Assembly (NCBI GenBank): GCA_963808615.1
Contig: CAWEGV010000002.1
Coordinates: 55,386-119,385, forward strand
Direction of reading: 5' to 3'
Source of the DNA: an uncultured Actinomycetota bacterium
GTDB taxonomy: Bacteria; Actinomycetota; Actinomycetes; Streptosporangiales; Streptosporangiaceae
DNA: 64,000 bases
In this document: piece by piece, positions 1 to 64,000 of the stretch
Layout of the letters: each line of letters opens with the position of its first letter
Position numbering within the stretch: the stretch's first letter is position 1
Made by a program: the position numbers and the translations under genes
The notes under the pieces: model-generated
Seen by the model: the letters and a program-made list of their open reading frames with translations, nothing else
What the model was told of the DNA's origin: nothing
Databases searched by the model: none

Positions 1-1005
1 GTCCGGGTCACGCTGCGGTATGACCTGCCCGACCCGCCTGAGGCGGACCTCGCCGCCGACATCGCCGGGCACGCGGTCGGGGTCATTAGCTCACAGCAGC
101 TGACCGCGGCGATCGCCGTCGGATACGGCCCCGAGCCGCTGGTGACACCGGTGGCGGGCGCGTTGCGGGACGCGGCGCAGCGGGCCGGGATCGACCTGCA
201 CGACGTCCTGCGGGTCACCGGCGGACGCTACTGGTCCTACCGGTGCGGCGACGCGGCGTGCTGCCCGTCCGCCGGAGTGCCGTTCGACCCGGCCGCTCAT
301 CCCGCCGCGGCCGATATGGCCGGCGCGGGGAAACAGGTGCTGGCCGACCGGGCCGCGGTGGCCGCCCGCGTAGCGCCGGTCGGCGGCATCGCCGCGGAAT
401 CGATGCGGCAGGCCACCCGCCGGGCCGAGCGGCACGTCGCCCAGTTGCTCGCCAAGGTCGGCAAGTCCTCCCGGATCGGCGCCGCGCGGCACATGATCGC
501 CGCCGAGGGCCTGGCCGCGGTCGGCACCATGATCGCCAGCTACCGCGGCGGCGGCCGGTTCAGCACGGACTACGAGATCGCACGGATCACGATGGCCCTG
601 CGCGACCTGAGAATCAGGGACGACGCCTGGGCCCGGATGGACCCGGCGCACGCCGACGCGCACCTGCGGCTGTGGATCGACGTGGTCCGGCGCGCCCAGC
701 CCGGGTACGGGGCCGCGCCCGCGGCGTTGCTTGCCTTCGTAGCCTGGCAGACCGGCGACGGGGCGCTGGCCAACGTGGCGCTCGACCGAGCCCTGGCCGA
801 CGATCCCAGCTACTCGATGGCCCTGCTGCTGCGGCAGGTGATCGACGCGGGCGTGCCGCCGGCGCTGGCCCGGCTTCCGATGACCCCTGAGGAGGTGGCC
901 GCCAGCTACGACGGCGCCGAGGACGAGGCCTTCCCCGCTGGCGAAGACGATGACCACGACCTGGACATCGACGACCACCAACCGGACCCGTACGACGAAG
1001 GCTGA
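1..1005 (+). CDS. DUF4192 domain-containing protein (5' partial, enters from the window edge)
   Basis: Frame 1 is open from nt 1 with no stop. ORF track 142..1005. The motif GGRYWSYRCGDAACCPSAGVPFD and the acidic C-terminus are typical of actinobacterial DUF4192 proteins. Confidence 0.6.
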   Translation, partial: VRVTLRYDLPDPPEADLAADIAGHAVGVISSQQLTAAIAVGYGPEPLVTPVAGALRDAAQRAGIDLHDVLRVTGGRYWSYRCGDAACCPSAGVPFDPAAHPAAADMAGAGKQVLADRAAVAARVAPVGGIAAESMRQATRRAERHVAQLLAKVGKSSRIGAARHMIAAEGLAAVGTMIASYRGGGRFSTDYEIARITMALRDLRIRDDAWARMDPAHADAHLRLWIDVVRRAQPGYGAAPAALLAFVAWQTGDGALANVALDRALADDPSYSMALLLRQVIDAGVPPALARLPMTPEEVAASYDGAEDEAFPAGEDDDHDLDIDDHQPDPYDEG

Positions 1006-1077
1006 GGTCACGGCCGCTCCATCGCGGCGGCCGGCGGGGGATGACCCGCTGATCCGGTTACACTGCGCGTTATGAGT

Positions 1078-1187
1078 CGTTCGTGTCATTCAGTTCTGCT
1101 GTGGTACTCGGCGCACCTTACGGGCACCGGTCGCTCGCACGGGCTCAATCGGCCCGTGCTCGCTGACCGGTTCCGAATGACACTCAC
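1078..1187 (+). repeat. About 110-nt palindromic intergenic repeat, copy 1 (MITE/REP-like)
   Basis: Aligns over its full length (roughly 75% identity by eye) with 38393..38502. Terminal inverted repeats GTGTCATTC (1083-1091) and GAATGACAC (1175-1183). Internal hairpin GCACGGGC-loop-GCCCGTGC flanked by ACCGGTC/GACCGGT. Confidence 0.6.
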
Positions 1188-1273
1188 CGGCTGAAATGTC
1201 CGCTTGTTCAGTACGGCCCCGCGTCTGCCGGGCTTTACCGTCCGTCCCCGTCATGGAGAGCAGGTCGTAACCC

Positions 1274-2647
1274 GTGGAGCAGCCCCGCATGACCGCCGAC
1301 ACGCACGAGGCCGCAGTAGCCAGGCTGCGTGAGGCCTACGCGGCCGCGCCGCCGGGGACGCCGGTGCGGCTGGCCAAGCGCACGTCCAACCTGTTCAGGT
1401 TCCGCGAGGCCCCGCAGGCCGGGCTGGATGTCTCCGCGTTCAGCCGCGTGCTGCGGGTTGATCCGGCCGCGCGTACGGCCTGGGTCGGCGGCATGACGAC
1501 CTACGAGGACCTGTGCGACGCCACGCTCGGGTACCGGCTGATGCCGCTGGTAGTGCCCCAGCTCAAGACGATCACCCTCGGCGGGGCGGTTTCCGGGCTG
1601 GGCATCGAGTCCACCTCACTGCGTAACGGCATGCCGCACGAGTCGGTCACCGAGATGGAGATCCTGACCGGAGATGGCCGTGTTGTCCGCGCCACCGCGG
1701 ACAACGAGCACGCCAGCCTGTACCGCGGCTTCCCGAATTCCCTGGGCACGCTCGGCTACGCCCTGTCGCTCACCATCGAACTGGAGCCGGTGCAGCCCTT
1801 CGTGCACCTGCGCCACTTCCGGTTCGCGACGCCGGAAGCCTGCCTGGACGCGGTGGCCCAGATCGCCGCCGAGGGCAGCTTCCGTGGCCACCGGGCCGAC
1901 TTCCTGGACGGGACCGCGTTCGCGCCGGACGAGTTGTACCTGACGGTCGGCGCGTTCAGCGACGTCGCGCCCTGGCGCAGCGACTACACCGGCCAGCAGA
2001 TCTACTACCTGTCGGTCAGGCGCGACAAGGAGGACTTCCTCACCATCCGCGACTACCTGTGGCGGTGGGACACCGACTGGTTCTGGTGCTCCCGGGCCTT
2101 CGGCGTCCAGAAGCCTCTGGTCAGACGGCTATGGCCGCGCCGTTACCGGCGCTCGGACGTGTATCGCAAGCTCGTCGCCCTGGACCGGCGCTACCGCCTC
2201 ACCGCCACCATGGACACCAGGCGGCATGCCCCGCTTCGTGAGTCGGTCATCCAGGACGTGGAGATCCCGGTCGGCCGCGGCGCCGATTTCCTGCGGTTTT
2301 TCGCCGCGAACGTGGGGATGAGCCCGGTCTGGATGTGCCCGGTGCGGGCCCGCAGCGACCGGGCCTGGGCGCTGTGGCCGCTCGAGCTCGGCGAGGTCTA
2401 CGTGAACTTCGGCTTCTGGGGGATGGTGCCGCTGCCCGAGGGAGAGGCGGACGGGTACTACAACCGCCTGGTGGAGGACGAGGTCGCGAAGCTGGACGGG
2501 CACAAGTCGCTGTACTCGACCGCGTTCTACCCCGAGGACGAGTTCTACCGGCGCTATGACGGCGAGGCGTACCGGGCGCTCAAGCACGCCTACGACGGCG
2601 AGGGGCGCCTGCTCGGCCTGTACGAGAAGTGCGTCCTGGGACGCTGA
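1274..2647 (+). CDS. FAD-binding oxidoreductase (BfaA-like 10-methylene fatty-acyl reductase candidate)
   Basis: 457-aa ORF. The FAD-binding PCMH-type N-terminal region (ITLGGAVSGLGIESTS) resembles the delta24-sterol-reductase-like family. It lies immediately upstream of a CFA-synthase-like methyltransferase. An alternative ATG start is at 1289. Confidence 0.7.
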   Translation: MEQPRMTADTHEAAVARLREAYAAAPPGTPVRLAKRTSNLFRFREAPQAGLDVSAFSRVLRVDPAARTAWVGGMTTYEDLCDATLGYRLMPLVVPQLKTITLGGAVSGLGIESTSLRNGMPHESVTEMEILTGDGRVVRATADNEHASLYRGFPNSLGTLGYALSLTIELEPVQPFVHLRHFRFATPEACLDAVAQIAAEGSFRGHRADFLDGTAFAPDELYLTVGAFSDVAPWRSDYTGQQIYYLSVRRDKEDFLTIRDYLWRWDTDWFWCSRAFGVQKPLVRRLWPRRYRRSDVYRKLVALDRRYRLTATMDTRRHAPLRESVIQDVEIPVGRGADFLRFFAANVGMSPVWMCPVRARSDRAWALWPLELGEVYVNFGFWGMVPLPEGEADGYYNRLVEDEVAKLDGHKSLYSTAFYPEDEFYRRYDGEAYRALKHAYDGEGRLLGLYEKCVLGR

Positions 2648-2678
2648 GGCAACCGATCAACGGAAAGGAACGCGCAGC

Positions 2679-3959
2679 ATGGCACTCGCGGAGGCCTTCG
2701 AGTCATTCGCCGGGCCCGACGCCCCGGTGGAGTTCACGGCCTATGACGGCAGCCACGCCGGCACGCCGGGATCTCCGGTGAAGATCACGGTCCGCTCGCC
2801 GGTGGCCGTGGCCTACCTGGCGCAGGCCCCCGGAGCACTCGGGCTGGCCCGGGCTTACGTCGCCGGGCACCTGGACGTCGACGGCGACATGTACGAGACT
2901 CTGTCCCGGATGACCAGGGTCCAGTCCATGAGCATGAGCTGGGCGGAGAAGGCGCGCCTGCTGCAGGCCCTGGGCGGCCCGAAGTTGCTGCTGCACCGGA
3001 TGCCGCCGCCGCCCCAGGAGGTCCGGCTGCACCGGCGCTGGCTCGGCGGCCGTTTGCACTCCAAGGGCCGCGACGCCGGGGCGGTCTCGCATCACTACGA
3101 CGTGTCCAACCGGTTCTACGAGTGGGTGCTCGGGCCGACCATGGCCTACACCTGCGCCTGCTACCCGCGCGAGGACGCGACGCTGGAAGAAGCGCAGGTG
3201 AACAAGTTCGACCTGGTCGCGCGCAAGCTCGGGCTGCGCGAGGGCATGCGGCTGCTGGACGTCGGCTGCGGCTGGGGCGGCATGGTGATGCACGCCGCGC
3301 GGGAGTACGGCGTCAAGGCGCTCGGCGTCACGCTGTCCGCACAGCAGGCGGCCTGGGGCCAGGCGGCCATCGAGCGGGAGGGCCTGTCCAAGCTGGCCGA
3401 GGTCCGGCACCTGGACTACCGGGACGTGCCGGAGACGGGCTTCGACGCGGTCAGCTCGATCGGGCTCACCGAGCACGTCGGCAAGCAGAACCTCCCCGGC
3501 TACTTCGCGTTCCTGCTCGGGAAGCTGAACGTCGGCGGGCGGCTGCTCAACCACTGCATCACCCGGCCGGACAACATCGAGCCGTCCATGCGCAAGACCG
3601 GGTACATCAACCGGTACGTGTTCCCCGATGGCGAGCTCGAGGGACCCGGTTACCTGATCTCGCTCATGCACGACACCGGCTTCGAGGTGCGGCACGAGGA
3701 GAACCTCCGCGAGCACTACGCCAAGACCCTGGCGGCCTGGTGCGCCAACCTCGACGCGCACTGGGATGAGGCGGTGGCCGAGGTCGGCCAGGGCACGGCC
3801 CGGGTGTGGCGGCTGTACATGGCCGGCTCGCGGCTCGGTTTCGACCGGAACCACATCGAGCTGCATCAGGTGCTGGGCGTGCGGCTGCAGGCGGACGGGA
3901 CGTCGGGCATGCCGCTGCGGCCCGACTGGGAGGTACCGCGGGTCCTGGCCAGTTCGTGA
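2679..3959 (+). CDS. Cyclopropane-fatty-acyl-phospholipid synthase family SAM-dependent methyltransferase (BfaB/Cfa-like)
   Basis: Motifs HYDVSNRFYEWVLGPTMAYTCAYY and LLDVGCGWGGM (SAM motif I). ATG at 2679 is preceded by GGAAAGGAA. The ORF-track start at 2556 overlaps the upstream gene and is unlikely. Confidence 0.85.
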   Translation: MALAEAFESFAGPDAPVEFTAYDGSHAGTPGSPVKITVRSPVAVAYLAQAPGALGLARAYVAGHLDVDGDMYETLSRMTRVQSMSMSWAEKARLLQALGGPKLLLHRMPPPPQEVRLHRRWLGGRLHSKGRDAGAVSHHYDVSNRFYEWVLGPTMAYTCACYPREDATLEEAQVNKFDLVARKLGLREGMRLLDVGCGWGGMVMHAAREYGVKALGVTLSAQQAAWGQAAIEREGLSKLAEVRHLDYRDVPETGFDAVSSIGLTEHVGKQNLPGYFAFLLGKLNVGGRLLNHCITRPDNIEPSMRKTGYINRYVFPDGELEGPGYLISLMHDTGFEVRHEENLREHYAKTLAAWCANLDAHWDEAVAEVGQGTARVWRLYMAGSRLGFDRNHIELHQVLGVRLQADGTSGMPLRPDWEVPRVLASS

Positions 3960-4148
3960 TCGCAGCGGACCGTAATACTCGGTCCTGCCGGCAGGTCCGC
4001 GGCCCGGCCTGCACGTCTGGTCGCTGATCAGCCGTTGATCCCGCAGCCGGCCGGGGGCGCTTGCGCCGGCCGTGCGCTATCCTGTGCCCATGCGTGCCGT
4101 CCGGCTGCTTCTTACCTAGCCGCGCCGACCTACCGTCGTTGGCGCGGC

Positions 4149-4174
4149 TGCCCCTCGTGTCGAGGGGCATTTTC
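4149..4174 (+). terminator. Rho-independent terminator-like hairpin
   Basis: Stem TGCCCCTCG, loop tgt, stem CGAGGGGCA, followed by TTTTC. A second hairpin (GCCGCGCC...GGCGCGGC) lies just before it. Located between the methyltransferase and leuS. Confidence 0.5.
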
Positions 4175-4229
4175 ATTGGCGGTGCTCAAACACCCCGACC
4201 GGCCGGACCGATTCGATGGCGAGGAAATA

Positions 4230-6746
4230 ATGACAGCGGCCGAGAGCGTCGATCTGGCGCAGCGCTACGACCCCCGCGATGTCCAGGAGAAATGGCAGGC
4301 GCGCTGGGCGGACCTGGATCCCTTCCGCGCCAGCGAGGATCCCGCCGATCCGCGGGAGCACTTCTACCTGGTGGACATGTTCCCGTACCCGTCGGGTGAC
4401 CTGCACATGGGCCATGCCGAGGCGTACGCCATCGGTGACGCCCTGGCCCGGTACCAGTTCCTGCGAGGCCGCAACGTGCTGCACCCGATCGGCTGGGATG
4501 CCTTCGGCCTGCCCGCGGAGAACGCTGCCATCAGGAACAACTCGCACCCGGCCGACTGGACGTACGCCAACATCGAGACCCAGGCGGCGTCGTTCCGCCG
4601 GTACGCGACCTCGTTCGACTGGAGCCGGCGCCTGGCCACCTGCGATCCCACCTACTACCGCTGGAACCAGTGGCTGTTCCTGCGCTTCTACGAGCGGGGC
4701 CTGGCCTACCGCAGGGACGGCTACGTCAACTGGTGCCCGGTGGACCAGACCGTCCTGGCCAACGAGCAGGTCATCGCCGGGAGATGCGAGCGCTGCGGCG
4801 CCGAGGTCATCCGGCGGATGCTGAACCAGTGGTACTTCAAGATCACCGAGTACGCCGACCGGCTGCTAGCCGACGCCGAGCAGCTGGAGGGCTGCTGGCC
4901 CGACCGCGTGCTGCTCATGCAGCGCAACTGGATCGGCCGCTCCGAAGGAGCCGACGTCCGCTTCATGGTGGAGGGCCGGGATGAGCCGGTCACGGTCTTC
5001 ACCACCAGGCCCGACACGCTGTACGGGGCGACGTTCTTCGTGGTGGCGGCGGATTCGCCGCTGGCCGAGCAGGTGTGCGCCCTGGAGCGCCTGCCCGAGC
5101 TGCGGGCCTACACCGAGCAGGTCCGCAAGCTGACCGACATCGAGCGTCAGTCGACCGACCGGGAGAAGACCGGCGTTTTCCTCGGCCGGCACGCGGTCAA
5201 CCCGGTCAACGGCGAGCTGATCCCGGTGTGGGCGGCCGACTACGTGCTGCCCGACTACGGCACCGGGGCCATCATGGCCGTGCCCGCGCACGACCAGCGC
5301 GACCTTGACTTCGCGCGCGCCTACGGGCTGGACGTCCGGGTCGTGGTCGACACCGGACAGCCGGACCCGGCGCAGACCGGGATCGCCACCCCGGGCGACG
5401 GCACGCTGGTGAACTCCGGCCCGATCAACGGGCTGCCCAAGGCGGAGGCCATCGCGGCGATCACCGCCATCCTGGCCGACAAGGGCCAGGGCCGCGCGGC
5501 CGTCAACTACCGGCTCAGGGACTGGCTGGTGTCACGCCAGCGGTTCTGGGGCACTCCGATCCCGATCGTGCACTGCCCGTCGTGCGGTGAGGTGCCGGTT
5601 CCGGATGACCAGCTGCCGGTGGTGCTGCCCGACCTGCGCGGCCAGGACCTCGTGCCCAGGGGCGTGTCCCCGCTGGCCGCGGCCGAGGACTGGGTGAACG
5701 TCGACTGCCCGCGCTGCGGTGGCCCGGCCAAGCGTGACACGGACACCATGGACACGTTCGTGGACTCGTCCTGGTACATGTTCCGTTACTGCTCGCCCGC
5801 CGACACCGATGGTCCGTTCGAGCCGGCCGGGGTCCGCCGGTGGGCGCCGGTGGACATGTACGTGGGCGGCGTCGAGCACGCCATCCTCCACCTGCTGTAC
5901 AGCAGGTTCTTCACCAAGATCCTCTATGACATGGGCCTGGTGGATTTCACCGAGCCGTTCAACCGGCTGATCAACCAGGGCCAGGTGATCAACCGCGGCA
6001 AGGCGATGTCCAAATCGCTGGGCAACGGCGTGGACCTCGGCGAGCAGATCGAGCGGTTCGGGGTGGATGCGATCAGGCTGACCATGATCTTCGCCAGCCC
6101 GCCCGAAGACGACATCGACTGGGCCGATATGCATCCCGAAGCGATGGTCAAGTTCCTCGGCCGGGTCTGGCGGATCGCGGCCGACGTCGCCGCTGCCGAC
6201 ACCGGAGCCAGCGACACGGTCCGCGCGCCGGGGGACGGCGAGCTGCGCAGGGTCACCCATCGCACCATCGATGAGGTCACCCGCCAGGTCGAGGGATACC
6301 ACCTGAACGTAGCCGTGGCCCGGCTGATGGAGCTGGTCAGCGCGACCCGGAAGGTCATCGATTCCGGGGGGTCCCGCGGGGCCCAGAGGCTGGGTGCGGC
6401 CGACCCAGCGGTCCGCGAGGCGGCCGAGGTCCTGACCGTGCTGCTGTCCCTGTTCGCGCCCTACACCGCCGAGGAATGCTGGGAGCTGCTCGGACACCAG
6501 CCCTCGGTGGGCCGGACCGCCTGGCCTGTCGCCGACCCGGACCTGCTGACCCAGGAGCGGGTGACGTGCGTGGTGCAGGTCAACGGCAAGGTCCGTGACA
6601 GGCTGGAGGTCCCGCCGGCCATCACCGAAGACGAGCTCCGCGAGCTCGCGCTGACGGCGCCGGGAGTGCTACGAACGCTGGGCGGTCAGCCGGTCAGCCG
6701 GGTCATCGTCCGCGCGCCGAAGCTGGTCAGCATCGTCGCGGCCTGA
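4230..6746 (+). CDS. leuS: Leucine--tRNA ligase
   Basis: Class I signature [12 protein letters not shown] (HIGH-like) and KMSKSLGNG (KMSKS). Start [26 protein letters not shown] at ATG 4230 follows GAGGAAA. The ORF-track start at 4035 is an upstream extension. Confidence 0.95.
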
Positions 6747-6803
6747 CCGTGACCCGCTCGTCCCGTCGCGAGCGGCGCCCCGGCCGGGACCGTCGTGGGC
6801 TCG

Positions 6804-6873
6804 GACGCGGCAGGATCAGGCGCGGCAGGTTCAGACGCGGCAGGTTCAGACGCGGCAGGTTCAGACGCGGCGG
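6804..6873. repeat. 15-nt tandem repeat, about 4.6 units (GACGCGGCAGGTTCA)
   Basis: Units start at 6804, 6819, 6834, 6849 and 6864 (the last is partial). The last units overlap the lexA stop codon and final codons on the minus strand. Confidence 0.75.
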
Positions 6874-7673
6874 AGCACGGCGACGACGCGGCCGAGGATG
6901 CTCGCCTCGTCACCGAGGAGCGGCGTGTAGGCGGGGTTGTGCGGGATCAGCCAGGCGTGCCCGTCGCTCCGCTTGAACGTCTTCACCGTCGCCTCGCCGT
7001 CGAGCATCGCGGCCACGATGTCCCCGTTCTGCGCATCTTCCTGCTGCCGGACCACGACCCAGTCCCCGTCCGCGATGGCGGCGTTGATCATCGAGTCGCC
7101 GACCACCTTGAGCAGGAACAGCGTGCCCTCGCCCACCAGCTGCCTGGGCAGCGGGAAGACGTCTTCCACGTATTGCTCGGCCAGGATCGGCCCGCCCGCG
7201 GCGATCCGCCCGATCCACGGGACGTAGGCGGCTTCTTGTGACGCGATGTCGATGCCGGGAATGTCGGCCGGCGCTTCGGCCTCGCGCTCGCGGCCCGGCT
7301 CCGGCCGCACCGCCGGGTGACCGGGCAGGCGCACTTCGACCGTCCTGGGCCGGCCCACGTCGCGGTGCAGGTAGCCCTTCTTCTGCAGGGTGCTGAGCTG
7401 ATACGAGACACTCGAGGTGCTGGTCAGCCCGACCGCTTCCCCGATCTCCCGCATCGACGGCGGGTAGCCGCGCTTCTGAACCGAGTCGCGGATGACCTGA
7501 AGCACCTTGCGCTGCCGCCAGGTCAGCACGTGGTCGGGATCGGGCCTGTCCGGAGTATCCAGGGGAATCACGGGCACGCTGCCTTTTGGTTTGCGCCCTG
7601 GCCGTCCCTTCGGTCTGGGGGCGTCGGTGCCGGAAGTGCCCGTTGTGGTGCCTCCCATGGCGGTTTCCTCCAT
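6861..7673 (-). CDS. lexA: LexA repressor (S24 peptidase)
   Basis: Winged-helix region [35 protein letters not shown]. Cleavage and catalytic region includes [16 protein letters not shown] and ATVKTF. An alternative ATG at 7658 has a better GGAGGA spacing. Confidence 0.95.
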
Positions 7674-7739
7674 CTGATGACCTTCCGTGTCCGGAATCTT
7701 GCGTACTGATGTAGAGAGTAGCGTTCCTCGCCCGATATC

Positions 7740-7755
7740 CCAAACATCTGTTCGA
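7740..7755. promoter_or_regulatory. SOS-box-like site upstream of lexA
   Basis: CCAAACATCTGTTCGA compared with the actinobacterial consensus TCGAAC-N4-GTTCGA. The right half is perfect and the left half has 2 mismatches. Confidence 0.5.
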
Positions 7756-7809
7756 CGTGTCGCGAAAATGTCAGGCCCGCGCGATACAACGATGTAGTAG
7801 GCGTTCCGC

Positions 7810-7873
7810 TCGAACAGGAATACGATCGAACGAAGGTGCGATCGAACATAGTATAGCTCGAACGAAAGTTTGA
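7810..7873. promoter_or_regulatory. Array of four abutting 16-bp SOS-box-like units
   Basis: TCGAAC occurs at 7810, 7826, 7842 and 7858, an exact 16-bp period. The right halves are ATACGA, GTGCGA, TATAGC and GTTTGA, with 2, 1, 4 and 1 mismatches to GTTCGA. The array ends at the start of the ChiZ-like ORF. Confidence 0.5.
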
Positions 7874-8643
7874 TGATGGAGGTCGTAGTGAGCGCGCTGC
7901 ACGCGATGGCATTGCCGGAGAACGACCCGGACAGCCGGGCGACCGCTATCTGCAGAGCCCACGGCCGGGCAGTACACCATCGGGCCGCCCGTGACCGGGC
8001 CGCACGCGGCCGGGCGGCGCGTGACGAGGCGGCACCTAACCAGGCGGCACGCGGCCAGGCGCCCGCCGACTGGACGGCCCGCGGCCAGGACCCTTCCAGC
8101 CGTGTGATCCGCGGTCGCGCGCCCTCTGGCCAAGCAGCACACCACCAGGCGGCACCCGGTCAGGCGGCACCCGCCCAGGCAGGGCCCGGTCAGACGGCAC
8201 GTGCCCAGGCAGCACGCGGTCGGACGGCACCCGCCCAGGCAAGTCCCGGTCAGACGGCCCGCAGCCAGGCAGCGCGCAGTCAGACAGCGCGCGATCAGGC
8301 GGCACGCGGTCAAGCCGCACAGGCCCAGGCCACGGACGTGCCGCTGCGGCTTACCAGGCGGGGGCGCGTGGTGATAGCGGTCGCGGCCGCGATCTTGGTG
8401 GCCGCCGTGTCGCTGATCGCCGCCGGGGCGGTGCAGGCCGCGGACCGCCCCGCGCCGCCCCGCGTGGCAGAGCAGAATCTGGCCCGGGTGGTCGTCCGGC
8501 CGGGCCAGAGCCTGTGGTCGGTCGCGGAGAGAGCCGATCCCGGAGCGGACACCCGCCAGGTCATCCAGCAGATCGTCGAGCTCAACGACCTGACCGGCGA
8601 TGCGGTCGTGGCCGGCCAGTTGCTGTGGGTGCCCCGCGGCTGA
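7870..8643 (+). CDS. LysM domain protein, ChiZ-like (Rv2719c-like, SOS-associated)
   Basis: C-terminal LysM domain ([48 protein letters not shown]). One TM helix ([22 protein letters not shown]). Arg-rich repetitive N-terminus. Divergent from lexA and upstream of nrdR, as in mycobacteria. The start is uncertain; GTG 7888 follows GGAGG. Confidence 0.75.
7981..8330 (+). repeat. Degenerate 15-nt (pentapeptide) tandem array inside the ChiZ-like CDS
   Basis: About 23 units of CAGGCGGCACSCGGY-like sequence encoding [15 protein letters not shown] repeats. Confidence 0.6.
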
Positions 8644-8821
8644 GATCCGCCGCGCCCGGTGCCGGGCCGTCCACCCGTTGCGCCCGGCCGCCACAGGCTG
8701 TGACACAGGCCCGCGCACCCCGCGACACGCCGGCGCCGTGGCCCGGAACGGCATGCTAACCGCGATTCCGGATCGAGCGCTCGTGTCGTCTTGCCTAAGA
8801 GCGCCGCGTCGACTAACGTAA

Positions 8822-8872
8822 CCACAACATCTAGTACTTACATCACTGTATTTTTTCCACAAGTTGTGTTCG
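8822..8872. promoter_or_regulatory. Putative NrdR boxes / promoter of nrdR-nrdJ
   Basis: An AT-rich patch in a GC-rich genome holds CCACAACATCTAGTAC and, about 35 bp downstream, the palindrome CACAAGTTGTG. The match to the NrdR-box consensus acaCwAtATaTwGtgt is only partial. Confidence 0.3.
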
Positions 8873-8917
8873 CAGGCCGAAACTGAGAACGCGCGGGGAC
8901 GCTGGGGAGGTGATCGC

Positions 8918-9406
8918 GTGCACTGTCCGTTTTGTCGCAATCCGGACAGCAGGGTCATCGACAGCCGGACCGCCGATGACGGTGTCGCGATCCGCCGCCG
9001 GAGGTCGTGCCCGGAATGCGGGCGGCGGTTTACCACCCAGGAGACGGTCATCTTGATGGTGGCCAAGCGCAGCGGGGTGACCGAGCCGTTCACCCGCGAC
9101 AAGATCATCCGCGGCGTGCAGCGCGCGTGCCAGGGCCGGCCGGTCGGCGAGGACAAGCTGGCGATCCTGGCCCAGCAGGTGGAGGAAACAATCCGGGCCC
9201 GCGGCCTGGCCGAGGTCCCCTCCCACGAGGTGGGCGTGGCCGTCCTCGGCCCGCTCAGGGAGCTTGACGAGGTTGCCTACCTGAGGTTCGCCTCGGTCTA
9301 CCGGGGCTTCGAGTCGCTCGCCGACTTCGAGGACGAGATCGAAACCTTGCGCCAGGAGCGACGCAACGGTGCGCGACCCTCCGCGGGTAAGGAAACGTCG
9401 CCGTAA
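8918..9406 (+). CDS. nrdR: Transcriptional repressor NrdR
   Basis: [42 protein letters not shown] zinc ribbon plus ATP-cone. GTG at 8918 follows GGGGAGG. Confidence 0.95.
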
Positions 9407-9489
9407 GACAGCACCACAGTTTGTCATCGTCGCAGTATGGCCAGGCAGGGCCGGGACAGGGATCCGCAAGGATCCCGGAAGGGGAAGAC

Positions 9490-12405
9490 ATGACCGAGAC
9501 GGCGAGCAGCGCGTCGGCCCGCAAGGGGAAGGGCTCCCAGGAGCCCCAGGTGCCTGCGGACGACCAGGCCCAGGCAGCCAAGCGCGGCGGGCTGACCATG
9601 GCGCGCATTCACACCACGCCGGGCGTGCATCCCTACGACCAGGTCACCTGGGAGCGCCGGGACGTCGTCATGACGAACTGGCGGGACGGATCGGTCAACT
9701 TCGAGCAGCATGGCGTGGAGTTCCCCGAATTCTGGTCGGTGAACGCCGCCAACATCGTGACCACCAAGTACTTCCGCGGCGCGGTTGGCTCACCCCAGCG
9801 CGAGTGGAGCCTCAAGCAGCTGGTGGACCGGGTGGTCGGCAGGTACACGCAAACCGGGAAGGAGTACGGCTACTTCGCCACCGACGAGGATGCCCAGATC
9901 TTCGATCACGAGCTCAAGTACGCCCTGATCCACCAGATCTTCAGCTTCAACTCCCCGGTCTGGTTCAACGTCGGCACCGCCTCCCCCCAGCAGGTGTCCG
10001 CGTGTTTCATCCTTGCCGTGGACGACACGATGGACTCCATCCTGGAGTGGTACCGGGAGGAGGGCCTGATCTTCAAGGGCGGGTCCGGCGCTGGCGTCAA
10101 CCTGTCTAAGATCCGGTCCAGCAAGGAGTTGCTGTCCTCCGGCGGCACCGCGAGCGGCCCGGTCTCCTTCATGCGCGGTGCCGACGCGTCAGCGGGCACG
10201 ATCAAGTCCGGCGGCGCCACCCGGCGCGCGGCCAAGATGGTCGTGCTCGACGTGGACCACCCCGACGTGGCCGATTTTATCCAGACCAAGGCCCGCGAGG
10301 AAGAGAAGATCCGCGTGCTCCGCGACGCCGGGTTCGACATGGACCTGGGCGGCACGGACATCGTCAGCGTCCAGTACCAGAACGCCAACAACTCGGTCCG
10401 TGTCTCGGATGAGTTCATGCGCGCCGTCGCGGAAGGCAAGGAGTTCGAACTGCTGGCCCGTCGCACCGGCGAGGTGGTCGAGCGCGTCGATGCCAGGAAG
10501 CTGCTACGGAGCATGGCGCAGGCCGCATGGGAGTGCGCAGACCCGGGCATCCAATACGACGGCACGATCAACGACTGGCACACCTGCCCTGAATCCGGTC
10601 GGATCACTGCTAGCAATCCCTGCAGTGAATACGTTCACCTGGATAACTCCAGTTGCAACCTGGCCAGCATCAACCTGCTCAAGTTCCTCCGCGACGACGA
10701 CACTTTCGACGCCGAGCGGTTCCGGAAGATCACCGAGCTGATCATTACCGCGATGGACATCTCCATCAGCTTCGCTGACTTCCCCACGGAGAAGATCACC
10801 GCCGTTACCAGGGCCTACCGTCAGCTCGGCATCGGGTACGCCAACCTGGGCGCGCTGCTGATGGCCACCGGCCACGCCTACGACTCCGAGGGTGGCCGGG
10901 CCATCGCCGCCGCCATCACCTCGCTCATGACCGGCACCGCCTACAAGACATCGTCTGGGCTCGCCGCGGTGGTCGGCCCCTACGACGGCTACGCGCGCAA
11001 CGCCAAGCCGCATAAGCGCGTCATCCGCAAGCACGCCGACGCCAGCGACGACATCCGCCCGGTCGGCACCATGGACCGCGTGATCCTTGATCTGGCCAAG
11101 CAGATCTGGCAGGAATGCATCGAGCTCGGTGAGACAAATGGGTACAGAAACGCCCAAGCCAGCCTATTGGCCCCTACAGGCACCATAGGCCTCATGCTCG
11201 ATTGTGACACCACTGGTATTGAGCCCGACCTGGCCCTGGTCAAGTTCAAGAAGCTGGTCGGCGGCGGGTCCATGCAGATCGTCAACCAGACCGTGCCGCG
11301 CGCGCTGCAGAACCTCGGCTACCCGCATGAGCAGGTCGAGGCGATTACCGAGTACATCGCCGAGCACGGCCATGTGGTGAACGCCCCGGGCCTGCGGCCC
11401 GAGCACTACGAGGTGTTCGACTGCGCGATGGGCGAGCGCGCGATCAGCGCCATGGGCCACGTCAGGATGATGGCCGCCGTCCAGCCGCACCTGTCCGGGG
11501 CCATCAGTAAGTGCGTGAACATGCCAGAAAGCGCCACCGTGGAGGACATCGAGCGAATCTACTTCGAGGGCTGGAAGCTCGGCCTGAAGGCGCTGGCCAT
11601 ATACCGCGATAACTGCAAGGTCGGCCAGCCGCTGTCCGACGCGAAGAAGAAGCCCGCCGAGGCGGGGAGGCCAAGGCCGAGAGCCAGCCGCACGAGCAGC
11701 GGCCGGTCCGCAGGCGGCTGCCCCGGCAGCGGCCCGCCACCGTGACCAGGTTCTCCGTGGCCGGGGCCGAGGGCTACATGACGGCGTCCAGTTACCCGGA
11801 CGACGGCATCGGCGAGGTGTTCCTCAAGCTCGGCAAGCAGGGCTCCACGCTGGCCGGGGTGATGGACGCCTTCTCCATGGCCATCTCGGTCGGCCTGCAG
11901 TACGGCATCCCGCTGGAGTCCTACGTGGCCAAGTTCACCAACATGCGGTTCGAGCCTGCCGGACTCACCGACGATCCGGACATCCGGCTCGCCAGCTCGG
12001 TGATGGACTACATCTTCCGCCGCCTGGCCCTAGACCACCTGCCTTTTGAGTCCCGCGCCGAGCTCGGCATCCTGTCCGCCGCCGAGCGCACTGTCGAGGT
12101 TGCGGGACATGACCCCGCCGGGCCGGGCGACGACCCCGATCCGACGGAACTTGCCCAGTCCGCCGCCGTTGAACAGCCTGTTCATACCGAACGGGCCGTG
12201 GTACCACCCCCCGTCCAGGCTCCTGAGCCCCCCGCGCCGTCGGCTTCCGCGGGCGGCCGGGCCGCACAGCTCCACCGAGCTGATCGAGTCCCAGCAGGGC
12301 CGTACCGCGGACGCTCCGCTCTGCCTCACCTGCGGCACAAAGATGCGCCCCGCCGGCAGCTGCTACGTCTGCGAAGGCTGCGGCTCCACCAGCGGCTGCA
12401 GCTGA
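9490..12405 (+). pseudogene. nrdJ: Vitamin B12-dependent (class II) ribonucleotide reductase NrdJ, interrupted by two compensating frameshifts
   Basis: Frame 1 from 9490 to about 11665 (MTETASS...IHTTPGVHPYDQVTWERRDVVMTNW...NPCSEY...DNCKVGQPLS). Frame 3 from about 11665 to about 12200 (RPVRRRLP..FSVAGAEGYMTASSYPDDGIGEVFLKLGKQGSTLAG). Frame 1 again to 12405 (HSSTELIESQQG..CLTCGTKMRPAGSCYVCEGCGSTSGCS). The total length of 2916 nt is a multiple of 3. Confidence 0.9.
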
Positions 12406-12499
12406 CTCCCCGAAGTGATCCGGTCAAACCGGAACACAGCGCATCGGTGATGGTGAAGGCACTGTTATTTCAGCATAGGGTCCGGCCCTGAAGGACGGA

Positions 12500-12760
12500 C
12501 CGCCCGGGGCAGCTGGGCTGTCCACGAACATCAGCGGGCAGCTCAGCGCCGCCAGTTCCGCGGCGCTGTCCGACGAGGCTAGCTCGCGCATGATCGGTTC
12601 GGCGCGATCACGCCGCCGGAGCGCGGCACGCCAGCCTGCGTCCGCAGCACGGCGGCGGGATCGGCACATACATCAACACCAGCCGCCCGGTGATCGCGTC
12701 GAAGGGCCCGTCAGGCGCTGGGTCATGGATATCACCGGGAACGAACCGGACGTTGGATAG
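12500..12760 (-). pseudogene. Class I SAM-dependent methyltransferase fragment (degraded)
   Basis: The minus strand reads FDAITGRLVLMYVP, then shifted frames give DPAAVLR..GGVIA-like residues. There is no intact ORF. Confidence 0.3.
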
Positions 12761-12896
12761 GCCACGCGACCCGGAGCCAGCTACCTAGACGCTGCGCGCC
12801 GCGCGACATCGGGTGACTCAGGTGTACAGCCGCTGAAAGACCCCGGCCTGGCCTCGCCGCTGAACTCCTACGTGGCCCTTGAACCGACAGGAATTT

Positions 12897-12917
12897 CTGT
12901 CTAGACTGTCTAGATAG
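12897..12917. promoter_or_regulatory. Putative toxin-antitoxin operator
   Basis: CTGTCTAGA direct repeat (x2) containing the palindrome GTCTAGAC. It lies about 15 nt upstream of the antitoxin ATG and next to RBS GGAGG (12922-12926). Confidence 0.35.
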
Positions 12918-12931
12918 AAGTGGAGGCTACG

Positions 12932-13194
12932 ATGCGCGATCGCTGGCAGTTGCAAGAAGCCAAGCAGCGCTTCAGCGAGACTCATCAGGTCGGTCGAGGC
13001 TGATGGACCGCAGGGTCGTCACCAGGCACGGCGAGGACGTGGCGGTTGTCATCAGCATCGCCGAGTACAGGCATCTGCGCCACGAGGGGGAGAACTTCAA
13101 AGTATTCCTGCAGTCCGCTCCCGACCTGGACCTGGAGATAAGCCGACCGGTGCAGCCCGCCCGACTTGTCGAAAGCATGGGCGAGGAAGAGTGA
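12932..13194 (+). pseudogene. Type II antitoxin, Phd/YefM family, reading frame interrupted
   Basis: MRDRWQLQEAKQRFSE (12932 onward) stops at TGA 13001. LIRSVEADGPQ is readable in the next frame. VVTRHGEDVAVVISIAEYRHL continues in the 13003..13194 ORF. The stop overlaps the toxin start. Confidence 0.6.
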
Positions 13195-13673
13195 GCTACC
13201 TCCTTGACACCAACGTGGTGTCCGAGATCAGGAAGAACAAGCCCGACCCAGGTGTCTCTGCCTGGTTCGCTTCGGTACCAGACGATGAACTGTTCCTGAG
13301 CGTGCTGGTAGTCGGCGAGATCAGGCAGGGCATCGAGAGACTCGCCCGGCGAGAGATGGCTCAAGCAGAGATCTTTGAACAGTGGCTCGGCCGACTGGTT
13401 CACGCCTACGGCGACCGCATCGTCCCTATCACCGCCCGCGTTGCCGAGGCATGGGGGCGCCTCAATGTCCCTGACCCCGTGCCAGTGGTTGACGGCCTGA
13501 TGGCGGCAACTGCACTCGTATATGACTGGACCCTGGTCACACGCAATGTGAACGACGTCGCATCTACCGGTGTGCGCCTCCTGGATCCGTTCGCCAGAGA
13601 GTCAGGCAGGGGAATAGCGCACAAATCGGATACGGGCACTCTGCCAGTATTCCGGGCCGGAGCATTTGCCTAG
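13191..13673 (+). CDS. vapC: Type II toxin, PIN-domain VapC/FitB-like ribonuclease
   Basis: MSYLLDTNVVSEIRK...VVGEIRQGIE...DGLMAATALVYDWTLVTRNVNDV carries the PIN acidic residues. There is a 4-nt overlap with the antitoxin. Confidence 0.8.
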   Translation: MSYLLDTNVVSEIRKNKPDPGVSAWFASVPDDELFLSVLVVGEIRQGIERLARREMAQAEIFEQWLGRLVHAYGDRIVPITARVAEAWGRLNVPDPVPVVDGLMAATALVYDWTLVTRNVNDVASTGVRLLDPFARESGRGIAHKSDTGTLPVFRAGAFA

Positions 13674-13894
13674 CGGTGACGGGCAGATCAACTTGTCACC
13701 TGCTTTCGGTCTCGCCTGTGGCGGCTCTAGCTTCCAAGTAGGGTCGTCGCAGCAAGTCTCTGCATTACCTGGCGTTCGACTAGGCGCCAGCCGTCATTGC
13801 TAGGCACGCCTGTGCCGCAAGGCCATACACCAGTCAGTAGAATCTCGATTGGCGCTGAGAGGGGAAATTCCCACCGCAGCCACTCGGGGTCCGC

Positions 13895-15098
13895 TCAGTC
13901 GCGCTGGCTGGTCCAGACCCGGAGGTGGGCGGGTTCCAGTGCCGTCTGCACCACGCTGGCTAGGTCGTCGCGGACGGTGTCCAGGTCGACGGCGTCCTTG
14001 AGCCGGGCCGCGAACGCCGCCACGGTGTGGCCTCGGCGTCATCCCGGGCGCGGTTGAACCGCCGGTCCACCATCCGCTGCACCCGCAGCCGGATGGGGCT
14101 GAACAGGGCCGCCGCGGCCAGGGTGGCGGCGGCGACCGCGACCGGGGTGTGCAGGCCAAGGACCTGGGTGGCCAGCAGCACCAGCCCGGCGTAGACCCCG
14201 GCCAGCAGGCCGGTGACGATGGCGTAGCCCAGCGTCCGGGAGATGGACCCGGTCGATGTCATTGCAGCGGGTACTTCACCACGGCGACCGCGACCGCGGC
14301 CGGGACGCGCCAGCACGGCGGCGAAGGCCGCGCCTGCTGGGCGATCCGGGCCGGGGTGCCCCTGGGGTCAGCGACAGGGCGACCGCGGGCACTAGGGCCA
14401 GGGCCACCAGGCAGCCGGGTGTAGGCGAGCCACTTGATCTGGTGCCGCTGCACCGCGGTGCCCCGCCGACTGCGCACCGCCAGCGACCACGCCGCGAGCA
14501 CCGCGCAGCCCAGCAGCCCCGGCCAGCCCGGCCGCGACCGCGTCGAACGGCACCGCCGCCGGGGTCGATCCCGAGCGGATTGCGCAGCCGGGGCAGGTTG
14601 GGCCGGTCCGGGGCCGGGCAGAGAACGCCAGGCCCGGCGGTCGCGATGAGTGCGAAGGCGCCGCGGCCAGCCAGCCGACCGGCCGCCACCGCGGTGAGGG
14701 CAGGTGCCCGTCGGGGAACAGGAGGAACAGGTAGACGGTGATCAGCGCGATCAGCGGGACCCAGATCCACAGCTGCACCCACCCGGCGTACTCGGCGGCG
14801 GGCAGATGACGGCGGCCTGCCGACCCCGCCAGCCCGTACTCGATGGTGGCGAAGTTCAGCGCGCTCACCAGTCCGGCCCCGGCCAAGATCCAGCCGACCG
14901 GGTGGCCGGGGTGGCGCCAGGTCAGCAGGGCGCCTACGCCGCCGAGACAGACCGCGAACACGCCGTCGAACCCGCGGATGCCGAAAAAGCCACCGGCACC
15001 GGGGCCGACCAGTCCCAGGCCAGCAGCGCCAGGCCGGCCGCGGCGACCACCAGCGTGACGGCCCACAGCAGCCATGCTGACCCGCGCGCCCAGCGCAT
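13895..15098 (-). pseudogene. Polytopic membrane protein with conserved C-terminal VDRRFNRxRYDA-type module, multiply frameshifted
   Basis: Pieces lie in at least 4 frames. They are MRWARGSAWLLWAVTLVVAAAGLALL, then GFFGIRGFDGVFAVCLGGVGALLTWRHPGHPVGWILAG...LFLLFPDGHLPSPRWRP, then ISRTLGYAIVTGLLAGVYAGLVLLATQVLG...RVQRMVDRRFNRAR. The last piece, TVAAFAARLKDAVDLDTVRDDLASVVQTALEPAHLRVWTSQRD, runs to the stop. Confidence 0.5.
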
Positions 15099-15229
15099 CG
15101 CACGAACGTCGCTCACTGATGCCTCCAGCACGGTAAGGGGGGCAGCGGCCTTACCTGCGACTGCATCGAGGCACCGGTGGCTTCCGCCCTGTCTCCGGAC
15201 CCGCAGGCCGCACCGACGCGTGCGGCAGG

Positions 15230-15727
15230 TCATGAACGGACCGCGTCAGGTACGGCGTCTAGTTCGATCGGCGGCCCGACGATGCGGCCGGGATCGCAGG
15301 CCCAGATGGCCGCGAGCCGCTCCGGGTCTGGTGGCCCCTGCAGCTGGGCGAAGTAGGCGCCCTGCGCGGCGAAGAACTCCTCGATCCCGCCCGGCACGGC
15401 GCCCCCGACCAGGTGCACCGGGCTGGCGGAGACGTTGGCGAAGGCGTGCGGGACCTGCCGGGGCAGCCAGGTGAAACAGCCCGGGCCCAGATCATGCCGC
15501 TGCTCGCCCGCCTGGACCAGCAGGTGGCCGTCGATCACGTACAAGAACTCGTCGTCCCCGTGGTGGACGTGCAGCGCCGGACCCGGGGTCCGTGGTGGCA
15601 TCACTTGCTCACAGAAGGTGAACAGGCCGCCGGTGTCAGCCGCTCCGGCCTTGATCGCCGGGATGCTGCCCGGGTGGCTGCGGGCCTGGCCCACCGGCAG
15701 GACATATGGTGCTGCTCGCTGTTCCAT
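15230..15727 (-). CDS. Cupin domain-containing protein
   Basis: Cupin motifs LHVHHGDDEFLYVIDGHL and LPRQVPHAFANV. ATG at 15727 is preceded by AAGGAGG. Confidence 0.8.
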   Translation of the reverse strand: MEQRAAPYVLPVGQARSHPGSIPAIKAGAADTGGLFTFCEQVMPPRTPGPALHVHHGDDEFLYVIDGHLLVQAGEQRHDLGPGCFTWLPRQVPHAFANVSASPVHLVGGAVPGGIEEFFAAQGAYFAQLQGPPDPERLAAIWACDPGRIVGPPIELDAVPDAVRS

Positions 15728-15736
15728 GAGAACCTC

Positions 15737-15787
15737 CTTGACAGGTGTCAAGCGCCAGCCTAGGTGCTATACTTGACAGGTGTCAAG
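15737..15787. promoter_or_regulatory. Two copies of the 16-bp palindrome CTTGACAGGTGTCAAG (putative TetR operator pair)
   Basis: Identical copies at 15737-15752 and 15772-15787 in the divergent cupin/TetR intergenic region. A half-site AGGTGTCAAG recurs at 16408-16417. Confidence 0.6.
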
Positions 15788-16409
15788 CACGAGGGCGCGG
15801 ATTCTCGATACCGCCCGGGAGATCATCGAAAAGCAGGGCACCGTCCCTACCATGTCGGCGCTGGCCCGCACGGTGGGCATCTCCCGGCAGGCGCTGTACC
15901 TGCACTTCCCCGACCGCGCCCAGCTGCTGCTAGCCCTGGTGGCGCACGTTGACGCGAAGGAGCAGCTCCCGGCCGGCATCGCCGCCGTCACCCAGGCCGC
16001 CGACGCCGCCGCGGCGATCCGGGCCGCGGTTCACTTGCAGACCTGGCACAACCCCAAGATCGCGGCACTGGCCCGGGCCCTGGACGAGACCCGGCACGCC
16101 GACCCGGCCGCGGCTGCCGCCTGGGCCGACCGAACCGGCGACCGCATGCGCGGCGCTACCTTCATCGTCGAGCGGCTGCGCGCCGAAGGGCGGCTCGACC
16201 CGACCTGGACCATCACCGAGGCGGCCGCCCTGCTGTGGGAGCTGATCTCATTCCATGTCTGGGACGACCTGGTCAACGACGCCCAGATCCCGCCCGACCG
16301 CTACATCGAGATCATCACCGCGGCCGCACTCAGCGCGCTCGGCGTCCCCGTACGCCGTAGGCCAGCCACAAGGACACGCCGGCCAGCCACAAGGACACCT
16401 AAGTACTAG
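15780..16409 (+). CDS. TetR/AcrR family transcriptional regulator
   Basis: RARILDTAREIIEKQGTVPTMSALARTVGISRQALYLHFPDRAQLL helix-turn-helix. The GTG start lies inside the second operator copy. Confidence 0.9.
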   Translation: MSSTRARILDTAREIIEKQGTVPTMSALARTVGISRQALYLHFPDRAQLLLALVAHVDAKEQLPAGIAAVTQAADAAAAIRAAVHLQTWHNPKIAALARALDETRHADPAAAAAWADRTGDRMRGATFIVERLRAEGRLDPTWTITEAAALLWELISFHVWDDLVNDAQIPPDRYIEIITAAALSALGVPVRRRPATRTRRPATRTPKY

Positions 16410-16412
16410 GTG

Positions 16413-16690
16413 TCAAGTACGTCTGCGCTCCGTCCGGGAATCTTCAGGCCGCCTCGGGCCGGGCGTCCTGGCCGGGACCCAGGCGAGCTTGCCGTCGGCA
16501 AAGGTCGCTCCGGCGCGGACGAGCGCGACCAGGTGCGGGGCGTCGACCATGCGCCAGCGGCGCTGCGCGGACTCGATGAGCTTGAACGCCATGGCCAGCC
16601 CGGCGGCCTTCGAGCCGTGCCCCTTGGTGACCTTGGTCCGGAGCCTGACGGCAGCCCAGGAAACGGTATGGCCGATACGAGTTCTAGCCG
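16413..16690 (-). mobile_element. IS256-family transposase, C-terminal remnant only
   Basis: The minus strand reads AAVRLRTKVTKGHGSKAAGLAMAFKLIESAQRRWRMVDAPHLVALVRAGATFADGKL, the conserved IS256 transposase C-terminus. There is no N-terminal or catalytic part and no inverted repeats were seen. Confidence 0.55.
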
Positions 16691-16842
16691 AGGCGGCTCA
16701 GAGATCTCGCCGAACAGCCGCATGCCTGTACCGGCCAAATACGGGAAGACCGAGATGCGCTATTCACCAACGAGGTCGTGCTCGATGAGCGACATCCAGA
16801 CGCCGACGCCGCCGTGGGCGACGACGGCACATGGGCCGGATT

Positions 16843-17322
16843 CCTAGGCCAGGCACTTGGCGAGGCTGTCGCGCATCTCGCTCGTGCCCCCTTGGCGCAG
16901 CCGCGATGCGTCCTTCCCCGTCAAAGCCGTCGAGGTAGGCGCCCTGCTCAGTCCAGGTCAGCCTCGTGCTGTCATCCATCTCGACGAACTCGATCGTGGC
17001 GATGGAAACCGAGATGCGCGGCACTGTCGGCGTACATCTCGTAGCTGTAGACAAAGCCGCTGGCCGGGCACGATGTCGTAGTAGATAGCGTCGTACGTGT
17101 AGCTGACGCCTTGGTAGATGTGGCCGAACCGCTCGTGCCCGCCGATCCGGAAGTCGAACTCGACGCGGACGGTGGCGGGGCTCGGCCTCAGCCATGTCTC
17201 CTGTGTCGCCCCAGGCGTCCTTGGCTTCACGGGATGCGAACGCCGCGAACACGCGTGACGGGGCTAGCCGGGTATGTCCGCTCGATCACGAACGTGTCGT
17301 GGATGACGGAACGCTCTGTCAT
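16843..17322 (-). pseudogene. SRPBCC (AHSA1/START-like) family protein, multiply frameshifted
   Basis: The pieces are [40 protein letters not shown], then VRVEFDFRIGGHERFGHIYQGVSYTYDAIYYDIVPGQRL and VYSYEMYAD. They continue with ISVSIATIEFVEMDDSTRLTWTEQGAYLDGFDG and DASRLRQGGTSEMRDSLAKCLA. Together they occupy at least 4 frames. Confidence 0.6.
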
Positions 17323-17337
17323 GGTTTCCCTCCTGGT

Positions 17338-17728
17338 TCATTCCGGAGTAGGCGGTGCAGCTGGACCGGTCTGCCCGCTGCCGGCTGGTCGGCGGTACTG
17401 GGCCAGGTACTCGCCAAGTCGGTCGAGCCGCCGCTCGACGGGATGTCCGGCGCTCGGAGATCCAGCGCTCGGCCGACCGCAGGGTCCCCGCGTTAAGGCT
17501 GCAGGTTCGGGTGCGGCCGAGCTTCCGTGACTGGACAAGTCCGCTTGCCTCAAGGATCTGTACGTGCTGCAGCACGGCGGCGAGCGACATGGCCAGCGGC
17601 TTCCCGAGTTCGCTGACCGACGCCGGACCCTGGCTGAGCCGCTCAAGCATGCGCCGACGGCCAGGATCGGCGAGTGCGTGGAAGACCCGGTGCAGGTTGG
17701 GCTGTGGATCCATCACATTGTTAAGCAC
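17338..17728 (-). pseudogene. ArsR/SmtB family transcriptional regulator, C-terminal frameshift
   Basis: VFHALADPGRRRMLERLSQGPASVSELGKPLAMSLAAVLQHVQILEASGLV, then a frame change near 17450 into ERRLDRLGEYLAQ. It lies upstream of the SRPBCC gene, a common pairing. Confidence 0.65.
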
Positions 17729-17816
17729 ATGCTTGAGTATGGCGCCCCATCAAATCATAGTCAAGCAACCACTTGAGCATGAGGTTGATGGCGCGACAGG
17801 CGTCAGCCGAAACTGG

Positions 17817-18324
17817 TTACCGTGAGGTCCGGCCGCGTACCGTTCCGGCCTTGACGCAGGCCCGGCCGGAGGCCTTCGCGGTCTTGGCCACGAGGGAGGC
17901 CTGCCGCCGGGCCGAACGGTTCGCGTGCCGGGCGCGCCAGGCCAGCGACGGGCGGCCCTCCGTGTCTGCCGCGGCGATCAGCAGGCCGCCGAACATCGTC
18001 AGGTTCTTGAGGAAGTGGATCCGCTGCTGTCTAGCCGTTCCCTCGTCGCCGGCCTCCCAGAACCGGTGCCCGGCCATCGTCGTGGGCACGAGAGTCGCGG
18101 CGATCGCGAGCGCGGACAGCCGCGGCAGCCCGGCCCAGGGCCAGCAGTGCGCCGGCCGCCAGCTGGATGGCGCCGTTGATGCGCACGGCCTGCTCGGCCT
18201 CGGCCAGCATGGCAGGCACTCTTTCGGAGAGCTGCCCGCACCACCGGTTCGGCGGTGCCGCTGCCACCCGAGCGGGATCGCGGAGCGTGTCGTAGCCCTG
18301 GATGATGAAGATGGACGCCAGCAT
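17817..18324 (-). pseudogene. DoxX family membrane protein, frameshifted
   Basis: N-terminal MLASIFIIQGYDTLRDP...INGAIQLAAGALLALGR in one frame. C-terminal LSALAIAATLVPTTMAGHRFWE...QQRIHFLKNLTMFGGLLIAAADTEGRPSLAWR in another. The shift is near 18120. Confidence 0.6.
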
Positions 18325-18446
18325 GGGGCGAGCAAAGAGCTCTAAGTACAGGTCATCAACGGCCTCTGCCCATCGGACCCGGTTTGTAACATGGCGGCCC
18401 CGCAAGCGGTCCCGCGGAGACCTGCTTATTCCCTGGAGCGGCGGCA

Positions 18447-18958
18447 TAATGGCGGGGTGACCGAGCCGGAGATCACGATCAGGCCGGTCAGCGAGGGCGA
18501 CCGGCCGATGCTCGCCGTGGCTCGTGGCCGAGCTGTGGGGGGCGGAGGTCGTCGCGGTCCACGGCACCATCCTGGTCTGCGCCCGGCCGAGCTCGGCCGG
18601 CTTCATCGCCGAGCGGCTCGCACGCGCCTGGCCGGGCTGCTCACCTACCAGCTGGTGCGGCGACGGGATCATGGAGATCGTCACGCTCAACGCGATCGAC
18701 CGCCGCGATCGGCATCGGGACGCATGCTCATCGAGGCCGCGGCGGGCGACGGCGCGGCGGTTCGGCTTGCCGCGAGATCCGGCTCACCACCACCAACGAC
18801 AACATTGACGCGCTCCGCTTCTACCAGCGCCGCGGCTTCCGGCTGGCCGAGCTCCGGCCCGGTGCGGTCGACCGGTCGCGGCACTACAAGCCGGACTCCC
18901 GGATCGGCGGCTACGGCATCCCGCTGCGCGACGAGATAGACCCCACGCTGCCCGCGTG
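18447..18958 (+). pseudogene. GNAT family N-acetyltransferase, multiply frameshifted
   Basis: Pieces VTEPEITIRPVSEGDRPML, AELWGAEVVAVHGTIL, MEIVTLNAIDRR and IRLTTTNDNIDALRFYQRRGFRLAELRPGAVD..GIPLRDEI lie in different frames. Confidence 0.55.
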
Positions 18959-18987
18959 ACGCGCCGACCGCGCACCGGGCCGCGGGA

Positions 18988-19065
18988 CAGGCAGCCGGAC
19001 CAGGCAGCCGGACCAGGCAGCCGGACCAGGCAGCCGGACCAGCCAGCCGGACCAGCCAGCCGGAC
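18988..19065. repeat. 13-nt tandem repeat x6 (CAGGCAGCCGGAC x4, CAGCCAGCCGGAC x2)
   Basis: Perfect head-to-tail units at 18988, 19001, 19014, 19027, 19040 and 19053. The period is not a multiple of 3. Intergenic. Confidence 0.85.
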
Positions 19066-19082
19066 CTGCACCTGACGGGGCG

Positions 19083-19260
19083 CTAGGCGGCCGCGCCCTT
19101 GACCAGCCGGCCCGGCCCGACACGGGTGATGCGGCGCGGGTCGGCGCGCACGCCGATGTCGGCCAGCGGATCGGCGTCCAGGGTGATCACGTCGGCGTCG
19201 TAGCCGTCGGCGAGCCGGCCGGCGTGGGGCTGGCGTGCCGAGGTGAGGGTACGGCGAACG
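19083..19260 (-). pseudogene. Amidohydrolase family protein, C-terminal fragment
   Basis: GRLADGYDADVITLDADPLADIGVRADPRRITRVGPGRLVKGAAA is a typical amidohydrolase C-terminus. The catalytic body is absent. Confidence 0.45.
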
Positions 19261-19534
19261 TCGATGCGGGTCGGCCCCCGGGAAATAAACACCACCCATC
19301 TTGGCGTGCCGGCGCACGTGCGGTCCATCGCCCGGGCCCGGTCGCGTTCGCCGGCCAAGGCCCGGACCAGTCCCACGATGAGGATTTTTCACGGACAGTA
19401 TCGACGTGCATGCTGTCACGATCATCGGTGATGCGCTATACAAGGACGTACGACTGTCCGGCAACCGGGTGCGGGCGGCACGTGCCAGGCGCCCCGTGTC
19501 CGGGCAGAAGGCGAGGTTGCGAGGCATGGACTAG

Positions 19535-22018
19535 GTGCGAAGAAGCGAGATGCTGCCAAACGACAGGGCCCAGCCCGCCGCGCCTGACAAGCCAAGCCTG
19601 GGTACTCGCACGGTCCGCGCGTACCGCCGGGCCCCGGGATGGCTCAAGGTCGCCGTGGTCGCCGCCGCCGTCTTGTTCTTCCCGGTCACGCTGGGCCTGA
19701 TCATTCTGGCCGTGCTGGTCTACGCGATCGTCGCGGTGGTCCAGGGCCGGCGCACCGTCGGGGCTTCGGTCTGCGTCGCGATCTGGGGCGTGGCCGTCTT
19801 CTCCGCGCTGGATACCGGCAACCGGACCTGGCTGTATTCCCTGTTGCTACTGCCCTTCGTGGTCGTGGCGGCCGCGCACACCAGGCCGCTAGCCCGCTGG
19901 TTCGTGCCGTGCCGCACGGTCGCCTGGGTCCTGGCCTGGTCGGTGCCGGTCGGCGCCATCGCGGTGAAGGCGCTGCCGCACCAGCTGTACATCGGCACCA
20001 TCGGCGCCTGGCTGCTTGCCGCGGTCGTGCTCGGCTGGCGGCTGGCCAAGGGCATCGGTGAAGCGCGGATGTACGGCCCGGAAGGGCCCGGTCAGCCCGT
20101 CAGTCCCGGCGCGCTCAGCGCGGCGCAGGGCACGGCCCACCTTCCTGCCGCCACGAACCCCGGCGGGCGCTACGCCGGCCATCCGGGCCCGCCGGGCCAT
20201 GGCGTCCGGGCCCAGGCCGCGGCGCTGCCCTACGCCGAGCACGCCGTGCGCGACCACCAGTCAGCGCCGCCCCGGCCCAGGCCGCAGATCTCGGTCGAGG
20301 ACGCCATGGCGGAACTGGACGCGATGATCGGCCTGGCGCCGGTCAAGGAGCAGGTGCGCTCGATCGCCGCCTCCATCGAGGCGGCCCGGCAGCGGGCGAT
20401 AGCGGGCATCGCCACCGGCAGGCCGATGCGGCACTTCGTGTTCCTCGGCCCGCCGGGCACCGGGAAGACCACGGTGGCCAGGGTGCTGGCCAAGATCTTC
20501 TACGCCTTCGGCCTGCTGGAGATGCCCGAGGTCATCGAGGCGCACCGGGCCGACCTGGTCGGCGAGTACCTGGGCGCGACCGCGATCAAGACCAACGAGC
20601 TTGTCGATGCCGCGCTGGGCGGGGTGCTGTTCATCGACGAGGCCTACGGCCTGGTCAACGAGGGCGACGGGCAGACCGACAGGTTCGGTGTCGAGGCGGT
20701 GCAGACCCTGCTCAAGCGGGCCGAGGACGACCGCGAGAACCTGATCATCATCCTGGCCGGCTATGAGAAGCAGATGGAGACGTTCCTGGCCTCCAATCCC
20801 GGGCTCGCCTCGCGGTTCGCGACCCGGCTGAAGTTCGGCAGCTACTCGCCGATGGACATGATGAGGCTGGCCGACTTCGCGCTGGACCGCCGCGGCGAGG
20901 AGCTCGACCCGGACGCGCGGCCGGTGCTCCTGCACATCTTCGAGGACGTCGCGCGGCGCCGGATCACCGACGAGCTCGGCAACGGCCGGTTCGTCCGCAG
21001 CCTGCTGGAGAAGGCCGGCGAGGCCCGCGACGTGCGGGTCATGGCCCGCAGTACCGAGCCCTCGCGCGCTGACCTGGTGACGATCCGCGCAGACGACCTG
21101 GAGCGGGCGTTCTCCGAGCTGACCTCCCGGCTGCGGGGCTACGAGGACACGCCCACGGTGGAGGGCGCGATCGCCGAACTCGACGAGCTGATCGGCCTGG
21201 AGCCGGTCAAGCAGCAGGTGCGCGCGATCGCCGCCCAGCTGCGGGTGGCCAAGCTGCGCGACACCCACGGGCTGACCAGCCAGCCGCCGGCCAGGCACTT
21301 CGTGTTCACCGGCCCGCCCGGCACCGGCAAGACTACGGTGGCGCGCATCCTGGGCCGGATCTTCGCCGCCCTGGGCCTGCTGGTCAGGCCCGAAGTGGTG
21401 GAGGCACACCGCGGCGACCTGGTGGGCGAGCACCTCGGCTCGACCGCGATCAAGACCAACAAGCTCATCGACTCGGCCGTGGGCGGCGTGCTGTTCATCG
21501 ACGAGGCGTACTCCCTGCACAACGACGGGTACGTGGGCGGCGACGCGTTCGGCGCTGAGGCGGTCCAGACGCTGATCAAGCGGGCCGAGGATGACCGCGA
21601 CCGGCTGGTGATCGTGCTGGCCGGATACCCGGACGACACGGACAGGTTCCTGCACAGCAACCCCGGCCTGGCCTCGAGGTTCAGCGCCCGGGTCACCTTC
21701 CCCAGCTACCAGCCCGACGACCTGGTCCGGATCGCCGTGCTGCTGGCCGAACAGGCCGGGGACATCTTCGACCCGGCCGCGGTGGACGTCCTGGGCGGGA
21801 TCTTCGCCCGGGCCTGCGCGGCAGGCCGGATCGACGAGCTCGGCAACGGCCGGTTCGCCCGGTCCCTGTACGAGCGGGCCTGCGCCTACCGGGACGTCCG
21901 GGTGGTGAGCATGGGCGAGCAGCGGGCCACCGCGGAACACCTCACCACGGTGACCGCCGCTGACGTCCAGGCCGCAAACCAGGACCTGGACCCGGCCGCA
22001 CCGCCGGACCAGGGCTAG
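19535..22018 (+). CDS. Membrane-anchored tandem AAA+ ATPase (two CbbX/SpoVK/EccA-like modules)
   Basis: The N-terminus has about 5 hydrophobic helices. Two repeats follow of GL.PVK.QV...HFVF.GPPGTGKTTVAR (Walker A) and GGVLFIDEAY (Walker B). Each also has LAGY and NPGLASRF. An alternative ATG is at 19550. Confidence 0.85.
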   Translation: MRRSEMLPNDRAQPAAPDKPSLGTRTVRAYRRAPGWLKVAVVAAAVLFFPVTLGLIILAVLVYAIVAVVQGRRTVGASVCVAIWGVAVFSALDTGNRTWLYSLLLLPFVVVAAAHTRPLARWFVPCRTVAWVLAWSVPVGAIAVKALPHQLYIGTIGAWLLAAVVLGWRLAKGIGEARMYGPEGPGQPVSPGALSAAQGTAHLPAATNPGGRYAGHPGPPGHGVRAQAAALPYAEHAVRDHQSAPPRPRPQISVEDAMAELDAMIGLAPVKEQVRSIAASIEAARQRAIAGIATGRPMRHFVFLGPPGTGKTTVARVLAKIFYAFGLLEMPEVIEAHRADLVGEYLGATAIKTNELVDAALGGVLFIDEAYGLVNEGDGQTDRFGVEAVQTLLKRAEDDRENLIIILAGYEKQMETFLASNPGLASRFATRLKFGSYSPMDMMRLADFALDRRGEELDPDARPVLLHIFEDVARRRITDELGNGRFVRSLLEKAGEARDVRVMARSTEPSRADLVTIRADDLERAFSELTSRLRGYEDTPTVEGAIAELDELIGLEPVKQQVRAIAAQLRVAKLRDTHGLTSQPPARHFVFTGPPGTGKTTVARILGRIFAALGLLVRPEVVEAHRGDLVGEHLGSTAIKTNKLIDSAVGGVLFIDEAYSLHNDGYVGGDAFGAEAVQTLIKRAEDDRDRLVIVLAGYPDDTDRFLHSNPGLASRFSARVTFPSYQPDDLVRIAVLLAEQAGDIFDPAAVDVLGGIFARACAAGRIDELGNGRFARSLYERACAYRDVRVVSMGEQRATAEHLTTVTAADVQAANQDLDPAAPPDQG

Positions 22019-22020
22019 TC

Positions 22021-22047
22021 GCCCCGGCTGCGGCGCGCGCAGCTGGG
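22021..22047 (+). terminator. GC-rich hairpin downstream of the AAA+ gene (no U-tract)
   Basis: CCCCGGCTGCG-gcgcg-CGCAGCTGGGG with 1 mismatch, directly after stop 22018. Confidence 0.3.
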
Positions 22048-22060
22048 GTACGCTCGGCCG

Positions 22061-25000
22061 GTGGACGGACGCTGGGAATTCTGGATCGACCGGGGCGGTA
22101 CGTTCACCGACATCGTCGCCCGCCGGCCGGACGGGCGCCTGATCGCGCACAAGCTGCTGTCCGATAACCCCCGGGCCTACCGGGACGCGGCGGTGGCCGG
22201 GATCCGGCAGCTGCTCGGCCTCGGGCCGGACGAAAAGGTCCCCGCCGAGAAGATCGGCTCGGTCAGGCTCGGCACCACGGTGGCCACCAACGCCCTGCTG
22301 GAGCGCGCGGGCGAGCCGACCGTGCTGGTCATCACCGAAGGCTTCGCCGACGCGCTGCGCATCGCCTACCAGAACCGGCCGCGGATCTTCGACCGGCGGA
22401 TCATGCTGCCCGAACTGCTGTACGAGCGGGTCATCGAGGCCCGCGAGCGGGTCGCCGCCCACGGCGAGGTCCTCACCCCGCTGGACGAGGACGCCATCGC
22501 GCAAGCTCTCAAGCAGGCCTACGACGACGGCTTCCGCAGCGTGGCCGTGGTCTGCGTGCACGGGTACCGGTATCCCGCACACGAAGCGCGTATCGGCGAG
22601 ATCGCCCGTGCGGCGGGCTTCACCCAGGTCTCGGAGTCGCACCGGACCAGCCCCGATGAAGCTGGTCTCGCGGGGCGACACCACCGTGGTGGACGCGTAC
22701 CTGTCACCCATCCTGCGGCGGTACGTGACCGAGGTGGCCCGCGAGCTTCAGGGCGTCAAGCTGCTGTTCATGCAGTCCAACGGCGGCCTGACCGACGCGG
22801 CCAGCTTCCGCGGCAAGGACTCCATCTTGTCCGGCCCGGCCGGCGGCATTGTCGGCATGGCCCGTACCGCCGCCCAGGCCCTGGTTCTTCCAGGGTCATC
22901 GGGTTCGACATGGGCGGCACGTCCACCGACGTGTCGCACTTCGCGGGCGCGTTCGAGCGCGAGTACGAAACCCAGGTCGCCGGGGTGCGGATGCGGGCGC
23001 CGATGCTGTCCATCCATACCGTGGCCGCGGGCGGCGGCTCGGTGCTGCATTTCGACGGCAGCCGGTACCGGGCCGGGTCCTACTTGGCCCGCGCCGACCC
23101 CGGCCCGGCCTGCTACCGGCGCGGCGGCCCGCTCACCGTCACCGACGCCAACGTGCTGCTCGGGCGGATCCAGCCCGGCTACTTCCCGCGCGTGTTCGGC
23201 GAGCACTCCGACGCCCCGCTCGACGCCGGAGTCACCGAGGCGAAGTTCACCGAGCTGAGCGAGCAGATCACCGCCGCCACCGGCGACCGCCGCGGCCCGG
23301 ATCAGGTCGCGGCGGGCTTCATCGAGATCGCCGTGGCCAACATGGCCAACGCGATCAAGAAGATCTCGGTGCAGCGGGGTTACGACGTGACCGAGTACGT
23401 GCTCAACGTATTCGGTGGCGCCGGAGGCCAGCATGCCTGTGCCGTCGCGGACGCCCTGGGCATGTCGAAGGTGCTCATCCACCCCCTGGCCGGGGTGCTG
23501 TCCGCCTACGGCATCGGGCTGGCCGACATCGTCGCCATGCGCGAGCAGGCCGTCGAGGCGGCGCTCACCGACGACCTGGTGGCCAGGCTGCCCGCCATCA
23601 CAGGACCGCTCGAGGCCAGCGCCCGCGCCGAGGTGGCCGGCGAGGGGGTGCCCGGCGACCGGATCACCGCCGCGCACCGGGCCCACCTGCGCTACGGGGG
23701 CACCGACACCGCGGTCATCGTCCCGGTCGGCTCGGTAACCGCCATGACCCGGGCGTTCGAGACCGAGTACACCAGGCGCTTCTCGTTCCTGATGCCCGAC
23801 AAGACGATCCTCGTCGAGGCCGTGTCCGTCGAGGTCATGGGCGCCCAGGAGCAGCTGAGCGCGCCCACCACGGACCGTTCGGCCGCACTACAAGATGCCG
23901 AGCCGGAGCGCCGGCCAGCCACGAGAAGGTCCGGATGTTCATCGCCGGGGGATGGGCCGAGGCGAGCCTGTTCCGGCGGGCCGGGCTGCGGCCCGGGCAG
24001 GCCATCGACGGCCCGGCGATCATCGCCGAGGACCTGGCCACCACCGTGGTCGATCCCGGCTGGCAGGCCGTGGTGACCGGTGCCGGCGACCTGCTGCTGT
24101 CCCGCGTCACCGCCCGGCCCGGCCGCGCCGCGGTGGGCACCGCGGCCGACCCGGTGATGCTGGAGATCTTCAACAACCTGTTCATGTCGGTCGCCGAGCA
24201 GATGGGCGTGCGCCTGCAGGCCACCGCGCACTCGGTCAACATCAAGGAGCGGCTCGACTTCTCCTGCGCGCTGTTCGACGCCGAAGGCGGCCTGATCGCC
24301 AACGCCCCGCACATGCCGGTGCACCTGGGCTCGATGGGCGAGTCGATCAAGATGGTGATCCAGCGCAACCCGCACATCCGCCGCGGCGACGTCTTCGTCC
24401 TCAACGACCCGTACCACGGCGGCACTCACCTCCCGGACATCACAGTCGTCACCCCCGTGTTCGCTCCCCGCCGCGAACAGACCGCAACGATGTCACAACG
24501 ACGCGGCTATAACCGCCTCGATGTCACATCGTGCCGCCCAGACCCCGATCCCGGGAACGAAGAGCCCTGGTTCTACGTCGCCTCCCGCGGGCACCACGCC
24601 GAAATCGGCGGTATCTCGCCCGGCTCGATGCCCGCCGCCAGCGCCCGCGTCGAGGAGGAGGGGGTGCTGATCGACAACTGGCTGCTGGTCCAGGACGCCA
24701 GGCTCCGGGAGGCCGAGACGACCGCCCTCCTGCAAACCGCCGAGTACCCGTCCCGCGACCCGGCCACCAACCTGGCCGACCTGCGGGCCCAGATCGCCGC
24801 GAACGAGCGCGGTATCGCCGAACTGCACAAGATGGTGGACCACTTCGGCCTGGACGTGGTCCGCGCCTACATGGGCCACGTGCAAGAAAACGCCGCGGAG
24901 TCCGTGCGCAGGGTCATCACCGCGCTGCACGACGGCGAGTACGAATACGAGCTCGACAACCAGGCCCGGATCAAGGTCGCCGTCCGCGTCAGCGCCGCAC

Positions 25001-25755
25001 AAAAGACCGCCGAGATCGACTTCACCGGCACCTCTCGCCAGCTGAAAGACAACTTCAACGCCCCGTCCAGCGTGGCCATGGCGGCCGTGCTGTACGTCTT
25101 CCGCACCCTGGTGGACGACGACATCCCGCTCAACTCCGGCTGCCTGCACCCGCTCAAGGTGATCATCCCGCCCGGCACCATGCTGTCGCCGGAGTACCCG
25201 GCGGCCGTCGCGGCCGGCAACGTGGAGACCTCCCAGGTGGTCACCGGCGCCCTGTACGCCGCGCTCGGCGTGATGGCCGAGGGGTCCGGCACGATGAACA
25301 ACGTGACGTTCGGCAACGAGGAGTACCAGTACTACGAGACCGTGGCCAGCGGGTCCGGCGCGGGCGAGGGCTTCGACGGCACCGACGTGGTGCAGACCAA
25401 GATGACCAACTCGCGGCTCACCGACCCCGAGGTGCTCGAGTGGCGGTACCCGGTGCTGCTTGAGTCCTACCGGATCAGGCCCGGCAGCGGCGGCGCGGGC
25501 CGCTGGCACGGCGGCCGCGGCGGCATCCGGCGGCTGCGGTTCAACCAGCCGATGACCGTCAGCACGCTGACCGGGCACCGCCGCATCCCGGCGTTCGGCA
25601 TGGCCGGCGGCCAGCCCGGCGCGCTCGGCCGCCACTGGATCGAGCACCCGGACGGCACGGTCACCGCCATGGGCGGCTGTGATTCGGTCACCGTCCGGCC
25701 CGGCGATGTCTTCGTGATCGAAACCCCCGGCGGGGGAGGCTACGGCCCGCCGTAA
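22061..25755 (+). pseudogene. 5-oxoprolinase / hydantoinase A-B fusion (OPLAH-like), three frameshifts
   Basis: [21 protein letters not shown]. Then a shift near 22640 into [24 protein letters not shown] and a shift near 22880 into [16 protein letters not shown]. Then a shift near 23915 into [10 protein letters not shown]...[20 protein letters not shown]...[13 protein letters not shown]...ASRGHHAEIGG. The summed length of about 1230 aa fits fused HyuA/HyuB. Confidence 0.85.
24484..24535. repeat. Paired TGTCACA-centred palindromes (31-bp spacing) embedded in frame in the oxoprolinase CDS
   Basis: CGATGTCACA occurs at 24488 and 24519. The reverse complement of site 1 is CGTCGTTGTGACATCGTTG, which shares the 13-mer CGTCGTTGTGACA with both sites at 54156-54206. 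Confidence 0.5.
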
Positions 25756-25865
25756 CCCGGTTTTTAGGCCGAACGGTTCGTGGTGCATGACTCACGCAAC
25801 GCAGATTCGCCGCGGTTGGCTTGAGCGCCAGCCGTGCCGCCCCAGGATGAGCGGCAGCCCTCAGC

Positions 25866-27506
25866 CTACGGTTCGTCGCCCTCGAGTTCGCACAGCACCG
25901 CGACCAGGGCGGTCTCGTCGCCGCTGGTGTGATCGAGCACGGCCATCAGCGCGTGCAGCACCAGGTGCCGGTCCTGGCCCGCGTCGAGCAGGCGCTGCGC
26001 CGCCTCCCACAGCTCAGGCGGGTCTCCCCGCCACAGCCGGTCGGCCAGCGCCAGGTGCCGGTCAATGTGAGGGCCGACGCCGCCGGGCGCCGGGGTGGCG
26101 TGGTCGGCGGCGATCAGCGTGCGGCGGTCCCCGGGATCGGCGGGGTCCAGGCTGCTCAGGTCGGTACCGTTATGCCAGCCCTCGAGCACGCCGAACGCGA
26201 ACGCGCGCCGCGGCAGGGCCTCCAGTTCACCGTCCGGCAGCAGCCGCCTGACCAGCACGTAGTCCAGGCCGAACTCGGCCGGATCGCGGTAGGCCCGGGC
26301 GAAGATGCCCATCGAGTTGAACACCGCCTCCAGGGCCTCGTTCACCACCGGGTCGGGCAGCCCGCGGCGGCGCCCGGCCCAGCGGACCCAGGCGGCCAGC
26401 ACGTGCGGCATGGCGTCCTGCTCGGCAAATGACAGCATCACCTTGCGCGGCAGCCAGCCGAGCAGGAACGTCTCCACCTTGGCCGGGCTCATCCGCAGCG
26501 GCCGCCCGAAGTCCTGGTCGCAGCCGAAGTCGATGATGCGGTCCGCGCAATGCGAGGCCGATCCGCGGTCGGACAGGTCCTCGGCCTCGTCGGAGGCCAG
26601 GAACTCGGCGGCCAGCATGGCCCGGCGGTCCTTGCTCCACAGCTGCCGCCGCGCCCCGGTGGCCGACAGCGAGCGGCCCCGGTAGGGCGGCAGGGCCCTG
26701 ATGCGTGCCCTGATGAACGCGTGGTAGGAGGCGAACGACTCGCTGACCGGCGGGTCGGTCGCGGTGTCGGTCACGGCCAGCGCGGTCTCCAGCATGTGCC
26801 GCGCCTGCCCGGCCTCCAGCTGCCGGAACGCCTGCCTGCCCTCGGGCGCGGCCTCGGCCCGCTGGCTGCTGGCCTCGCGGCAGTGATCCAGCAGCTTGTC
26901 CACCCGCGAGGTCACCCAGCCGTCGCGGAGCATCCCCTCGGCGTTGTAGTCCACCACCGCGACCAGCGCGTGCGGCTCTTCGCCGTCGTAACTGAACACG
27001 GTGATGACCTCGTCCTGGTCGCCGAGCAGGTCGGGGTTGACGTAGCACTCGCCGGCCGTCACCGCGCCCAGGTGCTCGGCCCAGCCCGGACACGGCACGC
27101 CCGCCTCGATCAGGTCCAGGGCCGCGCGTTCGGCCTTGGCCGCCTGCCGGGGGGTGCCCAGGCAGGCGATGCCGGACAGCAGGGCCAGCGCGGCCGGGCT
27201 GCGCTGCCCGGCCGCGTAGTCAACCAGTCCCTCGCCGACCAGCTGCTCCACCGTGGCGCCGCCCCGGCCGCGCCGCCGGGGGGCGCACTGCCCCCACCAG
27301 GTGCCGAGCAGCTCGCTGACCATGAGTTCGGCATCCAGCGGGCTGCGCACGGCCAGCAGCTCGCGCGCCGCGCGCAGCATCTCGGCGAACAGCGCGTTCG
27401 GCGGCGGGGCGGCAGCACCTGTCCCCTGGGTTCCCCGCCCGTGCCGGCCGCCGCCTGATCCGGTCGGATCGCCAGGGGATTGGCTGCGTCGGCTCTGCGG
27501 GCTCAC
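25866..27506 (-). CDS. Conserved hypothetical protein (546 aa)
   Basis: A long ORF with coding-like composition and no recognisable catalytic motif. The N-terminus is Gly/Arg-rich and disordered. Confidence 0.6.
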   Translation of the reverse strand: MSPQSRRSQSPGDPTGSGGGRHGRGTQGTGAAAPPPNALFAEMLRAARELLAVRSPLDAELMVSELLGTWWGQCAPRRRGRGGATVEQLVGEGLVDYAAGQRSPAALALLSGIACLGTPRQAAKAERAALDLIEAGVPCPGWAEHLGAVTAGECYVNPDLLGDQDEVITVFSYDGEEPHALVAVVDYNAEGMLRDGWVTSRVDKLLDHCREASSQRAEAAPEGRQAFRQLEAGQARHMLETALAVTDTATDPPVSESFASYHAFIRARIRALPPYRGRSLSATGARRQLWSKDRRAMLAAEFLASDEAEDLSDRGSASHCADRIIDFGCDQDFGRPLRMSPAKVETFLLGWLPRKVMLSFAEQDAMPHVLAAWVRWAGRRRGLPDPVVNEALEAVFNSMGIFARAYRDPAEFGLDYVLVRRLLPDGELEALPRRAFAFGVLEGWHNGTDLSSLDPADPGDRRTLIAADHATPAPGGVGPHIDRHLALADRLWRGDPPELWEAAQRLLDAGQDRHLVLHALMAVLDHTSGDETALVAVLCELEGDEP

Positions 27507-27753
27507 CTTGATAGCCTCTCAGATCTGAACATGCGGACGCTATGCTACGGTGCCATGCCCGCCGCTGTTCCGCCTCGTAAACGGTAAGCGACACGCGGGC
27601 ACACCTGACGTGCATGGCAAATCGCCGTTCGCTTTCCGCGAATCCGCTTTCCTGGCCGCACCAAATGCCGGATTGTGGCACGCTTAATTAGTTGGGTGCG
27701 GGAGCGATCCCGGGGAAGGAGCCGCCCATGGCAGCCCCCGGTGCGGTGGGTGG

Positions 27754-29895
27754 GTGCCCGCTGTGAGCACGGACACTTCGGTGCCCAGGCCTCGGGACGC
27801 ATCCGACGCCGCTCTGGTGGACATGCTCATGCTGGAGGCGCCGGTAGGCCTCGCGCTCTTCGGGCCCGACCTGCGCTTCCGCTGGGTGAATGCTGCCCTG
27901 GCCCGGCTCGAGGGAACGGACCCGGCCCGATACGCCGGCCGGCTGCCGTCCGAGGTGTGGCCGGAGGAGCTCGCGACCCGCGCCGAGGCCGCGCTGCGCA
28001 AGGTCCTGGCCGACGGCGCGCCGGTGCTTGCCAGGGGGGAATGGGGGGGCGGGCAGCCCCCCCATGATCGGGGGGATTCCCAAGGGGGGTCCGGGGGGAT
28101 GGGTCCCCCCGCTAGAAATCAGTCGTCCCCCCGGGGATACACCGCATCCTGGTTCCCCGTGCACGACGCGGCCGGGGAGATCGGCGGCGCCGGGCTCATG
28201 CTGCTCGAACTCGGCGGGCACCCGGCCGAGGAGGAGATCAGGCGCAGCGAGGAGCGTTACCGCTCGCTGGTCCAGGGCGCCGCCCAGGTGGTCTGGGTGG
28301 CGGCCCCCGACGGCGCCATGAAGGAAGACTCGCCGGAGTGGCGGTGGATCACCGGGCAGTCGACCGAGGACTACTTGGGCCACGGCTGGCTGGCCGCCGT
28401 GCACCCCGATGACCGGGAACGGGTCGAGCGCGACTGGCGCGAGTGCGTCCGGACCGGCAAGGTGTTCGACGACCGGTACCGGATCCGGACCAAGAACGGC
28501 TCGTACCGGCACTACGACGTGCGGGCGGTCCCGATCGAGCGGGACGGCAAGATCGTCGAATGGGTCGGGGCCACCAGCGACGTCACCAGCCAGCGTGAGG
28601 CCGAGGAGATGCGCGGGCGGCTGACCGAGCAGCTGTCCGCGGCCGCGCTGCGCACCGCGCGGCTGCAGCAGGCCACCTCGATGCTGGCCGAGGCGCTCAT
28701 CGTGGAGCAGGTGGTCGAGGTCATCACCGAGGTGGGCCGGACCGCGATCGGCGCGCTGCGGTCGGCGGTCGCTCTGCTCGAACCGGACGGTGCGCGGCTG
28801 CGGGTGGTCAACGAGGACGGATTGCCGACCTCACCGGACTCGGCGGCCGGCCCGCTGACCCTGCAGTCTCCCAGCGTGATGACCAGGGCCATCGCGACTC
28901 GGCAGCCGGTGCTCATCGAGGACCCGGAGGACCTGCGCAGGCAGTTCGCGGGTGAGCTCGACATCTACCCGGCCAACGTGGTGGCGACGTCTGATGAGCG
29001 CTCCTGGGTCGGCCTGCCGCTGATCACGGCGGGCGCGCCGCTGGGCGCGCTGCGGTTCTCGTTCGGCCGGGCCAGGAAGATCACCGAGGAGGAGCGGGTC
29101 TTCCTCGAGGCGCTGGCCGGCCAGTGCGCGCTGGCGGTCGAGCGAGCGGGGCTGTATGAACGGGAGCACACCACCGCCGAGACGCTGCAGCGCAGCCTGC
29201 TTCCCGACCGGCTGCCCAGCGTCCCCGGCCTGGTCCTGACGGCCAGGTACCGCCCGGTCGGGCGGAACATGGAGATTGGCGGCGACTGGTACGACGGGTT
29301 CCGGCTGGCCGACCAGCGGCTGGCGCTCGCGGTCGGCGACGTCATGGGCAAGGGGCTGACCGCCGCGGCCGGCATGGGCCGGGTCCGCAACGCGCTGCGC
29401 GCGCTGGCCCTGACCGACCCGCGCCCGGCCGCCGTCCTGGGCGGCCTGGACCGGCTGTTCAGCGCCACCGAGGAGGAAGAGCAGGTCACCACCGTCGCCT
29501 ACCTGGTGATCGACCCCGCCACCGGCGAGGGCATGCTCGGCAACGCCGGCCACCTGCCCGCCCTGGTGCTCGAGGCGGGCACCGCGCCGCGGTTCGACCA
29601 GGTGGAGGCGGGCACCCCGCTCGGCTGGGCCAGCCCGCGCAAGCAGCACGTGTTCAGCCTGCAGCCGGGCAGCACCGCGGTGTTCTACTCCGACGGGCTG
29701 GTCGAGACCAGGAACCGTGGCCTGGACGCCGGCCTGGATGACCTGGCCGCGGTGGCCGCCCGTGCCGACGCGGATCTGCTCGGCCAGCCTGAACGCCTGC
29801 TCGAATACCTCGTAGACCGCATGCTCGCAGGTCACGAGCAAGACGATGACGTCACCGTACTGGTCATTCACCGGCCTGCCGGGGGTGCGCAGTGA
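27754..29895 (+). CDS. PAS/PAS/GAF sensor fused to a SpoIIE/PP2C-family protein phosphatase
   Basis: PAS region: WITGQSTEDYLGHGWLAAVHPDDRERV..YRIRTKNGSYRHYDVRAVPIERDGKIVEWVG. PP2C region: LQRSLLPDRLP...GGDWYDGF...AVGDVMGKG...YSDGLVE. The start is uncertain (GTG 27754 or 27763). Confidence 0.9.
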   Translation: MPAVSTDTSVPRPRDASDAALVDMLMLEAPVGLALFGPDLRFRWVNAALARLEGTDPARYAGRLPSEVWPEELATRAEAALRKVLADGAPVLARGEWGGGQPPHDRGDSQGGSGGMGPPARNQSSPRGYTASWFPVHDAAGEIGGAGLMLLELGGHPAEEEIRRSEERYRSLVQGAAQVVWVAAPDGAMKEDSPEWRWITGQSTEDYLGHGWLAAVHPDDRERVERDWRECVRTGKVFDDRYRIRTKNGSYRHYDVRAVPIERDGKIVEWVGATSDVTSQREAEEMRGRLTEQLSAAALRTARLQQATSMLAEALIVEQVVEVITEVGRTAIGALRSAVALLEPDGARLRVVNEDGLPTSPDSAAGPLTLQSPSVMTRAIATRQPVLIEDPEDLRRQFAGELDIYPANVVATSDERSWVGLPLITAGAPLGALRFSFGRARKITEEERVFLEALAGQCALAVERAGLYEREHTTAETLQRSLLPDRLPSVPGLVLTARYRPVGRNMEIGGDWYDGFRLADQRLALAVGDVMGKGLTAAAGMGRVRNALRALALTDPRPAAVLGGLDRLFSATEEEEQVTTVAYLVIDPATGEGMLGNAGHLPALVLEAGTAPRFDQVEAGTPLGWASPRKQHVFSLQPGSTAVFYSDGLVETRNRGLDAGLDDLAAVAARADADLLGQPERLLEYLVDRMLAGHEQDDDVTVLVIHRPAGGAQ
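28034..28136. repeat. G/C-homopolymer hairpin element, copy A (inside the phosphatase CDS)
   Basis: Runs: G6, G7, C7, G6, G6, G6, C6, C6. Hairpin at 28041-28065: ATGGGGGGGC-gggca-GCCCCCCCAT. Second hairpin at 28093-28110. The core is shared with 54637..54712. Confidence 0.65.
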
Positions 29896-30007
29896 CCGAT
29901 GACCCGGCGCAGGCGTACAAGTCACTCCCGGCCGCAGCCTATGGTGATGATGTGGGAGGCATGCGGTTGAACCAATCCCGAGTTGCATCTACCCAGCGAA
30001 GGAAGGG

Positions 30008-31453
30008 GTGACCGTGGTCGTGAGCGCTGCTAACTCCGCAGCGCGGAAGCGCCCCAGGACGACGGGCCAGCAGCCCGGGACCGCCGAGGAGCAGGCGGTT
30101 CAGGCGCCTGCACCCGAGGACCCGGACGAGTACGGTCCCGAGGTGCGCTCCGGCGCGGACGCCAACCCCATGGGCCTGGCCCCGGCGGGTCTCGGTGACG
30201 ACGTCGACGAGCTGGAAGGCCCAGGACTCGACGAGCTCGACGCGTCCGACGCGGACATCCAGGCCGCGCTGGCCCAGGGAGACCTGGACGAGCCTGACCT
30301 GGCCGACGTGGCCGCGGCCGCCGAGGACCTGGAGGGCCCCGACGGCCTCGAAACGACCGAGGAGCGGGAGCCAGACCAGCCCGCAGGCGAGGCGGACGCC
30401 GAAGCCGGAGGGCCTGAGGGTCCGGACGCGTCAGGCGCGCAGGTGGTCAAGATCGCCCCGGAAGCCGGCGAGGATGAGGAGATCTTCGTCTTCGGCGACG
30501 ACGACGATGACCTCCCGGCCGCGCAGGTGGCGGTGGCGGGCGCGACCGCGGACCCGGTCAAGGACTACCTGAAGCAGATCGGCAAGGTGCCGCTGCTCAA
30601 CGCCGAGCAAGAGGTCGAGCTGGCCAAGCGGATCGAGGCGGGCCTGTTCGCGGAGGAGAAGCTGGCCGAGGGCCGCCACACGCTGACCACCGACCAGCGG
30701 ATCGACCTGGAGTGGATCGCCGAGGACGGCACCCGGGCCAAGAATCACCTGCTTGAGGCCAACCTCCGGCTGGTGGTGTCGCTGGCCAAGCGGTACACCG
30801 GGCGCGGCATGCTGTTCCTGGACCTGATCCAGGAGGGCAACCTGGGCCTGATCCGGGCCGTGGAGAAGTTCGACTACACCAAGGGCTACAAGTTCTCCAC
30901 GTACGCCACCTGGTGGATCCGGCAGGCCATCACCCGCGCCATGGCCGACCAGGCCCGCACCATCCGGATCCCGGTGCACATGGTCGAGGTCATCAACAAG
31001 CTGGCCCGGGTGCAGCGCCAGATGCTGCAGGACCTGGGCCGCGAGCCCACCCCGGATGAGCTGGCCATCGAGCTGGACATGACCCCGGAGAAGGTCATCG
31101 AGGTGCAGAAGTACGGCCGCGAGCCGATCTCGCTGCACACCCCGCTCGGGGAGGACGGCGACAGCGAGTTCGGCGACCTGATCGAGGACTCCGAGGCGAT
31201 CCAGCCCGGCGAGGCGGTCAGCTTCACGCTGCTGCAGGAGCAGCTGCACTCGGTGCTGGACACGCTGTCCGAGCGCGAGGCCGGCGTGGTCTCGATGCGG
31301 TTCGGCCTGACCGACGGCCAGCCCAAGACCCTGGACGAGATCGGCAAGGTCTACGGCGTGACCCGGGAGCGCATCCGGCAGATCGAGTCCAAGACCATGT
31401 CCAAGCTCCGGCACCCCTCCCGCTCCCAGGTCCTGCGCGACTACCTCGACTAA
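30008..31453 (+). CDS. hrdB: RNA polymerase principal sigma factor (HrdB/SigA/RpoD)
   Basis: [31 protein letters not shown]. Region 2: [59 protein letters not shown]. Region 4: [32 protein letters not shown]. The N-terminus is an acidic repetitive region. Confidence 0.95.
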
Positions 31454-31657
31454 GGGCAGCGGCGCAGGCAACACCTCCCGCCCGGAGATCCCCCGGTCCG
31501 CTTGGTCTGGCCAAACAAGGTCATCTTGGACCTCGACGGCAAGCCATCCGGCTCCCTATGGTGGTCTGGTACGTCCGGTTCCTGCTGCCCGGGGAAAGGC
31601 GGCGCTGACGGTCCCGGCGTGCGGTGCTTTCCGGGGGCAAGTGAGAGGGGATCACCG

Positions 31658-31981
31658 ATGCAGTGGCGTGATGCCACCGTCGGCGGGATGGGTGCGACGG
31701 GGTTCGAGTTGCGGGTGGTCGGCTCGGCAGCCGCGCTTGCGGCAGGATCTGATCTTCCGTGTGCGCGGGATCCAGAGCTGTTCTTCGCCGAGTCTCCGCG
31801 GGAGGTGGAGCAGGCGAAGGCCATGTGCCGGGGCTGCCGGGTCAGGACCGGCTGCCTGGCCGGCGCGCTGGAGCGCCGGGAGCCGTGCGGTGTGTGGGGC
31901 GGTGAGCTGTTGATGCGCGGGGCGATCGTGCCGCGCAAGCGGCCTCGCGGGCGCCCGCGCAAGACCGAGGTGGCCGCGTAG
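31658..31981 (+). CDS. whiB7: WhiB7/WblC-type Fe-S transcriptional regulator with C-terminal AT-hook
   Basis: Cys motif C..AKAMCRGCRVRTGC and turn GVWGGE. C-terminal KRPRGRPRK AT-hook as in M. tuberculosis WhiB7. The start is uncertain (ATG 31658 or 31688). Confidence 0.8.
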   Translation: MQWRDATVGGMGATGFELRVVGSAAALAAGSDLPCARDPELFFAESPREVEQAKAMCRGCRVRTGCLAGALERREPCGVWGGELLMRGAIVPRKRPRGRPRKTEVAA

Positions 31982-32093
31982 CGACGGCTCCAGCGGAATG
32001 AGTGCAGTTCGCGCTGCAATAGCAGCACCGATTGCACTCAGGCTTGATCACTTCGCGCGAGGCGATGATTAAACGGCGTGGCCGGCCGGGTGC

Positions 32094-32306
32094 TTACTCC
32101 GGCTGCGACTCCGACAGGCGGTTGCTCTCGTCCTGGATGTCGACCGCCACCTTGGCCAGCGCCTCGGCGTGCACACGCCCGTGGTGCGCGCAGAAGAGCA
32201 GTTCTCCGCCGTGGGCGAGCAGCACGCGAACATACGCCTGGGCGCCGCAGCGATCGCAGGCGTCCAGCGCGGTCAGCGGCCTTGTGGGGGCTATTGCTCC
32301 GGTCAA
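32094..32306 (-). CDS. Small conserved actinobacterial protein (DUF7455-like)
   Basis: LTALDACDRCGAQAYVRVLLAHGGELLFCAHHGRVHAEALAKVAVDIQDES. The start is uncertain; TTG 32306 is proposed and the ORF track extends to 32546. Confidence 0.5.
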   Translation of the reverse strand: MTGAIAPTRPLTALDACDRCGAQAYVRVLLAHGGELLFCAHHGRVHAEALAKVAVDIQDESNRLSESQPE

Positions 32307-32733
32307 CGTCGCCTGCCTCGCGTCGTGCCTCCGGCTTCTGTATCCGTCTGGCTCCGGTGTACTGCCGTACCGCTCAGTGCAACACATACCCAGGCGCTGG
32401 CGTTCCTCGCGCCGCGCGGTGTACGCCACAAGCGAAACCGCGACTGATGCCGCTTGTTCAGTTGTCCCGCGGCGACCCTGCCCCTCTTGCTGCCCTGACA
32501 CGCGGTGCCCATGTCCCGCCGGGCGCTGGAGTATCCTCGGCGGCACACAGGCACCGGGTGTCTACCTCCAGATGTACCCACATCGGGGCCGGCCCAAGCA
32601 TCCATCACCGGCGAGCCGGGGAATTACCGCGGCTTTGCCGCGTGGCATGCGCCAGGCAACCGGCCGGGAACGCTAATCTGTTCGATGAAGCCCCCGCAGG
32701 GGGCAGGTAAAGCTCGGAAGGAGCCCGGCGACC

Positions 32734-34863
32734 GTGACCGCCCTCACCACCGCCGCCGCCCGGATGCCGGCCGGGGCCGTCGCCGACGCCTACACCGCCC
32801 GGCACCTATCGGTCCTGGAGGGCCTGGATGCGGTGCGCAAGCGTCCCGGCATGTACGTCGGGTCCACCGACAGCCGCGGCCTGCAGCACTGCCTGTGGGA
32901 GATCTTCGACAACGCGGTGGACGAGGCGCTGGGCGGGCACTGCTCGCGGATCGAGGTGATCCTGCACGCGGACGGCTCGGCCGAAGTCAGGGACAACGGC
33001 CGGGGCATCCCGGTGGACGTCGAGCGCAAGACCAAGCTCAGCGGGGTGGAGCTGGTCATGACCCGGCTGCACGCGGGCGGGAAGTTCGGCGGCGGCTCCT
33101 ACACGGCCTCCGGCGGCCTGCACGGCGTGGGCGCCTCGGTGGTCAACGCGCTGTCCGCCCGGCTGGACGTCGAGGTGGACCGGGACGGGCGGACCTGGGC
33201 GGCCAGCTTCCGGCGCGGCGTCACCGGAGAGTTCGCCGGGCCGGGCCCCGACGCCGACTTCACCCGGAAGGCAGGCCTGCGCCCGCTCGGCCGGCTGGCC
33301 GGAACCGCCCGCGCGCGGAAGGCCACCGGGACCAGGATCAGGTTCTGGCCGGACCGGCAGGTGTTCCTGCGCGACGCCAGTTTCGGCTTCGACGCCGTTG
33401 CCGAGCGCGCCAGGCAGACCGCCTACCTGGTCCCCGGCCTGGCCATCACCGTCTGCGAGGAACCCCCCGGCAGCTCAGGACCAGACGAGCCGCGTCAGGT
33501 CCAGTTCCGCTTCGACGGCGGCATCAGCGAGTTCTGCGCGCACCTGAGCTCGGCCGAGCCGGTCACCGACGCGATACGGCTGACCGGATCGGGTCACTTC
33601 ACCGAGACCATCCCGGTGCTCGATGACCGGGGCCATATGACGCCCACCGAGGTGGAGCGCGAGCTGACCGTCGACGTCGCGGTGCAGTGGGGGAGCGGCT
33701 ACGACACAGTGGTCCGGTCGTTCGTGAACGTCATCGCCACCCCGCACGGCGGCACCCACGTGACAGGCTTCGAGCGGGCCCTGGTGCGCACGCTGAACGA
33801 CCAGCTCCGGGCGGCCCGGCTGCTGAAGAACGGTGACGAGCCGGTGACCATCCAGGACGTGCTCGAGGGCCTGGTCGCGGTGGTCTCGGTCCGGCTGCCC
33901 GAGCCCCAGTTCGAGGGCCAGACCAAGGAGGTGCTCGGCACCCCGGCCGCGTCCCGGATCGTGGCCCAGGTGGTGGGCGCGCAGCTCAAGACCTACCTGG
34001 AGACGCCGCCGCGGGGCGCCAAGCAGCAGGCCCGCTCGGTGCTGGAAAAGGTGGTCTCGGCGGCCAGGACCCGCATCGCCGCCCGCGAGCACCGCGACAA
34101 CCAGCGCCGCAAGTCGGCGCTGGCCAGCTCGTCGCTGCCCGCCAAGCTGGTCGACTGCCGGTCGGCCGACGACCGCAGCGAGCTGTTCATCGTCGAGGGC
34201 GACTCCGCGCTCGGCACGGCCAAGCTGGCCAGGGACTCGGAGTTCCAGGCGCTGCTGCCGATCCGCGGCAAGATCCTCAACGTGCAGAAGGCCTCGCTGG
34301 CGGACATGCTCAAGAACACCGAATGCGCCGCGATCATCCAGGTCATCGGGGCCGGCTCGGGCAGCTCCTTCGACCTGGACTCGGCCAGGTATCAGCGGAT
34401 CATCATCCTGGCGGATGCCGACGTGGACGGGGCGCACATCCGGACCCTGCTGCTGACGCTGTTCCACCGGTACCTGCGGCCGATGCTCGAAGCCGGGCGG
34501 ATATTCGCCGCGGTTCCGCCGCTGCACCGGATCGAGCTGACCAACCCGCGCAAGGGCCAGGAGAAGTACCGGTACACCTACTCCGACGCCGAGCTGAACC
34601 GGACGCTGCTGGAACTGGAGCGGCGCGGCCAGCGCTGGAAGGAGCCGGTGCAACGGTACAAGGGCCTGGGCGAGATGGACGCCTCCCAGCTCGCCGAGAC
34701 CACCATGGACCCCAGGCACCGCACGCTGCGCCGGATCAGGATCGAGGACGCCGCCGCGGCCGCCGGGATATTCAGCCTGCTGATGGGCACCGAGGTGGGC
34801 CCCCGCCGCGACTTCATCGTCAGCGGCGCCGCCGAACTGGATCCCTCCCGCATCGACACCTGA
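32734..34863 (+). CDS. parE: Type IIA DNA topoisomerase subunit B (topoisomerase IV ParE/GyrB-like)
   Basis: LEGLDAVRKRPGMYVGSTD, GLQHCLWEIFDNAVDE, GGLHGVGASVVNALS, ELFIVEGDSALGTAK (Toprim), ILADADVDGAHI and YKGLGEM. Confidence 0.9.
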   Translation: MTALTTAAARMPAGAVADAYTARHLSVLEGLDAVRKRPGMYVGSTDSRGLQHCLWEIFDNAVDEALGGHCSRIEVILHADGSAEVRDNGRGIPVDVERKTKLSGVELVMTRLHAGGKFGGGSYTASGGLHGVGASVVNALSARLDVEVDRDGRTWAASFRRGVTGEFAGPGPDADFTRKAGLRPLGRLAGTARARKATGTRIRFWPDRQVFLRDASFGFDAVAERARQTAYLVPGLAITVCEEPPGSSGPDEPRQVQFRFDGGISEFCAHLSSAEPVTDAIRLTGSGHFTETIPVLDDRGHMTPTEVERELTVDVAVQWGSGYDTVVRSFVNVIATPHGGTHVTGFERALVRTLNDQLRAARLLKNGDEPVTIQDVLEGLVAVVSVRLPEPQFEGQTKEVLGTPAASRIVAQVVGAQLKTYLETPPRGAKQQARSVLEKVVSAARTRIAAREHRDNQRRKSALASSSLPAKLVDCRSADDRSELFIVEGDSALGTAKLARDSEFQALLPIRGKILNVQKASLADMLKNTECAAIIQVIGAGSGSSFDLDSARYQRIIILADADVDGAHIRTLLLTLFHRYLRPMLEAGRIFAAVPPLHRIELTNPRKGQEKYRYTYSDAELNRTLLELERRGQRWKEPVQRYKGLGEMDASQLAETTMDPRHRTLRRIRIEDAAAAAGIFSLLMGTEVGPRRDFIVSGAAELDPSRIDT

Positions 34864-34909
34864 ACGCCGGCCGCTCACCGTCGCCGAGCTCCGCTGGCCG
34901 GGTCGAGGG

Positions 34910-37478
34910 TCAGCGCCGTGCGACGGAGTGCACCGGAACGCGACCGGCGCACCGCCGATGACGGCCAGCTGACGGCGCAGCGCCACCCCGGACCCGTCGC
35001 GCCTGCCCACCGGGTCCGGCAGGTCGACCGGGCGGCCGGCGTCGGTGGCGCCCGCCGCCGGGGCCGGCCCGGCCCAGGCCATGACCAGCACGTCCTCGCC
35101 CTTGAGGAACCGATGGCAGCGCACCCCGCCGGTGGCCCGGCCCTTGCCGGGGAACTCGTGCAGCGGGGTCACCTTCACGCTGGCGGCCGCCGTGCCGGGC
35201 AGCGCGCCGGCGGCCCGGCGACGGTGACCACCACGGCGGGGAGTAGGTCCCCGGCGGGCCCACGGGGACACCTGCCGCCGCGGCCGCGTCCACCGCGCCG
35301 AACCAGACCACCGAGGCGCCAGCAGACAGCCGGACCCCGGCCATCCCGCCCGCGGCCCGGCCCTGCGGCCGCACCGAGGATGCCGGGAAGCGCAGCAGTT
35401 GCGCGTCGCTGGTGATGAACACGAGCTCTGCCGACTCGCCGGCCAGCTGCGCGGCGCCGACCACCCGGTCACCGGGCCGCAGCGTGATCAGCTCGAACTC
35501 GTCCCGGTTCTGCGGGTAGTCCGGCAGCACCCGCTTGACCACGCCCGTCGGCCGTGCCGAGCGCCACACCCGTGCCGTTCACGGAGCAGAGCCCGGCCAC
35601 CGTCTCGCCCCGGTCCAGCACCGCGAACTCGGCCACCGGCGTGCCCCCGGCCAGCGAGATCGCGCCCGCGCCCGGCGGCAGCGCCGGGATCTCCAGCACG
35701 TTGACCTTGACGCACCGCCCCGCCGACGTGACCACGCCGATCGTGCCCCGCGCCGTGGCCCGGACCGCCGCGGCGATCACGTCGTGCGCTGAGCGCGCCA
35801 GGTCCCCGGCCGGGGGAACCAGGGGCCGTTCGGCATAAATATCCGAAGCACCGTCGGTACCCTGATCGCCCACGGCCACCCGTGCCACCCGGCCGGTGGC
35901 CGACATCAGCACCACGCACGGGTCGTCGGTCACCTCGAGCGGGACGGCCGCGGCCGCCGGAGCCTCCGAGCCTTCCAGCAGCACGGTGCGCCGCGGGGTG
36001 CCGAACTTCGCCGCCACCTCGGCCAGCTCCTCGCCCACCACCTCGCGCAGCCGGGCATCGGAGTCCAGGATCGACGTCAGTGAGGCGATCTCGGTACGCA
36101 GCGTGTCCTGCTCCCGCTCGAGCTCCAGCCGGTCGTACCGGGTCAGCCGGCGCAGCGGCGTGTCCAGGATGTACTGCGCCTGGATCTCGGACAGGTCGAA
36201 GATCGCCATCAGCCGGTCCCTGGCCGCGGCTGCGTTGTCGGAGGACCTGATCACCTGGATGACCTCGTCGATGTCGAGCAGCGCCATGAGCAGGCCGTCG
36301 ACCAGGTGCAGCCGCTCCAGCCGCTTGCGCCGCCGGTACTCGGTCCGCCGCCGGGTCACCTCCAGCCGGTGCGCGACGAAGATCTCCAGCAACTCGCGGA
36401 GCCCCAGGAGCCGGGGCTGCCCGTCGACCAGGGCCACGTTGTTGATGCCGAACGTCTCCTCCATCGGCGTCAGCCGGTACAGCTCGGCCAGCACCGCGTC
36501 CGGGTTGAAGCCGCTGCGTACCTCGATCACCAGGTGCAGGCCGCGGTTCCGGTCGGTAAGGTCCTTCAGGTCGGAGATGCCGTTGAGCTTCTTGGCCCCT
36601 ACCAGGTCCTTGATCCGCTCCTTGACCTTTTCCGGGCCGACGGTGTACGGCAGCTCGGTGACCACGATGCCGGTGCGCCGGGGGGTGATCTGCTCCACCC
36701 GTGCGGTGGCCCGGGTGCGGAAGATGCCGCGCCCGGTCTCGTAGGCCTCCCTGATGCCCTCCAGGCCCACGATGCGTCCGCCGGTGGGCAGGTCGGGTCC
36801 CGGCACGAAGCGCATCAGAGCATCGAGCGACGCCTCCGGGTGCCGAAGCAGGTGCCGCGCCGCGGCGATCACCTCGCTCAGGTTGTGCGGCGCCATGTTG
36901 GTGGCCATGCCCACCGCGATGCCGGCCGCGCCGTTGACCAGCAGGTTGGGCAGGCCCGCGGGCAGCACGTCGGGCTGGGTCTCGCTGCCGTCGTAGTTCG
37001 GGACGAACTCGACGGTGTCCTCGTCGATGGCGGCCACCATCTCCATCGCGGCCGCGGTCAGCCGGGCCTCGGTATAGCGCATCGCGGCCGGGGCGTCGTC
37101 GCCGCCCAGGCTGCCGAAGTTCCCGTGCCCGTCGACCAGCGGCAGCCGCATCGCCCAGGGCTGGGCCATCCGGGCCAGCGCGTCGTAGATCGCCGAGTCG
37201 CCGTGCGGGTGCAGCCGCCCCATCACCTCGCCGACGACCCGGGCGCACTTGACGTGTCCGCGGTCCGGGCGCAGGCCCATCTCGTTCATCTGGTACAGGA
37301 TCCGGCGCTGGACCGGCTTCAGGCCGTCCCGCGCATCGGGCAGGGCGCGGGAGTAGATGATGCTGTACGCGTATTCGAGGTAGCTGCCGCGCATCTCCTC
37401 GGCGACGTCGATGTCGACGATATTTTCTTCGAAATCCTCCGGAGGCGCGGGAGGACCGCCACGTCGTGCTCTTGCCAT
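34910..37478 (-). pseudogene. parC: Type IIA DNA topoisomerase subunit A (topoisomerase IV ParC/GyrA-like), C-terminal frameshifts
   Basis: The N-terminal 660 aa or so are intact from ATG 37478 (YLEYAYSIIYSRALPDARDGLKPVQRRILY, HPHGDSAIYDALARMAQ, AAMRYTEARL). The C-terminal beta-pinwheel continues in at least 3 other frames below about 35550 (GVVKRVLPDYPQNRDEFELITLRPGDRVV, then DLLPAVVVTVAG, then ALPGTAAASVKVTPLHEFPGKGRATGGVRCHRFLKGEDVL). The true stop was not determined. Confidence 0.85.
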
Positions 37479-37500
37479 CAATTCGGGTTCCTGCTTTCTG

Positions 37501-37554
37501 CCCCACCCCACCCCCCCCCCCCCCCCCCCCCCCCCTCCCCCCCCCCCCCCCCCC
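37501..37554. repeat. 54-nt near-pure poly-C tract (poly-G on the gene strand)
   Basis: CCCCACCCCA + C25 + T + C18. It lies in the 123-nt gap between the SDR stop (37602) and the topo IV A start (37478). Confidence 0.9.
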
Positions 37555-37601
37555 GACGACATTCTGCCCTGCCCGGGCCGCCACGCAAGCCAACGCCGCG
37601 C

Positions 37602-38378
37602 TTACGTCGCGGAGAAGCCGCCGTCCACGTAGATCGTCTGCCCGGTGACGTAGTCGCTCGCTCGCGACGCGAGGAATACCGCTACCCCGGCGAAGTCCGC
37701 GGGCTGGCCGTTGCGGCCCACCATGGTCCGCGCCGCCAGGGCCGCCATCCGCTCCGGATCGGCGGCCACGGCCGCGTTGAGCCGCGTCGCGACGAACCCG
37801 GGGCACACCGAGTTGCAGCACACGCCGCGGGCCGCCCACGCCTCGGACTGCGACCGGGTCAGCGCGGCCAGGCCGCCCTTACTCGCCCCGTACGCTCCGC
37901 TGTTGCCGAACGCCCGCTGGGCCTGCTGCGAGGTCACGTTGACGATCCGGCCCCAGCCGCATTCGGCCATCACGGGCCCGAACCGCTGGCCGAGCAGGAA
38001 CGGCGCGGTCAGGTTGACCGCCATGGTCAGGTCCCAGTCCTGCTCGCTCAGCGAGGCGAGCGGCGGCCGCAGGTTGACGCCCGCGCAGTTGACCAGGATG
38101 TCCGGCGGCCCGAACACCCCGGCCGCCTGCGACGCGGCCCGCTCAACCTCGGCCCGCGAGGCCAGGTCCGCGCTGACCCAGCCCGCCTGGCCACCCGCCG
38201 CCTTTATCTCGTCCGCCGCCGAGCCGAGCCGGGAGGCGTCCCGCGCCACCAGCACCACCTGGGCCCCGGCCCGGGCCAGCGCCATCGCCATCTCCGCGCC
38301 GATGCCCGAACTCCCGCCGGTGACCACAGCCACCCGGCCGGCCAGCGAGAACAGCTCCTCGAGATAACCCACGCTCAC
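37602..38378 (-). CDS. SDR family oxidoreductase (gluconate 5-dehydrogenase-like)
   Basis: LAGRVAVVTGGSSGIGAEMA (TGxxxGIG), NCAGV, and the Y..K active site in GAYGASKGG. The GTG start at 38378 is proposed; the ORF-track start at 38456 runs into the repeat. Confidence 0.85.
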   Translation of the reverse strand: MSVGYLEELFSLAGRVAVVTGGSSGIGAEMAMALARAGAQVVLVARDASRLGSAADEIKAAGGQAGWVSADLASRAEVERAASQAAGVFGPPDILVNCAGVNLRPPLASLSEQDWDLTMAVNLTAPFLLGQRFGPVMAECGWGRIVNVTSQQAQRAFGNSGAYGASKGGLAALTRSQSEAWAARGVCCNSVCPGFVATRLNAAVAADPERMAALAARTMVGRNGQPADFAGVAVFLASRASDYVTGQTIYVDGGFSAT

Positions 38379-38392
38379 AGTGTCTCTTTCAA

Positions 38393-38502
38393 TGTTCGCG
38401 TTATTCAGACTTACGTCGGGTCCTCGTCGGCCCTTGCGTTTACCGACCGCTCGCACGGCTCAAAGGGCCCGTGCTCGCTAGCCGGTTCTGAATAACGCTC
38501 AC
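38393..38502 (+). repeat. About 110-nt palindromic intergenic repeat, copy 2
   Basis: Collinear with 1078..1187. Terminal inverted repeats GCGTTATTC (38398-38406) and GAATAACGC (38490-38498). It fills the gap between the PfkB stop and the SDR start. Confidence 0.6.
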
Positions 38503-39401
38503 AGGACGGGACGGGCGCCGATCAGGCCGAGGGCGTGCGCGGCCAGCCGACCGCCGCTGGCCAGCGCCTCACCTGGCGGCTTCTTGTCCAGCCAGGGCGG
38601 GACGAAGCCGGCGATGAACGCGTCACCCGCCCCGGTGGAGTCCACGATCCGGTCCACCGGCACAGCGGGCGCCCGCACCGGCGGCCGCCCGTTGGCGTAG
38701 AACAGCGCCCCTTCCGTGCCGAGCTTGACCACCACGTGGGGGTACCAGGCGGTCAGCACCCGGGCCGCGGCTTCGGGGTCTTCCCGGCCGGTGAGCACCT
38801 TGGCCTGGGCGGCGTTGACGAACAGCAGCACCGCTCCGGTGGACAGCTCAAGGAACGGTTCCGCGCCGGTCCGCTCCAGCGGCGCGGCGGAGGCTGCGTC
38901 GACCGAGGCCGTCATGCCCGCCCGCCGCGAGTAATCGATCGCGGCCAGCCCGGCCGCCCGCGATCCCTCCGACAGCAGCGTGTACCCGGAGACGTGCAGG
39001 TGGGCGCCGGGCAGGAACAGGTCGTGCGGCAGGTCGTCGGGCGACAGGGCCGCGTTCGCGCCCGGATCGGACAGCATGGTCCGCTCGCCCTTGTGGGTGA
39101 CCATCACCACGCAGGTGCCGGTGGGCCGCTCCGGGTCCATCACCAGCCGGGCGTCCACGCCGTAGCCCATCAGCTCCATGTCGCGGTTCCGCCCGGCGAT
39201 GTCCGCGCCCCGCCGCCCGATAAAGGCCACGTCACCGCCGTCGGCCGCCATCCACGCTGCGATGTTGGCCCCGGAACCGCCGCCGTGCATCGTCACGCTG
39301 GCGGGCGTGTCGCTGCCCCGGGCGAGCGGGAGCATAGCGTGGGCGACCGTGTCCGTCATCAGGTCGCCAATGACTACCACCCGCGCCATACCGGTCCTCA
39401 T
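38499..39401 (-). CDS. PfkB family carbohydrate/nucleoside kinase
   Basis: VVVIGDLMTD, GGSGANIAAW and the C-terminal DSTGAGDAFIAGF motif. An alternative ATG is at 39389. Confidence 0.85.
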   Translation of the reverse strand: MRTGMARVVVIGDLMTDTVAHAMLPLARGSDTPASVTMHGGGSGANIAAWMAADGGDVAFIGRRGADIAGRNRDMELMGYGVDARLVMDPERPTGTCVVMVTHKGERTMLSDPGANAALSPDDLPHDLFLPGAHLHVSGYTLLSEGSRAAGLAAIDYSRRAGMTASVDAASAAPLERTGAEPFLELSTGAVLLFVNAAQAKVLTGREDPEAAARVLTAWYPHVVVKLGTEGALFYANGRPPVRAPAVPVDRIVDSTGAGDAFIAGFVPPWLDKKPPGEALASGGRLAAHALGLIGARPVL

Positions 39402-39604
39402 CTCGCTGTGCTAGCCCGGGAGTCGCCCCCGGGTTCCCGCGAGGGGCCCGTCCCCCTCGGATGAGCCACCAGCAGCGGGACAATCTACGGTAACCGCCGG
39501 CAGCCGTTACTGACCAGCGCGCGGCGCTTACAGTGCGCCGGATGAGCGCGGATTGTGGCGGGAACGCCCGATTGTCACCCGACTGTTATACGGCCGCGCC
39601 GTCC

Positions 39605-40885
39605 TCAGGCCAGCGGGAAGATCCGCCCGGCGACGACCAGTTCGGTCTCTTCGGACTCGGCGGCCAGCAACTGGTTGAGCTGCCCCAGCTCGTCACGGAA
39701 CAGCCGCCCGGCGGGCGTAGCCGGCACCACGCCCAGGCCGGCCTCGTCGCTGACCGCGACCACGTAGGCCTGCGTCTGCCGCCAGGCGGCGACCAGCCCG
39801 GCGATCCTGGCCGCCACCCGCGCGGCCGGCTCAGCGGACCCGTCCCAGCCGCCGCATTCGTCCAGGACCGAGGCCAGCCAGGTGCCGATCCCGTCGATCA
39901 GCAGCGTCGCGTTCGCGCCCCGTGCCGAGTTCAGCACCCCAGCCAGGTCGGTGGTCTCCGCCGTCCGCCACCAGGCAGGCCGCCGCGCCCGGTGCGCCGC
40001 CACCCGCGCCGCCCACTCCGGATCCGCCGGGTCCCCGAGACCCGCCCGGGTCCCCGCCGGGCCGCCTCCGCCCGGGTCCCCGCCGGCCGGCCCTGTCGCC
40101 ACGTAGGTCACGTCCGGCTCACCCGCCAGCCGCAACTCCGCCCGTTCCGATTTACCCGAACGAGCCCCGCCGAGCATCAGTACCCGCCAGGGCAGCCGCC
40201 GCATGGTTCCAGCGAGGTCTTTTTCACCCCTTTTATCCGAACGGTCCGTGGTGACCGTGTCCCCGTCACCCGGCACCGCCGCCCGCCAGAACCCGCAGCG
40301 CCGCCAGAGCTCCGGCTCGGACGGCACGCGGTGATCGGCGAACGCCACCATGGTGATCGTGTCCGCGGTGACCAGCCCCCGCGCCCGGAGCAAGCCAAGC
40401 TGTGTCGGCTCACCCAGCAGGTCAAGAAACGCGATGTCGTACGGTCCGGCGTCCCCGTCCGGCTCCGGTACCGCCCCGGGACGCCGCGGGTACAGCAGCC
40501 TCCCCCCGTCCGGCGCCGTCACGTCCCATCCGCCGGTCCGCCCTGGGTCCCGCGCGTCCGCCAGCCGCCGTACCAGGTATCCCTCGGGGATCTGCTCGTC
40601 TCGCGCGCCGCCACCCCTAGCGTCGCCACCTCCCGTGTCGCTGCCCCGAGCGCCGCCGCCTCCCGCGCTGCCCCGAGCGCCGCCGCCTCCCGCGCTGCCC
40701 CGAGCGCCGCCGCCTCCCGCGCTGCCCCGAGCGCCGCCAACCCCAAGCGGCACGACAGCATCGACGACTATGGTCGACCGCTTTCGCAGGCTCCCGTCCA
40801 TGACCTGATGCAGGCAAGAGGCGCACCGGCAGCCCGGCTCGGGCCAGCCGGAGGCCCCGCCCGAGCCCTCGACCAGGACCCGCAT
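39605..40885 (-). CDS. cobU: Bifunctional adenosylcobinamide kinase / adenosylcobinamide-phosphate guanylyltransferase (CobU/CobP) with N-terminal extra domain
   Basis: The C-terminal half has VLMLGGARSGKSERAE (P-loop)...LLIDGIGTWL...VSDEAGLGVVPATPAGRLFRDELG. The N-terminal 230 aa or so (MRVLVEGSGGASGWPEPGCRCASC...) form a fused domain. The ATG overlaps the upstream stop (TGATG). Confidence 0.8.
   Translation of the reverse strand: MRVLVEGSGGASGWPEPGCRCASCLHQVMDGSLRKRSTIVVDAVVPLGVGGARGSAGGGGARGSAGGGGARGSAGGGGARGSDTGGGDARGGGARDEQIPEGYLVRRLADARDPGRTGGWDVTAPDGGRLLYPRRPGAVPEPDGDAGPYDIAFLDLLGEPTQLGLLRARGLVTADTITMVAFADHRVPSEPELWRRCGFWRAAVPGDGDTVTTDRSDKRGEKDLAGTMRRLPWRVLMLGGARSGKSERAELRLAGEPDVTYVATGPAGGDPGGGGPAGTRAGLGDPADPEWAARVAAHRARRPAWWRTAETTDLAGVLNSARGANATLLIDGIGTWLASVLDECGGWDGSAEPAARVAARIAGLVAAWRQTQAYVVAVSDEAGLGVVPATPAGRLFRDELGQLNQLLAAESEETELVVAGRIFPLA
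40621..40740. repeat. 27-nt tandem repeat (about 4 units) inside cobU
   Basis: CGCCGCCGCCTCCCGCGCTGCCCCGAG at 40651, 40678 and 40705, plus a 30-nt variant at 40621. On the gene strand it encodes GGARGSAGG repeats. Confidence 0.85.
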
Positions 40886-41307
40886 CAGCCGAGGAAAGAC
40901 AGCCGGACCTGGCGATCCGGGTTGTCCACGTTGAGGTCGAGGAGCGCTACCGACTGCCAGGTGCCCAGGGCCAGGCGGCCGGCGATCACCGGGATGGTCG
41001 CGTACGGCGGCACGAAGGCGGGCATGACGTGTGACCGGCCGTGGCCGCGGGATCCGTGCGCGTGCCGCCAATGGTCGTCGGCGGGCAATAGTTCGGCCAG
41101 GGTGGCCAGCAGGTCACCGTCGCTGCCCGCGCCGAGTTCCATCAGCGCGACACCCGCGGTCGCGTGCGGCACGAACACGTGCAGCAGCCCGTCGCCGCCG
41201 GCCGCCGCCTCGGACGCGAACGCCGCGCATTCGCGGGTGATATCCCGGACCGTCTCACGCCCGCCGGTATGTACCTCGATGATCCTCGTCTTCATGAGCC
41301 GGATCAT
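40885..41307 (-). CDS. YjbQ/UPF0047 family (secondary thiamine-phosphate synthase-like) protein
   Basis: ITRECAAFASE..GLLHVFVPHATAGVALMELG...DDHWRHAHGSRGHGRSHVMPAF...LALGTWQSVALLDLN. An alternative ATG is at 41295. Confidence 0.8.
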   Translation of the reverse strand: MIRLMKTRIIEVHTGGRETVRDITRECAAFASEAAAGGDGLLHVFVPHATAGVALMELGAGSDGDLLATLAELLPADDHWRHAHGSRGHGRSHVMPAFVPPYATIPVIAGRLALGTWQSVALLDLNVDNPDRQVRLSFLG

Positions 41308-41319
41308 AGAGTGTCAGGC

Positions 41320-42456
41320 ATGACAGAAGTCCCCTCGACGGCGGGGACCCGGCTGCGGCTGGCCCGCCAGGCCCGCGGCCTGTCCCAGCAGCAGCTGGCC
41401 GGGATGGCCGCGGTGACCCGGCAGGCCGTATCCGCCGTCGAGTCCGGCCATTCAGATCCGTCGCTCCGGGTCGCGCTGGCGCTGGCCAGCGCGCTCGGCA
41501 TGACCGTGGAGGACCTGTTCGGCCCCGGCGGCCCTGCCGATCCGGTGCTCGCGCAGCCGGTGGCCGCGCTGGGCGGCGCGGGCTCCCGGGTCACGCTCGC
41601 CACCATCGGCGACACGTTCGTCGCGCTGCCGCTGCACGCCGACACCGCAGCCCGGGTCGGCTTCGGCCCGGCCGGCGGCCTGGTCGCCGGCCCGCAGGCG
41701 GAAGGCGTGGTCGCTGGCCCGCCGCCCCGAGGGGGCCCCGAAGCCTCGGCCCCGGGCCCGGTCCCGGTGCGGCCCATCGGGCCGCCCCGGCCCACGCTCA
41801 TCGTGGCGGGCTGTGACCCGGCGCTGCCGCTGCTTGAGACTCCGCTGGCCCTGCTCGACCCGCCGGTGGGATTCGCGTGGTGGCCGTGCGGGAACGGCGA
41901 GGCGCTGCGCCTGGCCGCGGCCGGGCTGGTGCACGCCGCGGGGATACATCAGTCAGGCCAGCCCGGTGACGCGATCGACATACCCGGCGGCGCCGGGGTG
42001 GTCGGGTTCACATCCTGGCGCGAGGGCCTGGTGATCCGGCACCCGGCCCAGGTCACCGGGCTCGGCGACGTGGCCAGGGCAGGCCTGCGGCTGGTGAACC
42101 GCGAACCCGGCGCCCAGGCGCGCGCGCTGCTCGACCGGGAGCGCCTGCGCCTGCGTCTGGACCCGGCCGAACTGCCCGGCTACGGCACCCAGGCCGCTGG
42201 CCACCTACAGGTCGCGGCGGCTGTCGCGGGCCGTCTGGCCGACGCAGGGGTGTCGAGCGAGCCGGCCGCGCTGACCTACGGACTGGGCTTCATCCCGCTC
42301 GCCGAGGAGCGGTTCGACCTGGTTCTGCCCGCCAAGCACGCCGCGTCCCGGGAAGTCCAGGGCCTGCTGAAGGTGCTCACGTCGCCGTGGCTGCTGGCCC
42401 AGCTGGCCAGTCTGCCCGGCTACGACCCGGCCAGCTGCGGCGAGCGGTTTGAATAA
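41320..42456 (+). CDS. XRE-family HTH regulator fused to a periplasmic-binding-protein-like domain
   Basis: LRLARQARGLSQQQLAGMAAVTRQAVSAVESGHSDPSLRVALALASALGMTVEDLF, followed by a roughly 280-aa PBP-like domain. The ATG lies inside the palindrome TGTCAGGCATGACA (41312-41325). Confidence 0.75.
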   Translation: MTEVPSTAGTRLRLARQARGLSQQQLAGMAAVTRQAVSAVESGHSDPSLRVALALASALGMTVEDLFGPGGPADPVLAQPVAALGGAGSRVTLATIGDTFVALPLHADTAARVGFGPAGGLVAGPQAEGVVAGPPPRGGPEASAPGPVPVRPIGPPRPTLIVAGCDPALPLLETPLALLDPPVGFAWWPCGNGEALRLAAAGLVHAAGIHQSGQPGDAIDIPGGAGVVGFTSWREGLVIRHPAQVTGLGDVARAGLRLVNREPGAQARALLDRERLRLRLDPAELPGYGTQAAGHLQVAAAVAGRLADAGVSSEPAALTYGLGFIPLAEERFDLVLPAKHAASREVQGLLKVLTSPWLLAQLASLPGYDPASCGERFE

Positions 42457-42465
42457 CCAGCGTGA

Positions 42466-43017
42466 TCAGTAGCCGTAAACGGGGACCATCACGGCGCGGG
42501 CAATGGTGTGGAAGCGAAGGTTGAAGCCTGCCACGGCAGGTGAGATCTCGTCGTTGACATCCAGCGATTCCACGTCGAGCGCATGCACGGCGAATACGTA
42601 CCGGTGCGGCGGATCCCCCTCCGGCGGCGCTGCCCCGCCGAAATCCTTGGCCATGTAGTCATTGCGGACGTGGAAGGCGCCCTTGGGCAGCCCGCTGCCG
42701 TCGGTCCCGGCCGCGTTCGTCTCGAGTTCGGTCACCGACACAGGGATGCCCAGCACGACCCAGTGCCAGAAGCCGGAGCCGGTCGGCGCGTCCGCGTCGT
42801 AGCAGGTGACCGCGAAGCTCTTGGTCTCTGCGGGGAAGCCGGACCACTGCAGCGAAGGGGAGATGTTCCCGCCGGTCATGCCCCACCCGTCGAAGACCTG
42901 GTTCTCTCCCATCATCTCGCCGTCGGCGACGTCATCGCTGCGCAGGTTGAATGACGGCACGGGCGGCATGAAGTCATAGGGAAGCGGCGGACGGTCGGTC
43001 ATGACATACCTCCTCAT
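42466..43017 (-). CDS. YbhB/YbcL family Raf kinase inhibitor-like (PEBP) protein
   Basis: NISPSLQWSGFPAETKSFAVTCYDADAPTGSGFWHWVV...PPHRYVFAVHALD. The likely start is MTDRPP at 43002. Confidence 0.85.
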   Translation of the reverse strand: MRRYVMTDRPPLPYDFMPPVPSFNLRSDDVADGEMMGENQVFDGWGMTGGNISPSLQWSGFPAETKSFAVTCYDADAPTGSGFWHWVVLGIPVSVTELETNAAGTDGSGLPKGAFHVRNDYMAKDFGGAAPPEGDPPHRYVFAVHALDVESLDVNDEISPAVAGFNLRFHTIARAVMVPVYGY

Positions 43018-43136
43018 CGGGGGAATGATTCGGGCACATGCGGATGCGTCCTAACGTTATCGGTTAGCCTCGCAGCCCACCGGCTGCGGGCCGGAACGCG
43101 GCCTCCGGGGGCCCTGGTATCTCCTACGGTGGAGTC

Positions 43137-44747
43137 GTGGGGCAGCAGCCGGGACGCAAGGTCTCCAGCCGAGCGCGCCGCCGGGCCATGAACCGCTTCT
43201 TCGGCCGGGTCCGCCGCCGGGTCGCCCGCGGGTTCCTCGGCCGGATCCACCTGGGCACGGCGGGTCCCTCCCCGCGGCTGCGCCGCTGGGCGCTGGCCGC
43301 GGTTCTGCTCGGCGTGGCCCTGGTGCCCTACCCGTCATCCGGTGCGGTCAGCGGGGCACCGGTCTCCGCGTGCCGGTCCGGCTGCCGCCCCGGCTCAGTG
43401 CCGAGCATGATCAGGTGGATCCGGCCGCTGCCCGGGTCGTGGCAGGTGATCTCCGGGCTGGCCGGCACGGTGCCCGCGTCCGGCCTGGCCTACGTGTCGG
43501 TCGGCTACGGCGTGGCGGCCGTCGGCATCGGCCTGACCGTAAACGGCTACTCATCGAAGAACGGCGCCCCGCTGTGGAGCGATACGCTGACCGGCTTCCC
43601 GGCGGGCGCGGCCATCGTGTCGGTGCGCACCTGGCCCGGCGAGGTGACCGCGGGCGTCACCTACCCCCGCGCCGGGCACCTCAAGCGCGTCGAGGTGGTC
43701 ATCTCCGGCCCGGCCGGCATCCCGTCGGGCCGCTACCCGGCGGCGGTGTACGGCGGGGCGGTCGAGGGCAGTGCCCAGTCCACCGTCATCGTGGGCGCCA
43801 AGGCCGTGACCAGCTACGACAACGCCACGGGACACGTCCGCTGGACCGTGCCCACCGGCCAGGTGCCGCAGGCGTGGCGCGCCGACGATGGCACCCTCTA
43901 CGTGGCCCAGTCGACCGGCGGGTTCCTCGGGTCCGCTCCGGTCACCGCGCTGCTCAAGGTCGACATGGCCACCGGCGCGGAGATCACGGTCCGGCCGCTC
44001 GAAGGCCTCTCATACGCCGGCACGCTCAGCGCCGCCTTCGACGGCATGGTCCTGTTCTCCTCCGCGGACGGGGTGACCGCGTACGACGGCACCACCGGAG
44101 CCTCGCTCTGGTCCGTCCGCGGGGCGGTGCCCGAAGGCACCGACCCGCGCAAAGACCGGATCTACCTGACCGCAGGCTCGAACCTCATCGCGGTGAACCC
44201 GGCAACCGGCCGCGTCACCGCGACCGCCTCCGGTTCCGCGGTTGACGCCTCGGCGGGCACGTACGTGGTCAGGGACGGGGTGGTCCTCGGGCTCGACCAG
44301 GGCGCGGGCGGGGACGCCTGGGGCTACAACCTCGGCGCGCAGCGGGTCACGCTGGCTGCGGCCGGGCTGCCCTGGCCGCACTATTTCATCGATCTCAGCG
44401 GCGTCGGCGGCAGCGCCGACCCGGTCAGCGACCTGGTGGTCATCGCGGCCTGCGCGCAGCTCGCGCCGGCCTCCCCGAGTTCCCCGGGCTCCCCGACCAC
44501 CTCGGGCTCCCCGACCACCTCGGGCTCCCCGACCACCTCGGGCTCCCCGACCACCTCGACCACCCCGACGCCAACCGCCTCCTCGGTCCCGTCGGGCCCA
44601 TCCGCCACCGTCGCGGCGACCCCGGCCGTCACCGAAACCGGGTCGCCGTCCAGATCCGCGTCCGTAAGCGACACCCCGAGCCCGGGCGCCATGGCCGCCG
44701 CGGGGCAGGGCTGCCTGCGCCCCGAACTGGTCGCGCTGAGCCTCTAG
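43137..44747 (+). CDS. PQQ-like beta-propeller repeat protein with N-terminal anchor and Ser/Thr/Pro-rich C-terminus
   Basis: TM segment WALAAVLLGVALV. Repeated G..LW/VYA..G.V.A.D..TG propeller-like motifs. A C-terminal SPTTSG x4 linker. Confidence 0.65.
   Translation: MGQQPGRKVSSRARRRAMNRFFGRVRRRVARGFLGRIHLGTAGPSPRLRRWALAAVLLGVALVPYPSSGAVSGAPVSACRSGCRPGSVPSMIRWIRPLPGSWQVISGLAGTVPASGLAYVSVGYGVAAVGIGLTVNGYSSKNGAPLWSDTLTGFPAGAAIVSVRTWPGEVTAGVTYPRAGHLKRVEVVISGPAGIPSGRYPAAVYGGAVEGSAQSTVIVGAKAVTSYDNATGHVRWTVPTGQVPQAWRADDGTLYVAQSTGGFLGSAPVTALLKVDMATGAEITVRPLEGLSYAGTLSAAFDGMVLFSSADGVTAYDGTTGASLWSVRGAVPEGTDPRKDRIYLTAGSNLIAVNPATGRVTATASGSAVDASAGTYVVRDGVVLGLDQGAGGDAWGYNLGAQRVTLAAAGLPWPHYFIDLSGVGGSADPVSDLVVIAACAQLAPASPSSPGSPTTSGSPTTSGSPTTSGSPTTSTTPTPTASSVPSGPSATVAATPAVTETGSPSRSASVSDTPSPGAMAAAGQGCLRPELVALSL
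44486..44557. repeat. 18-nt tandem repeat x4 (GGGCTCCCCGACCACCTC)
   Basis: Perfect units at 44486, 44504, 44522 and 44540, encoding GSPTTS repeats. Confidence 0.85.
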
Positions 44748-44790
44748 CGCCGGCCTTGAGCACGAACTAACTGGGTAGAGGATCTCCGCT

Positions 44791-45768
44791 ATGAACATGA
44801 TCAAGAGGCTCATCGCGGCCGTGGACGGCCTGCAGCAGCGGCATGCGTGGCTCGCCGTGCCGGTCGCGGTGTGGAAGAAGTTCGGCGACGATCAGGCCGG
44901 CAACCTAGCCTCGCTGATCGCCTACTCCGCCCTGGTCGGGATCTTCCCGCTGCTGCTCGTCCTGCTCACCGTGCTGGACAAGGTGGCCAAGTACAATCCC
45001 AGGCTGACCAGGACGGTGGAGTCCGCGCTGAAGGATTACCCGGCGATTGGCCCGTACGTCGAGCACATCGGGCGTCTGCATCAGACCGGGATCGCGCTGG
45101 TGGTCGGCCTGATCGGAACGTTCATCGGGGCGCTGGGGGTGGCGAATTCGCTGCAGAACGCGCTCAACACTGCCTGGGAGATCCCTTTCGACCGCCGCCC
45201 CGGGTTCCCGTGGTCGTGGCTGCGCAGCGCCGCCCTGATCGTCGTGGTCGGCACTGGGTTCATCGCCACCACGGTCCTGTCCGGGCTCGCGGCGGGCGCC
45301 GGGCACGTCTTGGCTGTGGCCGGTGAGTCCATACCGGCCATCGCGGTGTCGCTGCTGCTGAACTTCGGTTTCTTCTGGCTGGGCTTCCGGCTTGCCACCG
45401 CGAGTGAGATCACCTGGCGGCAGCTGTGGCTTGGCGCCGCCATCAGCGCGGTCATCTGGCAGGTCCTGCAGTTCATCGGCACCAGGTTCGTGGCCCATCA
45501 GATCGCCCACGCCTCGCCGCTGTACGGCACGTTCGCCCTCGTGCTCGGGCTCATCGCCTGGCTCTACCTGCAGGCCCAGCTGATGTTGTACGCGGTCGAG
45601 ATCAACGTGGTGCGGGCCTACCGGCTGTGGCCGCGGAGCCTGGTCCCGCCGCCGTACACGGAACAAGACCGCCATGCGTTCCGGCTATACGTAGAGCAAA
45701 GGCGGAAGCAGATGGAAATCGCAGCGGGGGCCGGAGGCGGGAACCATGGCGAGACGACATCAGGATGA
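44791..45768 (+). CDS. YihY/virulence factor BrkB family membrane protein
   Basis: GNLASLIAYSALVGIFPLLLVL... with six hydrophobic segments, and YGTFALVLGLIAWLYLQAQLMLYAVEINVV. Confidence 0.85.
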   Translation: MNMIKRLIAAVDGLQQRHAWLAVPVAVWKKFGDDQAGNLASLIAYSALVGIFPLLLVLLTVLDKVAKYNPRLTRTVESALKDYPAIGPYVEHIGRLHQTGIALVVGLIGTFIGALGVANSLQNALNTAWEIPFDRRPGFPWSWLRSAALIVVVGTGFIATTVLSGLAAGAGHVLAVAGESIPAIAVSLLLNFGFFWLGFRLATASEITWRQLWLGAAISAVIWQVLQFIGTRFVAHQIAHASPLYGTFALVLGLIAWLYLQAQLMLYAVEINVVRAYRLWPRSLVPPPYTEQDRHAFRLYVEQRRKQMEIAAGAGGGNHGETTSG

Positions 45769-47074
45769 TCCGGGCGCGCCGCACGTGGTGATCTGCGGCG
45801 CAGGATTCGGCGGCCTTTCCGCCGTTGACCGGCTCTCCCGCGCGGGAATGCGGGTGACCCTGGTCGACGACCACCTGTACAGCACCTTCCAGCCGCTGCT
45901 CTACCAGGTGGCCACCGCCGGGCTGAACCCCGGCGACGTCGCCTACCCGGCGGGCGGCTTCGCGCGGCGGCACGGGGCGGTCTTCCGGCGCGGCGAGCTG
46001 GCCGCGATCGACTTGGCCTCGCGCCGGGTCGAGCTCGGCAACGGCCTCGAGCTCGGCTACGACTACCTGATCCTGGCCACCGGGGTGTCGGCCTCGTACT
46101 ACGGCATCACGGGCGCGGCCGAGCACACCTTCGGGCTGTACACCCGCACCGACGCGATCGTGCTGCGCGATCACCTGATGGCCGGCTTCGAGCGGCTGAG
46201 CGTGGACGACGACGATCTGGCCATCACCGTGGTCGGCGGCGGGGCCACCGGTGTCGAGCTGGCGGGCACGCTTGCCGAGCTGCGCCGCACCGTGCTCCGC
46301 GCCACGTTCCCCGACGTCGACCCGTCCCGGGTGCACGTCCGGCTGGTCGAGATGGCGCCCGCGCTGCTCGGGCCGTTCCATCCCAGGTTGCGCGAGTACG
46401 CCCGGGTGCAGCTGGTCAAGCGCGGTGTCGATGTCAGGCTGGACACCCGCATTGCCGAGGTCACCGCCAGCCAGGTGCTGCTCGCCGACGGCGAGAAGCT
46501 GCCCAGCGGCATCACCGTGTGGGCGGCAGGGGTGGCCGCGCCCGCGGCCGTCGCGGGCTGGGGCCTGCCGCAGGGCAAGAACGGCCGTATCGTGGTCGGA
46601 GCCGACCTGCGGGTCCATGGCGAGGACCGGATCTTCGCCGTGGGTGATATCGCGGTCAACCCCGACGATCCCACCCCGCAGCTGGCCCAGCCCGCCCTGC
46701 AGATGGGCCGACACGCCGCCGCTCAGGTCGTCCGGCTGCAGCGCCAGCAGCCGACCAGGCCGTTCGCCTACCACGACAAGGGCCTGATGGCCACGATCGG
46801 GCGCCGGTCCGCCGTGGTCCAGCTGGCCGGCCGGCTGCGCTGGCTGCGGATGCGCGGCACGCTCGCCTGGCTGGCCTGGTTCGCCCTGCACCTGGTCTAC
46901 CTGCTCGGCGGGCGGAACCGCGTCTCGACGCTGGTTAACCTGACCTTCCGCTACGTCGCCTGGGGTCATGGCGGCGCGGTGATCGTGGGAGACGATCCCG
47001 GTGACTCCGCCAGGCTGCCTGGTCCGCGGGCCGAGATAGGCCGCGACAGGACGTCACTCTACGAAGGCCCGTAG
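45746..47074 (+). CDS. ndh: Type II NADH dehydrogenase (NDH-2), FAD/NAD(P)-binding
   Basis: HVVICGAGFGGLSAV (GxGxxG 1), FQPLLYQVATAGL, VVGGGATGVELAGTL (GxGxxG 2), FAVGDIA. Confidence 0.85.
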   Translation: MARRHQDDPGAPHVVICGAGFGGLSAVDRLSRAGMRVTLVDDHLYSTFQPLLYQVATAGLNPGDVAYPAGGFARRHGAVFRRGELAAIDLASRRVELGNGLELGYDYLILATGVSASYYGITGAAEHTFGLYTRTDAIVLRDHLMAGFERLSVDDDDLAITVVGGGATGVELAGTLAELRRTVLRATFPDVDPSRVHVRLVEMAPALLGPFHPRLREYARVQLVKRGVDVRLDTRIAEVTASQVLLADGEKLPSGITVWAAGVAAPAAVAGWGLPQGKNGRIVVGADLRVHGEDRIFAVGDIAVNPDDPTPQLAQPALQMGRHAAAQVVRLQRQQPTRPFAYHDKGLMATIGRRSAVVQLAGRLRWLRMRGTLAWLAWFALHLVYLLGGRNRVSTLVNLTFRYVAWGHGGAVIVGDDPGDSARLPGPRAEIGRDRTSLYEGP

Positions 47075-47234
47075 TAGATCACAGCAGGCCGTCTTGGCCA
47101 TGACGACCTTCCGCACCGGCCGGCCGCTGATCGCTGCGGCCGCGCTGACCGTCCTGGCCGGGATCGCGGGTCTGGCCGGATGCGGCTCGAGCGCCGCCCG
47201 CCCTCATCGTCGCCGTCAGGCACGCGCTCAAGCC

Positions 47235-47500
47235 CTAGCCGCTCCCGCGGTCACCATGTCCAGCAGGATGCCGGTGGCGTCCAGCTGGCGGGGGGATGGG
47301 GCCGACCGCCCTGACCGGCAGGTACTGCGGCCCGCCGGGCCAGCCGTGTCCGCCGCCCTCGATCCGGTACACCACCACCGGCGGGCACCCGGGAGCGGAC
47401 CAGCTCAGCCGGGTCACCGGCGGATCCCCGGGCGCAACCCCCCACCGGTGTGCCGCAATCCCCGCAGAAGCGGTCGCCCTCTCCCAAAGACGCACCGCAC
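47235..47500 (-). pseudogene. PHB-depolymerase/LpqC-type esterase, C-terminal fragment
   Basis: VVVYRIEGGGHGWPGG, then after a shift at a C-run, ...LDATGILLDMV. The catalytic N-terminal part is absent. Confidence 0.4.
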
Positions 47501-47857
47501 TGCCCGCACGTCACGAACTCTGCTTACGCTGACGCCCCGATCCTGTCAAGCTTTCGCGCCGTCGGTCATTGCAGGTCTGGCAGGCACTACGAGTCGGCTT
47601 GAGCCGTCTGCCATGTGCTGGCGCCGCGGGAACTGACGGCCGGCTCTTTCCGGAGCCGGGCCGCCGGACCGGGTTGACCGCTTGGGTTCGGATCGGGCCG
47701 AGGTTAGCGTGGTCTGGTGACCGCTGCCCGTATCCGCGGAGCCGCCCTGCCCGACGGCGAGCCCGTCGGCTACGACGCCGGCTCCCGCCTGGACCTGGGC
47801 CAGCTGAATACCCCAAGCGCCGTCATTCTCCGCGGTCGGCTGGTGCGGTGAAGACCG

Positions 47858-48730
47858 ATGCCCTACACGCCTTACACGTATACGAGTCCGGATGATCCCG
47901 GCCGGGAAGACGAGGGCTTGTTCGGTCCCGAGTCGGTGACCTGGCGCGTCATGAACAGCCGGATCATGTGGGCAGCGGTTGTCCGCGCCCTGTACCTGCA
48001 GGCACTGCATCCGCGGGTGATACGTGGCACGTTGCAGAACGCCGCTACCATCACGCAGCCAGTGGATGCCTGGGCCAGGCTGCACCGGACCAGGATGTTC
48101 ATCGAGACGTGCACGTTCGGGACCATCGCCGAGGCGGAACGTGCGGGACGCCGGGTGCGCAAGGTCCACGCGTCGCTCACGGGAACCGACCCCGACGGCA
48201 CGCGGTATCGGGTGGACGAACCCGAGTTGCTGCTGTGGGTGCACTGCGGTGAGGTCGCCTCCTGCGTCGACATAGCCCGGCGAAGCGGACTGCCGTTCTC
48301 CGCCGCGGAACTCGACGCCTTCGTGGACGAGCAGCGCACAAGTGCAGAGCTCATCGGCGTCGACCGCGCGGCAGCGCCCGCCTCGATGGCCGATCTCGAC
48401 GCCTACTACGAGGAGATCAGGCCGAGGTTGTACGTCTGCGACGAGGCGAGACAAGCGCTGCGGCTGACCCTCCATCCTCCGGTGCCCGACGGCAACCGCG
48501 TCCTGAAGCTGGGGCTGCCGCCGGTCAGCGCCCTGGCGTTCTCGGCGCTGCCGCGCTGGGCGCGGCGGATGTACGGCACGCCGAGCGGCCCGCTGAGCGA
48601 CATGGCGGCCACCGCCGGGCTTCGGGCCGCGCACCTGGCGTTCAGTCAGCAGTGGCTGTTCCTGGGCGCCATGCGGGCCATACACCGGGCCGAATGGGCA
48701 GGCGAAGCCAGGCCCGCTAGCGACCGCTAG
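47858..48730 (+). CDS. Oxygenase MpaB family / DUF2236 protein
   Basis: GLFGPESVTWRVMNSRIMWAAVVRALYLQALHPRVIRG...RKVHASLTGTDPDGTRYRVDEPELLLWVH. Confidence 0.8.
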   Translation: MPYTPYTYTSPDDPGREDEGLFGPESVTWRVMNSRIMWAAVVRALYLQALHPRVIRGTLQNAATITQPVDAWARLHRTRMFIETCTFGTIAEAERAGRRVRKVHASLTGTDPDGTRYRVDEPELLLWVHCGEVASCVDIARRSGLPFSAAELDAFVDEQRTSAELIGVDRAAAPASMADLDAYYEEIRPRLYVCDEARQALRLTLHPPVPDGNRVLKLGLPPVSALAFSALPRWARRMYGTPSGPLSDMAATAGLRAAHLAFSQQWLFLGAMRAIHRAEWAGEARPASDR

Positions 48731-48866
48731 GGCGGCGTATCTCATAGATCTTCGTGGCTAGATCCTGAGATGTATCACAGGCGCCGGGCGGTGCTCAGGG
48801 TTAGCAGGGACCTCTACAAGGGCGTCCCACGGGGTCTTTTCAGAAGCATCAGCCGAGGAGGTCGAG

Positions 48867-49304
48867 ATGCAATCCGCGCTTTGTGACCTCAGCAACGGTG
48901 CTGCTCGGGCCGACGCGCTGTTCGCGTCGGCGCTGCAGCGCTCCGATGAGCCCAACGCGAGGCAGGTCGAGCATGCGATCGCCGCGGCCATCGGCGTCCT
49001 GGGCGAACTGGGCTGCGCCGCCCGGGTCGCGCAGGCCTACGGCGAGGACCAGCAGACTGCAGTTACCCGGATGCGCTGGGCGCGTACGGCGGTGGCCGAC
49101 GCCTTCGGCACTGGGCAATCAGAGCCGGCCAGCGGTCCGGGGGTCAGCCAGCACACCATCCCGGGTGGCGCCCCATGGACATCCGGGCGCGGCAGCCTGA
49201 ACCCGCTGGCCCTGGCCAGCTTAGAACTGGGACTTGAGGTCCTCGATCTCGCGTGCTCGCTCGCGCAGCTGGGCGTAGGCGGGCCGCTCGCGGATCCGGG
49301 CTAG
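48867..49304 (+). CDS. Hypothetical protein
   Basis: ATG at 48867 follows GAGGAGG. No recognisable domain. Its 3' end overlaps the convergent gene, so the true stop or extent is uncertain. Confidence 0.4.
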   Translation: MQSALCDLSNGAARADALFASALQRSDEPNARQVEHAIAAAIGVLGELGCAARVAQAYGEDQQTAVTRMRWARTAVADAFGTGQSEPASGPGVSQHTIPGGAPWTSGRGSLNPLALASLELGLEVLDLACSLAQLGVGGPLADPG

Positions 49305-49832
49305 GGCCCAGCGGACGGCCTGCGCCCGGTTGGGCGCGATGCCCGCGGTAATGAGCGTGTCCAGGGTCTCCAGGTCGGCCTGTCCCAGCCGGGCCATCAC
49401 CGGGGTGAGGTCACCCGTCGGCTCGTCCGGCCCGGGAAACCGCAGCATGAACTTGGGGCCCTGGCCCTGGCCTGTGGTGAGCTTGAACCGGTTGGCTTGA
49501 GGCCAGCGCTGCGGGATATCCCGCTGGAGCTGGCGGATCACGTCCCGGTGGGTCCGGTGGAACGCCGCGAGAGAATCCTCCTCGCCTTCCAGCTCGGTCG
49601 CGGATTCGACGGTCACCTCGATCACGACCTGGCCAGGCTCGACCGCCGGGTCGTCGCCGTACTGCAGTACCGCGACGCTGCCAAGCGCACCCTCAGGGAA
49701 CCGCCCCCGGACCTCCTGCTCGATGAGGTCGGTGGTGGCCTGGTCCAGACGCTCCATGGCAGCCTCCTTGATTTCTTCAGAAATCATCGTAACACTCGTT
49801 TCCGAAGTTTCCCAAGAATCGCGATACTTCAC
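49221..49832 (-). CDS. Hypothetical protein with C-terminal ribbon-helix-helix-like segment
   Basis: The C-terminus VMARLGQADLETLDTLITAGIAPNRAQAVRWALARI resembles a CopG/RHH fold. The likely start is MERLDQ at 49757. Confidence 0.55.
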   Translation of the reverse strand: MKYRDSWETSETSVTMISEEIKEAAMERLDQATTDLIEQEVRGRFPEGALGSVAVLQYGDDPAVEPGQVVIEVTVESATELEGEEDSLAAFHRTHRDVIRQLQRDIPQRWPQANRFKLTTGQGQGPKFMLRFPGPDEPTGDLTPVMARLGQADLETLDTLITAGIAPNRAQAVRWALARIRERPAYAQLRERAREIEDLKSQF

Positions 49833-49865
49833 GGAGCCGCCCGGCCAGGGCTTCCGCGGGCGGCC

Positions 49866-50597
49866 TCATATCCCGAGGATGGGCAGCAGGTCGCGTAGGT
49901 CCGTGATCGTGTAGTCGGGCACGCAGTCCAGGTAGGCCTTCTTGCCCTGATCGGAATCGAACATCACGGTCTTCAGGCCGGCTTCCCTGGCCCCGAAGAT
50001 GTCGCGGTACATGTCGTTGCCGACATACAGCGCGTTCTCGGCCGTCACCGCCATCCCGTCGAGCGCGAGCTGGAAGAGCCGCCGGTCAGGCTTGCGGTAT
50101 CCGTGGTCGCCGGACACCACGATCGGGTCGAAGTAGCCGAGCAGGCCGACCCTGTGCAGTTCCCCGCGGGCATACGTGCTCTGCGCATCGGTGACGAGCG
50201 CGAGCGGGTAGCGCTCGCGCAGGGCACCGAGCACCCTGCGGACATGCGGGTACAGGCCCAGCCGGTGGCGCGAGATGCCGCGGCACATCTCGGCCAGGAA
50301 CAGCGGCATCTGCTCGAGCTTCGCAGGAGGCAGGGTGCGGGTGAAGGCCGTCTGGTGCGTCTCGATGATGGTGCGCCAGATGCCCGCGGCGTCGAATTCC
50401 GGATGCTCCTCCGGGCTCGCATGCTGCTGCTCGGACATGATCCGGAAATACAGGTCCCTGACCTGTTCCCGGCACAGGTCTATGCCCTGGTAGGTGAGGA
50501 AGTGGCCCGCGGCGCGGAAGATCTCCTCCGCGCCGTCTTCGGTCAGGATCCTGACCAGGGTGCCGTTCGCGTCGAACGCGACCGCTCGGATGTCCAT
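49866..50597 (-). CDS. HAD family hydrolase
   Basis: AVAFDANGTL (DxDxT-like motif I), ALVTDAQS (motif II), YRKPD, YVGNDMYRDI (motif IV). Confidence 0.85.
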   Translation of the reverse strand: MDIRAVAFDANGTLVRILTEDGAEEIFRAAGHFLTYQGIDLCREQVRDLYFRIMSEQQHASPEEHPEFDAAGIWRTIIETHQTAFTRTLPPAKLEQMPLFLAEMCRGISRHRLGLYPHVRRVLGALRERYPLALVTDAQSTYARGELHRVGLLGYFDPIVVSGDHGYRKPDRRLFQLALDGMAVTAENALYVGNDMYRDIFGAREAGLKTVMFDSDQGKKAYLDCVPDYTITDLRDLLPILGI

Positions 50598-50650
50598 GCT
50601 TGCATCTTGCCGAACGGGACTCGGCAATTGGTAGCACGGGATCCAGGCGC

Positions 50651-51784
50651 TCACGCGGCCTGAAGCAGCCGCTTGGCCTGCCTCACCAGCCTTGCGCCGT
50701 AGTCCTGGCCGATGTAGTCATTCCGGGCGATCCGCAGCAGGTTCAGCGCCATGTAGTACGGCACGCGGGCCGTGATCGACTCGAATGCGGCATAGCGATC
50801 CGGGAAATGACAGCTGTACTCCCAGAGGAAATGCCCGATGAACGGTTCCGCGCGCTGCTTGTCGCCTACGTCGCGCATGAATGCGTGCTGAAGCTCGCCC
50901 GCGACCCGTCCGACGTCGAACATCCGGTCCCCGCGCTTCATGCGTTCCAGGTCGATCGCCGCGACGTCCAGGTCGTCGCCGAACAGGAAGTTCGCCGGGG
51001 TCGCGTCACCGTGCAGCCAGACCTGCTGGTCCTGCCACATCTGCGGTTTGTCCCGCCAGCGGTCGCGCAAGGCGGAGAACTCGTCGATGTCGCACGGCCC
51101 CAGGCGGCGGGTTTTCCTGAGCCTGCCCGCGACCGTATCGAAGTACCTGCAGTCGTCGTCGAAATCGACCTGAGTCCCGTTGGCCGTCCGGTTGTGCTGG
51201 GTGGCGAGGAAGTAGGCGAGCGCCTTCAGCCGCCAGAACAGGTGGGCGTCGTCCTGGTGGCACGTGGCGCGAGCGATGGAGTGGCTGAATTCCTCGCCGG
51301 GATAGTATTCGAGCGCGAGCACGCCGTTGATGTCACGGTTGAAGCCCAGCGGGCGTATCACGTGGTGCGGCGAGCCGATCAGGTGATACCGGCGCAGCGT
51401 CTCGAGCATCTCGTACTCCTGGCGCGCCTTCACCGCCGCCTTGTCCCAGTCGGGCGCGAACCTCGGCCCGTAGAACTTACAGATGATCTTGATGCCGGTG
51501 AACTTCTCCTCATAGGCGTAGACCACGTTGCTGCCGGACAGCCGGAAGGCGCGGAACACCTGCCGCGGCTCGCGCACGTCCATGAGATCGCGGGTGATCT
51601 GGCTGAGGAAGCCGTGCAGTGGATCATGACCCGCGACATAACCGACATATTTCCCGTTCATCGGAAGCCGTTCCTTTCCCCGCTGCGCGGCCCCGGTCAA
51701 GGTCCCCGTTACCTGGTAGTCGCCGCGCCTTAATCTCATGGAGGACCCCGGCCGGCCCCTGATACATAGCTGCGACATACGCAT
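50651..51784 (-). CDS. Aminoglycoside-phosphotransferase-fold kinase (APH/ChoK-like)
   Basis: Catalytic loop WLHGDATPANFLFGD and IDLERMKRGDRMFDVG. 4-nt overlap with the HAD gene. The likely start is MNGKYV at 51661. Confidence 0.75.
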   Translation of the reverse strand: MRMSQLCIRGRPGSSMRLRRGDYQVTGTLTGAAQRGKERLPMNGKYVGYVAGHDPLHGFLSQITRDLMDVREPRQVFRAFRLSGSNVVYAYEEKFTGIKIICKFYGPRFAPDWDKAAVKARQEYEMLETLRRYHLIGSPHHVIRPLGFNRDINGVLALEYYPGEEFSHSIARATCHQDDAHLFWRLKALAYFLATQHNRTANGTQVDFDDDCRYFDTVAGRLRKTRRLGPCDIDEFSALRDRWRDKPQMWQDQQVWLHGDATPANFLFGDDLDVAAIDLERMKRGDRMFDVGRVAGELQHAFMRDVGDKQRAEPFIGHFLWEYSCHFPDRYAAFESITARVPYYMALNLLRIARNDYIGQDYGARLVRQAKRLLQAA

Positions 51785-51817
51785 GGCTCGCCCGGGGGAC
51801 GGCTCGATTTGACATAA

Positions 51818-51833
51818 CCGAACTTATGTTCGA
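51818..51833. promoter_or_regulatory. SOS box upstream of imuA'
   Basis: CCGAACTTATGTTCGA has 1 mismatch to TCGAAC-N4-GTTCGA. It lies 12 nt before the 51845 start. Confidence 0.7.
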
Positions 51834-51844
51834 TCCTTGCCAGG

Positions 51845-52612
51845 ATGGGGAGCGGGTCTGCGGAAATCAGGCGGATGCCGGCCGACCAGCCTGGATCATC
51901 CGCGACCATGGAGATCCCTGCCGGTCATCCTGGTCCTGGTCCTCGCCCCGCCTCCACCCTCGTGGTCCTGGACCCTGCCCGCCAGAGGTGCCCGGGATCC
52001 GATACGTTGCCGGTCCTGCCGGCGCTGCGCGGGCTACTGCCGCGGGACGGCCTTGCTCGCGGGTCGGTGGTGACCGTGGCGGAGTTCGGCATACTGGCCC
52101 TGGCCCTGCTGGCCGCCGCCTCGGCCGCCGGGACCTGGTGCGGGATCGCCGGAATACCCGAGGCCGGCGTGCTGGCCACGGTGGGCCTGGGCCTGGACGC
52201 CGAGCGGACCCTGCTGGTTCCCGATCCGGGGGACGCCTGGCCGCAGGTGGTGGCGTCGCTGCTCGACGGGTGCGAACTGGTCTTGCTGCGGCCGCCCGGG
52301 CGGGCCCCGGCCCAGGTCCGGCAGCGTCTTGAGGCGGTACTCCGGCGCGGCCGGGGCGTGCTGCTCGTGGCCGGGAAATGGCCGGGGGCGCAGGTCCGCC
52401 TCCGGGTGGTCATCCAGGGCTGGACCGGACTCGGTGACGGGCACGGTCGGCTCCGGGCATGCTGCGCTGAGGTGGTGTCGGACGGCCGCGGCGAGGCGGC
52501 CATGACGCGCACCAGCTGGCTCTGGCTACCGGGCGAAGACGGCGGCGTCACCCTGGCGGACCCCGCGAATGTCCCCCCGGGGAAATATCTTCCGCCCGGG
52601 CTGGCCCTGTGA
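51845..52612 (+). CDS. imuA: ImuA'-like SOS mutasome accessory protein
   Basis: Position (SOS box, then this gene, then imuB and dnaE2). RecA-fold remnant LLPRDGLARGSVVTV.....GTWCGIAGIPEAGVLA..GLGLDAERTLLVPDPG. Confidence 0.7.
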   Translation: MGSGSAEIRRMPADQPGSSATMEIPAGHPGPGPRPASTLVVLDPARQRCPGSDTLPVLPALRGLLPRDGLARGSVVTVAEFGILALALLAAASAAGTWCGIAGIPEAGVLATVGLGLDAERTLLVPDPGDAWPQVVASLLDGCELVLLRPPGRAPAQVRQRLEAVLRRGRGVLLVAGKWPGAQVRLRVVIQGWTGLGDGHGRLRACCAEVVSDGRGEAAMTRTSWLWLPGEDGGVTLADPANVPPGKYLPPGLAL

Positions 52613-54129
52613 GGGCACGCCAGCCTGGTGCCCTGATACCGGAAACCCCGCGGATCATGGTCCTGTGCTGCCCGGGGCTGTGCGATTCCGGCGCCCCAAG
52701 CCGTCCCGGCGCCCCAAGCTGTCCCGGCGCCCCAAGCCCGCTGGCCGCGCCCGGGCCGCACGCCGCGAAACTGTTCGAGCAGGTGATCGCGGCGGTGACC
52801 GAGTTCTGCCCCAGGGTGGAGGCGGTGGAGCCCGGCGTGTGCGCGTTCGGCGCCCGCGGGCCCGCGCGTTACTTCGGCGGCGAGATGGCTTTGGCTGGCC
52901 GGATCATCGCCGCGGTGGCGGAACTCGGCGTGGAGTCCCGGGTCGGGGCGGCCGATGGCCTGTTCGCCGCGCTGCTGGCCGCCCGCGGCATCGATCCACC
53001 CCATACCGGTCCGCCCCATGCCGGCTCGCCCCACGCCCGCCGGAGCCCGGTCTTCGTGATACCCCCTGGCCATACGGCGGAGTTCCTGGCGCGGCAACCG
53101 GTGAGCGTCCTGGAAGACCAGGACCTAGCCGGGCTGCTGACCCGGCTCGGCCTGCGTACCTTGGGGGATCTGGCCGCCTTGCCCGCCGGTGACGTGGCCG
53201 GCCGGTTCGGCTCCGCGGGGGAGACCGCGCACCGGCTGGCCAGCGGCCAGGGCTCACGGCCGCTGGCGGCTGCGCCGCCCGCCGAGGACCTGTCCGCGGT
53301 CCGGGAGTTCGACCCGCCGGAGCCGCTGGCCGAGCCGGTGGTGTTCGCGGCCAAGGCGCTCGCCGAGCAGATGCACGACGGCCTGTCGGCCCGCGGGCTG
53401 ACCTGCGTCCGCGTCCAGGTCCAGGCCACCTGGGCGGACGGCCGGGAAAGCCGCAGGCTGTGGCGGCACGACGGGCTGCTGTCCGCGACCGCCCTGGCCG
53501 GCCGGGTCCGCTGGCAGCTCGACGGCTGGCGGGGCGCGGCAGGCGACACGGACACGTCCGGCGGGGGCATCGCGGTGCTCCGGCTGGTGCCGGACCAGGT
53601 GGTCCGCGCCACCGGGCACCAGCTCGCCCTGTGGGGAGAGACCGTGGTCAGCGACCGGGTGGCCCGGGCGGCCATGCGCGTCCAGGCCATGCTCGGGCAC
53701 CAGGCGGTGCTGCGTCCGGTCCCGGGTGGCGGGAGAGATTTCTGCGAGCGGGTCACCCTGGTACCGTTCGGCGAGAAAACAGAGCCCCGCCTGGCCCCGG
53801 GCCCGCCTTGGCCTGGGCGGGTCATGGGTCCGGCGCCTGGCGTGGCGTACCCCTTCGCCCGCGAGGCGGACGTGACCGACGAGGCCGGAGCTCCGGTCAC
53901 CGTGACCGGCCGGTGCATCATGTCAGCCGCGCCAGCCTGGCTGGCGGTCGATGATGACCCGCCGCGGCGGATCACCGGCTGGGCCGGCCCGTGGCCGCTG
54001 TCCGAACGCTGGTGGGATCCGGTCGCCGCGCGGCGGCGGGCCAGGTTCCAGCTCCTGACCGGCGACGGGCGGGCCTGGCTGGCCGCGGTGCAGGACGGCC
54101 GCTGGCTGATCGAGGCCGGCTACTGGTGA
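52609..54129 (+). CDS. imuB: ImuB, Y-family DNA polymerase-like mutasome protein
   Basis: FEQVIAAVTEFCPRVEAVEPGVCAFGARGPARYFGGE...LEDQDLAGLLTRLGLRTLGDLAALP. Start overlaps the imuA' stop. Contains an 18-nt x3 repeat at 52689-52742 (GAPSRP/GAPSCP/GAPSPL). Confidence 0.85.
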   Translation: MRARQPGALIPETPRIMVLCCPGLCDSGAPSRPGAPSCPGAPSPLAAPGPHAAKLFEQVIAAVTEFCPRVEAVEPGVCAFGARGPARYFGGEMALAGRIIAAVAELGVESRVGAADGLFAALLAARGIDPPHTGPPHAGSPHARRSPVFVIPPGHTAEFLARQPVSVLEDQDLAGLLTRLGLRTLGDLAALPAGDVAGRFGSAGETAHRLASGQGSRPLAAAPPAEDLSAVREFDPPEPLAEPVVFAAKALAEQMHDGLSARGLTCVRVQVQATWADGRESRRLWRHDGLLSATALAGRVRWQLDGWRGAAGDTDTSGGGIAVLRLVPDQVVRATGHQLALWGETVVSDRVARAAMRVQAMLGHQAVLRPVPGGGRDFCERVTLVPFGEKTEPRLAPGPPWPGRVMGPAPGVAYPFAREADVTDEAGAPVTVTGRCIMSAAPAWLAVDDDPPRRITGWAGPWPLSERWWDPVAARRRARFQLLTGDGRAWLAAVQDGRWLIEAGYW

Positions 54130-54155
54130 AACACGCCAGGGCGCAGTCCCCGAAC

Positions 54156-54206
54156 CACGTCGTTGTGACAACCACGTGGTCTGGTGCACGTCGTTGTGAC
54201 AACGAC
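54156..54206. promoter_or_regulatory. Two 17-nt direct repeats, each a TGTGACA-centred palindrome, 31 bp apart, upstream of dnaE2
   Basis: CACGTCGTTGTGACAAC at 54156 and 54187. The second extends to the perfect 19-nt palindrome CGTCGTTGT-G-ACAACGACG. Confidence 0.55.
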
Positions 54207-54228
54207 GTCGTTGGATCCGGGGCCAGAG

Positions 54229-57200
54229 GTGGGCTGGGATAACGCGCCGGTCCCGTGGGCCGAGCTCCGGCGCCGCATGTCCTGGCGTGCCGAAGGTCAG
54301 CCGCCCCAGGCCGGGTCCGCTGACCCCGAGGCGCCTCACCATGCCGGGCCCGCCGGTCCCGAGACGGCGACGCCCGTCCCGAGCGAGCCGGTCAGGCGGC
54401 CGGAAGCCGGCCGTGTCCCCTGGGCCGAACTGCACTGCCACTCCGCGTTCAGTTTCCTCGACGGGGCGGCCGCTCCCGGTGAGCTCGTCGCCGAAGCGGC
54501 CCGGCTCGGGCTCGAGACGCTCGCCATCACCGATCACGACGGCATGTACGGGGTTCCGCAGTTCGCCCAGGCCGCCGCCCGGCTCGCCGAGCACGGCGCC
54601 CGGCTCCGCACGGTGTTCGGCGCCGAGCTCAGCCTGCCCCCCGGGTCAGGGGGGTACGGGGGGGCGGGCAGCCCCCCCGTGCGCGGGGGGTCCAGGGGGG
54701 TCGTCCCCCCGGACCAGTCCAGCCACCTGCTGATCCTGGCCCGCGACCCGGAGGGGTACCGCAGGCTGTGCTCTGTGATCAGCGCGGCCCAGCTGGCCGG
54801 CGGGGAAAAGGGACGGCCGGTCTACGACACCGGAGCGCTGGCTAGCGCGCACGACGGCCACTGGGTGGTGCTGACCGGCTGCCGCAAGGGGCAGGTTCCC
54901 GTCGCGCTCGCCGCCGGCGGCCCGGACCCGAAGACCGCGGCCTGGCGGGAGCTGGCCGAGCTGACCGCGATGTTCGGGCACGAGAACGTGATGGTCGAGC
55001 TGAACTGCCGTCACGATCCCGGCGATGACGAACGGAACGACGCGCTGGCCCGGCTCGCGGCGGCCGCGGACGTCGACGTGATCGCGACCGGCAACGTGCA
55101 CTACGCGGTCCCCGGCCAGGCCCGGCTCGGCCAGGCGCTGGCCGCGATCCGGGCCCGGCGGTCCCTGGCGGACCAGGACGGCTGGCTGGACCCGGCGGGC
55201 ACGGCTTACCTGCGCTCAGGCGCGGAGATGGCCGCGCTGCTGCGGCGCTACCCGGGCGTGCTTGAGCGGACCGTCGCGCTGGGACGCGAGTGCGCGTTCG
55301 ATTTCCGCGTGATCGCGCCGAGCCTTCCCGACTTCGGCGTCCCGGCCGGCCACACGGAGGCGTCCTGGCTGCGTGAACTGGTCGCGCGGAAGGCCCCGGC
55401 CCGGTACGGGGCGCCCGGCCGCGAGCGGGTGCCCGGCGCGCATGCGCAGATCGCCAGGGAACTCGACGTCATCGAGCGGCTGAAGTTCCCCGGCTACTTC
55501 CTGATCGTGCACAACATCGTCGAGTTCTGCGAGCACGAAAACATCCTGTGCCAGGGCCGGGGATCGGCGGCCAACTCGGCGGTGTGCTACGCGCTCGGCA
55601 TCACCAACGTCAACCCGGTCTCGCACCACCTGCTGTTCGAGCGGTTCCTTTCCGAGGGCCGGGACGGCCCGCCCGACATCGACCTGGACATCGAGCACCG
55701 GCGCCGGGAGGAGGTCATCCAGTACGTCTACCGCACCTACGGCCGGGAGCGGGCCGCACAGGTCGCCAACGTGATCACCTACCGGCCGCGGCTGGCGCTG
55801 CGGGACGCGGGCCGCGCGCTCGGCTACACCCCGGCCCAGTCGGACGCCTGGGTCCGGCAGATCGGCCCGGGCGCGGCTGCTGACGGCGAGTCGCTGCCGG
55901 CCGATGACCGCGACCCGGACGCGGTTCCCCCGGCCGCGGCCGACCTGGCCGCTCAGATGCAGCGGCTGCCGCGCCACCTCGGCACCCATTCCGGCGGCAT
56001 GGTGATCTGCGACCGGCCGGTGGGGGAGGTCTGCCCGGTGGAATGGGCACGGATGCCCGGCCGCAGCGTGCTGCAGTGGGACAAAGACGACTGCGCCTAC
56101 GCGGGCCTAGTCAAGTTCGACCTGCTCGGCCTGGGCATGCTGGCCGCCCTGCACGACTGCCTTGACCTGGTGAACAAGCACTACGGAGAGCACTGGTCGA
56201 TGTCTTCCATCCCGCAGGAGGATCCGGCCGTCTACCAGATGCTGGCCGAGGCGGACACGGTGGGAGTGTTCCAGGTGGAATCCCGCGCGCAGATGGCGAC
56301 CCTGCCCCGGCTGCGACCTAAGCAGTTCTACGACCTGGTCATCGAGGTGGCGCTGATCAGGCCGGGACCGATCCAGGGCGGCTCGGTCCACCCGTACCTG
56401 CGCCGGCATGACGGCCATGAGCCCGCCACGATGCCACACGAGTCCATGCGCCCTGCGCTCGGCAAGACACTGGGCGTGCCGCTGTTCCAGGAGCAGATGA
56501 TGCAGCTGGCCATCGACTGCGCGGGATTTGATCCCGCCGAGGCTGACCGGCTGCGCCAGGCGATGAGCGCCAAACGGGCTCCCGAGCGGATCGCCGAACT
56601 CCGCCAGCGGCTGCTGGACGGGATGGCCGAGCGCGGCATCAGCGACGCGGTCGCGGAAGACATCTACGTCAAGATCCTCGCCTTCTCCAATTACGGGTTC
56701 CCCGAATCGCACGCGATCAGCTTCGCGTACCTGGTCTACGCCAGCGCGTGGCTGAAGCAGTACTACCCGGCCGCGTTCACCGCCGCCTTGCTGCGCAACC
56801 AGCCGATGGGGTTCTACGCCCCGCACACCCTGATCAACGACGCGCGGCGGCACGGGGTCGTGGTCCTAGGCGTAGACGTGAACGCCAGCGAGGCCCTGGC
56901 CAGCCTCGAAGGCTTCGCGGGTGCCTGCCCGGCCGGCGTCAAGAGACCGGCCATCCGGCCCGGCCTGTCCGGGGTGCGTAACCTGGGCCTCCAGGCGGCC
57001 GAGCGGGTGGCCGCCGGGCGGCCCTACCGGGACCTGGAGGATTTCGCGGCCCGGACCGCGCTGCCGGCCGCCGCGCTCGAGGCGCTTGCCCTGGCCGGGG
57101 CGTTCGGGTGCTTCGGGCTGAGCAGGCGCGCCGCGCTGTGGGCGGCGGGTGCCGCCGCCACGGTGCGCGAGGGGCAGCTGGCCGGCACTACCACCGGGCT

Positions 57201-57621
57201 CGATCCGGAGAGCCCGGGGGGCAAGGGGTCCGCGCCGCCGCTGCCCGCCATGACGCCGGTCGAGGAGACGTTCGCCGACCTGTGGGCCACCGGGACCTAC
57301 GGCACTCACCCGGTGGCGCACATCCGGGCCTGGCTCGCCGAGCGGCAGGTGCTGACCGCGGCGGCGGTCAGGTCAGCCGCCGCGGATTCCCACGTGACCG
57401 TGGCCGGCCTGGTCACTCACCGGCAGCAGCCCCCGACCGCACGCGGGGTAGTGTTCATCAGCCTGGAGGACGAGACCGGGATGGTGAACGTCATCTGCCC
57501 GCCCCAGGTCTGGGCCCGCCACCGCCGGATGGCCATGGTCGCGCCTGCGCTGCTCATCCAGGGCCGGGTCGAGCGCACCGGCGGACCCCGAGCGCTGACC
57601 AGGCGGCCCCGAGCGCTCTGA
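54229..57621 (+). CDS. dnaE2: Error-prone DNA polymerase DnaE2 (ImuC); 3' end disturbed
   Basis: VGWDNAPVPWAELRRRMS N-terminus (GTG 54229). PHP domain WAELHCHSAFSFLDGA. GRGSAANSAVCYALGITNVNP, FDLLGLGML, RPGPIQGG. The stop at 57621 lies inside a 58-nt duplication. The conserved C-terminus continues in another frame to 57715. Confidence 0.9.
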   Translation: MGWDNAPVPWAELRRRMSWRAEGQPPQAGSADPEAPHHAGPAGPETATPVPSEPVRRPEAGRVPWAELHCHSAFSFLDGAAAPGELVAEAARLGLETLAITDHDGMYGVPQFAQAAARLAEHGARLRTVFGAELSLPPGSGGYGGAGSPPVRGGSRGVVPPDQSSHLLILARDPEGYRRLCSVISAAQLAGGEKGRPVYDTGALASAHDGHWVVLTGCRKGQVPVALAAGGPDPKTAAWRELAELTAMFGHENVMVELNCRHDPGDDERNDALARLAAAADVDVIATGNVHYAVPGQARLGQALAAIRARRSLADQDGWLDPAGTAYLRSGAEMAALLRRYPGVLERTVALGRECAFDFRVIAPSLPDFGVPAGHTEASWLRELVARKAPARYGAPGRERVPGAHAQIARELDVIERLKFPGYFLIVHNIVEFCEHENILCQGRGSAANSAVCYALGITNVNPVSHHLLFERFLSEGRDGPPDIDLDIEHRRREEVIQYVYRTYGRERAAQVANVITYRPRLALRDAGRALGYTPAQSDAWVRQIGPGAAADGESLPADDRDPDAVPPAAADLAAQMQRLPRHLGTHSGGMVICDRPVGEVCPVEWARMPGRSVLQWDKDDCAYAGLVKFDLLGLGMLAALHDCLDLVNKHYGEHWSMSSIPQEDPAVYQMLAEADTVGVFQVESRAQMATLPRLRPKQFYDLVIEVALIRPGPIQGGSVHPYLRRHDGHEPATMPHESMRPALGKTLGVPLFQEQMMQLAIDCAGFDPAEADRLRQAMSAKRAPERIAELRQRLLDGMAERGISDAVAEDIYVKILAFSNYGFPESHAISFAYLVYASAWLKQYYPAAFTAALLRNQPMGFYAPHTLINDARRHGVVVLGVDVNASEALASLEGFAGACPAGVKRPAIRPGLSGVRNLGLQAAERVAAGRPYRDLEDFAARTALPAAALEALALAGAFGCFGLSRRAALWAAGAAATVREGQLAGTTTGLDPESPGGKGSAPPLPAMTPVEETFADLWATGTYGTHPVAHIRAWLAERQVLTAAAVRSAAADSHVTVAGLVTHRQQPPTARGVVFISLEDETGMVNVICPPQVWARHRRMAMVAPALLIQGRVERTGGPRALTRRPRAL
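54637..54712. repeat. G/C-homopolymer hairpin element, copy B (inside the dnaE2 CDS)
   Basis: Runs: C6, G6, G7, C7, G6, G6, C6. Hairpin at 54656-54680: ACGGGGGGGC-gggca-GCCCCCCCGT. Second hairpin at 54695-54710. Confidence 0.65.
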
Positions 57622-57642
57622 GGGCACCGAGCGTACCGGCGG
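57571..57642. repeat. 58-nt duplication-like insert bounded by a 14-nt direct repeat GAGCGYACCGGCGG
   Basis: GAGCGCACCGGCGG at 57571 and GAGCGTACCGGCGG at 57629. Internal 22-nt repeat GGCGG(A)CCCCGAGCGCT at 57580 and 57602. Confidence 0.6.
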
Positions 57643-57743
57643 CGCCGTCAACCTGGTCGCCGCCGCGCTACGCCCGCTCCAGGTCGCCGCCGTGCCCAGC
57701 CGTGACTTCCGCTGACCTCTCTTCCCGGGCCGTCGGCGGCAGG

Positions 57744-58480
57744 ATGGGAACCGTGCGATCAATCGAGGATGTCCTGGAGGGCCTGACCGAGGCGACGGCC
57801 AGGCTGATCGGTGACGTGGGTCGGCTGACCGATGCTGACGTGCGGGAGCCTTCACTGCTACCTGGCTGGACACGAGGGCATGTCCTGACGCATCTGGCCG
57901 GTAATGCCGAGGGCGGTGCCCGGCTGCTGGGCTGGGCCCGGACCGGGATCCCCGGCTACGAGTATCCGAGCGTGGCGGCGCGGGCGGCCGCCATCGAGGA
58001 AGGGGCGGGCCGCCGGCTGCTGTCCTGGTAACCGACGTGCGCGCCACGGCGGCCGCGCTGGCCGAAGCGGCCGAGCAGATGCCGCCAGGCGCCTGGCAGA
58101 ACCTGGTCACCTGGACGACCGGCCAGCAGACTCCGGCGGAGATGGTCGTGCGGTCCCGGCTGGCTGAGGTGCTGATTCACCATGTGGATCTTGATTTCGG
58201 TTACGGGCCCGGCTCGTGGCCCGCGGCGTTCGTCCGCGAGATGCTCACCATCGTGGTCCAGGCCCTGAGCGACCGCCCGCTGGCCCCCGTAACCGCGGGT
58301 CTTCATGCCACCGATACGGGCCGCTCATTCCAGCTCAGCGGCGCCGCGGCAGATGCCGGGCCGATCAGCGGGACCGAAGCGGGGCTGCTGGCCTGGCTAA
58401 TGGGCCGTTCCGATGGCGCCGACCTGGCCAGGGCCGATCCAGGCCTGCTGCCGCCGGTCCCCAGCATCTACCTGACGTGA
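57744..58480 (+). pseudogene. Maleylpyruvate isomerase family mycothiol-dependent enzyme (DinB-like), one frameshift
   Basis: LLPGWTRGHVLTHLAGNAEG...IEEGAGR, a shift near 58015, then PAAVLVTDVRATAAALAEAAEQMPPGAW...RLAEVLIHHVDLDFGY. Confidence 0.7.
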
Positions 58481-58526
58481 CCAGTTGTCCCGCCGCCAGC
58501 GCCAGGCTGAGCTCACTCAGGCACGC

Positions 58527-58870
58527 AGTTCCGCGAGCATGGGTCGCAGGCGAGCGGCCAGCGGGGGATCGGATCGCTGGAGCTCGTCCGCTGCGAGGTT
58601 GATGGTGGCGGCCAGGGCACGGCGCAGTTCTGCTTCGGTGATTGAGCGTGGTCTCCAGCGGTGCCGTCAGATCATCGGGCAGCAGATGGGCTCCCTTGGC
58701 GTAGTAGGCGGGATAACCCAGCCGCACGCGGGCCAGGGTGATCGCATGGTCGCGCATGGCGTTGATCCAGTGCTCGGCTTGCCACCAGCGGCCACGCTCG
58801 ATGCAGACCCGGGCGTGCAGGGCGTGATGCCAGATGAGACCGGTCAGGTGCCGCGGGTCCGGTGCCGGGG
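58527..58870 (-). pseudogene. Nucleotidyltransferase-domain protein, C-terminal fragment, frameshifted
   Basis: LTGLIWHHALHARVCIERGRWWQAEHWINAMRDHAITLARVRLGYPAYYAKGAHLLPDDL, then ELRRALAATINLAADELQRSDPPLAARLRPMLAELRA in another frame. Confidence 0.45.
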
Positions 58871-58899
58871 AGGGGGCAGGTGACTGCGGCTTGCCGAAG

Positions 58900-59202
58900 A
58901 CGGTCCGCCACCCCGCCGATCATCAGCAACAAGGTCGGCGGCAGCGCCCTCCACAACACGGTGTTGACCGACAACCCGACGGTCAGCGATTCGCCGAGGT
59001 GGCCGTGCAGCAACCGCAGCACGTAGTGGAAGTACTGCCAGGCGGCGGGCTCGCCCTGGCCGAGCTGCGTGTCGATCTGCACGCGGGAGGCCGGGCTCGC
59101 ACCCCCGGCCCGGAACAGCCCGAAAGCGGCCAGGGTCACGGCCCATACCAGGACCACGATCCCCAGCCGCCTCCGGACCAGGAAAAGAGCAAAGCTTGTC
59201 AC
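58900..59202 (-). pseudogene. ABC (peptide/nickel-type) transporter permease, N-terminal fragment
   Basis: MTSFALFLVRRRLGIVVLVWAVTLAAFGLF...YFHYVLRLLHGHLGESL...LPPTLLLMIGG. The remainder of the permease is absent. Confidence 0.5.
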
Positions 59203-59306
59203 TTCGCGCGCAACCTCGCATCACCGGCGCCTGGACCGTGGCTAGCCTGGACGATCGACCGGCCCGGGCGAGAAATGCCCTCTCCTGAGAACCTTATTGG
59301 CCAGCC

Positions 59307-60117
59307 TCACCCGGCGCGGATGCCGGTGGCCAGCAGGTGCGGGCCGACGCCGAGCAGTTCGGGTACCCGCTCCAGGGCCCGGGCGCTGTCCAGGACCATG
59401 ACCCGCGCGGCCGGGTCGTCCAGCCGCTCGGCCAGGTCGGCCAGCAGGAAGGCCGACCCTTCCACGCAGACCAGGTCCGCGACCGCCAGCCCGGCCGCGC
59501 GCAGCTCGGCGCGCAGCTGCGCCGGCCGGTGGCAGAAGCCGCTGAACGACCCGGGACCGAGCGGCAGCTGCCCGGTCCGCTCGACCTGACCGACCAGCTC
59601 GGGCATATGCGGATAAGTCTGGTACAGCCGGCTCAGCAGCACTCCATCGATCCGCGGCGCCCAGCGGGAGATCGCGGCCACGAACACCGGCCCGCCGGGC
59701 CGGACCACCCGCCGCGCCTCGCCGAGCGCACGGACTCGCTCGGCCCGTCGGCGCAGGTGATACAGCGGCCCGAGCAGCAGGACCGCATCCACCGAGGCGT
59801 CCGCCAGGTCCAGGTCGCGAGCGTCGCCCACCGCCGTCCGCAGCCCGGCGATGCCGTCGGCGTCTTCGCGCAGCTGCCGGACGTGCAGCGGCACCAGGTC
59901 CCGGTGCTCGACCCGGTAGCCCAGCCCGGCCAGCCACAGCGCATAGCGGCCAGGCCCGCCGCCGATGTCGGCGACTAGCGCCGGGCGGCCGGCAGCCGCC
60001 GGAGGATGATCTCGGTGGTCCGGGCGAACTCCAGCCGCCCGTGGCCCTCGGCCAGCCGGCCGCGTTCCTCGCCGCGCGCGTAGTGCTCGTGCAGCTCGGC
60101 CTGGTGCGCATCCTCCA
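59307..60117 (-). pseudogene. Class I SAM-dependent methyltransferase, one frameshift near the N-terminus
   Basis: MEDAHQAELHEHYARGEERGRLAEGHGRLEFARTTEIILRRLPAA, a shift near 59985 at a C-run, then ALVADIGGGPGRYALWLAGLGYRV...DAVLLLGPLYHL. Confidence 0.7.
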
Positions 60118-60281
60118 TGACGCGTCACGATGACACGCCGCGCGCCCGGCCGTCGACACGTTTATCCGCCCAGCCGTCCAACTCGCAGGAACTCTCCGTC
60201 CAGCCTCGCGTTCACCGCTCACCCCCTACAGCCATGCAGACCACCCCCGGCGTGCGGAAGGTTGCATGGGACGGGCGCTTT

Positions 60282-60911
60282 CTAGCGGACCCCGCGGGGA
60301 CGGAACTGCACGCTGATCCGCGGCCCGACGGCCTGGGCCGTCTTCGGCACGGCGTGCTCCCAGGTCCGCTGGCAGCTACCGCCCATGACCAGCAGGTCGC
60401 CGTGCCCCACCTCATAGCGCAGGGACTTTCCCCCGCCCCGCGGCCGCAGCAGGAACCCCCGCGGCGAGCCCAGCGACACGATCGCGACCATGGTGTCTTC
60501 GCGCCGGCTCCGGCCAGTTGTGTCGCCGTGCCAGGCCACGCTGTCCCGCCCGTCCCGGTACAGGCACAGCCCCGCGGTCCGGAACGGCTCGCCGAGTTCC
60601 GTTCCGTAGTGCGCGTTCAGCGCCTGTAGCGCGCCGGTCAGCACCGGGTCGGGCAGCACCGCGTCCTCGCCGTAGAAGCAGGTCAGCCGGGGCACGTCCA
60701 CCACCCGGTCGTACATGTGCCGTTTCTCCGCCCGCCACGGCACCGTCTCGGCCAGCCGGCCGAACACCGCGCCAGAACCCGACAGCCATCCCGGGCGCAG
60801 GTCGACCCAGGCGCCGCGGGCCAACGGCGTCCGCCGCACCGTGTCCCCGAGTGCTCCGAGCACGGGCTCGTCGCCCGCGTCCAGCAGGGATTCCTGCATG
60901 CTCACGCTCAC
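60282..60911 (-). CDS. alkB: Alpha-ketoglutarate-dependent dioxygenase AlkB-like (2OG-Fe(II) oxygenase)
   Basis: AGLCLYRDGRDSVAWHGD (HxD), MVAIVSLG, GDLLVMGG..Q..WEHAVPK, RISVQFR. Confidence 0.85.
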   Translation of the reverse strand: MSVSMQESLLDAGDEPVLGALGDTVRRTPLARGAWVDLRPGWLSGSGAVFGRLAETVPWRAEKRHMYDRVVDVPRLTCFYGEDAVLPDPVLTGALQALNAHYGTELGEPFRTAGLCLYRDGRDSVAWHGDTTGRSRREDTMVAIVSLGSPRGFLLRPRGGGKSLRYEVGHGDLLVMGGSCQRTWEHAVPKTAQAVGPRISVQFRPRGVR

Positions 60912-61555
60912 CAGGACATTCTATCCCACGTCCAAACGAATATTCGATTGGCAGGCACGACGTAAGCCGCCACCGAGGCCAGGCCGCCCCGGAGCTGCGG
61001 CACGAGATCACCCCGGTCGGCCCGGCCGGCTGAGCGGCCGGCCATGGCCAGTTCCCGCAGCCGGCGCCGGGCGACCTTGCCAGTGGGTCCCGCCGGCAGC
61101 TCCGGAACCAGGCAGAACACACTCGGCCGCTTGGCCCGGGGCAGGGCCTCCTCGCACGCCTCGCGCAGTGCCTGCGCCAGCTCGGCCTCCTCGAACGGTC
61201 CGCCGGGCCACGACCCGGCCGGGACGACGTAGGCCACCGGGCGCTCGCCGAGCACCTCGTCCCGGACCCCGACCACCGCGGCCGAACCGACGCCGGGCTG
61301 CGCGAGCAGGACGTCCTCGATCTCCCGCGGGTAGATCTTCTCCCCTCCCCGGTTAATCACGTCGTCGGACCGGCCGGCCAGGAACAGGTAGCCGTCCTCG
61401 TCGAAGTGACCGAGGTCGCCGGTGTCGAGCCAGCCCTCAATCCATGCCACGCTGCCGGACCATCGGTTCAGGACCAGATCGCCCGCTGCTGTAATGATCT
61501 GACTCGCACGTGGGACAACGCCGGAAGGCAGCGGCCCTTTCGGCCAATTCCGCAT
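60908..61555 (-). pseudogene. AMP-dependent synthetase/ligase, C-terminal fragment
   Basis: GWLDTGDLGHFDEDGYLFLAGRSDDVINRGGEKIYPREIEDVLLAQPGV..AAVVGVRDEVLGERPVAYVV...LPAGPTGKVARRRL. Only about the last 170 aa of a roughly 500-aa enzyme are present. Confidence 0.6.
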
Positions 61556-61944
61556 TTGCCTCGACCACCGCGTCGGCCCTCGCGGCGACCCCTCCGCTTT
61601 CGCGAGTCATGGGAGGTCCTTGCATGTGCGGGTGCGCGATCGCTTTGGGCACGCGCCAGACGCAAAGGCCTGACTGGTCGTCGTAGCCGAGGTACACCTG
61701 CGTCTGCATTTCGGCGGCCCGTCGCGTTTTCCCGTCCTTCGGGTAGGTGACGCCGAGTGACTCCTCCTGACACCTACGTTCGACATGGAAAATCGAATAC
61801 TTCAGCGTGTCAGGTCACGAAAATGTCGGCGGCGCCTGCTAGTCTAAGTCTAGAAAATAATTCCGAATAACGACTGTCAAGCCGTACCCACGGCCAGGCC
61901 AAAGCCCGGCCCGCGCCCGGCCGAGAGGAGGTGAGACCGGCGCC

Positions 61945-63624
61945 ATGAGCACCGTGACGGTCCCGGCGAACGCGGCCGAGGCGCTGCGGATGCTGCAGTG
62001 CGCGGCGGGGTTCTTGGCCGACCTGGACGCGGCCCAGATGCCGGCCGAGGCGATCTCGGAGTGCCTGCGCGGCCTGGAGCAGGCCGACGCGGTGCAGGCC
62101 GCGGCCCGGGGACGGCTGCTGGCCGGGTTCGATGCGGCCGGCGGCCCCGTGGGCGACGGGCAGCGGACCAGCCGCACCTGGCTGGTGCACACGACCCGGG
62201 TGACCCGCGGGCAGGCCGCCGAGCACACGGCGGTGCAGGCGCTGGCCCGGGCCCATGCCCCGCTGCTGGCCGGGCTGCGCGAGGGCGGCGTGATCACCAA
62301 GTCCGTGGCGCTGCAGCTGGCCAAGTGGACGTTCGGGATCCCCGGGGAGTACCGGGGGCAGGCTGAGGAGATCGTGGTGGCCGCGGCGCGGGCCGGGGCG
62401 GGCCTGCGGGAGCTGGCCGCGATCTGCGCGGAGATTCGCTACCGCACCGCCCCGTCCGACCCCGACGGCGACAACGACAAGCACCTGGACCGGGCGCTGT
62501 TTCTGGACACCACGCTGGACGGGGCCGGGGTGCTGCGCGGCGACCTGACCCCGCAGTGCGCGGCGATGGTGCGGGCGGTGCTGGACGCGCTGTCGGCCCC
62601 TGAGGGGGGCGGGGACCTGCGGACCCGGGCCCAGCGCTACCACGACGCGCTGGCCGAGGCGATGCGGCGGCTGCTGGCCTCGGACCTGCTCCCCCAGCGG
62701 GCCGGGCAGCCGGTCAAGGCCCTGGTGCATGTCTCGTTCGCGGACTTGTGCGAGCTGGATGCCGATTCGGCGCTGCAGGCCAAGTGGGTCGAGGGCTACC
62801 GGGCCGCGTGGGCCGCGCACCGCGCCGACGCCGCGGTGGCCGCCGGGGACGGCGGGGCCTGGCTGGACGGCGACGCCGCCCGCACGATCGGCTGCGACGC
62901 GATGCTGATCCCGGTGGTAACCGGCGACCTGGACCCGGGCGCGGTGGACCAGCTGGTCGGCTTGTGCGTGCAGTATGACCGGATCCGCGGCCACGCCGGC
63001 CGCGGCACCGAGGAGGCCGGCAGCCCCGAAGCCGGCGGCGGCCCGGACGACGCAGGCCGCTCCGACGGCGCCGACGGCGCCGGCAACGCCGGCGCCCAGG
63101 ACGGCACCGGGAGCACCGGCGCCCAGGACGGCGCGGCTGGCCTGGATGCCGCGCAGGGCGCAGGCGGCGGCCATGGCCGTGCCGAGGTGCTGGCCATGCT
63201 GGAACAGCAGATCCTGGCCGCGGTCATCGCGGTGGTCTCCGGCCCCGGCGGCGTCGCCTCGTTCCTGCGCACCAACCTGCTCGGCAAGGGCCTGAACGGC
63301 CCGTCGCTGCCGCTGGACGTGGGCCAGAGCGACCAGATCCCCGCCCACCTGCGGCGGCTGGTGGCGCTGCGGGACCAGGGCTGCCAGTACCCCGGCGGGT
63401 GCGACCAGCCCGCGGCCGGGTGCGAGCCGCACCACGTGGTGCACCGGGCCGACGGCGGCCGGACCAGCCTGGGCAACCTCAAGGACTACTGCTGGTGGCA
63501 CCATCACGTGGTGCTGCACGAGCTGGGCTGGGAACTGACCGTCCGCCCGGACGGCACCAGCCAGGTCCGCAGCCCCGCCGGGAAGATCATCCGCAGCCAC
63601 AGCCCGCCGCCCCGCCCCGGGTAA
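61945..63624 (+). CDS. DUF222 domain plus HNH endonuclease protein (REP13E12-like)
   Basis: N-terminal DUF222-like region (LRMLQCAAGFLADLDAAQMP...). C-terminal HNH region (LRDQGCQYPGGCDQPAAGCEPHHVVHRADGGRTSLGNLKDYCWWHHHVVLHELGW). A lower-GC leader precedes it. Confidence 0.85.
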   Translation: MSTVTVPANAAEALRMLQCAAGFLADLDAAQMPAEAISECLRGLEQADAVQAAARGRLLAGFDAAGGPVGDGQRTSRTWLVHTTRVTRGQAAEHTAVQALARAHAPLLAGLREGGVITKSVALQLAKWTFGIPGEYRGQAEEIVVAAARAGAGLRELAAICAEIRYRTAPSDPDGDNDKHLDRALFLDTTLDGAGVLRGDLTPQCAAMVRAVLDALSAPEGGGDLRTRAQRYHDALAEAMRRLLASDLLPQRAGQPVKALVHVSFADLCELDADSALQAKWVEGYRAAWAAHRADAAVAAGDGGAWLDGDAARTIGCDAMLIPVVTGDLDPGAVDQLVGLCVQYDRIRGHAGRGTEEAGSPEAGGGPDDAGRSDGADGAGNAGAQDGTGSTGAQDGAAGLDAAQGAGGGHGRAEVLAMLEQQILAAVIAVVSGPGGVASFLRTNLLGKGLNGPSLPLDVGQSDQIPAHLRRLVALRDQGCQYPGGCDQPAAGCEPHHVVHRADGGRTSLGNLKDYCWWHHHVVLHELGWELTVRPDGTSQVRSPAGKIIRSHSPPPRPG

Positions 63625-63659
63625 CCAGCCCCGGGCGACCCGCCCGGAAGAAGCGGGCA

Positions 63660-63857
63660 TCAAACCAGCCGCCGCGACCAGCCGCGGCCCGTGATGGTGG
63701 CCACGTCAACCTCGTTGCCCTCGGCATCGGCCAAGGTCCAGCGCATCGGCGCGTGCTCATCGCTAACCAGGCGGCCTCCGGCGGCCAGAGCCGCCCCGAT
63801 TTGATTGGTCCCATCGGGCGGGTCTCCCGCATCGAATCTGTACCTGTTTCGCCTCAA
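63660..63857 (-). pseudogene. VOC/glyoxalase family protein, C-terminal fragment
   Basis: AALAAGGRLVSDEHAPMRWTLADAEGNEVDV resembles a VOC C-terminal beta-strand motif. The N-terminal half is absent. Confidence 0.35.
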
Positions 63858-63908
63858 GACATGGCGCCGCTGATCACCCCGATCCGCGCGCTCTCTTAAC
63901 CTCTACTG

Positions 63909-64000
63909 GTGAGCCAGGTACGACAACGCCGCTGCGTGGTGATCGGCGCGGGCGTGCTCGGCGCCTCGGTGGCGGTCAGGCTGGCCAGTACCGGAATGCA
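63909..64000 (+). CDS. FAD-dependent oxidoreductase (3' partial, leaves the window)
   Basis: The GTG start is followed by RCVVIGAGVLGASVAVRLASTG, a Rossmann GxGxxG dinucleotide-binding motif. Confidence 0.5.
   Translation, partial: MSQVRQRRCVVIGAGVLGASVAVRLASTGM

Follow-up and report, generated by a model that had tools for sequence, protein, structure and literature searches.

The 64,000-nucleotide window analysed here, meaning the whole stretch of DNA taken from the genome of an uncultured Actinomycetota bacterium (G000), contains a fused hyuA-hyuB gene of the 5-oxoprolinase / N-methylhydantoinase type (22061–25755, plus strand; assigned by Pfam), and the question raised by this locus is where a long additional segment in its HyuB domain comes from. 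A sequence-only reading had pointed to an unusually long stretch between the TPVF and FYVASRGHH motifs, and the orthologue alignment confirms an insertion, with 36 residues in G000 versus 8 in 13 of the 20 same-genus orthologues, from which the insert is absent. The two sites claimed to lie 31 bp apart are indeed found, CGATGTCACA starting at both 24488 and 24519, and the second is a 13-nt palindrome, CGATGT-C-ACATCG, which can alternatively be read as CGATG-TCA-CATCG. The locally lower GC content also holds (0.617 in the 60-bp element described below, 0.691 in hyuB, and 0.709 in the window). While the proposed pairs are present, the true unit goes beyond two sites: the insert is a single copy (24480–24539) of a dispersed 60-bp double-palindrome DNA repeat, which is apparently undescribed so far. 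It is very probably a copy of a non-autonomous, hairpin-forming repeat that has multiplied within one Trebonia-like soil actinomycete genus.

The superfamily follows the 60-bp pattern AA-N6-CGATG-N3-CATCG-N18-CGATG-N3-CATCG-N6-TT, which places two 13-nt palindromes 31 bp apart in a length of exactly 20 codons; in a sister branch the palindromes are CGTTG-N3-CAACG instead of CGATG-N3-CATCG. The 5-bp cores are invariant, and the arms differ by subfamily yet remain complementary. The hyuB copy, a member of subfamily B lying in frame on the plus strand, matches the pattern exactly, with outer arms at 24480–24487 and 24532–24539, core 1 (CGATGTCACAACG) at 24488–24500, a spacer at 24501–24518 containing a small hairpin (GCGG-CTATAA-CCGC, 24503–24516), and core 2 (CGATGTCACATCG) at 24519–24531. 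By base composition, the edges of the element are marked by AA at −8/−7 and TT at +7/+8, with background outside, and no conserved tail past 60 bp was found in one abundant subfamily. The complementary outer arms (AA-N6 and N6-TT) form terminal inverted repeats, as expected of a MITE.

The 6–8-nt arms beside each palindrome can pair inside their own half and also across the two halves, so that the element can form two short hairpins or one long hairpin. Among 117 distinct copies, the arms covary, with pairing in 50–86% of copies versus 26–45% in shuffles for the local and long hairpins; the long-hairpin pairs 2–8/59–53 and 22–27/39–34 are kept in 55–86% of copies versus 27–50% in shuffles. The predicted folding energy is −26.9 kcal/mol (z −8.7) for an intergenic copy and −21.4 kcal/mol (z −3.5) for a copy upstream of dnaE2, while the hyuB copy, as single-stranded DNA, folds more weakly than intergenic copies (−15.5 kcal/mol, z −2.6). 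Rfam covariance models gave no match in the window at the gathering threshold, nor did 24400–24620 yield one when E was relaxed to 1. The T run that follows an intrinsic terminator was not found after the element, T occupying positions +9 to +20 in only about 7–19% of copies; a U-tract-independent terminator role is possible.

A genome-wide search, suggested by the sequence-only reading, detected approximately eight copies like the hyuB insert (subfamily B) and approximately 14 like the dnaE2 pair (subfamily A) in G000, all with cores 31 bp apart. The hyuB element shares 91–93% identity over 52–57 nt with the dispersed copies C6:6243, C6:101747, and C5:518815. A de novo search of G000 for perfect 5+3+5 palindrome pairs at 31 bp showed no enrichment, as the copies in this genome are mostly imperfect. 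The superfamily pattern occurs in 24 of 25 genomes of one genus, sampled as Trebonia-like Streptosporangiales MAGs from soil and peat, at 1–61 copies each, but in none of 16 outgroup genomes, and a control with the reversed pattern gave about zero. Copy number ranges from zero or one in G014 and G020 to about 60 in G004 and G018. Across 185,579 scanned species, holders outside the genus were almost absent; at least 119 loci were recovered, and all but about six of the matches listed were in Streptosporangiaceae, Trebonia, or MFD actinomycete MAGs. The repeat is restricted to one genus, where it is dispersed and diversified into many subfamilies.

Most copies are intergenic. The 85 intergenic copies comprise 32 between convergent, 43 between tandem, and 10 between divergent genes, versus 114, 419, and 118 background gene pairs, respectively (chi-square ~24), so that copies are enriched between convergent genes, i.e., at gene 3′ ends, and under-represented in divergent spacers (10/85). 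These gene calls came from a crude GC3-based caller; copies internal to ORFs were established with a second caller and Pfam. In G000, six of 22 copies lie inside ORFs, namely in hyuB, carA, gltB, a ChsH2-like linker, and two C-terminal tails, and they are read in three registers. In other genomes, 3–18 of 125 copies are inside ORFs, with a TPP enzyme, a biotinyl carrier, and an ABC ATPase as in-frame hosts. Pfam domains are found on either side of the insert in hyuB, gltB, carA, and the genes of the ChsH2-like protein, the TPP enzyme, and the ABC ATPase. The proposal that small palindromic elements can sit in frame within coding sequences as well as between genes is therefore upheld by hyuB, carA, gltB, and the ChsH2-like protein, and the phenomenon spans the genus, with repeated occupation of identical protein loops.

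In HyuB, the whole variable loop (24463–24567, plus strand) lies between a Phe codon (TTC, 24460–24462) and a Trp codon (TGG, 24568–24570) and comprises 35 codons in G000 versus seven in empty alleles, i.e., 28 extra amino acids. It consists of a 17-nt left flank, the 60-bp element, and a 28-nt right flank, and about 24 nt of it are unexplained by the element. The alignment with the N-methylhydantoinase 7hk5 is interrupted precisely at PVFA. In an AF2 model of the HyuB domain (mean pLDDT 50.5), residues 110–137 appear as coil with pLDDT below 50 between strands 97–104 and 141–146, weakly suggesting that the insert may form a coil between two strands. Core 1 is read as ATG-TCA-CAA, whereas the subfamily consensus TGTGACA would yield TGA in the same register, which indicates that the frame stayed open either in the copy that persisted or through a change it underwent later. 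The host gene carries the Pfam domains Hydant_A_N, Hydantoinase_A (profile positions 1–76 missing), Hydant_A_C, and Hydantoinase_B, and comparison with orthologues by tblastn and blastn revealed frame breaks in this assembly at ~22653 (−2 nt), ~22881 (+2 nt), and ~23909 (a 17-nt insert). Related metagenome contigs have an additional GT at 22653 and an additional G at 23909, indels that would put the gene back in frame; short public contigs of related strains carry empty-site alleles together with frame-restoring indels and cannot verify the source assembly. As the host gene is frame-broken in the assembly, the in-frame tolerance of the insert rests on orthologues with inserts in intact frames of 1250–1450 aa, such as the G024 or G018 type.

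The identical loops of hyuB, gltB, and carA are filled by different subfamilies in different species, and sister species can differ, the loop being filled in one and empty in the other. This pattern implies that permissive loops either receive new insertions repeatedly or undergo turnover of the resident copy in place. Interspecies transfer of the filled hyuB allele is ruled out, as the 120–200-nt flanks follow the gene tree. The explanation to which we give about an even chance is recurrent independent insertion, in which these three loops are tolerant and have been struck repeatedly by the active subfamily of each species, while selection purged insertions at other gene positions. The filled hyuB alleles do not form a clade: the tree needs at least five changes, the AU test rejects a single clade (p ~2e-66), filled and empty alleles occur in the sister pairs L002/L015 and L018/L019 (support 100/100), and the flanks, as noted, track the gene tree. 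In G018, the hyuB insert has 53 matches and shares 94% identity with another copy of that genome, and G010, the sister of G018, bears a different subfamily at the same hyuB site. Different repeats fill the gltB loop from species to species, namely subfamily A in G000, a distinct CGTTG-branch subfamily in G014, and, in G001 and G011, G/C-run hairpins that are unrelated. In the carA loop, G000 carries subfamily B and G009 a CGTTG-branch element, and the subfamily-A query also has a match beside the carA match of G006. However, recurrent insertion has to accommodate a first core at the identical nucleotide position in the hyuB of six species, 25 nt or 25+21 nt from the Phe codon, as well as 12–48 nt beyond the 60-bp element in every filled hyuB allele, extra flanking nucleotides unseen at intergenic copies. 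The fixed distance and the extra nucleotides are not predicted by simple random insertion, and L001 and L002, which are not sisters, have similar left flanks.

The alternative is a single old insertion in each loop, followed by precise losses in many lineages and overwriting of the resident copy by the currently dominant subfamily of the genome through gene conversion or re-targeting, an explanation that we rate as somewhat less probable. Position and register are the same in all six filled hyuB alleles, which share the extra flanks; the gltB inserts of G000 and G014 are alike in their left flanks and an ACCTGA spacer and unlike in their arms; and the in-gene copies are each close to the dispersed copies of their own genome. 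Nevertheless, the hyuB tree would then require at least eight precise losses, each back to the 7-codon loop, the 5-bp conserved cores offer little length for homologous conversion, and the unrelated repeat families in the same gltB loop point to tolerance rather than homing. A further, more doubtful proposal is that hairpin-directed copying re-targets existing copies or their remnants, so that the loop copy is repeatedly overwritten by the active subfamily at a fixed codon position. If in-place turnover were true, it would represent a homing-like, sequence-guided mechanism for a 60-bp element without a gene of its own, and the hyuB, gltB, and carA loops of these essential enzymes would be long-lived, fast-evolving peptide cassettes.

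A regulatory function has also been considered, in which a dimeric DNA-binding protein would use the paired palindromes as operators, like tandem NrdR boxes, and the hyuB copy would be an intragenic regulatory site. The 31-bp centre-to-centre spacing (three helical turns), the dyad symmetry, and one copy located 16 nt before the dnaE2 start are consistent with this explanation. That copy (54153–54212, plus strand) is a subfamily A element in the imuB-dnaE2 spacer, with cores CGTTGTGACAACC at 54161 and CGTTGTGACAACG at 54192, and 13 further G000 copies resemble it at 87–98% identity. The hyuB and dnaE2 sites had been regarded as one family; they do share a superfamily, but the dnaE2-upstream copy belongs to a sister subfamily with CGTTG..CAACG cores. 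The 13-mer said to be common to them, CGTCGTTGTGACA, is present in the reverse complement of hyuB site 1 and at 54158 and 54189, and allowing up to one mismatch it has four matches in the window versus 0.05 expected from shuffles. However, the exact match is partly a coincidence, because the hyuB copy departs from the subfamily B consensus (..CGATGTGACAACGAtGCGG..) at two bases that happen to match subfamily A. The distance from the imuB end to the dnaE2 start is 99 nt in G000 versus 2–15 nt at the orthologous loci of at least six genomes of the genus, which lack the copy; the dnaE2-upstream pair is a G000-specific insertion rather than an operator. Enrichment between convergent genes, where there are no promoters, depletion in divergent spacers, arms that vary widely among copies of one genome, and copies within unrelated enzymes further argue against operators, which would be expected in the promoters of a coherent regulon and to be conserved at orthologous promoters, and this function is very unlikely. 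Least credible of all is that the hyuB segment is a lineage-specific functional enzyme loop with incidental palindromes, since, although the frame is kept open and the insert lies at the same place in several species, its DNA is nearly that of intergenic copies (91–93% identity), sister species lack it, the DNA palindromes persist in species whose inserted peptides are different, and it is predicted as a disordered coil in a low-confidence model.

We infer that the 60-bp element moves by transposition. Copies may be generated by an enzyme acting in trans or by a process linked to replication, either of which would recognise the hairpin and the invariant 5-bp cores within it. Insertions would land widely, those in coding sequences surviving only in tolerant surface loops or linkers and in a stop-free register, and the host protein would then carry 20 or more additional residues, probably functionless in themselves. 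A search with the PF01797 (Y1 transposase) profile gave no match in G000, although a gene could have been missed in a MAG that is 92% complete. PF01797 matches in 12 of the 25 genus genomes represent ordinary, multi-copy IS200/IS605 elements, with an end hairpin unrelated to the 60-bp element and none flanked by 60-bp repeats, and a Y1/RAYT mobiliser was rejected. The genes enclosed by paired copies were likewise rejected, all of them having housekeeping roles (aldo-keto reductase, AAA ATPase, MoaA, glycosidase, and SDR). Neither these enclosed genes nor the Y1 family supplied a parental IS whose ends match the element. For target-site duplications, perfect direct repeats of 3–10 nt at four trial boundaries were in no excess over shuffled pairings, and imperfect 12-mers around the copies were likewise no commoner than in shuffled pairings.

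REP and REPIN sequences, associated with RAYT transposases, occur in Gammaproteobacteria and other bacteria, and the RAYT gene is typically single-copy and flanked by repeats. Like a REPIN, the 60-bp element consists of two short imperfect palindromes, paired units that form a longer hairpin, and like REP/REPIN sequences it lacks a target-site duplication and has many subfamilies per clade. The extragenic location of REP/REPIN sequences is shared in part, as most copies are intergenic, preferentially at gene 3′ ends, but about a quarter of the G000 copies are inside ORFs. In contrast, it has no GTAG-type 5′ tetranucleotide, its two units follow each other in tandem at a constant 31-bp period, and neither a RAYT nor any other Y1 gene was found in G000 (a 92% complete MAG). 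Bacterial MITEs such as Correia, ERIC, and Chunjie are similarly small, non-coding, multicopy, and sometimes intragenic, with terminal inverted repeats, but the 60-bp element is shorter than most MITEs and lacks a target-site duplication, and no parental IS turned up among the Y1 genes and the genes enclosed by paired copies.

To our knowledge, in-frame palindromic repeats have hitherto been treated as a Rickettsia peculiarity. According to PMC10969869, which draws on Ogata et al. (2000), RPEs (Rickettsia palindromic elements) are small palindromic repeats dispersed in one genus, a sizeable share of them in frame in unrelated housekeeping genes. They are described there as ~100–150 bp long, located in reduced AT-rich intracellular genomes, and adding a peptide segment compatible with the fold and conserved per family (PMC10969869). 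The 60-bp element is also a small, palindromic, one-genus repeat, a sizeable share of which lies in frame in unrelated housekeeping genes with the frame kept, and no transposase is known for either. Unlike RPEs, it is 60 bp long, occurs in free-living actinomycetes of 70% GC, combines covarying arms with two invariant 5+5-bp cores, uses three reading registers, and has different subfamilies holding the same loops across species. With organisms and base composition so far apart, the relation may be best viewed as analogy, not membership.

A compact repeat superfamily does likewise in the large, GC-rich genomes of free-living soil actinomycetes. The invariant 5-bp cores, covarying arms, 20-codon length, lack of a target-site duplication, and occupancy of loops by different subfamilies in sister species make the mechanism testable, and the superfamily gives a starting point in the search for the enzyme behind the copying of REP-like hairpins in Actinomycetota. 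For annotation, the inserts account for odd extra segments and apparent operators in this lineage, e.g., before dnaE2. They also provide a natural experiment in how proteins tolerate and recruit random loop insertions.

The paired palindromes in hyuB are real and lie far above chance. CGATGTCACA starts at positions 24488 and 24519, 31 bp apart, the second site being a 13-nt palindrome, and the 13-mer CGTCGTTGTGACA, the reverse complement of the first site, is also present upstream of dnaE2 at 54158 and 54189 (four matches in the window at ≤1 mismatch versus 0.05 in shuffles). The sequence-only reading had described this spacing and the common 13-mer and had taken the extra HyuB residues, encoded by DNA of lower GC, for an insertion, all of which held. 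In the host ORF, which carries Hydantoinase_A and Hydantoinase_B domains, 35 codons separate TPVF from WFYVASRGHH in the source genome (G000), versus exactly seven in 13 of 20 orthologues (e.g., FAADGDDIWFY) from 19 same-genus genomes and one same-order genome. The GC content is 0.617 for the insert and 0.691 for the hyuB gene.

A repeat search of the whole 6.09-Mb G000 assembly returned further copies in two groups, subfamily B with CGATG..CATCG cores (about eight copies, consensus AACCGCAACGATGTGACAACGAnGCGGCTATAACCGCCnCGATGTCACATCGTTGCGG) and subfamily A with CGTTG..CAACG cores (about 14 copies, consensus AACCACGTCGTTGTGACAACCACGTGGTCTGGTGCACGTCGTTGTGACAACGACGTGGTT), the latter including the dnaE2-upstream pair (54153–54212). 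The hyuB insert (24480–24539) shares 91–93% identity over 52–57 nt with the subfamily B copies at C6:6243, C6:101747, and C5:518815 (C5, C6, and C11 are G000 contigs). The 13-mer match between the window sites is exact but arises because two bases of the hyuB copy depart from the B consensus; the sites are therefore cousins rather than the single family proposed, and what they have in common is the architecture, of which both subfamilies are instances.

Base composition per position in 115 copies revealed AA at −8/−7 and TT at +7/+8 with background outside, defining the unit AA-N6-core-N18-core-N6-TT, whose 60 bp equal exactly 20 codons; an alignment of one abundant subfamily that included the flanks showed no conserved tail beyond 60 bp. 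The invariance of the 5-bp core arms is built into the search pattern, and the 6–8-nt arms outside the cores differ widely among subfamilies with complementarity retained. Among 117 distinct copies, the local hairpin positions (3–8 with 27–22, plus the mirror set) form Watson-Crick pairs in 50–85%, versus 26–42% after partner shuffling, and the long hairpin pairs (2–8 with 59–53, 22–27 with 39–34) are retained in 55–86%, which makes the element a nested palindrome. Its centre triplets are direct (GAG..GAG) in some copies and inverted (CTC..GAG) in others, as expected if the loops flip. Folded as single-stranded DNA, an intergenic subfamily B copy reaches −26.9 kcal/mol (z −8.7), the dnaE2-upstream copy −21.4 (z −3.5), and the hyuB copy only −15.5 (z −2.6), indicating that the hyuB copy has decayed. 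An Rfam search gave no match to the element. In L035 (1476–1560), L029, and L114 (JASHVM MAG), the CGTTGGCGCAACG subfamily forms at least three tandem palindromes with a 31-bp period, so arrays of more than two units exist.

The fused hyuA-hyuB frame has three breaks in the G000 assembly: 2 nt are lost at ~22653 and 2 nt gained in compensation at ~22881 (both in region 22640–22890), and 17 nt are inserted in the inter-domain linker at ~23909 (region 23895–23925). Between the first two, 75 codons are out of frame, and the other frame still matches orthologues at 95%. In soil metagenomes, contigs of related strains have indels that would restore the frame, +GT at 22653 and +G at 23909. The breaks may be MAG consensus errors; if they are real instead, G000 has a dead hyuA. 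Because of the 17-nt insert, GAGAAGG lies 5 nt ahead of an ATG in frame (23919), which allows an alternative reading as two separate genes, hyuA and hyuB. Given these breaks, tolerance of the palindromic insert rests on the relatives G024, G018, G010, G011, and G003, whose frames of 1258–1454 residues are open with the insert in place. The insert begins at PVFA, which is also where the alignment with the closest solved structure, N-methylhydantoinase 7hk5, breaks, and a poor AF2 model from 11 sequences (pLDDT 50.5) renders the insert as low-confidence coil between two strands.

The element is restricted to the genus. When the 40 nearest genomes were searched for CGATGN3CATCG-N18-CGATGN3CATCG at ≤2 mismatches, 24 of 25 genus genomes held 1 to 61 copies each and none of 16 outgroup genomes held any; a reversed-pattern control gave essentially zero matches in the same genomes. 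An exact scan of 185,579 species, with one genome each and W at the fourth core position to catch both branches, found at least 119 loci versus ~17 expected by chance. Apart from about six, the matches listed come from soil and peat MAGs (Microflora Danica, SPRUCE, palsa) that bear the labels Streptosporangiaceae bacterium, Trebonia sp., or uncultured Actinomycetes.

At the 119 loci (1.3–8 kb) among the matches listed, with genes called by a crude GC3-based caller, 125 exact copies were placed as 43 tandem, 32 convergent, 10 divergent, 18 within genes, and 22 at the ends of loci. The background there comprises 419 tandem, 114 convergent, and 118 divergent gene pairs; convergent spacers are therefore about twofold over-represented (chi-square ~24, 2 df) and the promoter-carrying divergent spacers under-represented. 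This runs against enrichment in promoters, a check that the sequence-only reading had named, and speaks against an operator role for the paired palindromes. The imuB end and dnaE2 start are 2–15 nt apart in at least six genus genomes in which both parts matched, versus 99 nt in G000, and the dnaE2-upstream copy is an insertion private to G000. In one other MAG, two copies of one subfamily (L124 and L129, CAWJPF contigs 24 and 11) have flanks ~85% alike, so some copy-number growth is segmental duplication rather than element movement.

The proposal that such elements reside both in intergenic DNA and in frame was borne out, with the dnaE2 spacer and other intergenic copies on one side and, on the other, six of the 22 G000 copies inside ORFs. 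Besides hyuB, subfamily B occupies carA (C5:518548–519882), where it breaks the GATase domain into two stretches, and the C-terminal tail of an FAA-hydrolase/RraA fusion (C6:101690–103381). Subfamily A occupies gltB (C5:406219–411006; peptide PTTSLSQRRAPDHVDVTTTWL, flanked by LSDR and IPSLLLTGAVHHH), the linker of a ChsH2-like multidomain protein (C11:180116–181783; nearly the same peptide), and the C-terminal tail of isocitrate dehydrogenase. Under a strict test, other genomes hold copies inside a TPP enzyme, a biotinyl-carrier protein, and an ABC ATPase. Three registers are used: ..TMSQRR..DVTS.. (hyuB, gltB, ChsH2-like protein), ..QRCDN..SMSHR.. (carA, hydrolase fusion), and ..VDVTS..RCHID.. 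(TPP enzyme, ABC ATPase). Read in the hyuB register, the first core is ATG-TCA-CAA; the B consensus TGTGACA would give an ATG-TGA stop, and the C at the first-core centre of the hyuB copy averts it, a mark of a frame held open. Tandem peptide repeats also occur in frame near inserts (STPARTSTPART.. in GltB, (PTAQD)x6 in the ChsH2-like protein, (AQPSADR)x3 in the hydrolase fusion). The filled hyuB alleles L003 (PEE repeats), L004, and L018 behave likewise, and repeat expansion seems to be a general tendency of linkers in this Trebonia-like lineage.

The hyuB site is filled in six of the 20 fetched orthologue loci, and beyond these G008 also has a copy within hyuB. The filled alleles do not form one clade: the maximum-likelihood tree of the insert-free gene requires at least five changes, an AU test rejects a single clade (p ~2e-66), and two filled/empty sister pairs have support of 100/100. 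Each insert resembles the dominant subfamily of its own genome; that of G018 has 53 matches there (best 94%), eight in its sister G010, and none in G000, and that of G010 belongs to another subfamily, the aaccggctCGATG.TCCATCG.GCCGG type dominant in G010. In G000 the gltB loop holds subfamily A and in G014 a different CGTTG-branch subfamily; in L146 (G001) and L147 (G011) it carries unrelated in-frame G/C-run hairpins (GGGGGG..CCCCCC blocks), and most genus genomes have it empty. In the carA loop, G000 has subfamily B and G009 an element of the CGTTG branch, and in G006 a subfamily A query match adjoins the carA match. The CarA glutaminase loop spans 78–127 residues across the genus versus 54 in a single outgroup locus that was examined. 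In G000 (L182) it also contains small perfect palindromes, namely GTTTCCGCGGAAAC, which encodes VSAET, and GCGCAATTGCGC. At least six other species have VSAET in this loop as well, often as two copies.

These loops fit tolerant sites that collect whichever hairpin repeat is active, and recurrent independent insertion, to which we give about an even chance, would account for the different subfamilies per species. Simple random insertion sits poorly with the first core lying exactly 25 nt past the Phe codon in L001, L002, L003, and L005 and 25+21 nt past it in L004 and L018, and with the 12–48 extra nt on the right of every filled hyuB allele that the 60-bp unit leaves unaccounted for. These features keep a second history in play, one old insertion followed by precise losses and in-place overwriting, which we hold possible at roughly one chance in three. 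Interspecies transfer of a filled allele is ruled out, since the 120–200 nt flanking the insert on each side track the gene tree. The main puzzle is the repeated occupation or overwriting of one codon position in several enzymes.

As mobilisers, the genes between paired copies are rejected, being housekeeping genes only. A Y1 transposase (RAYT or IS200/IS605) is likewise rejected: none was found in G000, and those in 12 of 25 relatives belong to ordinary IS copies with an end hairpin unlike the element. One IS200/IS605-type unit (L140, G018:C9, 640–1900) has its Y1 transposase at 1450–1878, an adjoining opposite-strand ORF, possibly tnpB, and the 3′ hairpin GGGCCTGAAGGCCC, with identical copies in several genus genomes and none in G000.

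REP/REPIN elements match in anatomy and, for most copies, in placement, the convergent excess being a REP-like pattern, but the RAYT expected of a REPIN was not found in G000. MITEs differ by their target duplication; intergenic copies of the element have none, perfect or imperfect. RPEs (Rickettsia palindromic elements), as far as described in the source, are palindromic repeats in frame in unrelated metabolic genes (PMC10969869), and the in-frame behaviour described there matches. Full-text literature on Trebonia repeats, Actinobacteria REPIN/RAYT, and Streptomyces REP elements did not describe this family. Copies, orthologues, and distribution thus confirm the original observation and support its reading as palindromic elements, probably a REP-like double-palindrome repeat of soil actinomycetes with RPE-like in-frame behaviour. 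The element is a diversified, hairpin-forming 60-bp unit with a 3′-end bias, and its copies survive in frame in permissive protein regions. Copying is inferred to occur in trans, through an enzyme or a replication process able to recognise the hairpin and its CGATG/CATCG cores, and selection would then filter in-gene insertions by location and register.

What the first reader, a model, noticed from the sequence alone, without database searches (positions are those of the whole stretch)
28034..28136. G/C-homopolymer hairpin element embedded in frame in a PAS-domain loop (copy A of a two-copy family)
About 100 nt is built almost entirely of G6-G7 and C6-C7 runs (G6, G7, C7, G6, G6, G6, C6, C6). 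It sits inside the sensor phosphatase CDS and is translated as GEWGGGQPPHDRGDSQGGSGGMGPPARNQSSPRG. It contains a 10-bp-stem hairpin ATGGGGGGGC-gggca-GCCCCCCCAT (28041-28065) and a second hairpin GGGGGG-atgggt-CCCCCC (28093-28110). The 21-nt core GGGGGGGCGGGCAGCCCCCCC and the flanking run order recur at 54637-54712 inside dnaE2. A nucleotide-level repeat living inside ORFs without breaking them recalls Rickettsia palindromic elements. I do not know of a described equivalent in actinobacteria. The G-run spacing also fits G-quadruplex or i-motif formation.
Basis: seen in the sequence. Interest (0 to 1): 0.72.

Follow-up and report, generated by a model that had tools for sequence, protein, structure and literature searches.

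The report
In-frame G/C-run palindromic repeat family
The odd G6/C6-rich stretch is one copy of a large family of about 85-110 nt hairpin repeats, apparently undescribed, in Trebonia-like actinobacteria; about half the copies sit in frame inside ordinary housekeeping genes as Gly/Pro-rich loops, much like the palindromic elements of Rickettsia.

Summary
Window 28031-28142 (copy A, in a PAS/GAF/SpoIIE phosphatase) and 54637-54722 (copy B, in DnaE2) are two members of a dispersed repeat family, not a two-copy oddity. The exact 21-mer core occurs in at least 115 stretches of about 44 species-level MAGs of Streptosporangiaceae/Trebonia, with at least 18 loci in one MAG. These come from both short-read and long-read assemblies. 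The canonical unit is CCC-R-G6-TAC-[G7 CGGGCAG C7]-GTGAGC-G7-TCT-G7-ATCGT-C6-GRGGCAACACAG. The base pairs flanking the G7/C7 stem co-vary. Of 103 scoreable copies, 41 lie in frame in uninterrupted ORFs, in both orientations and several frames (20 of 38 in short-read assemblies). Hosts include NuoG, LigA, GuaA, PurH, ArgJ, Lhr and Lnt. Copy A is a low-confidence loop between two PAS beta-strands. Copy B lies in the variable PHP loop of DnaE2. Orthologous sites can lack the element, carry another subfamily, or carry it flipped. I found no target-site duplication, transposase partner, Rfam family or paper. Best reading: a selfish, non-autonomous palindromic repeat that behaves like Rickettsia palindromic elements. 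It is tolerated because it encodes largely stop-free flexible peptides in five of six frames. The mobilisation mechanism is unknown. G/C runs stay 97% identical between orthologous copies while spacers drift (72%); this is unexplained.

The parts
28031..28142 (+). Copy A, long subfamily: CCA-G6-AAT-[G7 CGGGCAG C7]-ATGATC-G6-ATTCCCAA-G6-TCC-G6-ATGGGT-C6-GCTAGAAATCAGTCGT-C6-GGGGATACAC
   Evidence: nhmmer 28030-28118, E 8e-13. The extra internal module cccaaG6tccG6atgggtC6 is also seen in L042, L065 and L068.
28041..28065 (+). Hairpin H1 of copy A (10-bp stem, loop GGGCA)
   Evidence: stem-flank pairs co-vary across the family
28093..28110 (+). Second hairpin of copy A (G6-atgggt-C6)
54637..54722 (+). 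Copy B, canonical unit: C6-GGGTCA-G6-TAC-[G7 CGGGCAG C7]-GTGCGC-G6-TCCA-G6-TCGT-C6-GGACCAGTCCAG
   Evidence: nhmmer 54646-54720, E 1e-13
54656..54680 (+). Hairpin H1 of copy B (ACGGGGGGGC-gggca-GCCCCCCCGT). The T:A pair of copy A is replaced by C:G.
54695..54710 (+). Hairpin H2 of copy B (G6-TCGT-C6)
27754..29895 (+). Host gene of copy A: PAS-PAS-GAF-SpoIIE (PP2C-type) phosphatase. The insert is about residues 94-129, between beta-strands 91-97 and 127-137.
54184..57621 (+). Host gene of copy B: error-prone polymerase DnaE2. The insert lies in the PHP-domain loop between the GAE and HLL motifs.

Best explanation
Copies A and B belong to a lineage-restricted family of short (about 85-110 nt), modular, hairpin-forming dispersed repeats. 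The lineage is Trebonia/Treboniaceae-like Streptosporangiales. The repeats are built from G6-7 and C6-7 runs. The family is best read as selfish, non-autonomous mobile DNA of the REP/MITE kind that behaves like Rickettsia palindromic elements. SHOWN: it is dispersed at non-homologous loci, on the order of 100 copies per genome. It has a long hairpin (G7-C-loop-G-C7 plus 2-3 co-varying flanking pairs) and a second G6-7/C6-7 hairpin. Roughly half of the copies lie in frame inside intact genes, in either orientation and in several frames. There they are translated into Gly/Pro/Arg/Ser-rich peptides. In the two window genes these peptides sit in loops that vary among orthologues. INFERRED: new copies are made by a trans-acting activity that recognises the hairpin, or by homology- or microhomology-driven copying between copies. 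Copies survive in coding DNA because the run-based sequence is largely stop-free in five of six frames and encodes flexible, loop-compatible peptide whichever way it is read. Selection then removes only insertions outside permissive loops or out of frame. INFERRED: resident copies are later replaced, flipped or trimmed by recombination with other copies or by re-insertion. This would keep the runs family-like while the spacers change.
For: Almost all are Streptosporangiaceae/Trebonia MAGs, assembled with SPAdes, MEGAHIT and long-read assemblers. One MAG (CAVWXG01) has at least 18 loci. A profile found 154 hits in about 1 Mb, including about 17 independent extra copies in about 900 kb. Anatomy and covariation: 97 canonical copies were aligned. 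Pair 14-36 is CG in 62 and UA in 31; pair 13-37 is AU in 78, UA in 8 and CG in 6. No shuffle out of 500 reached the covariation score, and slid controls scored lower. Coding context: 41 of 103 copies are in frame in open ORFs with coding flanks (19 sense, 22 antisense), and 20 of 38 in short-read assemblies (calibrated). Hosts are NuoG, Lhr, a DinG-like helicase, LigA, GuaA, PurH, ArgJ, Lnt and others. The similarity is nucleotide-level: A and B use different frames, and PAS-loop copies are on opposite strands in L001/L002 versus the window/L003. Loop location: residues 97-126 have pLDDT below 50 between strands with pLDDT about 80. Most orthologues have a short loop, ESGYPQGHTASWF. The DnaE2 loop is GLPSAQTGVPDPEGR in most relatives and corresponds to a loop region of M. 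tuberculosis DnaE1, 5LEW. Stop-freeness: 75-92% of copies are open in five frames, against 36% in the sixth. Turnover: a 93%-identical orthologue lacks the element. Orthologous copies switch among recurrent paired stem variants even where flanks are 90-96% identical. Three orthologous site groups show flipped orientation.
Against: No transposase or other partner was found. ORFs around the copies are ordinary housekeeping genes, with no recurrent mobile gene. Viral contigs gave 0 hits. No clean target-site duplication or conserved target appeared in 16 filled/empty comparisons. The 'empty' allele usually carries an unrelated short segment or a remnant, so cut-and-paste or copy-in transposition is not demonstrated. 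The terminal inverted repeats are only rudimentary. After insertion the G/C-run positions are 97% identical between orthologous copies, while spacers are 72% and third codon positions about 77%. Purely neutral junk should not show that; it needs conversion, a function or an ascertainment effect. All genomes are MAGs, and no isolate or read-level check was possible.
Confidence: 0.7

Rival explanations
1. The copies spread and are homogenised without a dedicated transposase. The mechanism would be template switching, microhomology-primed repair synthesis or short-tract gene conversion between G/C-run hairpins, the elements being recombination or repair by-products that seed themselves at breaks in G/C-rich DNA.
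For: No TSD was seen, and host sequence is replaced rather than simply interrupted at filled sites. Left ends are ragged and modular. Both modules occur as 33-nt tandem duplications (L055, L045, L100). Orientation flips occur at the same site. Orthologous copies switch subfamily, and 22 of 35 copies have a closer non-orthologous relative than any orthologue. No transposase was found.
Against: The right end is fairly sharply defined (the A-A/G-C-A-C/G-W-G tail, 66-79% conserved, then random). Full-length units recur at unrelated loci. Both features are more typical of enzyme-defined ends. The nearest-neighbour test is biased by comparing the maximum over about 95 copies with that over 1-3 orthologues.
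Confidence: 0.15
2. The elements are domesticated functional modules. The G-runs and hairpins would act as DNA or RNA structures (G-quadruplex, i-motif or hairpin) that pause replication, transcription or translation. Alternatively the encoded GG/PP-rich peptide would serve as a selected linker.
For: G/C runs are maintained at 97% identity between orthologous copies, while spacers sit at about the neutral level. The DnaE2 copy differs at 2 of 68 nt between genomes whose third codon positions are 77% identical. G7-TCT-G7 and G6-N3-G7 satisfy G4 motifs, and the two copies are among the highest G4Hunter windows of the 64 kb. Stem covariation is present.
Against: Copies occur in both orientations relative to the host gene and in several frames, so neither one mRNA structure nor one peptide is conserved. 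Close orthologues do without the element. Positions are scattered over unrelated genes and intergenic DNA. Ascertainment on an intact core and my 'canonical' filter favour intact runs. No experiment was possible.
Confidence: 0.12
3. It is ordinary low-complexity Gly/Pro-rich loop expansion by local slippage, and the A/B similarity is convergent. Alternatively it is a sequencing or assembly artefact of homopolymers.
For: The PAS and PHP loops are indel hotspots. Other orthologues carry unrelated Ala/Pro/Arg-rich inserts there. Long-read assemblies do mis-call the runs: 19 of 22 frame-shifted copies are in long-read MAGs.
Against: The exact 21-mer plus ordered flanking runs occur in at least 115 places. 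The same DNA is read in different frames and on both strands. It is present in independent Illumina and long-read assemblies from different studies. Intergenic copies exist.
Confidence: 0.02

Closest known systems
Rickettsia palindromic elements (RPE; Ogata et al. 2000, as summarised in PMC10969869)
   Same: Both are short dispersed palindromic repeats. A large fraction of copies is inserted in frame in unrelated housekeeping genes without disrupting them. Both are translated as extra peptide segments at positions compatible with the fold. No known transposase partner exists for either.
   Different: The phylum and genome type differ: free-living, about 71% GC Streptosporangiales, against AT-rich obligate intracellular Rickettsia. 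By composition the sequences are unrelated. This family is shorter (85-110 nt, against about 100-150). It is built from G/C homopolymer runs. It is read in several frames and both orientations rather than encoding one conserved peptide. It shows tandem module duplications and orientation flips at orthologous sites.
REP / BIME / REPIN elements mobilised by RAYT (Y1 HuH) transposases
   Same: Both contain a G+C-rich imperfect palindrome whose stem is kept by compensatory change. Both have mosaic or modular arrangements and many copies per genome. Both plausibly act as single-stranded hairpins; the T-G wobble at pair 12-38 is paired on one strand only.
   Different: REPs are by definition extragenic and carry a conserved 5' GTAG. 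Here at least 40% of copies are intragenic, and the nucleotides at the foot of the stem are variable. No RAYT gene was seen in about 1 Mb of flanks. REP/RAYT systems have been described mainly in Proteobacteria (my own knowledge).
Bacterial MITEs with intragenic in-frame copies (ERIC, Coxiella QMITE1, Anabaena MITEs; PMC10969869, PMC5896051)
   Same: All are small non-autonomous repeats that occasionally fuse in frame with host ORFs.
   Different: Those have clear terminal inverted repeats and target-site duplications and often a recognisable parent IS. In-frame copies are the exception there. Here no TSD or parent IS was found, and in-frame copies are about half of the total.
IS200/IS605-derived palindrome-associated elements (PATEs)
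   Same: Both have subterminal hairpins at both ends, no terminal inverted repeats and no TSD. Both have a defined 3' tail beyond the last hairpin.
   Different: No conserved target tetranucleotide could be shown at the left end. No TnpA or TnpB was found. This link is a resemblance only.

Membership tests
Rickettsia palindromic elements (RPE) | Dispersed multi-copy short repeat with palindromic (hairpin) potential | tested here: met
Rickettsia palindromic elements (RPE) | A large share of copies is inserted in frame in unrelated protein-coding genes, leaving the ORF intact | tested here: met
   41/103 overall and 20/38 in short-read assemblies; host domains
Rickettsia palindromic elements (RPE) | The insert lies at a position compatible with the protein fold (surface or loop) | tested here: met
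   Shown only for the two window genes: PAS loop and PHP loop
Rickettsia palindromic elements (RPE) | Member of the RPE sequence families of the genus Rickettsia | tested here: not met
   The organisms are Streptosporangiales MAGs. The element is made of G/C runs. It is therefore an analogue, not a member.
MITE | Terminal inverted repeats | tested here: inconclusive
   Only a rudimentary CCCC-A-GGGGGG-TAC versus GTCGT-CCCCCC-GGGG, with a further 8-nt tail outside it
MITE | Target-site duplication flanking the insert | tested here: not met
   None in 16 filled/empty comparisons; host segment replaced
MITE | A parent IS or transposase with the same ends | tested here: inconclusive
   No recurrent mobile ORF in about 1 Mb around the copies. 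Whole genomes could not be scanned.
REP/REPIN-RAYT | Imperfect G+C-rich palindrome maintained by compensatory changes | tested here: met
REP/REPIN-RAYT | Extragenic location | tested here: not met
   At least 40% of copies are inside ORFs
REP/REPIN-RAYT | Conserved GTAG-type tetranucleotide at the 5' foot of the hairpin | tested here: not met
   The triplet before G7 varies (TAC, TAT, TTT, TCT, AAC, CAC) together with its partner
REP/REPIN-RAYT | A RAYT gene flanked by the repeats | not testable with these tools
   Needs whole-genome scans of the host genomes. None was seen in the fetched blocks.
IS200/IS605-derived PATE | Subterminal hairpins, no TIR, no TSD | tested here: met
IS200/IS605-derived PATE | Fixed target tetra- or pentanucleotide abutting the left end, and a cognate TnpA | tested here: inconclusive
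   The left boundary is modular and ragged. No TnpA was found.
G-quadruplex-forming sequence | Four G3+ tracts with loops of 1-7 nt | tested here: met
   Regex and G4Hunter hits at 28023-28106 and 54640-54704
G-quadruplex-forming sequence | Actual G4 folding in competition with the G/C hairpins | not testable with these tools
   Needs CD, UV-melting, NMM or DMS assays

The most novel reading that the evidence does not exclude
The family may be more than tolerated junk. It could be a self-renewing 'loop cassette' whose G/C runs are actively maintained after insertion, whether by concerted evolution (conversion between about 100 copies, including inversion in place) or by selection on a DNA/RNA structure (G4, i-motif or long hairpin). 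It would then repeatedly remodel the same permissive loops of essential proteins. In that case it would be a new mechanism of loop diversification, and possibly of pausing by structured G-rich mRNA plus diprolyl motifs, in high-GC bacteria.
Probability: 0.2. Interest if true: 0.85.

Novelty: new variant of a known kind. Interest (0 to 1): 0.66.

Why it matters
[quoted passage not shown] This is an independent case that is at least as extreme, in a free-living, high-GC and largely uncultured soil and peat lineage. It shows that the phenomenon is not a quirk of reductive intracellular genomes. It offers a system with many species-level genomes for studying how proteins absorb insertions. The homopolymer architecture and the maintenance of the runs raise testable questions about hairpin or G4 biology and gene conversion. 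There is also a practical point. These elements are frameshift traps for long-read assemblies and gene callers in this clade, so genes split at or near them should be treated with suspicion.

Tried and rejected
(1) An exact-protein look-up of the window's phosphatase found no record, so the source contig was not identified.

(2) Rfam gave nothing at gathering thresholds on the whole window, and only chance-level sub-threshold hits in e-value mode on both copies.

(3) I searched for a partner transposase by clustering 495 coding ORFs from all fetched loci. Only housekeeping paralogues and orthologues recurred. The 21-mer has 0 hits in viral contigs.

(4) I looked for target-site duplications or a target motif in filled/empty orthologous pairs. 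There were no clean junctions, and several 'empty' sites look like remnants.

(5) Peptide-level searches to count host proteins lacked power. The exhaustive HMMER search with the 31-aa peptide gave 1 hit. The word-indexed search returned only proteins of about query length, though these came from at least 7 unrelated Pfam families.

(6) I tested whether whole elements are more conserved than their flanks. They are not: the non-core part is 72-90% identical against 80-97% for flanks. Only the run positions stand out.

(7) Thermodynamic exceptionality: copy A folds no better than dinucleotide shuffles.

(8) The literature searches found no description of this family. The search is limited to open-access text.

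(9) Rejected ideas: an artefact; convergent low complexity; protein-level conservation; and an RNA-only function, given that copies lie in both orientations within genes.
Full report

Yes. The window (70.9% G+C) carries at 28034-28132 the run series G6, G7, C7, G6, G6, G6, C6, C6, and a similar series at 54637-54710. These two spots hold 15 of the 34 homopolymer runs of 6 or more in the 64 kb window.

The 21-mer GGGGGGGCGGGCAGCCCCCCC is exact in both places. Allowing up to 3 mismatches, 0.1 matches are expected from shuffles, and no shuffle reaches the observed count.

Copy A lies in ORF 27754-29895, a PAS/PAS/GAF/SpoIIE phosphatase. Copy B lies in ORF 54184-57621, DnaE2, downstream of imuA'- and imuB-like genes in a syntenic contig.

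The shared core is read in different frames: TGG GGG GGC GGG CAG CCC CCC in A and GGG GGG GCG GGC AGC CCC CCC in B. The resemblance is therefore at the DNA level.

**2. It is a large family, not a pair.**

All but two are MAGs labelled Streptosporangiaceae, Trebonia sp., or uncultured Actinomycetes/Actinomycetota, from peat and soil projects. The assemblies were made with SPAdes, MEGAHIT and long-read assemblers. The two exceptions are an alphaproteobacterium and an unclassified bin, and they carry only the bare hairpin. Trebonia belongs to Treboniaceae, Streptosporangiales. One MAG (CAVWXG01) contributes at least 18 loci.

Aligning 97 copies gives the canonical unit (G6 = a run of six G, and so on; R, W and Y are IUPAC codes):

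    CCC-R-G6-TAC-[G7 C GGGCA G C7]-GTGAGC(A)-G7-TCT-G7-(A)TCGT-C6/7-GRGG-C-A(A/G)CAC(W)G

Copy B (54637-54722) is a canonical unit. Copy A (28031-28142) belongs to a longer subfamily with an extra internal module (cccaa-G6-tcc-G6-atgggt-C6...), which is also present in L042, L065 and L068.

Both halves of the unit can be tandemly duplicated with a 33-nt period (for example L055, L045, L100), and the tail can be duplicated with a 9-nt period (L036).

A profile HMM finds 154 hits in about 1 Mb of fetched sequence. About 17 of these are independent extra copies in roughly 900 kb. That is roughly one per 50 kb, or on the order of 100 per genome. It finds only the two known copies in the window.

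**3. Structure.**

The G7/C7 stem is extended by flanking pairs that co-vary. Pair 14-36 is C-G in 62 copies and U-A in 31. Pair 13-37 is A-U in 78, U-A in 8 and C-G in 6. Overall 95.9% of cells are paired. No shuffle out of 500 reaches the covariation score, and all slid controls score lower.

Copies A and B themselves differ by one such compensated pair (AT...AT versus AC...GT).

Pair 12-38 is mostly T-G. It pairs on the strand shown but not on its complement. This hints at a single-stranded form of one particular strand.

The G7-TCT-G7 and G6-N3-G7 segments satisfy G-quadruplex motifs, and the two copies rank among the top G4Hunter windows of the 64 kb. This is motif-level evidence only.

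**4. Coding context.**

I used a codon-usage score calibrated on independently called genes. The true frame was the best-scoring frame in 140 of 140 test windows. At the threshold used, sensitivity was 96% and 1.7% of wrong frames passed.

| Set | Scoreable copies | In frame in an uninterrupted ORF, coding flanks in the same frame |
|---|---|---|
| All exact-core copies | 103 | 41 (19 sense, 22 antisense) |
| Short-read assemblies only | 38 | 20 |

A further 22 copies have coding flanks on the same strand but in shifted frames. Of these, 19 are in long-read assemblies, which suggests homopolymer-length errors.

The translations used are GGAGSPP and xGGGQPP (sense), and GGAARPP and GGLPAPP (antisense).

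In five of the six frames 75-92% of copies are stop-free. In the sixth only 36% are, because it contains TGA within GTGAGC. My rough estimate for random 71% G+C sequence of this length is about 60%.

Pfam scans of 20 host ORFs show unrelated housekeeping proteins, often with the element inside a domain:

- respiration: NuoG, a NuoM/N-type subunit
- DNA metabolism: NAD-dependent DNA ligase, Lhr, a DinG-like helicase
- nucleotide and amino-acid biosynthesis: GMP synthase, PurH, ArgJ, a PabB-like enzyme, a class-III aminotransferase
- lipid and other metabolism: Lnt, phytoene synthase, an acyl-CoA synthetase, a CoA transferase, an ATP-grasp enzyme
- others: an S9 peptidase, a SARP regulator

**5. 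The two window genes.**

Most of 120 phosphatase orthologues have a short loop here (…ESGYPQGHTASWF). The window, P0001 and P0003 share copy A. A 93%-identical orthologue (L119) has an unrelated 15-residue loop.

Other orthologues carry different G/C-run inserts at the same loop. The profile shows that these are the same element family, on the minus strand in L001 and L002 and on the plus strand in L003 and the window.

An AlphaFold model is poor overall (mean pLDDT 55) but usable for the first PAS domain. Residues 97-126 have pLDDT below 50 and connect strands 91-97 and 127-137, whose neighbourhood scores about 80.

In DnaE2, most relatives have GAELSL-GLPSAQTGVPDPEGR-HLLVLARD. A clade sharing 76-83% protein identity keeps the insert (GGYGGAGSPPVRGGSRGVAPPD). 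The site aligns with a loop region of the PHP domain of M. tuberculosis DnaE1 (5LEW). From my knowledge of PHP motifs, it lies between the Glu- and His-bearing motifs.

**6. Evolution after insertion.**

Whole elements are not more conserved than their mostly coding flanks. The non-core part is 72-90% identical, against 80-97% for the flanks.

The substitutions are very unevenly placed, however. In 22 orthologous pairs the G/C-run columns are 97.5% identical and the spacer columns 72%. Spacer identity between random copies is 55%, and run identity is about 94% across the whole family.

In the DnaE2 pair (window versus L120), which was found through the protein and not through the core, the element body differs at 2 of 68 nt. 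Third codon positions outside it are 77% identical.

Orthologous copies often differ by switching among the same recurrent paired stem variants (TAC/GTG, TCT/AGG, TTT/AAG, TAT/ATG). This happens even where flanks are 90-96% identical, as in L015 versus L080.

Three orthologous site groups carry the element in opposite orientations. In 22 of 35 cases a non-orthologous copy is closer in spacer columns than any orthologue, although that test is biased.

Filled/empty comparisons show no target-site duplication. The host segment is replaced, or the 'empty' site looks like a remnant.

**7. Interpretation.**

Shown: a lineage-restricted, high-copy, modular palindromic repeat that is frequently in frame within essential genes and sits in loops.

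Most likely (confidence about 0.7): a selfish, non-autonomous element whose hairpin is the feature needed for propagation. Its run-based composition makes it 'coding-neutral'. Whichever strand and (almost) whichever frame is read, it gives a stop-free Gly/Pro/Arg/Ser-rich peptide. Selection therefore removes only copies outside permissive loops or out of frame.

How copies are made is not shown. No transposase, RAYT gene or parent IS was seen in about 1 Mb of flanks. Viral contigs gave nothing. Transposase-free copying by template switching or gene conversion remains a serious rival. It would also explain the flips, the subfamily switching and the maintenance of the runs.

A host function (G4, hairpin or linker peptide) is not excluded. 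It fits poorly with copies in both orientations, several frames, and presence/absence among close orthologues.

Artefact and convergent low complexity are excluded.

**8. Comparison with known systems.**

In behaviour the family matches Rickettsia palindromic elements (as reviewed in PMC10969869). It is not a member of those families.

It fails the defining features of REP elements (extragenic location, conserved GTAG) and of classical MITEs (TSD). It resembles IS200/IS605-derived hairpin elements only in outline.

No Rfam family matches. No paper in the held library describes it.

I rate it a new variant of a known kind, with interest 0.66.

Noticed in passing
window 37490-37555: A 66-nt insertion, CAATTCGGGTTCCTGCTTTCTGCCCCACCCCA-C25-T-C18. 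It lies exactly between the start codon of a minus-strand GyrA/ParC-like (DNA_topoisoIV) gene and the upstream SDR gene. Syntenic loci L119 and L001 lack it (…GCCAT|GACGACATTCTGCC…). No other homopolymer of 10 or more exists in about 1 Mb of related loci. It is either a real poly-G leader or an assembly artefact (two-colour poly-G).
   Followed up: partly
loci L005-L117 (long-read MFD MAGs); L120 10001-13230: 19 of the 22 element copies whose two flanks are coding on the same strand but in shifted frames are in long-read assemblies, against 3 in short-read ones. This suggests homopolymer-length errors at the G6-8/C6-8 runs. Many dnaE2 calls in these assemblies are split or truncated (for example 456 aa + 620 aa in L120).
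   Followed up: partly
L055 7527-7735; L045 2009-2153; L100 about 7521-7820; L036 4632-4700: Element modules occur as tandem arrays. The left hairpin unit and the right unit are each 33 nt, which is a multiple of 3. The tail ggccaacac repeats with a 9-nt period. This produces repeated 11-residue peptide units when in frame.
   Followed up: no
window 28031-28142 versus L001 10242-10315, L002 10251-10319, L003 2734-2808; also L021/L106 versus L040, and L024 versus L067: The same protein loop carries the element in opposite orientations in different species. This implies either repeated insertion into the same few codons or inversion or conversion in place.
   Followed up: partly
orthologue alignments of the PAS loop (P0024, P0034, P0054, P0116) and the DnaE2 PHP loop (P0144, P0156, P0178, P0184, P0187): The same two loops hold long, unrelated Ala/Pro/Arg-rich low-complexity inserts in other lineages. 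They are therefore general indel hotspots, independent of this element family.
   Followed up: no
L070 about 1729-1773 (upstream of a pimA-like ATG): A site that is 'empty' relative to L008/L082 contains CCCCCCAGCCCCCCCTGGGGGGGAGCC. It looks like a deletion remnant of an element rather than a never-occupied site.
   Followed up: no
(tool behaviour): The word-indexed protein search returned only proteins of roughly the query's length: no full-length DnaE2 for a 310-aa query, and only proteins of 139 aa or fewer for a 79-aa query. Absence of long hits there is not evidence of absence.
   Followed up: no

What the first reader, a model, noticed from the sequence alone, without database searches (positions are those of the whole stretch)
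54637..54712. Second copy of the G/C-run element inside the DnaE2 PHP domain, read in a different frame with a compensatory stem change
Copy B carries the same core hairpin, but its stem is ACGGGGGGGC...GCCCCCCCGT where copy A has ATGGGGGGGC...GCCCCCCCAT. The T-to-C and A-to-G changes preserve pairing. The core is translated in a different frame in each copy (YGGAGSPPV here, WGGGQPPH in copy A). Conservation is therefore at the DNA/RNA level, not the protein level. The linker between AELSL and HLLILARD is 29 aa. By recollection it is roughly half that in M. tuberculosis DnaE2, which would fit an insertion. Copy A equals copy B plus an extra internal 30-nt hairpin module.
Basis: partly seen in the sequence, partly recalled or inferred. 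Interest (0 to 1): 0.7.

Follow-up and report, generated by a model that had tools for sequence, protein, structure and literature searches.

The report
Mobile hairpin repeat inside DnaE2 gene
The G/C-run segment in the error-prone polymerase gene is one copy of a previously undescribed small repeat made of hairpins, which has spread through the genomes of Trebonia-like soil actinomycetes and often sits in frame inside genes, as the Rickettsia palindromic elements do.

Summary
Window 54637-54723 (87 nt, 29 codons) and about 28030-28144 share an exact 21-mer hairpin core, with an AC..GT versus AT..AT stem base, and they are read in different frames.

It is not a two-copy curiosity. The core occurs in at least 115 loci from about 44 Trebonia/Streptosporangiaceae soil genomes. 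It forms a mosaic element of G6-8/C6-8 hairpin modules.

- **Stem pairing:** the two base pairs flanking the core covary almost perfectly (AC/GT, AT/AT, TT/AA, CT/AG) with almost no wobble pairs.
- **Orientation:** it is random with respect to transcription, 25 sense to 24 antisense.
- **Position in genes:** about a quarter of copies lie in frame inside genes, and only in frames without stop codons.
- **DnaE2 loop:** 78 of 120 close orthologues have a 15-aa native loop (GLPSAQTGVPDPEGR). About 28 carry element-derived loops. The nearest relative (95.7% nt identity) is empty.
- **Replacement, not simple insertion:** in the window the element replaced the native 45 nt.
- **Recent mobility:** filled and empty sites differ between close genomes, and one clean insertion has a 6-bp duplication.

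The best reading is a selfish, non-autonomous DNA repeat of the MITE/REP type, tolerated in a surface loop of the PHP domain. The enzyme that moves it was not found. It is a new member of a known kind.

The parts
54637..54723 (+). Copy B of the repeat. It is 87 nt (29 codons, PPGSGGYGGAGSPPVRGGSRGVVPPDQSS) and replaces the native 45-nt (15-aa) loop of DnaE2.
   Evidence: Model R1 scores it 80 bits, E = 2.4e-16.
54637..54654 (+). 5' hairpin module, CCCCCC-GGGTCA-GGGGGG.
   Evidence: DNA and RNA folds. A C6-loop-G6 module lies upstream of the core in many family copies.
54656..54680 (+). Core hairpin, ACGGGGGGGC-GGGCA-GCCCCCCCGT: a 10-bp stem whose two outer pairs vary across the family.
   Evidence: DNA fold -14.1 kcal/mol, z = -3.95.
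54685..54690 (+). G6 run between the two hairpins. It is present in nearly all copies.
   Evidence: Alignment A2.
54691..54713 (+). 3' hairpin module, TCC-A-GGGGGG-TCGT-CCCCCC-GGA, of the 'TCCA spacer' subtype.
54711..54723 (+). Element tail, GGACCAGTCCAGC. The family terminus is GGACCAGCACAG(C). It encodes ..PDQSS.
54184..57621 (+). dnaE2 (error-prone DNA polymerase) ORF. By comparison with orthologues the likely start is GTG at 54229. The PHP domain covers aa 82-274 of the ORF, and the element covers aa 152-180.
28030..28144 (+). Copy A of the repeat, with an extra internal module. It lies in frame in a hypervariable loop of the first PAS domain.
   Evidence: (65.7 bits).
27754..29895 (+). 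PAS-GAF-SpoIIE (PP2C phosphatase) gene that holds copy A.

Best explanation
Copy B is one copy of a short (about 40-170 nt), non-coding, mosaic repeat built from hairpins with G6-8/C6-8 stems. The repeat has multiplied in the chromosomes of Treboniaceae-like actinomycetes (order Streptosporangiales).

It behaves as selfish, non-autonomous mobile DNA of the MITE/REP type. Copies are gained, lost, tandemly amplified and remodelled between close relatives. They lie in either orientation and sit between genes as well as inside them.

Inside genes, the surviving copies are those that keep the reading frame, lack stop codons and fall in permissive loops. There they are translated into Gly/Pro-rich peptide.

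In dnaE2 the element occupies the variable loop between two beta-strands of the PHP domain. It has replaced the native 15-aa loop with 29 aa, most likely without destroying the enzyme.

The hairpin stems stay strictly Watson-Crick. I infer that the hairpin, as single-stranded or cruciform DNA, is what the unidentified mobilising or copying machinery needs, or that whole palindromic modules are copied between elements.

Shown here: family membership, covariation, insertion polymorphism and in-frame occupancy. Inferred: the mode of mobilisation, tolerance by the protein and the reason for the pairing constraint.
For: Distribution:
All but two chance hits are in Trebonia, Streptosporangiaceae or uncultured Actinomycetes MAGs, from about 44 assemblies made with both short and long reads.
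- Model R1 finds about 17 further copies with a diverged core in 760 kb, roughly one per 45 kb. The window has 2 in 64 kb.

Stem covariation:
- Pair -1/+1 is Watson-Crick in 110 of 115 copies, against 58 expected. Pair -2/+2 is Watson-Crick in 106 of 115, against 80 expected.
- On alignment A2 the pairs are AU 69, UA 8, CG 6, GU 1 and CG 54, UA 29, AU 1. None of 500 shuffles reaches the observed score.
- Diverged copies keep palindromy with other stems, such as G6AA..TTC6 and TCTG7..C7AGA.

Position and orientation:
- Orientation relative to transcription is 25 sense to 24 antisense.
- 26 of 102 evaluable copies lie in frame inside genes. They use only two of three frames in each orientation. 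The unused sense frame carries TGA in the common GTGAGC/ATGAGC variants.

The DnaE2 loop:
- The native loop is 15 aa in 78 of 120 orthologues, and about 28 orthologues have element-derived loops.
- DNA junctions show replacement of the native linker (class I) or a clean 39-nt insertion (class II).
- The window's nearest relative, L116 (95.7% nt identity), is empty. L118 (filled) and L123 (empty) are about 97% identical.

Other filled/empty sites:
- They include a 39-nt insertion with a 6-bp duplication (GTCCAT) and a threefold tandem version of it.
- L017, syntenic with the window, has two copies that the window lacks.

Copy A: the closest homologue (88% identity) has a 21-aa loop where the window has 42 aa, and no other homologue carries the element peptide.

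Loop context:
- The segment is coil with pLDDT below 50 between strands 142-151 and 180-185.
- Mtb DnaE1 (5LEW) has a loop of about 30 aa at the same place.
Against: - No transposase or parent element was found. Recurrent ORF families in about 0.9 Mb of flanks are housekeeping genes. That is a weak test.
- Target-site duplication is seen at only one site. Other junctions show none, or show replacement of 7-45 nt of native sequence. This is unusual for cut-and-paste or copy-and-paste transposition.
- Filled and empty DnaE2 alleles are interleaved across the gene tree. Class I alleles share the GGACCAGCACAG tail but differ in their internal modules. Homologous recombination between lineages and ectopic conversion between copies, rather than repeated transposition, may therefore explain much of the pattern.
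- The in-frame census rests on a GC3 heuristic, not on gene calls.
- The window's own dnaE2 appears truncated at its 3' end, so tolerance by an active enzyme is not shown for this genome. Intact orthologues such as P0005 and P0010 do carry the same loop.
Confidence: 0.78

Rival explanations
1. The element provides a host-level function through its homopolymer tracts. Runs of six to eight G or C inside coding sequence slip during replication and switch genes such as dnaE2 on and off (phase variation). Alternatively, the Gly/Pro-rich loop is itself selected as a linker cassette.
For: - Each copy carries five to seven G/C runs of 6-8 nt inside ORFs.
- Run lengths differ between orthologous copies.
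- Most DnaE2 class I alleles keep a tail that encodes ..PPD.., which resembles the conserved native VPDP.
- 18 copies lie between same-strand coding flanks in different frames. These could include frameshifted genes.
Against: - There is no direct evidence of on/off variants at one site.
- The 18 different-frame cases are equally well explained as junctions between neighbouring genes on the same strand, or as homopolymer errors in long-read MAGs.
- Peptides differ by frame and orientation, so no single protein function is conserved.
- Most copies are not inside genes.
Confidence: 0.1
2. It is a structured cis-acting RNA (terminator, attenuator, mRNA stabiliser or sRNA), and the pairing is conserved for RNA function.
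For: - The RNA fold is stable: -70.9 kcal/mol, z = -3.4 for copy B.
- There is covariation in the stem.
- Some copies lie directly after stop codons or before start codons.
Against: - There is no Rfam match at gathering thresholds.
- Orientation relative to transcription is 25 to 24.
- G-U pairs are almost absent among the variable stem cells.
- A quarter of copies are translated, in four different frames.
- Presence or absence differs between near-identical genes.
- Copy A's fold is not better than shuffles, z = -1.1.
Confidence: 0.05
3. The spread at the DnaE2 loop is not transposition. One ancient loop-replacement allele moves between lineages by homologous recombination through the highly conserved flanks. 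Its interior is then rewritten by ectopic gene conversion from other genomic copies.
For: - Filled and empty alleles are interleaved in the tree.
- 14 of 20 class I alleles share the rare TCCA-spacer subtype (peptide GGSRGVV), which occurs in only about 4-5 of 115 genome-wide copies.
- All class I alleles examined at DNA level with a recognisable tail share GGACCAGCACAG, while their internal modules differ.
- Class I cannot revert to the native loop without a template.
Against: - The 200-nt flanks of the window's copy are as close to its empty sister (96% and 94.5%) as the rest of the gene, and far from other filled alleles (86-87.5%). Any imported tract must therefore be very short.
- Left and right junctions differ between class I alleles.
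- This scenario explains one locus. It does not explain the hundreds of dispersed copies, so it complements the main explanation rather than replacing it.
Confidence: 0.35
4. It is an assembly or sequencing artefact of homopolymer-rich sequence.
For: Homopolymer runs are error-prone, especially in nanopore assemblies. Many of the MAGs are long-read assemblies.
Against: - The same architecture appears in about 44 assemblies from independent projects and platforms, including SPAdes, MEGAHIT and long-read assemblies.
- It also appears in JGI, ENA and NCBI contigs that encode DnaE2.
- Both ORFs in the window stay open across the element.
Confidence: 0.01

Closest known systems
Rickettsia palindromic elements (RPE; Ogata et al. 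2000, Science 290:347, as summarised in PMC10969869)
   Same: - Short, palindromic, non-coding repeats in many copies.
- A large share is inserted in frame in unrelated housekeeping genes and translated as extra peptide.
- Orthologues in relatives lack the insert.
- Insertions sit in permissive parts of proteins.
- No clear terminal inverted repeats, duplications or transposase.
   Different: - A different phylum and base composition: about 80% G+C here, AT-rich in Rickettsia.
- No sequence relation.
- Here the element is a mosaic of homopolymer-stem hairpins of variable number.
- It is read in four frames rather than giving one conserved peptide per family.
- At the DnaE2 and PAS loops it replaces native sequence.
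REP / BIME / REPIN elements mobilised by RAYT tyrosine transposases (PMC3116915, PMC3337134)
   Same: - G+C-rich hairpins of 20-40 nt, repeated hundreds of times.
- Mosaic combinations of hairpin units with variable linkers.
- Stem pairing is kept across variants.
- Vertical persistence within a bacterial lineage.
   Different: - REPs are extragenic by definition, whereas about a quarter of copies here are intragenic.
- There is no conserved GTAG-like 5' tetranucleotide.
- No RAYT gene was found in the sequence held (a weak test).
- One site shows a 6-bp duplication, which Y1 transposases do not make.
Bacterial MITEs (Correia, ERIC, BOX, Nezha and others; review PMC10969869)
   Same: - Small, non-autonomous, high copy number.
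- Insertion polymorphism between strains.
- Occasional in-frame intragenic copies.
- Modular BOX-like structure.
- One clean insertion with a target duplication.
   Different: - The terminal inverted repeats are at best 8 bp (CCGGGGGG/CCCCCCGG) and are followed by a non-palindromic tail.
- Duplications are not regular.
- No parent IS is known.

Membership tests
RPE-like in-frame palindromic repeats (functional class, not sequence family) | A short palindromic repeat present in many dispersed copies in one lineage | tested here: met
   At least 115 loci in about 44 assemblies. Hairpins.
RPE-like in-frame palindromic repeats (functional class, not sequence family) | A substantial share of copies lies inside ORFs and keeps the reading frame | tested here: met
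   26 of 102 copies by the GC3 frame test. Peptides are listed. The DnaE2 and PAS genes are confirmed by Pfam.
RPE-like in-frame palindromic repeats (functional class, not sequence family) | Orthologues without the insert exist | tested here: met
   DnaE2: 78 of 120 have the native 15-aa loop. PAS protein. Other filled/empty sites.
RPE-like in-frame palindromic repeats (functional class, not sequence family) | Sequence homology to one of the Rickettsia RPE families | not tested
   RPE sequences were not at hand. The base composition (about 80% G+C) and the host phylum make homology implausible, so this is an analogue, not a member.
REP/REPIN-RAYT system | A G+C-rich imperfect palindrome of 20-40 nt that forms a stem-loop | tested here: met
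   The 25-nt core hairpin folds at -14.1 kcal/mol as DNA. Covariation.
REP/REPIN-RAYT system | Extragenic location | tested here: not met
   About 25% of copies are intragenic, including both copies in the window.
REP/REPIN-RAYT system | A cognate RAYT (Y1 transposase) gene flanked by the repeats | tested here: inconclusive
No recurrent transposase ORF was found. Whole genomes were not searched.
MITE (DDE-transposase-dependent) | Terminal inverted repeats | tested here: inconclusive
   The short form begins CCGGGGGG and has CCCCCCGG near its end, but this is followed by a 10-12-nt tail (GGNCYARCAC).
MITE (DDE-transposase-dependent) | Target-site duplication of fixed length | tested here: inconclusive
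   A 6-bp GTCCAT duplication at L114, and 5-bp units in the L059 tandem. No duplication at DnaE2 class II. Native sequence is replaced at several other sites.
MITE (DDE-transposase-dependent) | A parent IS with the same ends | tested here: inconclusive
   None was seen in the loci held. Whole genomes were not searched.
Curated RNA families (Rfam 15) | A match at the gathering threshold | tested here: not met
   0 matches in the whole window.

The most novel reading that the evidence does not exclude
The element is not just tolerated junk. It is a loop-replacement cassette that repeatedly targets, or is repeatedly recruited to, the same surface loops. At least four different module combinations occupy the one DnaE2 PHP loop in different lineages. 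Its G/C homopolymer tracts make the host genes reversibly frameshift-prone, including the SOS mutasome polymerase DnaE2. That would give Trebonia-like actinomycetes a built-in switch for mutagenesis and other functions.
Probability: 0.1. Interest if true: 0.75.

Novelty: new member of a known kind. Interest (0 to 1): 0.45.

Why it matters
It gives a second, independent and very different example of the 'selfish DNA inside protein-coding genes' phenomenon, which is known mainly from Rickettsia. This one is in a free-living, high-G+C, large-genome soil actinomycete lineage that is abundant in acidic soils and hardly studied.

- **For annotation:** it explains odd Gly/Pro-rich loops and probably many apparent frameshifts in Trebonia/Streptosporangiaceae MAGs.
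- **For evolution:** the DnaE2 loop is a natural series of empty, inserted, replaced and remodelled alleles in about 120 close orthologues. This series allows study of how such elements enter proteins, how their modules turn over, and whether hairpin pairing is kept by selection or by copying of whole palindromes.
- **For mechanism:** the mobilising activity is unknown, so a new repeat-enzyme pair may be waiting to be found in complete genomes.

Tried and rejected
- **Rfam:** a search of the whole window at gathering thresholds found nothing.
- **Further copies in the window:** none.
- **Mobilising gene:**
  - 617 GC3-supported ORFs from 115 loci were clustered. The recurrent families are ABC transporter, Nuo subunits, TrpE, PdxS, EF-G-like and similar, with no transposase.
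- **Viral contigs:** a scan for the core found 0 hits, so there is no sign of a phage vehicle.
- **Recombination tract around the DnaE2 copy:** mismatch density between filled and empty sisters shows no clear imported block.
- **AlphaFold of the whole DnaE2:** the 58-row alignment gave a poor model (mean pLDDT 49.9). I used it only for the local strand-coil-strand pattern and did not take it to a fold search.
- **Literature:** searches on Trebonia repeats, in-frame palindromic elements in Actinobacteria, MITEs in actinomycetes and the core sequence itself found no description of this element.
- **Rejected ideas:**
  - A protein repeat, because of the different frames and strands.
  - A CRISPR or tandem array, because the copies are dispersed singly.
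  - An artefact, because the element appears on many platforms.
Full report
**1. The observation**

The reported segment is there. Window 54637-54723 reads CCCCCC GGGTCA GGGGGG T ACGGGGGGGC GGGCA GCCCCCCCGT GCGC GGGGGG TCCA GGGGGG TCGT CCCCCC GGACCAGTCCAGC.

It lies in the 1145-codon ORF 54184-57621 (+). This ORF is an error-prone DNA polymerase (DnaE2). Pfam places PHP at aa 82-274, followed by DNA_pol3_alpha, the finger domain, HHH_6 and an OB fold. The segment is codons 152-180, so it is inside the PHP domain.

The second copy is at about 28030-28144 (+), inside a PAS-GAF-SpoIIE phosphatase gene, 27754-29895.

- The two copies share the exact 21-mer GGGGGGGCGGGCAGCCCCCCC. It occurs only at these two places in the window, against 0.04 expected by chance.
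- All G6..C6 pattern matches in the window fall inside the two copies.
- The stem base is AC..GT in copy B and AT..AT in copy A.
- The core is read as GGAGSPP in B and GGGQPP in A, so the frames differ.
- As single-stranded DNA, the 87 nt fold into three hairpins on either strand: -34.8 and -34.5 kcal/mol, z = -3.6 and -3.9.

The element-derived stretch ends at 54723, not 54712. Copy A is longer than copy B by 37 nt, not 30.

**2. It is a large repeat family**

I scanned one genome per species of Bacteria and Archaea for the 21-mer.

Apart from two unrelated chance hits (L015, L071), all are in MAGs labelled Trebonia, Streptosporangiaceae or uncultured Actinomycetes. They come from about 44 assemblies of peat, forest and Danish soil projects, made with both short and long reads. 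Trebonia belongs to Treboniaceae, order Streptosporangiales.

Listed on the G-rich strand, the copies show a common architecture:
- an optional 5' hairpin, C6-7 n4 G6;
- CC(A)GGGGGG;
- three variable bases;
- the core hairpin;
- three variable bases plus (A/C)(G/T)C;
- a G6-8 run;
- a spacer (TCT, TTCC, TCCA or TCACC);
- a second hairpin, G6-8 (A)TCG(T/C) C6-7;
- a tail, G(R)GNYARCAC(WG).

Modules are duplicated, deleted or exchanged between copies, so the element is a mosaic.

A covariance model built from 85 copies (R1) finds nothing further in the window. In 760 kb of flanking loci it finds about 17 additional copies whose first hairpin differs but is still a palindrome. Examples are GGGGGGAA-loop-TTCCCCCC, GGGGGG-ATGGGT-CCCCCC and TCTGGGGGGG-CCAG-CCCCCCCAGA. 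That is roughly one copy per 45 kb, which agrees with 2 copies in this 64-kb window.

**3. Pairing is conserved, apparently at the DNA level**

The core was required to match exactly, so only its flanks are free to vary.
- The adjacent pair is Watson-Crick in 110 of 115 copies, against 58 expected if the two sides were independent.
- The next pair is Watson-Crick in 106 of 115, against 80 expected.
- The commonest stem bases are AC/GT (65), AT/AT (25), TT/AA (6) and CT/AG (6).
- On alignment A2 the counts are AU 69, UA 8, CG 6, GU 1, other 1 for one pair, and CG 54, UA 29, AU 1, other 1 for the other.
- None of 500 shuffles reaches the covariation score, and slid-partner controls fall from 94% to 49-73% paired.

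Orthologous copies in different genomes carry different stem bases. L004 and L064 have CT/AG where L022 has AC/GT. L012 has AC/GT where L077 and L089 have CT/AG.

Several results argue against a cis-acting RNA and for a constraint on DNA:
- Wobble pairs are almost absent, although C:G to T:A changes would pass through them.
- The element's orientation relative to the flanking genes is 25 sense to 24 antisense.
- There is no Rfam match.

One caveat applies. Counts are of copies, not events, and modules are evidently swapped between copies (section 5). Part of the covariation may therefore be copying of ready-made palindromes.

**4. Many copies are in frame inside genes**

I used the strong GC3 periodicity of these genomes to call the coding strand and frame on both sides of each copy.
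- 26 of 102 evaluable copies sit inside one continuous ORF: 11 sense and 15 antisense.
- 18 lie between coding flanks on the same strand but in different frames.
- 39 have one coding flank.
- 9 have no coding flank.

The encoded peptides recur by frame:
- GGYGGAGSPPV (6 copies) and WGGGQPP (5 copies) in the sense orientation;
- HGGAARPP(I/V)PP (12 copies) and GGLPAPPYPP (3 copies) in the antisense orientation.

The third frame is unused in each orientation. In the third sense frame the common GTGAGC/ATGAGC variants give TGA. This is what a filter against frameshifts and stop codons would leave behind. The hosts are ordinary genes, including TrpE-like, Nuo subunits, a methyltransferase and kinases.

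**5. The DnaE2 loop**

Among 120 orthologues (77-91% identical), the stretch between AELSL and HLL(I/V)LA is 15 aa in 78 of them. Its consensus is GLPSAQTGVPDPEGR. It is 9-18 aa in 92 of them.

About 28 orthologues carry element-derived loops. DNA from ten of these loci shows two kinds.
- **Class II** (P0004, P0035, P0021, P0043, P0062, P0119, P0052) has a clean insertion between CTG (Leu) and GGC (Gly). In its shortest form it is 39 nt, CCGGGGGGGCTTGGGGGGGTCGTCCCCCCGGGCCAGCAC. The native linker is kept.
- **Class I** (the window, P0005/6, P0010, P0011, P0080, P0090, P0120 and others) has the element in place of the native 45 nt. Sometimes GLP is kept at the left or R at the right.

In a neighbour-joining tree made without the loop, filled and empty alleles are interleaved. 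At least a dozen filled alleles are sisters of empty ones.
- The window (class I) is sister to P0001 (empty). They are 95.7% identical over 2.6 kb.
- P0004 (class II) and P0003 (empty) are about 97% identical.

Class I cannot revert to the native loop without a template. The pattern therefore needs either repeated gains or transfer of alleles by homologous recombination through the very conserved flanks.

In favour of common descent plus recombination:
- 14 of 20 class I alleles share the rare TCCA-spacer subtype.
- The class I alleles with a recognisable tail share GGACCAGCACAG.

In favour of turnover or independent events:
- L124 (P0080) has an ATGGGT-type first hairpin and a TTCC spacer.
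- L125 (P0120) has a TTT spacer and an ATCGT loop.
- L121 lacks the first hairpin.
- The junctions differ between alleles.

No imported tract is visible in the 200-nt flanks of the window's copy. I conclude that the loop has been occupied more than once, at least as class I and class II. I also conclude that resident copies are remodelled by exchange with other copies. How the alleles spread between lineages is open.

**6. Other evidence of recent mobility**

I compared the flanks of every detected copy with the other loci. This gave many filled/empty pairs.
- The cleanest pair is L114 against L052 and L042. A 39-nt short form is flanked by a duplicated GTCCAT, exactly at a TGATG stop/start overlap.
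- L059 has three tandem 45-nt units at the same place.
- L029:4738 against L067 shows a 54-nt gain with a 3-bp repeat.
- Elsewhere 7 nt (L029:7120, L051) or more of native sequence is replaced.
- L017, syntenic with window 20-25 kb at about 85% identity, has two copies that the window lacks.

**7. Copy A**

The closest homologue of the PAS protein (P0121, 88% identity) has ASVLEHGYPTADPASGAATGT where the window has APVLARGEWGGGQPPHDRGDSQGGSGGMGPPARNQSSPRGYT.

This loop varies from 10 to 71 aa among homologues, and none of the others carries the element peptide. Copy A is thus a lineage-specific insertion or replacement in a hypervariable loop.

**8. Structural context**

The AlphaFold model of the window's DnaE2 is poor overall (mean pLDDT 49.9). 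It does place residues 153-179 as coil with pLDDT below 50, between beta-strands 142-151 and 180-185.

In the alignment to M. tuberculosis DnaE1 (5LEW), the same position holds a loop of about 30 aa. A long loop is therefore compatible with the PHP fold. Tolerance by DnaE2 is inferred, not shown.

**9. What it is, and how it compares with known systems**

The best explanation is a selfish, non-autonomous, hairpin-based mobile repeat that is tolerated in frame in permissive loops.

- **Rickettsia palindromic elements** are the closest in behaviour (Ogata et al. 2000, as reviewed in PMC10969869). This element is not related to them in sequence, host or composition.
- **REP/BIME/REPIN elements** (PMC3116915) are the closest in architecture: G+C-rich hairpins combined as mosaics. 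It fails their extragenic criterion, and no RAYT was found.
- **Classical MITE criteria** are only partly met: short imperfect terminal repeats, one target duplication and no parent IS.

I found no description of this element in the searchable literature. It is therefore a new member of a known kind. The mobilising activity, and the reason why native loop sequence is replaced, remain unknown.

**10. Limits**

- The genome scan was truncated and was ascertained on an exact core.
- The census of coding context is heuristic.
- Homopolymer lengths in long-read MAGs may contain errors.
- No reads, transcripts or proteins were available.
- The transposase search was shallow.

Noticed in passing
window 57585-57714: Compared with the closest orthologue (L116/P0001), the window's dnaE2 has 22 extra nt (ACCCCGAGCGCTGACCAGGCGG) inside a variable PER..GG repeat near the 3' end. 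The frame shifts and the ORF stops at 57621. The nearly invariant C-terminus, GGAVNLVA..PSRDFR, is left readable only in another frame, up to about 57714. This is either a real truncation or pseudogenisation, or an assembly error.
   Followed up: partly
L059:3073-3188, L114:6980-7005 (empty in L052 and L042): A 39-40-nt short form of the element sits exactly at a TGATG stop/start overlap of two co-transcribed genes (cysD/cysN-like). It occurs once in L114 with a 6-bp GTCCAT duplication, and three times in tandem in L059.
   Followed up: partly
L079:4844-4911 and L005:5285-5394 (empty in L029): The element's tail, ..CCCCCCGAAGGAGCAGAGCC, lies directly before the ATG of a gene that begins MKIGI.CPYSWD. 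This puts a GGAG Shine-Dalgarno-like motif where the empty site has GGGGCGGGTC. It may be a case of an element supplying a translation signal.
   Followed up: no
window about 21990 and 23883-23936, against L017:3496-3524 and L017:1494-1575: L017 (MAG MFD05502.bin.2.70) is syntenic with window 20.1-25.4 kb at about 84-85% identity. It carries two element copies at sites that are empty in the window.
   Followed up: partly
window 51845-54129: The two ORFs upstream of dnaE2 (255 and 506 aa) have no Pfam hit here. In the syntenic locus L116, the first of the corresponding genes is recorded with PF27531 (MT3502_N). The arrangement looks like an imuA'-imuB-dnaE2 mutasome operon.
   Followed up: no
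L122:387-590 (P0043); also P0062 and P0119: Class II DnaE2 alleles have grown internally to 54-67 aa. The growth comes from a different short tandem unit (GCAGGCGGCCAGGCCAGCCCC, giving AAGGQASP repeats) between the element's two ends. The inserted element has thus become a nucleus for further expansion.
   Followed up: no
L014:1205-1440, L007:2399-2556, L033:4595-4720, L042:1984-2141: Single modules are amplified in tandem inside elements. Examples are the core hairpin (GGAGGGGCGGGCAGCCCCTCC) three or more times in L014, the tail (GGCCAACAC) four times in L033, and the 3' hairpin plus tail three times in L042 and L007.
   Followed up: no
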